From Candidatus Caldarchaeum subterraneum (GTDB lineage: Archaea > Thermoproteota > Nitrososphaeria_A > Caldarchaeales > Caldarchaeaceae), in NCBI GenBank assembly GCA_000270325.1, contig BA000048.1, positions 4,233-36,232 on the forward strand: a stretch of DNA of 32,000 bases, given 5' to 3'. The notes beneath the pieces are model-generated. The model made no database searches and had not been told where the DNA came from. It saw only the letters and a list, made by a program, of their open reading frames with translations. This document shows positions 1 to 32,000 of the stretch, piece by piece. Within the stretch, counting starts at the first letter, position 1. Each line of letters starts with the position of its first letter. The translations under genes were made by a program, and so were the position numbers.

Positions 1-1
1 G

Positions 2-310
2 TTGTCGGCTTTGCTGCGGTGTGTCTGCGGCGCTGCGGTGGAGGGGTTGGATGACCTGCGTGTCGCCGATGAGGTGGATGGATTGATTAGGCTTAGGTGT
101 AGGAACAGCTACTGCGAGCTTGAAGAGATTTGCGCCGTGTCTGTCTCGGAAGGAGTTGCTGATGTTAGGTTTTCACGAATGTTCAGCGAGTTCAACCTCT
201 TGTTCATGGGCCGTGACGAGCTTACGAAGAAGCTGCGAAGACTCGGGGTTAAAGTGGTCAAGGGGCTCTTCGGCGGAAAAAGTATAAAGACACGGATAAA
301 GAATTTGTAG
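2..310 (+). CDS. hypothetical protein, probably truncated at the window edge
   Basis: ORF is open from the window start and ends 2 nt before the next same-strand gene. No recognisable motif. Confidence 0.4.
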   Translation: MSALLRCVCGAAVEGLDDLRVADEVDGLIRLRCRNSYCELEEICAVSVSEGVADVRFSRMFSEFNLLFMGRDELTKKLRRLGVKVVKGLFGGKSIKTRIKNL

Positions 311-312
311 CT

Positions 313-972
313 ATGGGTTTCCGTCTTCGTGATGTTGAGATAACTTGGCTCGGTCATGACGGTTTCCGGATAACGCGGGGAAACTTCGTGGTCTACATCG
401 ACCCATACCAGATTACCGGAGGCCCGGCCGGAGACCTCGTCCTCATATCACATGACCATTTCGACCATCTCAGCCTTGACGACCTACGCAAAATTGTCTC
501 AAACAAGACGACAATCGTCGCGGCGAGAAACTGTCAAAAACAGCTTGGTGAGATAAAAGTTGCGGCGGTGAAGTATGTCTCCCCCGGTGACGAGGTTTCC
601 GTCGGAGAGGCTAAGGTTAAGGCTGTGCATGCCTACAACGTGAACAAGTTCCGTGAGCCAGGGAAAGTTTTTCACCCGAAAGAGTATGGAGGCGTGGGCT
701 TTGTTCTCACACTTGGCGGTGTCTCCATCTACCATGCAGGCGACACCGACTTCATCCCCGAGATGAAGGGCCTACGTGTGGACGTTGCCCTTCTACCCGT
801 GAGCGGAACATATGTCATGACAGCTGCGGAGGCGGTGGAGGCCGCCAAATCCATGCAAGCTAAAACCGTCATACCCATGCACTATGGCGCAATAGTTGGC
901 TCTGAGCAGGACGCGCATGAGTTCAAGCGATTGTACGGCGGGGAGACTGTGATTCTCAGCAAAGAATCCTGA
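313..972 (+). CDS. metallo-beta-lactamase-fold metal-dependent hydrolase (UPF0173-like)
   Basis: N-terminus 'ITWLGHDGFRI', HxHxDH-type motif 'SHDHFDH', later 'HAGDT' and 'PMHYG'. The 219 aa size is typical of the archaeal/bacterial UPF0173 MBL family. Confidence 0.8.
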   Translation: MGFRLRDVEITWLGHDGFRITRGNFVVYIDPYQITGGPAGDLVLISHDHFDHLSLDDLRKIVSNKTTIVAARNCQKQLGEIKVAAVKYVSPGDEVSVGEAKVKAVHAYNVNKFREPGKVFHPKEYGGVGFVLTLGGVSIYHAGDTDFIPEMKGLRVDVALLPVSGTYVMTAAEAVEAAKSMQAKTVIPMHYGAIVGSEQDAHEFKRLYGGETVILSKES

Positions 973-977
973 ACACG

Positions 978-1430
978 GTGCGGTGGATGAGTGGCTGCGC
1001 TGATTCGCATGATTATTTCTACTATGGCGCGTTGAACATTTATCACAGGAGTGAGCTTCTCAAGGTGGTTGATGCTTGGCGTTGCCGTAGATGTGGCGTG
1101 CTCCGTGTCGGTGTGCGGGGGCCTGAGGTGCTGACCTCGACAGAGGGCATGCTTCCCGAGCCTGAGGATGGTAAAAAATGGATACTCCTTGTCTGCCGGC
1201 ACGGTGAGCCGCCGTGTTTCGAGCTTCTTCAGCTACGGGATGGTGAAAGCTTCGTCCACAAATGTGCCTTTGGAGAAGAAAGCTTGACGTATATAGATGG
1301 TAAAGGTGTTTTCTACGGGTTGGATGGGCCTCCTGCTACGAGATGCCATGTCTACGAGCTTGCAAAAATTTTGAAGGGATACATTGAGATTGGCAAGAAT
1401 CCTCCTGAAGTGGTTTCCCTAATCCGCTGA
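978..1430 (+). CDS. hypothetical Cys-containing protein
   Basis: 150-aa ORF directly after the MBL gene on the same strand. Has a CRRCG knuckle. Start is uncertain (GTG at 978 or ATG at 987). Confidence 0.45.
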   Translation: MRWMSGCADSHDYFYYGALNIYHRSELLKVVDAWRCRRCGVLRVGVRGPEVLTSTEGMLPEPEDGKKWILLVCRHGEPPCFELLQLRDGESFVHKCAFGEESLTYIDGKGVFYGLDGPPATRCHVYELAKILKGYIEIGKNPPEVVSLIR

Positions 1431-1850
1431 AAACCCTTCAGGCACACGTGATAAATGCTCGTGCAAAATGCGCCACTTGTCTCCGTTTTTTTCCAAAACA
1501 ACTGTGCATCTCGCCACTCCTTCCACCATCCGGCCTTCAAAAGCGTAATCATTCACGGCCATTCCACGGTAACGGAGAAGAAAACATGCAACAGCCACAT
1601 CCCCGTGATAAAATGTCTGAAAATTCTCCAAACTATATTCGAAGTCGATGAGCTGTGTTAGAAGGCTGATTTTGAGCTTGAGGGCCTCCTCTCTGCTCTG
1701 AAGCCTGTATGGCGGGAGGTCGCTGTATCTTGTGTAGCCGTGGCTGTGAAGATCGTTGAAGGTTTCCTCGTCACCTCTAATCCCAGCCTCAAGAGCCTCG
1801 ACGACGACGCGGTAAACTTCTTCAGCCTGTTTCTCCAAGCTCCACTTCAC
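1419..1850 (-). CDS. SnoaL/NTF2-like (DUF4440-like) protein
   Basis: 143 aa. The C-terminal pattern 'ARCTVVLEKNGDKWRILHEHLS' and the overall size fit the NTF2/SnoaL-like fold, judged from memory of the family. Confidence 0.55.
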   Translation of the reverse strand: MKWSLEKQAEEVYRVVVEALEAGIRGDEETFNDLHSHGYTRYSDLPPYRLQSREEALKLKISLLTQLIDFEYSLENFQTFYHGDVAVACFLLRYRGMAVNDYAFEGRMVEGVARCTVVLEKNGDKWRILHEHLSRVPEGFSAD

Positions 1851-2091
1851 CGTTCAAAATTTTCTCCTGCAGCATCAGCTCCAGCTTCTCCACATCCTCG
1901 CCACCAAGTCCATGCTGCCGCAGTTTCTCAGCATCACCCGAGTCTATCATGGCTCGCACGTTGGGGCCTCCGACGCTCTGGTAAATAACACCCTCAAACC
2001 GCGCAGCAACCCCACGCACAAACACCTGCCCCCGAACAAGCTTAAACAACCTATCGCCCTCAACACTCTCGACAACAATTTTCTCAATCAA
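1822..2091 (-). CDS. hypothetical protein
   Basis: 89-aa ORF. It overlaps the upstream gene by 8 nt and the downstream gene by 29 nt on the same strand, which looks like an operon. Confidence 0.4.
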   Translation of the reverse strand: MIEKIVVESVEGDRLFKLVRGQVFVRGVAARFEGVIYQSVGGPNVRAMIDSGDAEKLRQHGLGGEDVEKLELMLQEKILNGEVELGETG

Positions 2092-2506
2092 GCTGCCTCA
2101 CCCTCATCAGCAGAGTTTCCACACGTTTTTTCACGGGGTTTGTATCAGGCATGCGTCTAGCCCACTCCGAGAGATGCTCGGCAACTCTGTTGACGAAGGC
2201 TTTGACGTCTTTGATGTTTTTGAGGGCGGCTGATGGGATGGTGTTCAGCGAAACCTGCGCAACCGATGTTTGCATGAAGGGGCCGAATTCGTCTCGTGAA
2301 ACCTTCACCGCTATGGCTCTGCCGTCCTCCAGCATGTAGGTGACACCCGCGAGAGAAGCTATCTCCAGACCCCACTCAATCCCCGCGGGTGAAAAAGGAA
2401 GAAGCGCATGAAGCAGGGTGAGCAGATTGTTATCACTCGGCTCCTGAATAGCACGGGCATAAGCCTCGATAAACTTCTCGACCTCGTCCACAGCGACACA
2501 CCTCAA
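2084..2506 (-). CDS. hypothetical protein
   Basis: 140-aa ORF and first gene of a three-gene minus-strand string. Non-ATG start (TTG), exact start uncertain. Confidence 0.5.
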   Translation of the reverse strand: MRCVAVDEVEKFIEAYARAIQEPSDNNLLTLLHALLPFSPAGIEWGLEIASLAGVTYMLEDGRAIAVKVSRDEFGPFMQTSVAQVSLNTIPSAALKNIKDVKAFVNRVAEHLSEWARRMPDTNPVKKRVETLLMRVRQLD

Positions 2507-2519
2507 GCCACTATGATTA

Positions 2520-2996
2520 ATGTTTTATACCATCACACCTGTTTGGCATATCATGACGGAGCATGACCCTGGGAGAAAGTTTTTTCCAAAAGAGTTCAGC
2601 GACCGCGAGAGGGCCGTTTTCGAGGCGGGGATAGCTCTTGGCGCACTCTTTCACAGCTTGATCGGTCTGCCCGCGACAACTGAGACAAAGCATATTCTCG
2701 AGAAAGCGTTTGAAAAAAGCTTCAGCCTTCAGCCCTTCAGAAAAAGCGTCAAGCTCAAGCTATATGCAGTGAAGAGAAAACACGGGCCTTATGGATATGG
2801 TTCTATAGGGCCGCGGGACATCTCGGCCTCTGTCACGGTATGCTATGGGGCGGCTACGGCTGTGGCTGAGGTGAGGTATGTGGCTTCGCTGGGCTATCCA
2901 CTGATGTATGTCTCGAGAGTTAATGAGAGAAGAAGCGTCTCCTCTCCTCGTCCATATGCGCGGACTCGTGGCGCAAAAGCTCGGCGTAGTGTTTGA
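2520..2996 (+). CDS. possible archaeal dihydroneopterin aldolase (MptD/DUF381-like)
   Basis: The motif '[22 protein letters not shown]' resembles the conserved core of the archaeal MptD family as I remember it. The likely start is the internal ATG near 2553. The 3' end overlaps the convergent dnaJ by 77 nt. Confidence 0.45.
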
Positions 2997-4032
2997 GTGC
3001 TTCTCCGCCGAGGTGCTCAGGCATCTTCAGAACAAGCCTTATCTCGAGGTCGCTCTTTCTACCGCCGGCCATAGGCGGCCCCTTGCCCCGTATAACAAGA
3101 GGCTTGTCCAAAAGCTCACGCCGCAGCTTCACCTTGATGTCGCCGTCGAAAAACGGGACGGTTATTTCACGCTGAGAAGCAACCTCGCTGGGCGCTACGG
3201 GTAAAAGCATCACCAGCCTGTTGTCCTCAAACCTGAACCATCGCCCAAGCTTTACATGCACTCTTACGAGAAGGTCTCCACGGGAGCCTGCATCCATGTC
3301 GTAAAGCCCGCGTCCACGTAGCACGAGGGTCTCGCCGTCGCCAACTCCCGGAGGAATGTTGACAACCACTTTCTCGGTCCTCGAAACCATTCCTCTTCCA
3401 CGGCAGGCCGAACAGCTTCTACGCACAACTCGTCCAGTCCCCCCACATCTGCCGCATGGCTGAACGGAGGTAAAGTAGAGGAACCCTGTTTGAACACGTT
3501 TAACAGACTGCCCCGTTCCGCCGCATTCAACACATTTGTCAACATAGCCCGGCTCACCTCCCGCTCCTCCGCACCGCTGGCACGTCTCATATGTCTCGAG
3601 GGGAATTTCCCTGACACCTCCCCTGTAGAGTTCTTCAAGCGATATCTCGACGTCGACGACGGTTGGCTGTGGACTTTTCTGCCTTCTGCCAAACCCGAAA
3701 AGCCTTTCGAAAAGCGATTCAAAGCCGCCGAAGCCGAGGTCGCGGAAAAGCTCCTCAAAGTCAAACCATCTTGAGCGGAAGATGTCCTCTGTGCTATAGG
3801 TCTGCGACACACCTGCTTTGCCGTACATGTCGTAGAGCCGTCGTTTCTCGTCATCCATCAGGACCGCGTAGGCCTCGCTTATCTCCTTAAACTTCTCCTC
3901 GGCCTCGGGGGACTTGTTTCTGTCGGGGTGATACTGGAGCGCGAGCCTCCGGTAGGCTCGTTTAATCTCCTCCTTGGTTGCGTTGCGGGGGACGCCGAGT
4001 ATCTCGTAGTAGTCTTTGTCGTTTGAGGGCAT
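2920..4032 (-). CDS. dnaJ: chaperone DnaJ (Hsp40)
   Basis: J domain 'DYYEILGV...YHPDRN' with the HPD motif. Four CxxCxGxG zinc-finger repeats ([32 protein letters not shown]). Starts 2 nt after the dnaK stop. Confidence 0.95.
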
Positions 4033-4034
4033 GA

Positions 4035-5813
4035 TTAGCTCTTCTTCTGCTGGTCTTCTCTCTGTCCATAGACGGCTGTGCCTATTTTCTGCGCCGAGGC
4101 CCTGAGCTTCTCGAGAGCTGTTTTGATGGCCTGTATGTCTTTGCCTGCGAGGGCTTCCTTCAGCTTGGCGAGGTCGTCTTCAACCTCTTTCTTAGCCTCG
4201 GGAGAAACCTTGTCGCCGAACTCTTTCAAGGCTTTTTCAACGGTGTAGATGAGGCCGTCGGCTTCGTTCCGCAGCTCCGCCTCCTGCTTCTTCCTTCTAT
4301 CCTGCTCAGCGAACTGCTCAGCCTCACGTATCATTCTCTCAACCTCCTCTTTAGAGAGTCTATGTGGAGCGGTTATCTTGACGCTGACATCTTTTCCTGT
4401 GCCGAGGTCCTTGGCCGTCACCGTGAGGATACCATCGGCGTTGATGTCGAAGGTCACCTCTATCTTCGGCACACCTCTCGGCGCCGGCGGTATTCCTGAT
4501 AACGTGAACCTACCGAGAGAGACGTTGTCAGCCGCCATGGGCCTCTCCCCCTGAAGCACATGTATCTCCACGCTTGTCTGAAAATCTGCTGCGGTTGTGA
4601 ATATCTCGCTTCTCCGCACAGGAATGGTTGTGTTTCTTTCTATGATTTTGGTGAATATTCCGCCCAGCGTCTCGACACCGAGCGAAATCGGGACAACATC
4701 AAGCAAAACTATGTCCTTGTCCTTCATCTCGCCAGAGATTATCGCCGCCTGAATTGCGGCACCCATAGCTACGCACTCCATGGGGTCGACGCCGCGCTCC
4801 GGTTCCTTACCCAACACCTCTTTGATAAACTGCTGGATGATGGGCATTCTCGTGGGGCCTCCGACGAGAATTATCTTGTCTATCTCCTCGGGCTTGAGCT
4901 TGGCGTCTTGAAGAGCCTGCATCACAGGGCCTCTGCATCTTTCGACGATAGGTTTAACCAACTGCTCGAGTGTTGCCCGGTTTATGCGCATGTAGAGGTT
5001 TTTGGGCCCGCTCGAGTCGTAGGCGATGTAGGGCAGGTTTATCTCGGTCTCGGTCATCGAGGACAGCTCTATCTTAGCTCTTTCAGCGGCTTCTCTTATT
5101 CTGTTCATGGCGGATTTGTCGTTTGAGAGGTCGATGCCTGTTTCACGGCGGTAGGTGTCCACGATGTAGTCTACGAGGGCCTTGTCCATGTCTGTGCCGC
5201 CTAGCTGCGTGTCTCCCGCCGTGGCCAAAACCTCGAAAACCCCCTGCCCAAACTCCATAATCGTGACGTCAAGAGTTCCGCCCCCGAGGTCGAACACGAG
5301 AATCTTCATCTCTTGGTCAAGCTTGTTGAGTCCATAGGCTAGAGCAGCTGCCGTCGGCTCGTTGATAATCCTCACAACCTCCAACCCAGCAATCACTCCA
5401 GCATCCTTCGTCGCCTGCCGCTGATTATCGTTGAAATATGCAGGAACAGTTATGACAGCCTTTTTCACAGGCTCGCCTAGAAAAGCCTCGGCATCACGCT
5501 TAATCTTCTGGAGAAGAAAGGCGGATAGCTGCTGAGGCGTAAACTCTTTGCCATGAAGGTTGTAGCGATAGTCTGTGCCCATCCTCCGTTTCCACGCAGT
5601 CACCGTCCCCTCGGGATTGAGCACCGCCTGTCTTCTAGCAGGCTCGCCGACAAGCAGGTCGCCTTCCTTTGTTATGGCGACATATGATGGGAATGCCTTG
5701 CCGTAGAGCGTGACACCCTCGACTGAGGGTATGATGGTTGGCCTTCCGCCTATCACCACCGCAGCAGCCGAGTTACTTGTACCCAGGTCTATGCCTATAA
5801 TTTTCTCAGCCAT
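4035..5813 (-). CDS. dnaK: chaperone DnaK (Hsp70)
   Basis: Hsp70 signatures '[10 protein letters not shown]', 'DLGGGTLDV' and '[10 protein letters not shown]', plus a substrate-binding domain and helical lid. 592 aa. Confidence 0.97.
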
Positions 5814-5900
5814 GGCTACCTCACCTTCCTATAGTTCCAACCCATGGGTTATTGTGGTTGGATTAAAAGCTAATGCGGTATACAAACCCCGAAAAATGCG

Positions 5901-6395
5901 TCATCCGCTGGTTTGCTTACTTGGTCTCGCGACCTTGACTCTTGGGGGTTTTAGAATTTTGTCTCCCATGCGGTAGCCGTTGGACAAAACTTCCGCCACG
6001 GTGTCGACAGCCACTGTGTCGGAGTCGATGTATTCAACGGCTTCATGGTCGAAGGGGTTGAACTCTTTGCCCACCACATCCATCTTCTCCACGCCTTCTG
6101 ATGCGAGGATGTTTGTTAGCTCGCGGTAAATCATCTGGAGAGCTTGTGCAAGGGCTGGCGGAGCCTCTGATGTTTCGAGGCTTTTGACCACTCTCTCCAA
6201 ATCCTCATACACAGTTATCAGTTTCCTTAACAGCCTCTCGGCAGCCGCCTGCTCAGCACGGCTAACCTCCTTCTCCATCACACGCCGCATGTTAGCCATC
6301 TCAGCCAACGCGTAGGAAAGCCGCTCCAACAACTCCCTGTTCTGCGCCCTCAACTCCTCCAGAGACTCGGCTCCCTCACCAGACATACCATCCAT
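5901..6395 (-). CDS. grpE: nucleotide exchange factor GrpE
   Basis: Sits upstream of dnaK-dnaJ on the same strand. Coiled-coil N-terminus, then 'GKEFNPFDHEAV' and 'GYRMGDKILKPPRVKV', which are typical GrpE C-terminal motifs. Confidence 0.85.
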   Translation of the reverse strand: MDGMSGEGAESLEELRAQNRELLERLSYALAEMANMRRVMEKEVSRAEQAAAERLLRKLITVYEDLERVVKSLETSEAPPALAQALQMIYRELTNILASEGVEKMDVVGKEFNPFDHEAVEYIDSDTVAVDTVAEVLSNGYRMGDKILKPPRVKVARPSKQTSG

Positions 6396-6475
6396 AATCC
6401 GCGACCACGTCCTTTAATCCATTATCCCCCCGAATCATCAATAGGTTAAAATCAATCAAAACACCTCTCAACGAC

Positions 6476-6580
6476 GGGCCCGTGGCGCAGAATGGATAGC
6501 GCGGCGGCCTCCTAAGCCGTAGGTCGTGAGCAGAGGCACAGAAGTGCTCCGCCGATAGGGTTCAAGTCCCACCGGGCCCG
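6476..6580 (+). tRNA. tRNA-Arg (anticodon CCU) with a non-canonical ~30-nt intron in the T-arm
   Basis: Cloverleaf read by eye. Acceptor GGGCCCG/CGGGCCC, D arm GCGC-AGAATGGATA-GCGC, anticodon stem GCGGC/GCCGT, loop CTCCTAA (CCT at 6511-6513), variable AGGTC. The T arm GTGGG-TTCAAGT-CCCAC forms only if about 30 nt (roughly 6528-6557, with an internal GAGCA/TGCTC helix) are removed. No encoded CCA. Confidence 0.8.
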
Positions 6581-6630
6581 GCTTAGAGATTGATTTAAAT
6601 CGTGAGTGTTGTGACTGTGGTTGAGGCGTC

Positions 6631-8169
6631 GTGAAGAGATACGCTGTTTTTCTGCTGATTCTGGCGATTGTTTTGTCCGCTGCCTCTGTCTCGGGTCAGG
6701 AGAGTTTCTCGAGACAGGTGCATGTTGCCGACGGTGGGCTGGTCTTCGTCATGGATAATGTGCCCGTGAACTCGGTGACTGAGACGATTAAGCTCGGCTA
6801 TCCTCTGGATATGGTGAAAAACCTCGCCGGATATTACTTGCTAAACGAGCGTGGCAGATTTGTGGAGAAGAGTGATGACGTTTTTTGGCTGGAGGTTTCT
6901 CCCGAAACGGGTTGGAGTGGGAGAACAGTTTCTGTTGTGACCGTTTGGCGTGATATGCTGGTGGAGACGGGTCAGGGAAAGTATCAACTCGTAGTGCCCA
7001 GTAACCCAATCATAGAAAAGGAGTTGAGCGAGATATTTGTGACCTTCTCCTCAGATGGGACACCTACGATAAACTCTGTCTCAGGAGCTGAGATGAGCAT
7101 ATCGGGTGACAAAAGGTCGGCGAACGGCACCGTAAAAAACATACCGCCCAAACAGTTCAAGCCCCTTACAATCTACTTCGATGCTCCAGACCTTCTCCGA
7201 TACACTGTTGAACAAGCCACCATCCTATACGACCTTGAGCAAAACACGGTCTCCATCTCCATGTATGTGAAGAACCTGGGCGACGCGTCCATGAACTCGG
7301 TATCGCTGCGGCTTGGGAGAGAGGCGAAGATTGTCTCCGCCAAGTCAGGCATCTTCAATCTCGGAACAAGCTGGTCGGCCGAGACAGGCACCCTCGATGT
7401 CACATTTCTCTACAGCATAGACAGAAACGAGCGAACGTTGATAGAGGTAACATATGTTGCAAAGGAGGCTGTGGACCGGATGGGAGACAGGCTGGAGGTC
7501 AAGCTCCCATACCTCCTTAACGCATCCTACACAACGCTCTACGTGACAGTAAAAACACCGCCAGCCACGCAGGTAACAACAGAGAAGGAGCCGTGGAGCC
7601 TCAAAATCCTCGACAACAACAGAAGAGAAATCACGTTCATGTATCAAAACAAATACCTGACAGGTGGTGAAACAGTCTCCATCACGTATTCTCCGGCCTC
7701 CACGTTTCCTGTACCAGCTGTTTTGCTGGCCGCGATAGTTGTTGTGGCTGTTTTCCTCGCTGTGAAAACCACATCGGCTCCGAGAAGAACTGTGTCGCCG
7801 CAGCTGAAGAAGGCTCAGACATCCCTTGAAAATGCTTTAGACAAGCTGCTTAAGGAGCTGGAGACGCTCAAGCCCGGTGACAAACCGCTTAAAACAACTA
7901 AAGTAGGCGAAGAAGCAGTCAAGTCGCTGCGCACAGAGCTTACGGAGCTTAGGAAACTACCTGAGATGTCTCAGGCCTATCCACAGGTGGAGAAAACGGT
8001 TGAAGAAATTCTGTCCATTGTATCAGCCTTGAGCCGTTCAGCTGAGGACTATAAAGCTGGCCGGATAACGGGAGCCGTCTACCAGAAAATCTACGACGAG
8101 TATCTGAAACAGGTCAGGAGAACGGCGGGCAGGGTTCTCGAGGTGTTTGACAGGCTCATGAGGACATAG
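6631..8169 (+). CDS. secreted, C-terminally membrane-anchored surface protein (hypothetical)
   Basis: Signal-peptide-like N-terminus 'MKRYAVFLLILAIVLSAASVSGQE' with a GTG start. Beta-rich body with N-x-S/T sequons. TM helix 'VPAVLLAAIVVVAVFLAV', then a charged coiled-coil tail. Confidence 0.7.
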   Translation: MKRYAVFLLILAIVLSAASVSGQESFSRQVHVADGGLVFVMDNVPVNSVTETIKLGYPLDMVKNLAGYYLLNERGRFVEKSDDVFWLEVSPETGWSGRTVSVVTVWRDMLVETGQGKYQLVVPSNPIIEKELSEIFVTFSSDGTPTINSVSGAEMSISGDKRSANGTVKNIPPKQFKPLTIYFDAPDLLRYTVEQATILYDLEQNTVSISMYVKNLGDASMNSVSLRLGREAKIVSAKSGIFNLGTSWSAETGTLDVTFLYSIDRNERTLIEVTYVAKEAVDRMGDRLEVKLPYLLNASYTTLYVTVKTPPATQVTTEKEPWSLKILDNNRREITFMYQNKYLTGGETVSITYSPASTFPVPAVLLAAIVVVAVFLAVKTTSAPRRTVSPQLKKAQTSLENALDKLLKELETLKPGDKPLKTTKVGEEAVKSLRTELTELRKLPEMSQAYPQVEKTVEEILSIVSALSRSAEDYKAGRITGAVYQKIYDEYLKQVRRTAGRVLEVFDRLMRT

Positions 8170-9223
8170 CTGCCTCAACTGTGGAGACAACTTTCTCCGC
8201 CGGGTCCTCCATTCTCCGCAAAAGGTTTGCCGCCCTCTTCTCAGAAACATCTCTCAATTTGTCGATGGTTTTCAGCATCCGCTCCAGCTTCGACGGAAGC
8301 TGCTCAACTTTTTTCACCCTCTCAACCAACCCTTTTGACACAAGATATCTTATCACCTTGGGGGGCGTGATGGGGTAGATTGAGAGACATGGGACGCCGA
8401 GTAGGGCGGCTTCCTGAGTCATGGTTCCGCCGCCGCCGACGAAGATGAGGCTGCTGCTTAGGAGGGTTAGGTCTGTGACAGGTTTTTCGACAACCAAAGC
8501 CACGTCACCCACCCTGTCCCTGAGGTAAAGGATTTCATCAACATAGCGCGGAAGCAGCACGAGGCGGCGTGGCCTAATCATTTCCGCAACCCGCCTAGCA
8601 ACAGACGCAAACACCTCAAGCTGATACCCTGACTTGATGAGGTAGGAAGCTTTGTACTCTGGCGTCCGCACTAGGACATACTCCATGGAAACGAGGCCCA
8701 ATTCGTCGAGCGTCTGCTTATTCGGCTTGTGGTCTTTTATCCAAGCCACTGGGTCGAGGGCCCTGTATGTGATGATGTCGCCGTCTCTTACCCCGTAGGC
8801 TTTCCAAGGATGTTTCCCCACTATCCACGGTGTTGCGATTTTCTTGGAGACGGGTGCGGCGAGACGGTTGACCGGCGACTCGGGTGTGTCTGAGGCGAGG
8901 ACATGTGGCTGTGACAATCCGTAGGCTATGCGAGCGGCTTCTGGTGAGCCGCTTGAAACAGCGCAGTCAAAATCCTCCAACACATCCAGCAACCCACGCA
9001 TTCTCTCAACACTCTTTACCAGTTTCCCCCGAAGCCCCGCTCCACCGAACTCGCCTACCACATGGAAGCCCTCGAACCCGGGGTTTACAAGGAAAGAACT
9101 CAGCTGCTCATAGTTACGAGACGTGGCAACAACTCTATACCCTCTCTTAGTCAGAAGCTTAGCCACCTTTCTAAAGAACCAGAACTGCTTAGGCGTTAGA
9201 ATGTCCAGCCAAACAGTCGCCAA
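8156..9223 (-). CDS. DUF354-family protein (GT-B glycosyltransferase/epimerase-like)
   Basis: N-terminus 'VWLDILTPKQFWFFRKVAKLLTKRGYRVVATSR' and the C-terminal 'GGGGTMTQEAALLGVP' resemble archaeal DUF354/GT-B proteins, from memory. 355 aa. Confidence 0.55.
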   Translation of the reverse strand: MATVWLDILTPKQFWFFRKVAKLLTKRGYRVVATSRNYEQLSSFLVNPGFEGFHVVGEFGGAGLRGKLVKSVERMRGLLDVLEDFDCAVSSGSPEAARIAYGLSQPHVLASDTPESPVNRLAAPVSKKIATPWIVGKHPWKAYGVRDGDIITYRALDPVAWIKDHKPNKQTLDELGLVSMEYVLVRTPEYKASYLIKSGYQLEVFASVARRVAEMIRPRRLVLLPRYVDEILYLRDRVGDVALVVEKPVTDLTLLSSSLIFVGGGGTMTQEAALLGVPCLSIYPITPPKVIRYLVSKGLVERVKKVEQLPSKLERMLKTIDKLRDVSEKRAANLLRRMEDPAEKVVSTVEAAMSS

Positions 9224-9321
9224 ACAGGTCTTCCACCTCCCTAAACAACCACATCCACCGAGTATATAATTCTCTGGAAAAAGGAAAGACTAATACCTTC
9301 AAAAGCAGCGGGCATTTAGCT

Positions 9322-16446: not shown

Positions 16447-16636
16447 GTCAACTTGTTGCCGGCTGTTTGAGTCTTACCCTCCCGTTTAGAGTTTGTGGAC
16501 AGATAAAGGAGGATACACGCGCTAGCTATCCCAGAGACATCAACAGGTTGACAGTTGAACCAATTCTTGAGTAGATACTCAAAGAAGTGAATAGCCGTCA
16601 ACATGTTGACATTTTTGTAGAAAAATGAGTAGATAC
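16447..16636. promoter_or_regulatory. cluster of dyad-symmetric sites (GTCAAC-N2-GTTGAC x3, TTGAGTA-GA-TACTCAA) and short direct repeats
   Basis: GTCAACTTGTTGCC at 16447-16460, ATCAACAGGTTGAC at 16539-16552, and a perfect GTCAACATGTTGAC at 16597-16610. TTGAGTAGATACTCAA at 16567-16582. TGAGTAGATAC is repeated at 16568-16578 and 16626-16636. Confidence 0.45.
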
Positions 16637-16923
16637 CAAAAAATGAGCAATAATAGACCCATAACCATTCTCAAGGAGCTTGAACAAAAGCTCTCATTGG
16701 TAGCCTGATATGGCTGGTAAATGGGTTGATGAGGATTGGCGATGTAAGGGGACTACATCTCTATAAAAAATAACGCGGGGTAGAACATACCTGCACATCA
16801 AAACAGGCTCAGGATTCGCCCTACCAGAAGAATACATTCCATGAACCTTTGATGAGCGTGGCTAACATGGTTTGGGTAAATGTTCTTGTGTGTTGGTCTT
16901 GAATTGGGTGTGGCCTGCAAGAG

Positions 16924-16931
16924 TTTTAAGA
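16924..16931 (+). promoter_or_regulatory. TATA-box-like element upstream of the methyltransferase gene
   Basis: TTTTAAGA lies about 36-43 nt upstream of the ATG at 16967. The same TTTTAAG heptamer sits upstream of parA at 27607-27613. Confidence 0.3.
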
Positions 16932-16966
16932 GACGGTGGCGGTGTCGGCTTGAATAGGACTGGGGG

Positions 16967-19900
16967 ATGAGGCTGGATACCGGTTTCTGGGTGTCTAAGG
17001 CTGAGGAGCTTGGCTACCCTGTTAAGATTGAGGAGCTCAGCGTTGATTATCTCAGGGAGAGCGGAGTCTTCCCAAGGGTCCTTAATGTTGTCCAGTCTCT
17101 TCGTTTGTATCTCGATGACTACATAGAGTTTGTCATAATAAGCGTTGATGGTAAAGTATCTAGGGGGCTGTGTACAAGGGTGGCGCGGAGCTGGAAGGAA
17201 AAACGCCTCATCAGACCCCTCCTCATATTCACATCCGGGAAGGATGAGAGCTTCATCGTTACCGTACCGGGTGCAGGCACCGGGGGAGAGGCCAGGGTTC
17301 TACATATCGAAGGCGAGTTCTACAGGACGGATATAGAGGTGATTGAGAGTCTTAGATATAGGGGAGACCCCGAGAATCTAAGAAAGGCATATGACAGCGA
17401 GATGCTGCCCTATGACAAGGTCAGGGAAGAGTTCTTCGAAGGCTACAGGGAGCTGTACGAGAGAATAGTTAAGACGGTGAAGAGTGTTCTGAAAGACAAC
17501 GCATCATCATATGCCCAGCGTTTCCTCGGCCGCCTAATGTTCCTCTACTTCCTGCAGAGAAAGGGCTGGCTAAAAGGGGACAGGAGCTTCATAAACAAGA
17601 TAAACGATTACCTCGAACTCAACCGCCTCTTCTACGAGAGCTTAAACAAGAAAAACGGTGAGGAAGGAATTCCATTCTTAAACGGGTCCTTGTTCGAGCG
17701 GGAAGAATACCTTACCAGCAAGGTTGAGAAGGAATTAGCAATGAAGATGAATTCTATATTCTATGACGCTAGGAACTTCTTCAACAGGTATAATTTCACA
17801 GTCGACGAGACCACCCCACTGGAGGTTGAGGTAAGCATCGACCCTCTTCTACTCGGAACAGTCTTAGAGAATCTGCTGGAGGAGAAAGAGCGCGGTGAGA
17901 AGGGCACCTTCTACACACCTGTGAACGAGATAGGCTTCATGTGTAGGAGGGCGATAGCAGCTTGGCTTGGGCTGGAGGAGGGCGTGCAACAGAGAAATGG
18001 TGAGCTGAGGTTCGTCGACGGGTTGCAACGATACGTGGACGAGCTGAAGAAGCGCAGGGATGAGAGGGAGATAAGAGAGTTCAGGGAGAAGCTTCTCACC
18101 CTCAAGATTCTCGACCCGGCGGTGGGCTCGGGAGGCTTCCTCGTAGTGATGATGCAGACAATTCTACAGCTTATACAGGAGGTGGAGGAGGCTGTTGGCT
18201 GGAAGTCGGACCTAGAGCAGTACAAACGCCGAATAATACCCAACCTCTACGGTTTCGACATAGAGCCGGAGGCAGTGGAGATAGCGAGGCTGAGAATATG
18301 GCTATCCCTCATCGTCGACCAGATGCAACCGGAGCCACTCCCCAACCTAGACCTGAACATAGTCACTATATCGGATTCTTTAGAGCTTCCCCAAGGTGTC
18401 CAGACGGCTTTAGGCGAGTTCGGAAAGGAGCTAGGGTACCTAAGCATAGTGGAGGATATCGAGGCCGTCAAAGCTAGGTATCTCAACGAGCACGACGCTA
18501 CAAAGAAGAATGCGTTGAGGAAGAGGATTGAGGAGCTTAGGCAGGAGTTTGTTAAGCGTACTGGTCTAGCGGTGCGGGCTGGGCCACCTGTCGAATTCTT
18601 CATGCCTAGCTTGGCTGACATCGTGGTGATGAACCCTCCCTACGTTAGACAAGAGAAAATTCCCAAGCTAAAAAAAGACTACTACGTTACTAACTACAAG
18701 CTGGATAAGACCTCTGATATCTATGCGTATTTCATGGTCAGAGCATTAAGGCTACTCAAGTCAGGTGGCGCCGCCGCTTTGATAACATCTGATAAATGGC
18801 TCGAGGTTAACTACGGCAAGACGCTCCAGCAGGTGCTTAAACCCCACATACTTGCCATCTATGGACAGAGGATGAGAAGCTTCCAAGCCGATGTAAACAC
18901 GGTTATAACAGTCCTTAAGAAGGAAGAGCAGCCTAAAGACAAACCCATCCAGTTCATCTACCTAGAGACCTATGGCGGCGAGAAGGTAAGAAACTACAAA
19001 TCAATAGAGAGGGGTAAACTACAGCCCGGAAAATGGTACTATCTTAGGGCGCCGCGGATATTTGAGCAGGTTCTGCTGCCTAAGCTAACCCATAAGCTGA
19101 AAGACTTCGCCGAAATAAGGTTTGGAATTAAGACGGGTGCTAACGAGTTCTTCTACATGAAGGACGTAACACACCTATACGAGGCAGACTACCTAGCAAA
19201 CCCCAGAAGATTCGAGCAATGGGGAGTAAGAGCAAAAACAGCAAAAGAACTACAACAACAAGGACTAATATACATAGAAAACGAAGCAGGAGAAAGATTC
19301 GTAATAGATAGGAAAGATGTGAAACCAATCATAAGAAGCCCAAGAGAGATAAGGAGCTACATAATTAAGGATGTGAGGACCCTATGTCTTTATACAGCCA
19401 ACCCCGGAAGATACACGAGAAAATACATAACATGGGGAGAGCAGCAAGGCCATCATCAAAGACCAACATGCAGAGCAAGAAACCCATGGTGGACACTACC
19501 AGAATTCAAACCAGCACATATTCTGCTACCCATGTCATGGAGAAAGATCATATACATACCATACAGCGAACAACCAGTAATATGTGATGCCAGACTTTAC
19601 GCTTTTTATTCAAAAGAACCAATAAAGACTTGGAAGTATATCAACTCAACAATATTTTTACTAACAGTTGAGCTATTTTGCAGAAGATTGGGCGGAGGCG
19701 GAGCAGCAACTGATATAAAGGTGGAGGATTATGAGGATATGCCTGCACCTAACCTTAACAATCTTATGATTGATTTTCCCGTCGAAATCCTAGCCTCTAA
19801 CGTTCCACTACAATATAGTGATGAAGTTAAACGTGAAGAAAGAAGGATGCTTGATAAGGCCGTTCTCAAAGCTTTAGGATTCCCCGAAAATGAGCTTGAT

Positions 19901-20026
19901 AGGCTTGTTGATGAGCTGCATAGGGCTTTCGTGGAGGTTGTTGAGGATAGGCTTATCAAAGCTGGCCGCCCAATAGTGGAAGATATAGAATCCAAGGAGG
20001 CTGGAGAAGTTGGCGAAGATAATTGA
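16967..20026 (+). CDS. large gamma-class N6-adenine DNA methyltransferase (Eco57I/Type IIG / BREX PglX-like architecture), no obvious nuclease domain
   Basis: 'FLGRLMFLYFLQRKGWL' and 'FLNGSLFE' (helical N-domain typical of Type IIG/PglX-like enzymes). 'TFYTPVNEIGFM', SAM motif 'ILDPAVGSGGFLV' (about 18112-18140), 'YGFDIEPEAVEIARLRIWL', and catalytic 'VVMNPPYV' (NPPY at 18632-18643). The roughly 450-aa C-terminal region is a presumed target-recognition domain. Confidence 0.9.
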   Translation: MRLDTGFWVSKAEELGYPVKIEELSVDYLRESGVFPRVLNVVQSLRLYLDDYIEFVIISVDGKVSRGLCTRVARSWKEKRLIRPLLIFTSGKDESFIVTVPGAGTGGEARVLHIEGEFYRTDIEVIESLRYRGDPENLRKAYDSEMLPYDKVREEFFEGYRELYERIVKTVKSVLKDNASSYAQRFLGRLMFLYFLQRKGWLKGDRSFINKINDYLELNRLFYESLNKKNGEEGIPFLNGSLFEREEYLTSKVEKELAMKMNSIFYDARNFFNRYNFTVDETTPLEVEVSIDPLLLGTVLENLLEEKERGEKGTFYTPVNEIGFMCRRAIAAWLGLEEGVQQRNGELRFVDGLQRYVDELKKRRDEREIREFREKLLTLKILDPAVGSGGFLVVMMQTILQLIQEVEEAVGWKSDLEQYKRRIIPNLYGFDIEPEAVEIARLRIWLSLIVDQMQPEPLPNLDLNIVTISDSLELPQGVQTALGEFGKELGYLSIVEDIEAVKARYLNEHDATKKNALRKRIEELRQEFVKRTGLAVRAGPPVEFFMPSLADIVVMNPPYVRQEKIPKLKKDYYVTNYKLDKTSDIYAYFMVRALRLLKSGGAAALITSDKWLEVNYGKTLQQVLKPHILAIYGQRMRSFQADVNTVITVLKKEEQPKDKPIQFIYLETYGGEKVRNYKSIERGKLQPGKWYYLRAPRIFEQVLLPKLTHKLKDFAEIRFGIKTGANEFFYMKDVTHLYEADYLANPRRFEQWGVRAKTAKELQQQGLIYIENEAGERFVIDRKDVKPIIRSPREIRSYIIKDVRTLCLYTANPGRYTRKYITWGEQQGHHQRPTCRARNPWWTLPEFKPAHILLPMSWRKIIYIPYSEQPVICDARLYAFYSKEPIKTWKYINSTIFLLTVELFCRRLGGGGAATDIKVEDYEDMPAPNLNNLMIDFPVEILASNVPLQYSDEVKREERRMLDKAVLKALGFPENELDRLVDELHRAFVEVVEDRLIKAGRPIVEDIESKEAGEVGEDN

Positions 20027-23000
20027 TAACAAGAAAGAAACCCTAGCATTCGTCCTGAACAAAGAATTCTCCGAAGTAGATGAAATAGCAATAGCGTCCG
20101 CCTACTTCAACGTAAGAGGCTACGGAGCTATAGCGCAGGGTCTTGGAGACAAGCCTATGAAGCTACTCTTGGGGAGGGAGCCAACGGAGACGATAAAATG
20201 GGAAGACGAGATACTTCAAGAGCTTGAGCAGTTTGAGGACGACGCTGATTACTTCCGACTGCTCCAGAAGACAATCCAGTACTTCAAGGATGATAAGCGG
20301 CTGGTTAGGATAATGGAGAGGAGGTTCTTCCACGGAAAGGCCTTCATCGGTGTCTCCCTCGACAAGAAGGAGGTTAGAAGGGGTATAGGTGTGGTTGGTA
20401 GCAGCAACCTCACTTACGGAGGTCTCGTAAGCAACAGAGAGCTAAACATGCTTAACACCGATAGAGAGGTTGTCCAAGAACTAGCTGAATGGTTTGAGGA
20501 GCAGTGGAACCAATCCAGAGACTTCAAGGAAGAATTCATCTCACTACTTAGCAACTATGTAACGTCATGGAGCCCCTATGAAGTGGTGGCGAAAGCACTG
20601 TACGAGACCTACAAGGGAAGCCTAATAGAACGAGAAACAAAAATGCTCAAACATCTTTACCCGCACCAGCAGCTAACCTACATAGACGCAAAGGAGAAGC
20701 TCGAAAAATACGGTGGTGTATTGATAGCAGACTCTACAGGCCTAGGTAAATCGAGGGTAGCGCTAGCCCTAGCCCATGAAGCGATAAGAGAAGGGATACG
20801 CCCCCTCCTCATAGCTCCCAAATCGATACTGGAAACTACATGGGAGGCCGAGATGAACGAGACCCTCGTAAGAATTGACACGCTTTCCACGGAAATGCTC
20901 TCACAAAACCCCGACATAGTAGATGACTATGTTGGAGAAAAAGGGCCAGAGCTAATCATAGTCGACGAAGCCCATTACTTTAGAAGAAGCTCAACCAATA
21001 GATACATAGCTCTAAGAGAGCTGGTAAACAAGAATCAGGCGAAGATAGTGCTGATAACCGCGACACCAGTCAACACCAGCCTCATGGACCTATACTCCCT
21101 CCTAAGCCTATACCTACCAGAGAACTGCATAGCAGACCTAAACCATCAATCACTGTATGAATACTTCGTTACCCAGCAGAGAAGATGGCTAGCTGGAGAG
21201 CCTATAAACATGGACGATATACTGCGCAGATTCATAGTGAGACACTCCAGAGAACTAGCAAAAGCCCTAGATAGAGAAGGAAGGATAAGATTCCCAAAAA
21301 GAGTATTTGACGAAAAGATAGGAAGATACCCCATAACCATAAGCCTTGACGAAATCTACAAAAAACTGGAAAATCTCAGCCTAGCCTTCTACGACCTCTC
21401 GATAGAGAGGCTATCGGCACAATTCAGGCTACCCGACGGAACAAGAATAGAAAAGAAAGACCCAACACAGGTAGAGAACCTGAAAAACCTAGTAAAAACG
21501 ATATTCATAATAAACCTGTTCAAGAGGCTTGAGAGCAGCTACGCAGCCTTCGAAGAGACGTTGAGGAGGATGCTTAGCTACATAAGAGCAGCAAAGCACT
21601 ACGCTACTAAGTTCTCGGTATTCATACCGCCCAAAATGAGGGGAGACATACTTAACCTATTCCCCGATGTGGAAGAGAGGGAGGATGAGATACCGTTCGA
21701 GGAATTCCCAGCACCCGAGGAGCTCTTCTCAAAACCCAGATACAAAGGCCTATACAATGAATGCAAGTTAAGCAAACAGGAAGCCGAGGAATTCGTAGCC
21801 AATTGCTCAAAAGACGAAGAAGCCATAGAATCGCTTCTACGCATGCTACCCAACCACGATGAAAAATACTTCCTACTAGAAAGAAGGCTCCAACAGATTA
21901 TGAAGCAAATCAAAGAGCCCAACGGCGTCATAATCTTTACACAATACGCGGACACTGCCCATTATCTCTACAGAAGGCTGAAGGCTTCGTTCAACCGAGT
22001 GATGCTGGTAACTGGTGCAGGCGGCTATAACGACAAGGGCGAAAAAGCCTTAGAGGACCATATTGTAAGACGATTCCAGAAGGTGGGCGGATTACTCATA
22101 AGCACAGACGTTCTAAGCGCTGGTCAGAACCTACAAAACGCCCAATACGTAGCAAACTATGACTTCCCATGGAACCCTGTAGTACTAATCCAGAGAGTAG
22201 GCCGGATAGATAGAATAGGCTCAAACTACGACATAGTTTATCTAATCAACGTCTTGCCTAGAAACGGCGACCCTGACGACCCAGAGAGCTTGGAACACTT
22301 TCTAGGGCTAATGCAGAGACTATACAAGCGGCTAGAGATGATAAGAGGAACCATTGGATTGGATGCGTCGACGCTTGGCGAGGAGGCTGCGCCTAGGGAT
22401 TTCTCGATACAGGCCATGATAGCGAGAAACGACGAAAGAGTCCTAAAGATACTTGAGCAGAAAATAGAACAGTTCACCAAGGACCCAATAGATATTCTAG
22501 CAAGAATACTTAACGAGAAGGGTTTACAGTGGGTCGAGAGAATCCCTAATGGCATAGGGGCCATAAAGAGGGGCACTTTAAACGGAATTTTCGCGCTTTT
22601 AACCGATGGTGACAATTTTTATTGGCGGCTCCACGTGCTAGACAAGGATAAGGAGAAGATAATCACCTCCCCGACCGAAATAGTAGACCTCTTGTTAGAG
22701 GGAGAGAGTGATAACAGAGGAGAGAAGCTGGAGTATGATAAGCTAATACCTCTCTTGGTCATGGTTAAGGAATCACTTAAGAAGGAGCTCGAGGAAGTCA
22801 TGAGGAGAGAAACCACGGCAATGGGACCCCCAAGAGTAGATAAAAAAACACGCACCGTATTCGACGCGCTGAGCCAGCTCGGCGACGAAGGTGAGCGGCT
22901 AGCCTCGATGTTCCGCAGAGTAGCTTCAAAACCGGCGATAGTTAACCATCTCTACAGAGCATATCTTGAGGGGAAGCTTCTAGAGGAGGCGAGAAAAATA

Positions 23001-23090
23001 CTGCCCAAAGCGGTGCAGGAGATAGCAACAACCAACCCCGAGACAAAGGAGCTAAGACGAGTCTGCTGGTGCTACTTCACAAAAACCTGA
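20010..23090 (+). CDS. PLD-family (single HKD) nuclease domain fused to an SNF2/SF2 helicase
   Basis: N-terminal 'FFHGKAFIGVS...GIGVVGSSNLTYGGLVSNRELN' is an HxK...GSxN PLD motif (H at 20331). Helicase motif I 'ADSTGLGKSRVALAL' (GLGKS at 20739-20753), motif II 'IIVDEAHYFRR' (DEAH at 20964-20975), motif III 'LITATPVNTSLMDLYSLL', motifs V/VI 'STDVLSAGQNLQ...NPVVLIQRVGRIDRIGS'. TTG start, 9 nt after AAGGAGG, overlapping the methyltransferase stop by 17 nt. Confidence 0.9.
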   Translation: MAKIIDNKKETLAFVLNKEFSEVDEIAIASAYFNVRGYGAIAQGLGDKPMKLLLGREPTETIKWEDEILQELEQFEDDADYFRLLQKTIQYFKDDKRLVRIMERRFFHGKAFIGVSLDKKEVRRGIGVVGSSNLTYGGLVSNRELNMLNTDREVVQELAEWFEEQWNQSRDFKEEFISLLSNYVTSWSPYEVVAKALYETYKGSLIERETKMLKHLYPHQQLTYIDAKEKLEKYGGVLIADSTGLGKSRVALALAHEAIREGIRPLLIAPKSILETTWEAEMNETLVRIDTLSTEMLSQNPDIVDDYVGEKGPELIIVDEAHYFRRSSTNRYIALRELVNKNQAKIVLITATPVNTSLMDLYSLLSLYLPENCIADLNHQSLYEYFVTQQRRWLAGEPINMDDILRRFIVRHSRELAKALDREGRIRFPKRVFDEKIGRYPITISLDEIYKKLENLSLAFYDLSIERLSAQFRLPDGTRIEKKDPTQVENLKNLVKTIFIINLFKRLESSYAAFEETLRRMLSYIRAAKHYATKFSVFIPPKMRGDILNLFPDVEEREDEIPFEEFPAPEELFSKPRYKGLYNECKLSKQEAEEFVANCSKDEEAIESLLRMLPNHDEKYFLLERRLQQIMKQIKEPNGVIIFTQYADTAHYLYRRLKASFNRVMLVTGAGGYNDKGEKALEDHIVRRFQKVGGLLISTDVLSAGQNLQNAQYVANYDFPWNPVVLIQRVGRIDRIGSNYDIVYLINVLPRNGDPDDPESLEHFLGLMQRLYKRLEMIRGTIGLDASTLGEEAAPRDFSIQAMIARNDERVLKILEQKIEQFTKDPIDILARILNEKGLQWVERIPNGIGAIKRGTLNGIFALLTDGDNFYWRLHVLDKDKEKIITSPTEIVDLLLEGESDNRGEKLEYDKLIPLLVMVKESLKKELEEVMRRETTAMGPPRVDKKTRTVFDALSQLGDEGERLASMFRRVASKPAIVNHLYRAYLEGKLLEEARKILPKAVQEIATTNPETKELRRVCWCYFTKT

Positions 23091-23242
23091 ATAACTCTCC
23101 CAAAACCCCTCATCCAACCCTTACAAGCTTTTTACGAAGATTAGCAGAGTGGATACCGACCGTCAACGGTCAGGCAGTGCCACCTAAGCTCTTCAACATG
23201 TCCAGAATTCATCCTACAGGAGGAGTATGACCGAATCATCGG

Positions 23243-23596
23243 CTAGAGCCAAACCCCCTTCGCCGCAACACATCTAAGAACAACTACGGTCTTCTCATCC
23301 ACGGCAATGTTTTGACCGGAAGCAGGAGTCCTCTGCAGGGCCGAGACCACGTAGAACATCTCCTCACCAATTTCAGCCTCGTCTCCAACCCTGAAGCTGT
23401 GAAGCCACTTCTCCAGAAGCCTAAGCGTCGAACCATGCCTAACATAGACAACAACCTCATCAAACTTCCTAGAATCCGCAGCAAGCTCCTCAAGAGAAGA
23501 ACTAAAAACCTGTATACAGAAGCTTGGAAACAGACTAGAGAACGCGGAAGGCGGCAGAGATGGCAACACCTTAAGAACACGCTTTCCCTTGCTCAC
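23243..23596 (-). CDS. hypothetical protein
   Basis: 117-aa ORF, one of three overlapping ORFs in this interval. No motif recognised. Confidence 0.35.
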   Translation of the reverse strand: MSKGKRVLKVLPSLPPSAFSSLFPSFCIQVFSSSLEELAADSRKFDEVVVYVRHGSTLRLLEKWLHSFRVGDEAEIGEEMFYVVSALQRTPASGQNIAVDEKTVVVLRCVAAKGVWL

Positions 23597-23690
23597 GCAT
23601 AGCAGGCCACGTGTGAAGAATAAAAGCTGTATAGGCCATAGTCTGCTGTTTCAATGAAGAAAAACCTTCCCAACATCACTCTTTGTCTAT

Positions 23691-24278
23691 TTGAATGGTA
23701 GACACATAGTCTCTATTCCACGCCATGATGGTGTTTACGCTGACCTAGAATTGCACCTCATCAATCGGCTGGTTATTGGCCTGTTTGTCGGGTTGCTGGT
23801 TGGCGGCATGATTGGTTTCGCGGCGGCTGTTTCATCTTCGGCACCTGTGACTGTTACAAGCAGGGTTGAGGTCATGAAGATGCAGTCAATAACATTAACT
23901 AATGAGGTCACCAAGACCATGTCCACAACTGTCACCATGAGAGCAACGGCCACAGTCACAGCCTTAATTACTAAAACTTTGACAGCCACTGAGAGAAGCA
24001 CTGCCACGACCACAGTTACGACTCCAAAAACGACTACCACGACAGTCACTTCAATGACCACCACTACTGTTACCATGACAGCCACTACTAGGTTAACCAC
24101 TACTGTAACGGGCTCAGCGACAGGCCAAAGATGCGACCCATCGTATCCAGATGTGTGTATCCCACCTCCCCCGCCAGACCTAGATTGCAGCGACATACCC
24201 TACAGAAACTTCAGAGTACTCCCACCAGACCCTCACGGATTTGACAGAGATGGAGACGGAATCGGATGCGAGACTTAG
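23691..24278 (+). CDS. membrane-anchored Thr/Val-rich repeat protein with a C-terminal Excalibur-type Ca-binding domain
   Basis: TM helix 'LVIGLFVGLLVGGMIGFAAAV'. About 80 aa of T/V-rich low complexity (TVTMRATATVTAL...TTTTTVTSMTTTTVTMTATT). C-terminus 'CDPSYPDVCIPPPPPDLDCSDIPYRNFRVLPPDPHGFDRDGDGIGCE' carries the DxDxDGxxCE signature. Non-ATG start. Confidence 0.7.
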   Translation: MNGRHIVSIPRHDGVYADLELHLINRLVIGLFVGLLVGGMIGFAAAVSSSAPVTVTSRVEVMKMQSITLTNEVTKTMSTTVTMRATATVTALITKTLTATERSTATTTVTTPKTTTTTVTSMTTTTVTMTATTRLTTTVTGSATGQRCDPSYPDVCIPPPPPDLDCSDIPYRNFRVLPPDPHGFDRDGDGIGCET

Positions 24279-24587
24279 CATGGCTAGGGGGTGCGTCGCC
24301 GCGGCTCCCCAGCCTGTCTCCTTTTCTTAGACTTTTTCTGAATGGGATGGTGCAAAATGGGCACCAGCTTTTACCGCCTAGGATAAATAACGTGTAGCAA
24401 AAGCAGCACTGTATCCTTAACACGACTGACCTCGTTATTGGCCTGCTCGACTATCCGACATGGCTTTCATCAAGACCAACATTGCCCAGAGTTTCCATAG
24501 AGTCCGAGGAGCCCATGGAGTTTTGAGATTTAGCAGCTATTAGCGTAGGTCGCTACAGGCTGTTTTCCTGTACTGATGCAGCAGAAC

Positions 24588-24863
24588 TCATTTGGAAACT
24601 GTATAGAATATTTTTCCATCCTCTTCCTTGACGTAAATAATGCCTCGTGCAACGAGTTCATTAACAGCATTATGTACAGAGTATATTGGTAATCCGGAGA
24701 TGATGATTATGTCATCCAATGATGCCTTACCCCTTGACCTTATTACCGCCAACACTCTTGCAAGCATCTCGCTCCTCTTCCTCTTCCTATATCGCAAAAT
24801 TAATACTATTATTATTATGGGAGGGGTGATAAGTATAAACAACTCAGTCAAACTTACAGCCAT
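24588..24863 (-). CDS. small TM-anchored winged-helix (wHTH) protein
   Basis: N-terminal hydrophobic helix 'LFILITPPIIIIVLIL', a basic linker, then 'LARVLAVIRSRGKASLDDIIIISGLPIYSVHNAVNELVARGIIYVKEEDGKIFY', a typical MarR/TrmB-like wHTH pattern. Confidence 0.55.
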   Translation of the reverse strand: MAVSLTELFILITPPIIIIVLILRYRKRKRSEMLARVLAVIRSRGKASLDDIIIISGLPIYSVHNAVNELVARGIIYVKEEDGKIFYTVSK

Positions 24864-24957
24864 TTTTTGGTCATCACTTAAAACGCTATCAAACTTTTAA
24901 ACTCTTCGCATTTCAGGCAGCAGAAAAGTTCTAGGATTTCATATAGACAAGGCGTAA

Positions 24958-25335
24958 ATGCATTGTCGACTAAGGATTACACCTCCTTCTACTTTGATGC
25001 TGTGGAGCAGTGCTATCGTGCTCACTACCATGCCCTTCACAGTCTTGGAGTTCACGTTGTCGTGGAATTGTCCTATCCTCTTTTCGGTATACCTGAACTA
25101 CCTCTTTATCCTTTTTACCATTATTGGGCCCTTTGTTAACATCAAACGTTTCCTCCAGTCCTTGAATGCCAAGCCTCCTATATTATTATGAAAGACCTGC
25201 CCTCATAGTAATTCGGAACTATTTTTGTTGAAGGTAAACGCATTAGGATTGGACCTCCACCTCGAAACCTTGACCAGTAGATGTGTATCGGAGATATTCT
25301 TCGGTCATTACGCGATGTCTATTACGTGATAATGA
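24958..25335 (-). pseudogene. decayed copy of the IS6-like transposase (C-terminal two thirds, multiple frameshifts/stops)
   Basis: The minus-strand translation gives 'FRYTEKRIGQFHDNVNSKTVKGMVVSTIALLHSIKVEGGVIL', matching 'FRELKDRTKRFYNNVNSKALKSIEELVRAIALIHNLILNAFGEGGVIP' of the copy at 26683-27400. Upstream fragments ('NAFTFNK' vs 'NALSFLK', 'WRKRLML' vs 'ALKRLGL') lie in other frames. The terminal GTCGACAATGCA resembles the IRR GTTGACGGTGCC. Confidence 0.6.
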
Positions 25336-25363
25336 ACGTCGAGAACTAATCGACGAGTTCTAT

Positions 25364-26104
25364 CTACTTTTTGGTGACGAGGATTAGCCATGAATCGTAG
25401 ATATTGCGGATTAGTGGTCTTAGTTTTTTGATACAGTTTGCCAATTCTTCAAGTGTTTCTTCATCTCCCTCGCTGTATTCTGTGAATGCGCCAACCATCC
25501 AGCTAGGGAGCGAAGTATCCCTATCATCCTTATTCCATCTGTCAAGCTTATCTATATACCCCCTAATGTGGAGGAAATCATTAGACACCATATACCACAG
25601 CTTTTTCAAGTCTTCAGCTAGTTTTACACTCATCTTCGCTTCGTCGACAAGCTTCTCCTTCACAAACCTGCTAAAACTTATGCTACCTTTCCGTAGTTCT
25701 TCGTCTAGATGCCGCAACCTTTCTAACCCATCCCTGTGCCCCTCATAGTTTACTGAATCGATGTAGTAGGAGTAGGAGATTGATTCTATGATTATGCGTA
25801 GGGGGTGAAAACATAGAGGTAAAGCTCCTACCATGAAAGCGCCGAAGAGATGGTCTACAGATGGTCTGACAACACATACCATAACGACCGGAAAAGAATA
25901 ACCAAGCAACCTCTTAATATTATCTTCAGTTTTAAACCGCCTAGGTAAATCGATGTTCACTAAATCAGTTACATCGCTTAATAATGCCTGTATCTCTGTA
26001 CACGCCCAATAAGCAGGCTGAAAATCCCGTATAGAACCGATAATGCCCGGTAGATATTCACGATACACATAATCAAACAACCCAGTATCACATTCTTTAA
26101 CCAC
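25364..26104 (-). CDS. hypothetical alpha-helical protein
   Basis: 246-aa ORF in AT-rich accessory DNA. No confidently recognised domain. Confidence 0.55.
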   Translation of the reverse strand: MVKECDTGLFDYVYREYLPGIIGSIRDFQPAYWACTEIQALLSDVTDLVNIDLPRRFKTEDNIKRLLGYSFPVVMVCVVRPSVDHLFGAFMVGALPLCFHPLRIIIESISYSYYIDSVNYEGHRDGLERLRHLDEELRKGSISFSRFVKEKLVDEAKMSVKLAEDLKKLWYMVSNDFLHIRGYIDKLDRWNKDDRDTSLPSWMVGAFTEYSEGDEETLEELANCIKKLRPLIRNIYDSWLILVTKK

Positions 26105-26233
26105 AAACTTATTTATACTTCATAAGCATTTATAATTTCTTTGCTAGACGGGTTGTAGCTTAATTCATAGACACTCGGCGCAAAATTAACCCAAAAGAGC
26201 ACAGAGTAAGGTCTCGCACTTCCCTCTCTCTTC

Positions 26234-26329
26234 ATGCTCTCCTTTCAGCTCGTGGAAACGATAACTGCTCTCTTCAGGTTTCACAATTACCCTCACTCTA
26301 AAGAAGTCTTAAGCTATAAGGCTCCTTAA
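26234..26329 (+). pseudogene. remnant of an IS6-like transposase N-terminus
   Basis: A short ORF, 'MLSFQLVETITALFRFHNYPHSKEV...', parallels 'MHVFDYLVERVSSLFSFHNYSPLEKA...' of the transposase at 26750. The nucleotide alignment by eye is roughly two-thirds identical. Confidence 0.5.
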
Positions 26330-26346
26330 GAAGAATAGTGAAGTGA

Positions 26347-26682
26347 TTGAGCGTTGTTAAGCTTACCTTTCGTCCTTGGTATGTTAGGCTGGCACCGTTT
26401 TATGTCTGGGCCGCAGCCTCTCTAGCCTTCGCATTCTTCCTATACATGCTTCTTCCTCTACCCTTGGTGTTGTTGTTCAGCCCTCTCTTGATGTTGTGCA
26501 GCGCGGTGATAGATAGGTGTCTGGCACATCACCTACGAGAGCGGTTCAATGTAATGCTCTGAACTTGTCCCAAACCTTTTCGCGATGTACTGTCACTCGA
26601 TGTAGAAAAGGGGGACGGAAAGATGCTTAACAGGACATATCAACTCGAGGAGAAGATATATTAAACCCTTTTCAGATCCAGT
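26347..26682 (-). pseudogene. decayed transposase-like fragment (repeat copy X), interrupted by the IS6-like element
   Basis: 26548-26682 aligns by eye (about 70-75% identity) with 29494-29640. The minus-strand fragment 'YIAKRFGTSSEH' parallels 'YIEKRFRNRFRA' in copy Y. The listed plus-strand ORF 26347..26562 is antisense to this fragment. Confidence 0.4.
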
Positions 26683-27400
26683 GGTACTGTCAACTTTTAC
26701 TTAAGCTTTTCTGGGTTAGGTCTATGGCCTTGTTTGTCCTTCTTCTTTTATGCATGTCTTCGATTATCTAGTGGAGAGGGTGTCTTCCCTGTTCAGTTTT
26801 CATAATTATTCTCCTCTTGAGAAGGCTTATGCTGTTGTTCTCTATCTAGCAGGTCTCAGCTTGAGGGATATCTCTGAGAGGTATTCCCTAGTCAATGCAT
26901 CTAGGGAGAGCGTCAGGGATTGGGTGCATCATCCCTCTTCAATCCGTCTAAGAGGTTCAGGAGAATTATAGCGGTGGATGAGACGGTGATAACGATCAAC
27001 GGGTATAGGAGTTACATATGGTCAGCTATAGACGTAGATTCGGTCGAGATTTTGGCTATTTACGCCTCTAGAGGTAGGTCGATCCTGAATGCCCTGAGTT
27101 TCCTGAAGACAGTCCTCAAGACCTGCGAGAATAAGCCATTGATAGTAGTTGATAGAGGACGGTGGTATCCATGGGCTTTAAAGAGACTTGGATTGGAATA
27201 CGTACATGAGACCTTCGGTAACAGGAATAGGATAGAGAGGTGGTTCAGGGAACTTAAGGACAGGACTAAGAGGTTCTACAACAACGTGAACTCTAAGGCG
27301 TTGAAGAGCATAGAGGAGTTAGTAAGGGCAATAGCTCTGATACACAACTTAATCCTGAATGCATTTGGAGAAGGAGGTGTAATACCTGGTTGACGGTGCC
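26683..27400 (+). mobile_element. IS6-family-like insertion sequence (~718 bp) with 12-bp terminal inverted repeats and a flanking TCCAGT duplication
   Basis: IRL GGTACTGTCAAC (26683-26694) against IRR GTTGACGGTGCC (27389-27400), 10 of 12 complementary. TCCAGT is immediately outside both ends (26677-26682 and 27401-27406). The transposase stop lies inside the IRR. Size and GG termini fit IS6-type elements. Confidence 0.7.
26750..27393 (+). pseudogene. IS6-like DDE transposase split by a -1 frameshift near 26920-26935
   Basis: ORF 26750..26971 is the HTH-like N-terminus. ORF 26920..27393 carries 'IIAVDETVI...YIWSAIDVDS...VVDRGRWYPWA...NRIERWFRELKDRTKRF', a DDE_Tnp_IS240-like pattern. No slippery heptamer is visible at the overlap. 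Confidence 0.7.
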
Positions 27401-27619
27401 TCCAGTTGAGTGTACCAGAAAGACTAAGTGGTTTAGCTCGCCCTGCTACTCACCGAGCATAGGAGGAAAGGGGCGTTCTATATAAGAGCATTAAAGACGA
27501 GTTCTTATGAGCATCTTATTCGCCTAGACGGTAGCCATTAACTCCTCATCCTTTAACAGTTAGTTCTTACAACGCAGAACAATAGAAACTTAGATACAGC
27601 TAAGACTTTTAAGCTCCTA

Positions 27620-28510
27620 ATGTGGTCTACAGATATGTCAAAGGTAGTTAGCTTTATTAACTACAAGGGCGGTGTAGGTAAAACTACTTTGGCTGTGGAG
27701 ATAGCTGCTGCTTTGGCCTACCATCGTGGAAAGAAAGTCCTTCTTGTAGACGCTGACCCACAGACTAACGCAACCTTTTACCTAATAAGTGAAGAGGACT
27801 GGGATGTTTGGCAAAAAAATAAAGGAACTTTGAAAAATATATTCGACAATTATCTGGAAGGCAGGGATACGGACATTAATGAATTGATTATCAAAGATTT
27901 GGAAGTAAGCAGCCGAACACCTAATCTTCATCTTTTACCTTCTCACATAGAGTTAATTCATATCGACCTTAAACTCGCTGGCATATCTGGTTCAAGAGGA
28001 ATTAGAGCTAAAGGCCTGCTTAAAAAAGCTCTTGAAAAAGTCAAGCAAAATTACGATTACGTTATCATAGATTGTCCACCTAATTTAAATCTGGTCACGC
28101 AAAACAGTATTGTTGCAAGTGATAGCTTTATAATTGTTCTTAAACCGGAGTTCCTCTCCACTATAGGTATTGCACTCATTCTTCGCGTTATTAACGATAT
28201 AGTTCGGGAAATCAATGATGAATTCCAGTCCTTTGGATTTAGGGAAGAATTTACTGGTCCTGAATTCTCGGGAATGATATTCAATTTCGTTAAATACTTA
28301 TCCGGTGGAACAAGATCTCAGGAGGTTGTTATCAACGAAGTAAAAAGACAATATCCGGGCAAAGTCTTCAAAAGCTTTCTTTCAGAAAGTGTAAAATTGG
28401 CTGAACGCCCCGTGGAAAAAATTCCTATTTCTATTTCAGGCTTAGCTAGCGACAGGAATTATGAGAATCAGTTGAAGAGTATTGTAGAGGAGTTTTTACA
28501 ACGGGTGTAA
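27620..28510 (+). CDS. parA: ParA/Soj/MinD-family deviant Walker-A ATPase
   Basis: 'INYKGGVGKTTLAVEIA' (the KGGxGKT deviant Walker A), 'LLVDADPQTNAT', 'DYVIIDCPPNL'. The probable true start is the ATG at 27635, about 25 nt downstream of TTTTAAG (27607-27613), consistent with a leaderless mRNA. Confidence 0.9.
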   Translation: MWSTDMSKVVSFINYKGGVGKTTLAVEIAAALAYHRGKKVLLVDADPQTNATFYLISEEDWDVWQKNKGTLKNIFDNYLEGRDTDINELIIKDLEVSSRTPNLHLLPSHIELIHIDLKLAGISGSRGIRAKGLLKKALEKVKQNYDYVIIDCPPNLNLVTQNSIVASDSFIIVLKPEFLSTIGIALILRVINDIVREINDEFQSFGFREEFTGPEFSGMIFNFVKYLSGGTRSQEVVINEVKRQYPGKVFKSFLSESVKLAERPVEKIPISISGLASDRNYENQLKSIVEEFLQRV

Positions 28511-28512
28511 TC

Positions 28513-28920
28513 ATGAAAAAGCTTGTCAAACCTAAAACTCTCCACGAGCTTGCGAAAATTCTAATCCAAATTGGCGAACTTATGCAGAGTCTCCCTGATT
28601 TTAATTTAGTTGATATAGAACAACCCTCCAAGATAAATGAACAAAGGGAAAAAGAAGTTTCGAAAAATTTTTTGGCACAACCTGTTGTAGGAACAGACGA
28701 TGATATATCAGCGTTTGTATCAAGGATGAGACAAATCAAAAGAGAAGAAGCTGAGAAAATGCTATCAGCACTCACATACAAAAAGTTGAAGCTGGTTGTT
28801 AAAACGCTAGGTTTACCCGTTGGCGAAAGAAAGAATAAAGATGTGCTTATAAGAAAAATATTGTGGCATCTTTTTGATTTTGAGAAGGGACATAAGTTAT
28901 TGCGAAATGGCGAAAGCTAA
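28513..28920 (+). CDS. small ParA-associated protein with a C-terminal HeH/SAP (Rho-N-like) motif
   Basis: Starts 2 nt after the parA stop. The C-terminus 'LSALTYKKLKLVVKTLGLPVGERKNKDVLIRKILWHL' resembles the helix-extension-helix SAP/Rho_N DNA-binding motif. The centre is acidic. Confidence 0.55.
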   Translation: MKKLVKPKTLHELAKILIQIGELMQSLPDFNLVDIEQPSKINEQREKEVSKNFLAQPVVGTDDDISAFVSRMRQIKREEAEKMLSALTYKKLKLVVKTLGLPVGERKNKDVLIRKILWHLFDFEKGHKLLRNGES

Positions 28921-29219
28921 GATGTGCATTAAGAATCAAAACAACGCTGAAAGCGGGCCATAGATAATAAATCTAAGAAACAACAACATACTCCTTAACT
29001 TCAGCCAAATAGTATTAACGTGTGTTCACGGTATCTGAACGAGTAGATGGCGTCTGCATAAGGACGGTATTTAAAGGCTTGACGACCTTTTACTTCACTA
29101 TGATACCTTCTCCACCTAAGCTTAGATATTTAAGGCGTTATCCAGACACACTACCGTGGTGCGTTGTGGCTTAATTTTCTTGTCTCTATACTCTCTTCTC
29201 CTGCCGGTGTTCCTGTTTT

Positions 29220-29660
29220 CTACTCTGCGTTTAGGAGGAGGTTGTATATGAGTGCTTTCTGTATTATTCCGGCACTTATCCATCTGGGTATCTTATAGAA
29301 TGTTTCTTCTCTAAATACCCTTCTAGAGATCGGTGTGGCGGTCTCACCCGTCCTATCAGGCGATTTCATCATAGGTCGTTTCCTGCAATTCTTGGATGAC
29401 CTCATCAATAACGCGATATTTTTCGTCGAATTTGTGTTGAGAGTGGTTGAGCTATCCCCTATCCAGAGACTATCCTTCTTTCTGATTTTTTGAAGTATGG
29501 CTCTGAACCTGTTCCTAAACCTTTTCTCGATGTACGATCGCGCAATGAGGAACAGAATTGTGCGGTAGATGCTTAGCCGGACAGCATCATATACTAAGGG
29601 GTAAGGAATATAAGCTAGTTGTAATGTTTTTTGATTGAGGTGGAATGAATTGTATGTCTA
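29220..29660 (-). pseudogene. transposase-like pseudogene (repeat copy Y), possibly an internally deleted IS4/IS5-type element
   Basis: The stop-to-stop minus-strand frame extends far upstream of the listed 62-aa ORF without a Met: '...YDAVRLSIYRTILFLIARSYIEKRFRNRFRAILQKIRKKDSLWIGDSSTTLNTN...RRVFREETFYKIPRWISAGIIQKALIYNLLLN'. 'IGDSSTT' and the C-terminal pattern recall DDE_Tnp_1 proteins, but this is a weak call from memory. Confidence 0.35.
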
Positions 29661-29718
29661 TTCAAATACACACCTCACTAATAACAACAATACGTTATCC
29701 ATCATTCCCTAGGTAGTG

Positions 29719-30456
29719 TTAAAACTTCCTAGGGGAGGTGGATAACTTTGACATGCGATGACCACCTCCTTGAAGAGGAGGTGGCGGAGGCCTGGAAGCT
29801 GCTTCTCCAGGCCGTCCGTCGCCTCTCTTCAAGTTTTCGCAACTTAATCGCCTGTGTAAAATATCTAATACCCTCTGCACGAGTTCTAGACCAGTAATTT
29901 TGGAATATCTTATTACTTCTTCTCTCTCTGAAAGCTGGTGGAAACTGAACATATTACTGAGGAGGAATATAGAGGATGCGAAGTCACCTGATTTTACGCC
30001 TAGATATGCTAACTCTTGGAAATCTACATTTCTACCCTGATGAATAATACGAGATAAGTGTTTATACGCCCCCTGATATTGATAACGTTCGTACTCTATT
30101 CCGCTACTAATTTCTCTAAAAGATGACTCATGTCTGTATCGGATGGACGACCAGAGCCTTTTATAAGTGATGTCCATTATAAAGCGTAATGTAGCTGCTG
30201 CTTCTAGGGTCAGCCCAGCTAGGCCTAAGAGGATGGCATAAGCGTATCTATCTGTAATCGTTTGCCATTTTATTCTGTACTTGTTAGCCCTGCTCCCCCA
30301 CGCTATATGGCTTAAGGGCAATAACACATACCGATATATTAGGACTAATCTGTTTGCATTCTCAAGATGTTTATCAAGTCCCTCTATAGCTTTTGAACGT
30401 AACAAGTCGAAAGAAGAGTTTATGGCATTAAGAGCATGCTTATGTTTTGTCTCCAT
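29719..30456 (-). CDS. hypothetical alpha-helical protein
   Basis: 245-aa ORF. The last ~35 aa ('GDGRPGEAASRPPPPPLQGGG...') look like read-through into non-coding sequence, so the true C-terminus is uncertain. Confidence 0.5.
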   Translation of the reverse strand: METKHKHALNAINSSFDLLRSKAIEGLDKHLENANRLVLIYRYVLLPLSHIAWGSRANKYRIKWQTITDRYAYAILLGLAGLTLEAAATLRFIMDITYKRLWSSIRYRHESSFREISSGIEYERYQYQGAYKHLSRIIHQGRNVDFQELAYLGVKSGDFASSIFLLSNMFSFHQLSEREEVIRYSKITGLELVQRVLDILHRRLSCENLKRGDGRPGEAASRPPPPPLQGGGHRMSKLSTSPRKF

Positions 30457-31012
30457 CTCAGTCTCATATAATTAACAAATCCTCCCTAAATTATTTTAAT
30501 TCTCTTAAAATTGTAGGTGAAGGATAAGGTTGCCTTATTGCTTATCTCTTCTGTTTCGTTCGGCTTTGATGTGTTGGTCTTACTCTGCATGAGTGCTTCT
30601 CGGGTTCCAATAGTGATTGGTGGTTGTAAAGAGTAAGGCTTATCTCGGGAACATACGATTGAGGGGCGGCTCTAAGCTTGGCAGGCTCTGTTAGACACTT
30701 AGTCCATCATATCACAAGCCTATCTTCAGCAATAACCCTAGATGGGTCACCAACATCCTCAAACCCATGTCCCCCAGCCTCCTTTGGATATACATAGTTA
30801 GATGACTCCGAACCTACTACAGAGATATTCTTGCTACACAGTAATGAGTAGACCCCCTCACCTACATATCCCACTACAACGCACTGCCGAATCAGGCAAC
30901 CAACGTAGTATCACAACAGCTCTTATGAACATCCAAACCGCAGACTACCCCTCATCACGTCAACGCCAACATTTTTATGCAAATTTTTAAAACATGTTGT
31001 GACGGGTAAAAT

Positions 31013-32000
31013 ATGATGAGGGTTGGCATCCTTATCCTCGTTATCTCGTTGCTGGTTGTCGGTGTTTTAGCAACAACCACATTTCTTCACCCATCCACAC
31101 ACCAGATAACATCGGTGAAGCCTGGGGAGACAGATACCCATACTACTGTACAGACTGCGATGTCGCCGAGCATGACAAGGTTGAATCTAATCGCGAAGCT
31201 GGAGGGGGACGCTATACCTCTCTGGTTTGATAGAGGTGTTCTATACCTCGCCCATGGATTAATCAGTGTAGTCACGGGTCAGGATGGTGGTGGGGTGGAT
31301 TTGGTGAAGCTGGATGTTGGGAGCGACTCCATGGTCAAGGTCACGACTCTCAGAGACGATTGGCGTGGCCAGGTTTACTTGCATCTCGCCGTGGGTCAGC
31401 CGATTTTCGACAGTGACAAGGCATACTTCCTGATGGAGAACATGCAGTTGGCCAAGATAGTCGATTTAAACAGTGGCGAGATGTGGACAGTCGATAGAAG
31501 AGGTACCTATCTTTACTTCGTGGGCGCAGGTGCTGGTGTTCTCTATGCCCTAGATGCCGCATCTGGCGACATATCGCTGGTGGCTATCGACAATATGGGG
31601 AATGAGCTTTGGAGGTCTCCTAGAGAGCCTCTCGTCCTGAAAGACCCTTACCAATACATCATCTTCAGAGCCGGTGAGGTTCCACGGTTTCTGCTGGTTG
31701 AGGCGAATGGGTTTGTTGAGAGGTCTGGGGGATGGTTCGCTACCCCAACCCTACTCACCATAACTATTAGCCCAGATGGCAAGGCCAAGGTTGAGAGGAG
31801 GCATATCTCAGGAGAAATCGGCCCTATGCCCGCCATCTCCTCTGGTGGATGGGCCGCGGCCGCTCGAGACGGTTATTACGTTCTAGTTGTCTTTGGGCAG
31901 CGGCTCTTCCTCTGTAGGCTGGGTGTAGAGATGTCAATCATGTGGTGCAATGACTTTGGCGAGTATAGGATAGATCTCTCTAACGGTGGTATTCTTCTCC
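31013..32000 (+). CDS. secreted/membrane-anchored protein, 3'-truncated by the window edge (not in the supplied ORF track)
   Basis: My own translation from ATG 31013 stays open to the window end: 'MMRVGILILVISLLVVGVLATTTF...' (signal/anchor) followed by a beta-rich sequence (LYALDAASGDISLVAIDNMGNELW...). Composition returns to the core-genome style. Confidence 0.6.
   Translation, partial: MMRVGILILVISLLVVGVLATTTFLHPSTHQITSVKPGETDTHTTVQTAMSPSMTRLNLIAKLEGDAIPLWFDRGVLYLAHGLISVVTGQDGGGVDLVKLDVGSDSMVKVTTLRDDWRGQVYLHLAVGQPIFDSDKAYFLMENMQLAKIVDLNSGEMWTVDRRGTYLYFVGAGAGVLYALDAASGDISLVAIDNMGNELWRSPREPLVLKDPYQYIIFRAGEVPRFLLVEANGFVERSGGWFATPTLLTITISPDGKAKVERRHISGEIGPMPAISSGGWAAAARDGYYVLVVFGQRLFLCRLGVEMSIMWCNDFGEYRIDLSNGGILL

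What the first reader, a model, noticed from the sequence alone, without database searches (positions are those of the whole stretch)
16967..23090. Compact two-gene module: stand-alone Type IIG/PglX-like N6A methyltransferase translationally coupled to a PLD-nuclease/SNF2-helicase fusion
Seen in the sequence:
- A 1019-aa gamma-class MTase has NPPY, FxGxG and the RLMFLYFLQRKGWL-type helical domain, but I see no PD-(D/E)xK nuclease motif in its N-terminus.
- Its stop overlaps by 17 nt the TTG start of a 1026-aa protein, which is preceded by AAGGAGG.
- That protein combines a single HKD PLD nuclease motif with a complete SNF2/SF2 motor.

Established knowledge:
- Single-HKD nucleases (Nuc, BfiI) must dimerise to act.
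- DISARM class 1 combines an SNF2 helicase (DrmD), an adenine MTase (DrmMI) and a PLD protein (DrmC) with DrmA and DrmB.
- Type III and Type ISP systems couple a MTase to a translocase-nuclease.

Inference: this pair looks like a minimal modification-dependent defence system in which DrmC-like and DrmD-like functions are fused and DrmA/DrmB are absent. It could equally be a Type III-like R-M system whose Res subunit uses PLD instead of PD-ExK. It sits in an IS-rich, compositionally foreign island. It does not match any canonical architecture I can name with confidence.
Basis: partly seen in the sequence, partly recalled or inferred. Interest (0 to 1): 0.75.

Follow-up and report, generated by a model that had tools for sequence, protein, structure and literature searches.

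The report
Two-gene methylase plus PLD-SNF2 restriction module
This archaeal gene pair, a DNA adenine methylase with its own DNA-reading domain followed by a nuclease fused to a DNA-tracking motor, is inherited as a self-contained unit across many archaea and some bacteria and is most likely an unnamed, untested kind of restriction-modification defence system.

Summary
Both ORFs, the 17-nt overlap, the AAGGAGG site and the motifs are real. The window is Candidatus Caldarchaeum subterraneum.

Gene 1 (1019 aa) is an Eco57I/MmeI/PglX-type gamma N6-adenine methyltransferase with a swappable C-terminal specificity region. It has no recognisable nuclease domain. Gene 2 (1026 aa) has one HKD (PLD) nuclease domain, a complete SNF2 motor and a family-specific C-terminal domain.

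I examined 90 related loci. Wherever upstream DNA exists the methylase sits directly upstream, usually overlapping by 4 or 17 nt. No third gene is conserved, so DUF499, DUF3780, DrmA/B and PglZ are absent as partners. Helicase identity tracks the methylase core (r = 0.95) but not the specificity region (r = 0.26). Distant relatives on bacterial and archaeal plasmids (27-29% identity) keep the same pairing.

Best reading: a two-subunit ATP-dependent restriction-modification system. It works like Type III or a split Type ISP, but with a PLD nuclease and an SNF2 motor.

It is not a member of DISARM, BREX, Hma/BR or Type IIG. The adjacency has been mentioned once in passing, and I found no named or tested system. 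This is a new variant of a known kind, of moderate interest. The "IS-rich" claim is not supported.

The parts
16967..20026 (+). Gene 1: 1019-aa gamma-class N6-adenine DNA methyltransferase with its own specificity region (the 'Mod-like' subunit)
   Evidence: ORF and translation. Pfam Eco57I, MmeI_Mtase and N6_Mtase. PADLOC best hit REase_MTase_IIG 8.7e-51, aligned only from aa 148 onward. 100% identical to a Ca. Caldarchaeum subterraneum protein.
16967..17356 (+). Methylase N-terminal alpha/beta domain (aa 1-130), family-specific, function unknown; not a recognisable nuclease
   Evidence: AF2 model with pLDDT 90. No PDB or viral fold match, no Pfam hit at E<=1, no PDB sequence hit. D50, E54, E108 and D122 are conserved; positions 90 and 110 covary.
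17531..17572 (+). RLMFLYFLQRKGWL helical-domain motif (aa 189-202)
   Evidence: Translation. Nearly invariant in 114 homologues.
18113..18133 (+). SAM-binding motif I, DPAVGSG (aa 383-389)
   Evidence: D383-L392 is invariant apart from A385, which is nearly invariant.
18632..18643 (+). Catalytic motif IV, NPPY (aa 556-559)
   Evidence: invariant.
19064..19816 (+). Approximate C-terminal region (aa ~700-950) that holds the variable, exchangeable specificity segment (about aa 790-950)
   Evidence: Low conservation at aa about 800-900. Mosaic identity against the same-genome paralogue: 94-96% around a 38% segment. L005 has a 96-99% identical helicase but only 36-47% identity in this segment. Identity here is decoupled from helicase identity, r = 0.26. 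Weak M_Eco57I_C hit, E = 0.001.
19994..20000 (+). Shine-Dalgarno-like AAGGAGG inside the end of gene 1, 9 nt before the TTG start of gene 2
   Evidence: Sequence.
20010..20026 (+). 17-nt overlap of the gene 1 stop and the gene 2 start (translational coupling)
   Evidence: Across 43 full-length loci the junction overlaps by 4 nt in 15 and by 17 nt in 9; 31 of 43 overlap or abut.
20010..23090 (+). Gene 2: 1026-aa PLD(HKD) nuclease / SNF2 translocase fusion (the 'Res-like' subunit)
   Evidence: ORF and translation. Pfam PLDc_2, SNF2-rel_dom and Helicase_C. PADLOC C3a139 'HKD+Snf2' 2.3e-48. 100% identical to a Ca. Caldarchaeum subterraneum protein.
20010..20534 (+). Single PLD/HKD nuclease domain (aa 1-175), with H108-x-K110 at 20331-20339 and GSSN at 20397-20408
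   Evidence: The nearest solved relative is the PLD domain of PDB 7CLG ('putative helicase', E = 3.3e-9), then Zucchini/MitoPLD, BfiI and Nuc.
20739..20975 (+). SNF2 motor lobe 1 from Walker A to the DEAH box: Walker A GLGKS (aa 244-248, nt 20739-20753), DEAH box (aa 319-322, nt 20964-20975)
   Evidence: Invariant columns.
21888..22220 (+). SNF2 motor lobe 2 (Helicase_C, aa 627-737), including QRxGRxDR (aa 728-735)
22302..23087 (+). Family-specific C-terminal domain (aa 765-1026), ending in a nearly invariant RxCWC motif (kept in 41 of 43 full-length loci)
   Evidence: Conservation. AF2 pLDDT 71 with no PDB match and no Pfam hit. Only 192 representatives among 1.84 billion proteins; in full-length proteins of about 1000-1200 aa it sits at or near the C-terminal end.

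Best explanation
The pair is a self-contained, two-subunit, ATP-dependent restriction-modification system.

- Subunit M (gene 1) reads a short DNA sequence through its exchangeable C-terminal specificity region. It methylates an adenine (N6) there, marking host DNA as self. This is inferred from family membership.
- Subunit R (gene 2) has no recognisable sequence-reading domain. It is made in fixed proportion to M by translational coupling.
- I infer that R is recruited by M bound at unmethylated sites. The family-specific N-domain of M and the C-domain of R are candidate contact surfaces.
- The SNF2 motor then tracks along double-stranded DNA using ATP.
- Each R carries only one HKD motif, so two R subunits must pair their PLD domains to form one active site. 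This could be a constitutive dimer or two complexes that meet. They then cut foreign DNA at a distance from the site.

Shown here: domain content, intact catalytic residues, strict co-inheritance, coupling, specificity-region shuffling and defence-island context.

Inferred: complex formation, translocation, dimer-dependent cleavage and protection by methylation.
For: - Gene pairing: in 90 related loci (39-96% helicase identity) the methylase lies immediately upstream on the same strand wherever upstream DNA is present. There is one divergent exception.
- Junctions: 31 of 43 overlap or abut.
- No conserved third gene. Large flank ORFs include a minority of other defence genes (GmrSD, McrBC, OLD-type ATPases, Schlafen), each in 2-4 of 46 ORFs, and no recurrent DUF499, PglZ or DUF1998.
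- Co-evolution: helicase identity against methylase core gives r = 0.95. Against methylase aa 790-900 it gives r = 0.26. Pairs with a helicase at least 80% identical have only 57% mean identity in that segment.
- The same genome has a second copy with a mosaic specificity region.
- Catalytic residues of the PLD, the SNF2 motor and the methylase are invariant or nearly so.
- The PLD domain is nearest to nuclease-type PLDs: 7CLG, Zucchini, BfiI and Nuc.
- The methylase lacks any detectable nuclease domain. The same is true of the methylases paired with distant PLD-SNF2 relatives.
- The pairing persists at 27-29% identity on plasmids of Deinococcus, Nostoc, Microcystis, Halalkalicoccus, Rhodococcus and Thermococcus.
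Against: - No experiment exists: no methylation motif, no cleavage assay and no protection assay.
- The methylase N-domain has four conserved acidic residues (D50, E54, E108, D122) and an E-x-K/R in a predicted strand. A cryptic nuclease of its own is therefore not excluded.
- The M-R interaction is inferred only from coupling and co-evolution. I could not model the complex.
- SNF2 plus methylase pairs also occur in BREX, DISARM and ARMADA, whose mechanisms are not simple restriction.
- A few relatives have split methylase genes beside intact helicase genes. This could be assembly error, or a sign that R is harmless without M.
Confidence: 0.62

Rival explanations
1. Gene 1 is a complete Type IIG/IIL restriction-modification enzyme whose N-terminal domain is a divergent nuclease. 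The PLD-SNF2 protein is an auxiliary second-layer effector, not the sole nuclease.
For: The best PADLOC hits for gene 1 are Type IIG models. The N-domain is confidently folded. It has conserved D50, E54, E108 and D122, plus an E108-x-K/R110 in a strand.
Against: The Type IIG profile aligns only from aa 148, so the profile's nuclease part is not matched. There is no Pfam, PDB-sequence or fold match to any nuclease. The lysine position is arginine in half the family and covaries with position 90, which looks structural rather than catalytic. Strict co-inheritance and coupling with an intact PLD nuclease is hard to explain if that nuclease were optional.
Confidence: 0.15
2. A BREX/DISARM-like system that blocks foreign DNA replication or acts by a non-canonical route. 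The methylase marks self, and the SNF2 protein acts mainly as a remodeller or sensor rather than through translocation-coupled cleavage.
For: The methylase is nearest in sequence to BseCI and to PglX/BrxX among solved structures. The helicase scores against DrmD, BrxH and HmaA models.
Against: All scores are far below family cut-offs: BREX-1 PglX 76 against 500 bits and DrmD 127 against 610 bits. No PglZ, BrxC, DrmA/B or DUF499 partner occurs recurrently in the loci. The HKD nuclease residues are invariant.
Confidence: 0.13
3. Not a defence system. The pair could be an epigenetic or genome-maintenance module, for example regulatory methylation plus a repair or remodelling helicase-nuclease.
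For: SNF2 proteins often act in transcription and repair. RapA and archaeal Rad54-like proteins are among the PDB sequence hits. No phenotype is known.
Against: Patchy distribution with different flanks in each lineage and no conserved neighbours. Two divergent copies sit in one genome. The specificity region shuffles. The pair occurs on plasmids next to other defence genes such as viperin, GmrSD-like DUF262, AbiEii and SLATT. In this window it lies in a low-G+C block of ORFans beyond a tRNA-Pro gene.
Confidence: 0.05

Closest known systems
Type III restriction-modification (Mod + Res, e.g. EcoP15I)
   Same: Two genes in mod-then-res order with translational coupling. The methylase subunit carries the specificity determinant. 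The second subunit is an SF2 ATPase fused to a nuclease and has no recognition domain of its own. Pfam ResIII matches helicase lobe 1.
   Different: The methylase is gamma-class Eco57I/MmeI/PglX-type, about 1000 aa, with a C-terminal specificity region. It is not a beta-class Mod. The motor is SNF2-type. The nuclease is an N-terminal single-HKD PLD, not a C-terminal PD-(D/E)xK.
Type ISP enzymes (LlaGI, LlaBIII)
   Same: Same functional parts: nuclease, translocase, gamma-methylase and specificity domain. The predicted behaviour is 'half a Type I enzyme' (described in PMC3874165).
   Different: The parts are split into two polypeptides and the gene order is reversed. The nuclease is PLD instead of Mrr-like. 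No Type ISP structure appears among the PDB sequence hits of either protein.
Type-2 BREX-related (BR) / Hma systems (DUF499 ATPase + N6-methylase + HKD-Swi2/Snf2 helicase + DUF3780; PMC12839542)
   Same: N-terminal HKD nuclease fused to a Swi2/Snf2 helicase, working beside an N6-adenine methylase in an R-M-like logic.
   Different: No recurrent DUF499 or DUF3780 partner: nothing in the ORFs flanking the pair in the window, and no conserved third gene across 90 related loci. The methylase here is Eco57I/PglX-type with its own specificity region; the related DUF499 operon is described with a COG1743 methylase in PMC7641849. The HmaA model matches only helicase lobe 2.
DISARM class 1 (DrmA, DrmB, DrmC PLD, DrmD SNF2, DrmMI)
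   Same: An SNF2 helicase, a PLD nuclease and an Eco57I-like adenine methylase occur together.
   Different: DrmA/DrmB (YprA helicase plus DUF1998), the defining core, are absent from all loci. DrmD scores 127 bits against a cut-off of 610. PLD and SNF2 are one polypeptide here.
SauUSI-type PLD-helicase restriction enzymes (I identify PDB 7CLG, deposited as 'putative helicase', as SauUSI from my own knowledge)
   Same: An N-terminal single-HKD PLD nuclease fused to an SF2 ATPase. It is the closest solved relative of the PLD domain, E = 3.3e-9.
   Different: SauUSI is a single-protein Type IV enzyme that targets modified cytosine through its own C-terminal reader and has no partner methylase (own knowledge). 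Here a methylase partner is obligatory and the C-domain is unrelated.
CglI / NgoAVII (PLD-family R subunit + SF2 H/N subunit + methylase; PMC5861437)
   Same: ATP-dependent restriction that uses a PLD nuclease together with an SF2 motor and a separate methylase.
   Different: In those systems the PLD protein carries the DNA-recognition domain and the motor is a separate DEAD-Z1 protein. Their methylases are cytosine-C5 enzymes (own knowledge). A few relatives of the present system (L036, L043, L066) do insert an extra stand-alone PLD protein between the two genes.
Type IIG/IIL enzymes (MmeI, Eco57I) and BREX PglX/BrxX
   Same: Methylase core, helical spacer motif and C-terminal specificity-domain layout.
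   Different: No MmeI_N or other nuclease domain. No BREX partners. BREX PglX models score 76-77 bits against cut-offs of 500-900.

Membership tests
Type IIG restriction-modification enzyme | Gamma-class N6-adenine methyltransferase core with a C-terminal specificity domain in one polypeptide | tested here: met
   Eco57I, MmeI_Mtase and N6_Mtase hits. Motif I is at aa 383, ahead of NPPY at aa 556. The C-terminal region is variable.
Type IIG restriction-modification enzyme | Endonuclease domain (normally an N-terminal PD-(D/E)xK) in the same polypeptide | tested here: not met
   The Type IIG profile aligns only from aa 148. The N-domain has no Pfam hit at E<=1, no PDB sequence hit and no fold match. 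The K/R110 and D/N90 covariation is atypical of a catalytic site. A novel nuclease fold is not formally excluded.
Type III restriction-modification | Two subunits: a methylase carrying specificity, plus an SF2 ATPase-nuclease that depends on it | tested here: inconclusive
   The architecture and coupling fit. The dependence of R on M is inferred, not shown.
Type III restriction-modification | Beta-class Mod methylase, and a Res subunit with a C-terminal PD-(D/E)xK nuclease | tested here: not met
   The methylase has gamma-class motif order and belongs to the Eco57I family. The nuclease is an N-terminal PLD.
Type ISP restriction-modification | Single polypeptide: Mrr-like nuclease, translocase, methylase, specificity domain | tested here: not met
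   Two separate ORFs in all loci, with a PLD nuclease.
DISARM class 1 | DrmA (YprA-type helicase) and DrmB (DUF1998) core genes | tested here: not met
   No conserved third gene in 90 loci. No DUF1998 among the recurrent families in flank ORFs. The ORFs flanking the pair in the window have no such hits.
DISARM class 1 | DrmD equivalog score | tested here: not met
   NF038317 scores 127.4 bits against a cut-off of 610. NF038318 scores 80 bits against 950.
BREX | PglZ and BrxC/PglY partners, and a PglX equivalog score | tested here: not met
   No recurrent PglZ/BrxC-type partner: none in the ORFs flanking the pair in the window, none among the recurrent families in related loci. BREX_1_MTaseX scores 76 bits against 500.
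Hma / Type-2 BREX-related (BR) system | DUF499 AAA+ ATPase and DUF3780 genes in the locus | tested here: not met
   Not recurrent next to the pair here or in related loci. These features are defined in PMC12839542.
Hma / Type-2 BREX-related (BR) system | N-terminal HKD nuclease fused to a Swi2/Snf2 helicase | tested here: met
PLD(HKD)-SNF2 fusion family (PADLOC C3a139 'HKD+Snf2') | End-to-end similarity of the PLD plus SNF2 architecture | tested here: met
   PADLOC C3a139 at 2.3e-48 covers aa 67-781 of the protein and positions 76-765 of the 948-position profile. C3a139 was defined as a protein family found next to type III CRISPR-cas cassettes (PMC6546367). That is a family label, not a system.
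NCBIfam 'phospholipase D-like domain-containing anti-phage protein' (NF042964) | Equivalog score cut-off | tested here: not met
   136 bits against a cut-off of 1100.

The most novel reading that the evidence does not exclude
The pair could represent a distinct, uncharacterised class of ATP-dependent restriction-modification system found in archaea and bacteria.

- A nuclease-less Type IIG-like methylase/specificity subunit would dock, through a previously unseen N-terminal fold, onto a PLD-SNF2 motor-nuclease with its own private C-terminal domain.
- The short junction between the two genes would serve as an insertion site for accessory defence genes. OLD ATPase, HEPN, an extra PLD, DUF365, DUF262, NTase+SLATT and AbiEii are seen there in relatives.
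- If so, many 'Type IIG' calls made by automated pipelines would in fact be the methylase halves of two-subunit enzymes.
Probability: 0.45. Interest if true: 0.65.

Novelty: new variant of a known kind. Interest (0 to 1): 0.55.

Why it matters
If confirmed, this adds a new subunit composition to the ATP-dependent restriction enzymes. It would pair an SNF2 motor and a PLD nuclease with a Type IIG-like methylase that supplies specificity.

- It would give a thermostable system, with only two proteins, for studying how a single-HKD nuclease is assembled by DNA translocation.
- It would correct annotation. HMM-based tools label the methylase alone as a 'Type IIG R-M enzyme', yet it shows no nuclease domain.
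- It would explain a recurrent unnamed gene pair in archaeal defence islands and on cyanobacterial, Deinococcus and haloarchaeal plasmids.
- The exchangeable specificity region and the two copies in one genome make it a natural case of specificity diversification.

Tried and rejected
- Structure searches led nowhere. The methylase N-domain model (pLDDT 90) has no PDB or BFVD match with E<=0.001. The helicase C-domain model is only moderate (pLDDT 71) and also has no match.
- A profile search with the N-domain against the 5.8-billion-protein set returned only gene fragments of the same family.
The alignment-based metagenome scan was much more productive.
- The IMG/VR scan found no viral carrier, only one generic helicase hit.
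- Rejected: DISARM, BREX and Hma/BR membership, because partner genes are absent and scores are below cut-off.
- Rejected: a second HKD repeat in the helicase. There is one PLDc_2 stretch only.
- Rejected: programmed inversion or phase-variation cassettes in the window. There are no repeats of 40 nt or more.
- Rejected: the 'IS-rich' description.
- Rejected: an RNA gene as the cause of the G+C spike at 15.0-15.8 kb. There is no Rfam hit. It holds a short-motif array instead.
- Six full-text literature searches found no named or tested two-gene system of this composition. The only trace is a table entry in PMC9881135 noting Cj0031-like Type II R-M genes next to a PLD+SNF helicase gene.
- REBASE and the system-level rules of DefenseFinder and PADLOC could not be queried.

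Full report
**Observation**

The two ORFs are exactly as described: 16967..20026 (+, 1019 aa, ATG) and 20010..23090 (+, 1026 aa, TTG). The first ORF's TGA stop is at 20024-20026, so the ORFs overlap by 17 nt. AAGGAGG lies at 19994-20000, 9 nt before the TTG. Homologues start MxKIIDN at the same place, so the TTG start is real. Both proteins are 100% identical to proteins of Candidatus Caldarchaeum subterraneum, whose genome is 1.68 Mb.

**Gene 1, the methylase**

- Pfam finds Eco57I (1.3e-29), MmeI_Mtase and N6_Mtase.
- Motif I (DPAVGSGGF, aa 383) precedes NPPY (aa 556), and the variable region is C-terminal. This is the gamma-class layout.
- PADLOC's best models are Type IIG enzymes, then PglX. 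The best Type IIG profile aligns only from aa 148, so the profile's nuclease part is unmatched.
- BREX PglX equivalogs score 76-77 bits against cut-offs of 500-900.
- Among solved structures, BseCI, PglX/BrxX, CamA and MmeI match the catalytic core only.

**The methylase N-terminal domain**

I modelled aa 1-165 with an alignment of 21 homologues. The model is confident (pLDDT 90) and shows an alpha/beta domain followed by helices. It has no PDB or viral fold match at E<=0.001. It also has no Pfam hit at E<=1 and no PDB sequence match.

D50, E54, E108 and D122 are conserved. An E108-x-K/R110 sits at a predicted strand. However, position 110 is K or R about equally often, and it covaries with position 90 (N with K, D with R). 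The window protein has S90 and R110. This pattern looks structural, not like a PD-(D/E)xK active site. A novel nuclease cannot be formally excluded.

**Gene 2, the nuclease-motor fusion**

- There is one PLDc_2 domain, followed by SNF2-rel_dom and Helicase_C.
- H108, K110, GSSN130-133, E144, Walker A K247, DEAH319-322 and QRxGR728-732 are kept in 40 of 43 full-length loci. The three exceptions are one DESH for DEAH and two variants of the C-terminal CWC; none touches the HKD, Walker A or motif VI residues.
- A profile of the PLD domain finds PDB 7CLG first (E = 3.3e-9). This entry is deposited as 'putative helicase', and I believe it is SauUSI. Zucchini/MitoPLD, BfiI and Nuc follow, so this is a nuclease-type PLD.
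- The last 260 residues form a family-specific domain ending in a nearly invariant RxCWC motif (41 of 43 full-length loci). It has no Pfam or fold match.
- An exhaustive profile search finds this domain in only 192 of 1.84 billion representatives. In full-length proteins of about 1000-1200 aa it sits at or near the C-terminal end.
- PADLOC's best hit is 'C3a139 HKD+Snf2' at 2.3e-48. That family was first listed as a neighbour of type III CRISPR-cas cassettes (PMC6546367).
- DrmD, HmaA, BrxH and the NCBIfam 'phospholipase D-like anti-phage protein' all score far below their cut-offs.

**Are the two genes a unit?**

I gathered 90 loci that encode relatives of gene 2 at 39-96% identity. They comprise 8 from genomes, 2 for the paralogue and 80 from metagenomes.

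- Wherever upstream DNA is present, a relative of gene 1 (30-85% identity over the part present; 45-85% where most of the gene is present) lies directly upstream on the same strand. The one exception, L033, is divergently oriented.
- Among 43 loci with both genes full-length, 31 junctions overlap or abut. Overlaps of 4 nt (15 loci) and 17 nt (9 loci) are the commonest.
- All-against-all clustering of every ORF of 80 aa or more found no third gene shared beyond near-identical contigs.
- Forty-six large flank ORFs showed no recurrent DUF499, PglZ or DUF1998. A minority were other defence genes, such as GmrSD, McrBC, OLD-type ATPases and Schlafen, each in 2-4 of the 46.
- Pairwise identity of the helicase correlates with that of the methylase core at r = 0.95. 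With methylase aa 790-900 the correlation is only r = 0.26.
- Pairs whose helicases are at least 80% identical average 86% identity in the methylase core but 57% in that segment, with a minimum of 31%.
- Locus L005 has a 96-99% identical helicase but only 36-47% identity across methylase aa 800-950.
- The same genome carries a second copy (methylase P0128, helicase P0025), also with a 17-nt overlap. Its methylase is 94-96% identical to gene 1 over aa 700-800 (92% over 801-850) and 89-96% over aa 900-1000, but only 38% over aa 851-900.

Together these results show an exchangeable specificity module that sits on the methylase.

**Distant relatives**

Plasmid-borne PLD-SNF2 proteins at 27-29% identity align almost end to end with the family profile. 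They occur in Deinococcus, Nostoc, Microcystis, Halalkalicoccus, Rhodococcus and Thermococcus. Where the upstream gene could be scanned (five of the six), it is an Eco57I-family methylase of 1060-1345 aa with no detectable nuclease domain; the Thermococcus upstream gene is annotated only as a DNA methyltransferase.

The two genes are sometimes separated by 1-3 accessory genes: DUF262, nucleotidyltransferase plus SLATT, AbiEii or hypothetical genes. The archaeal loci show the same habit. Inserts there are an extra stand-alone PLD protein (L036, L043, L066), an OLD-like ATPase-TOPRIM (L007), HEPN (L057, L058) and DUF365 (L033).

Enterococcus plasmids carry a relative whose HKD is lost. It is embedded in a DUF4391 plus Mod plus Res cluster. 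No viral contig carries the pair.

**Mechanism**

- Shown: domain content, intact catalytic residues, strict co-inheritance, coupling, specificity-region shuffling, and a defence-island or plasmid context.
- Inferred from established knowledge of these families: the methylase reads a short site and methylates one adenine. The PLD-SNF2 subunit has no reader of its own, so it is recruited by the methylase at unmethylated sites. SNF2 motors track along duplex DNA using ATP. A single HKD motif gives half an active site, as in Nuc and BfiI, so two R subunits must pair to cut.
- In logic this resembles a Type III enzyme or a split Type ISP enzyme. The difference is a swapped motor (SNF2) and a swapped nuclease (PLD).
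- I rate this reading at about 0.62.
- Rivals: a true Type IIG enzyme with a cryptic nuclease plus an auxiliary effector (0.15), a BREX/DISARM-like non-canonical mechanism (0.13) and a non-defence role (0.05).

**Comparison with known systems**

- Membership of Type IIG fails on the nuclease domain.
- Membership of Type III fails on methylase class and on nuclease type and position.
- Membership of Type ISP fails because the system is two polypeptides with a PLD nuclease.
- Membership of DISARM, BREX and Hma/BR fails because partner genes are absent and scores are below cut-off.
- The closest described architecture is the HKD-Swi2/Snf2 effector of Type-2 BR systems (PMC12839542). The related COG1743-DUF499-SNF2-nuclease operon is also close (PMC7641849). 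Both require a DUF499 ATPase, and the latter operon is described with a COG1743 methylase rather than an Eco57I/PglX-type one.
- The only literature trace of this exact pairing that I found is a table in PMC9881135. It notes Cj0031-like Type II R-M genes adjacent to a gene encoding PLD (cd09178) plus SNF helicase domains.
- No named or tested system turned up in six full-text searches.
- REBASE and system-level DefenseFinder or PADLOC rules could not be consulted. An existing name there would lower the novelty rating.

**Genomic context in the window**

- Housekeeping genes (DnaJ, DnaK, glycosyltransferases, an oxidoreductase) run up to 12.6 kb.
- A tRNA-Pro gene lies at 12593-12668 on the minus strand.
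- Next come a KaiC-like gene, ORFans and the gene pair. Further on lie more ORFans, one IS240-type DDE fragment (26920-27393) and a ParA-like ATPase.
- G+C drops from 0.50-0.56 to 0.36-0.50 from about 16.4 kb onward.
- The region is plausibly an integrated element or a defence island. It is not 'IS-rich'.

**Verdict**

This is a new variant of a known kind, an ATP-dependent restriction-modification system. It is widespread in thermophilic archaea and present on bacterial plasmids. It is experimentally untouched as far as I could find. Interest: 0.55.

Noticed in passing
window 15460-15780 (+): A G+C spike reaches 0.76. It holds 8 same-strand copies of the short motif CAC(AA)GGGCA(A/G)G, spaced about 27-82 nt apart. 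The window has 13 hits against 2.4 expected, and 8 of them lie here. There is no Rfam match, and the overlapping ORFs have no Pfam hit. The array looks like iterons or a binding-site array, about 1.2 kb upstream of the methylase gene.
   Followed up: partly
window 12593-12668 (-) and 12.7-31 kb: A tRNA-Pro gene marks the boundary between housekeeping genes and a block of ORFans. That block includes the gene pair, an IS240 DDE fragment (26920-27393) and a ParA-like ATPase (27620-28510), and its G+C is lower from about 16.4 kb. It may be an integrated element. No integrase or flanking repeat was found.
   Followed up: partly
window 6476-6580 (+): Rfam reports a 105-nt tRNA match (41 bits) that ARAGORN did not call. 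It may be an intron-containing archaeal tRNA.
   Followed up: no
L036 8911-9945, L043 3467-4609, L066 7300-8415: In three related loci a third gene sits between the methylase and helicase genes. It encodes a 344-380-aa stand-alone PLD protein (HxK..D, GSSN) with an unassigned C-terminal half. This recalls the R subunits of CglI and NgoAVII. The helicase's own HKD stays intact in these loci.
   Followed up: partly
L007 7989-10004; L057 6245-6982 and L058 6894-7631; L033 7667-8146; L091, L094 and L096 junction regions: The methylase-helicase junction repeatedly hosts unrelated accessory defence genes. Archaeal loci carry an OLD-like ATPase-TOPRIM, HEPN or DUF365. Plasmid relatives carry DUF262, nucleotidyltransferase plus SLATT, or an AbiEii toxin. 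The junction behaves like an insertion hotspot.
   Followed up: partly
L093 2170-11168 (Enterococcus faecium plasmid NZ_CP027401.1): A distant relative of the helicase has lost the HxK motif. It sits in a four-gene cluster with DUF4391, a site-specific DNA methyltransferase and a DEAD/DEAH helicase, which looks Type III-like. The same cluster occurs on many Enterococcus and Lactobacillales plasmids.
   Followed up: no
window 16967-20026 compared with paralogue P0128 (same genome): The two methylase paralogues of one genome are mosaic. Identity is 94-96% over aa 700-800 (92% over 801-850) and 89-96% over aa 900-1000. It falls to 38% over aa 851-900 and to 28-44% over aa 450-550 and the N-terminus. 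This suggests recombination or gene conversion between the copies.
   Followed up: partly
L001 6968-10017; L024; L026; L044; L062: In several related loci the methylase gene is split by a frameshift or stop, and in L044 it appears to lack about 290 internal residues, while the helicase gene is intact. This could be assembly error, decay or phase variation. If real, it implies the helicase-nuclease is harmless without a working methylase/specificity subunit.
   Followed up: no
L009 4851-5651 (paralogue locus): The second copy of the system in the same genome lies next to a Cas_APE2256 (CARF-type) gene. This fits the original listing of the HKD+Snf2 family (C3a139) as a neighbour of type III CRISPR-cas cassettes.
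   Followed up: no
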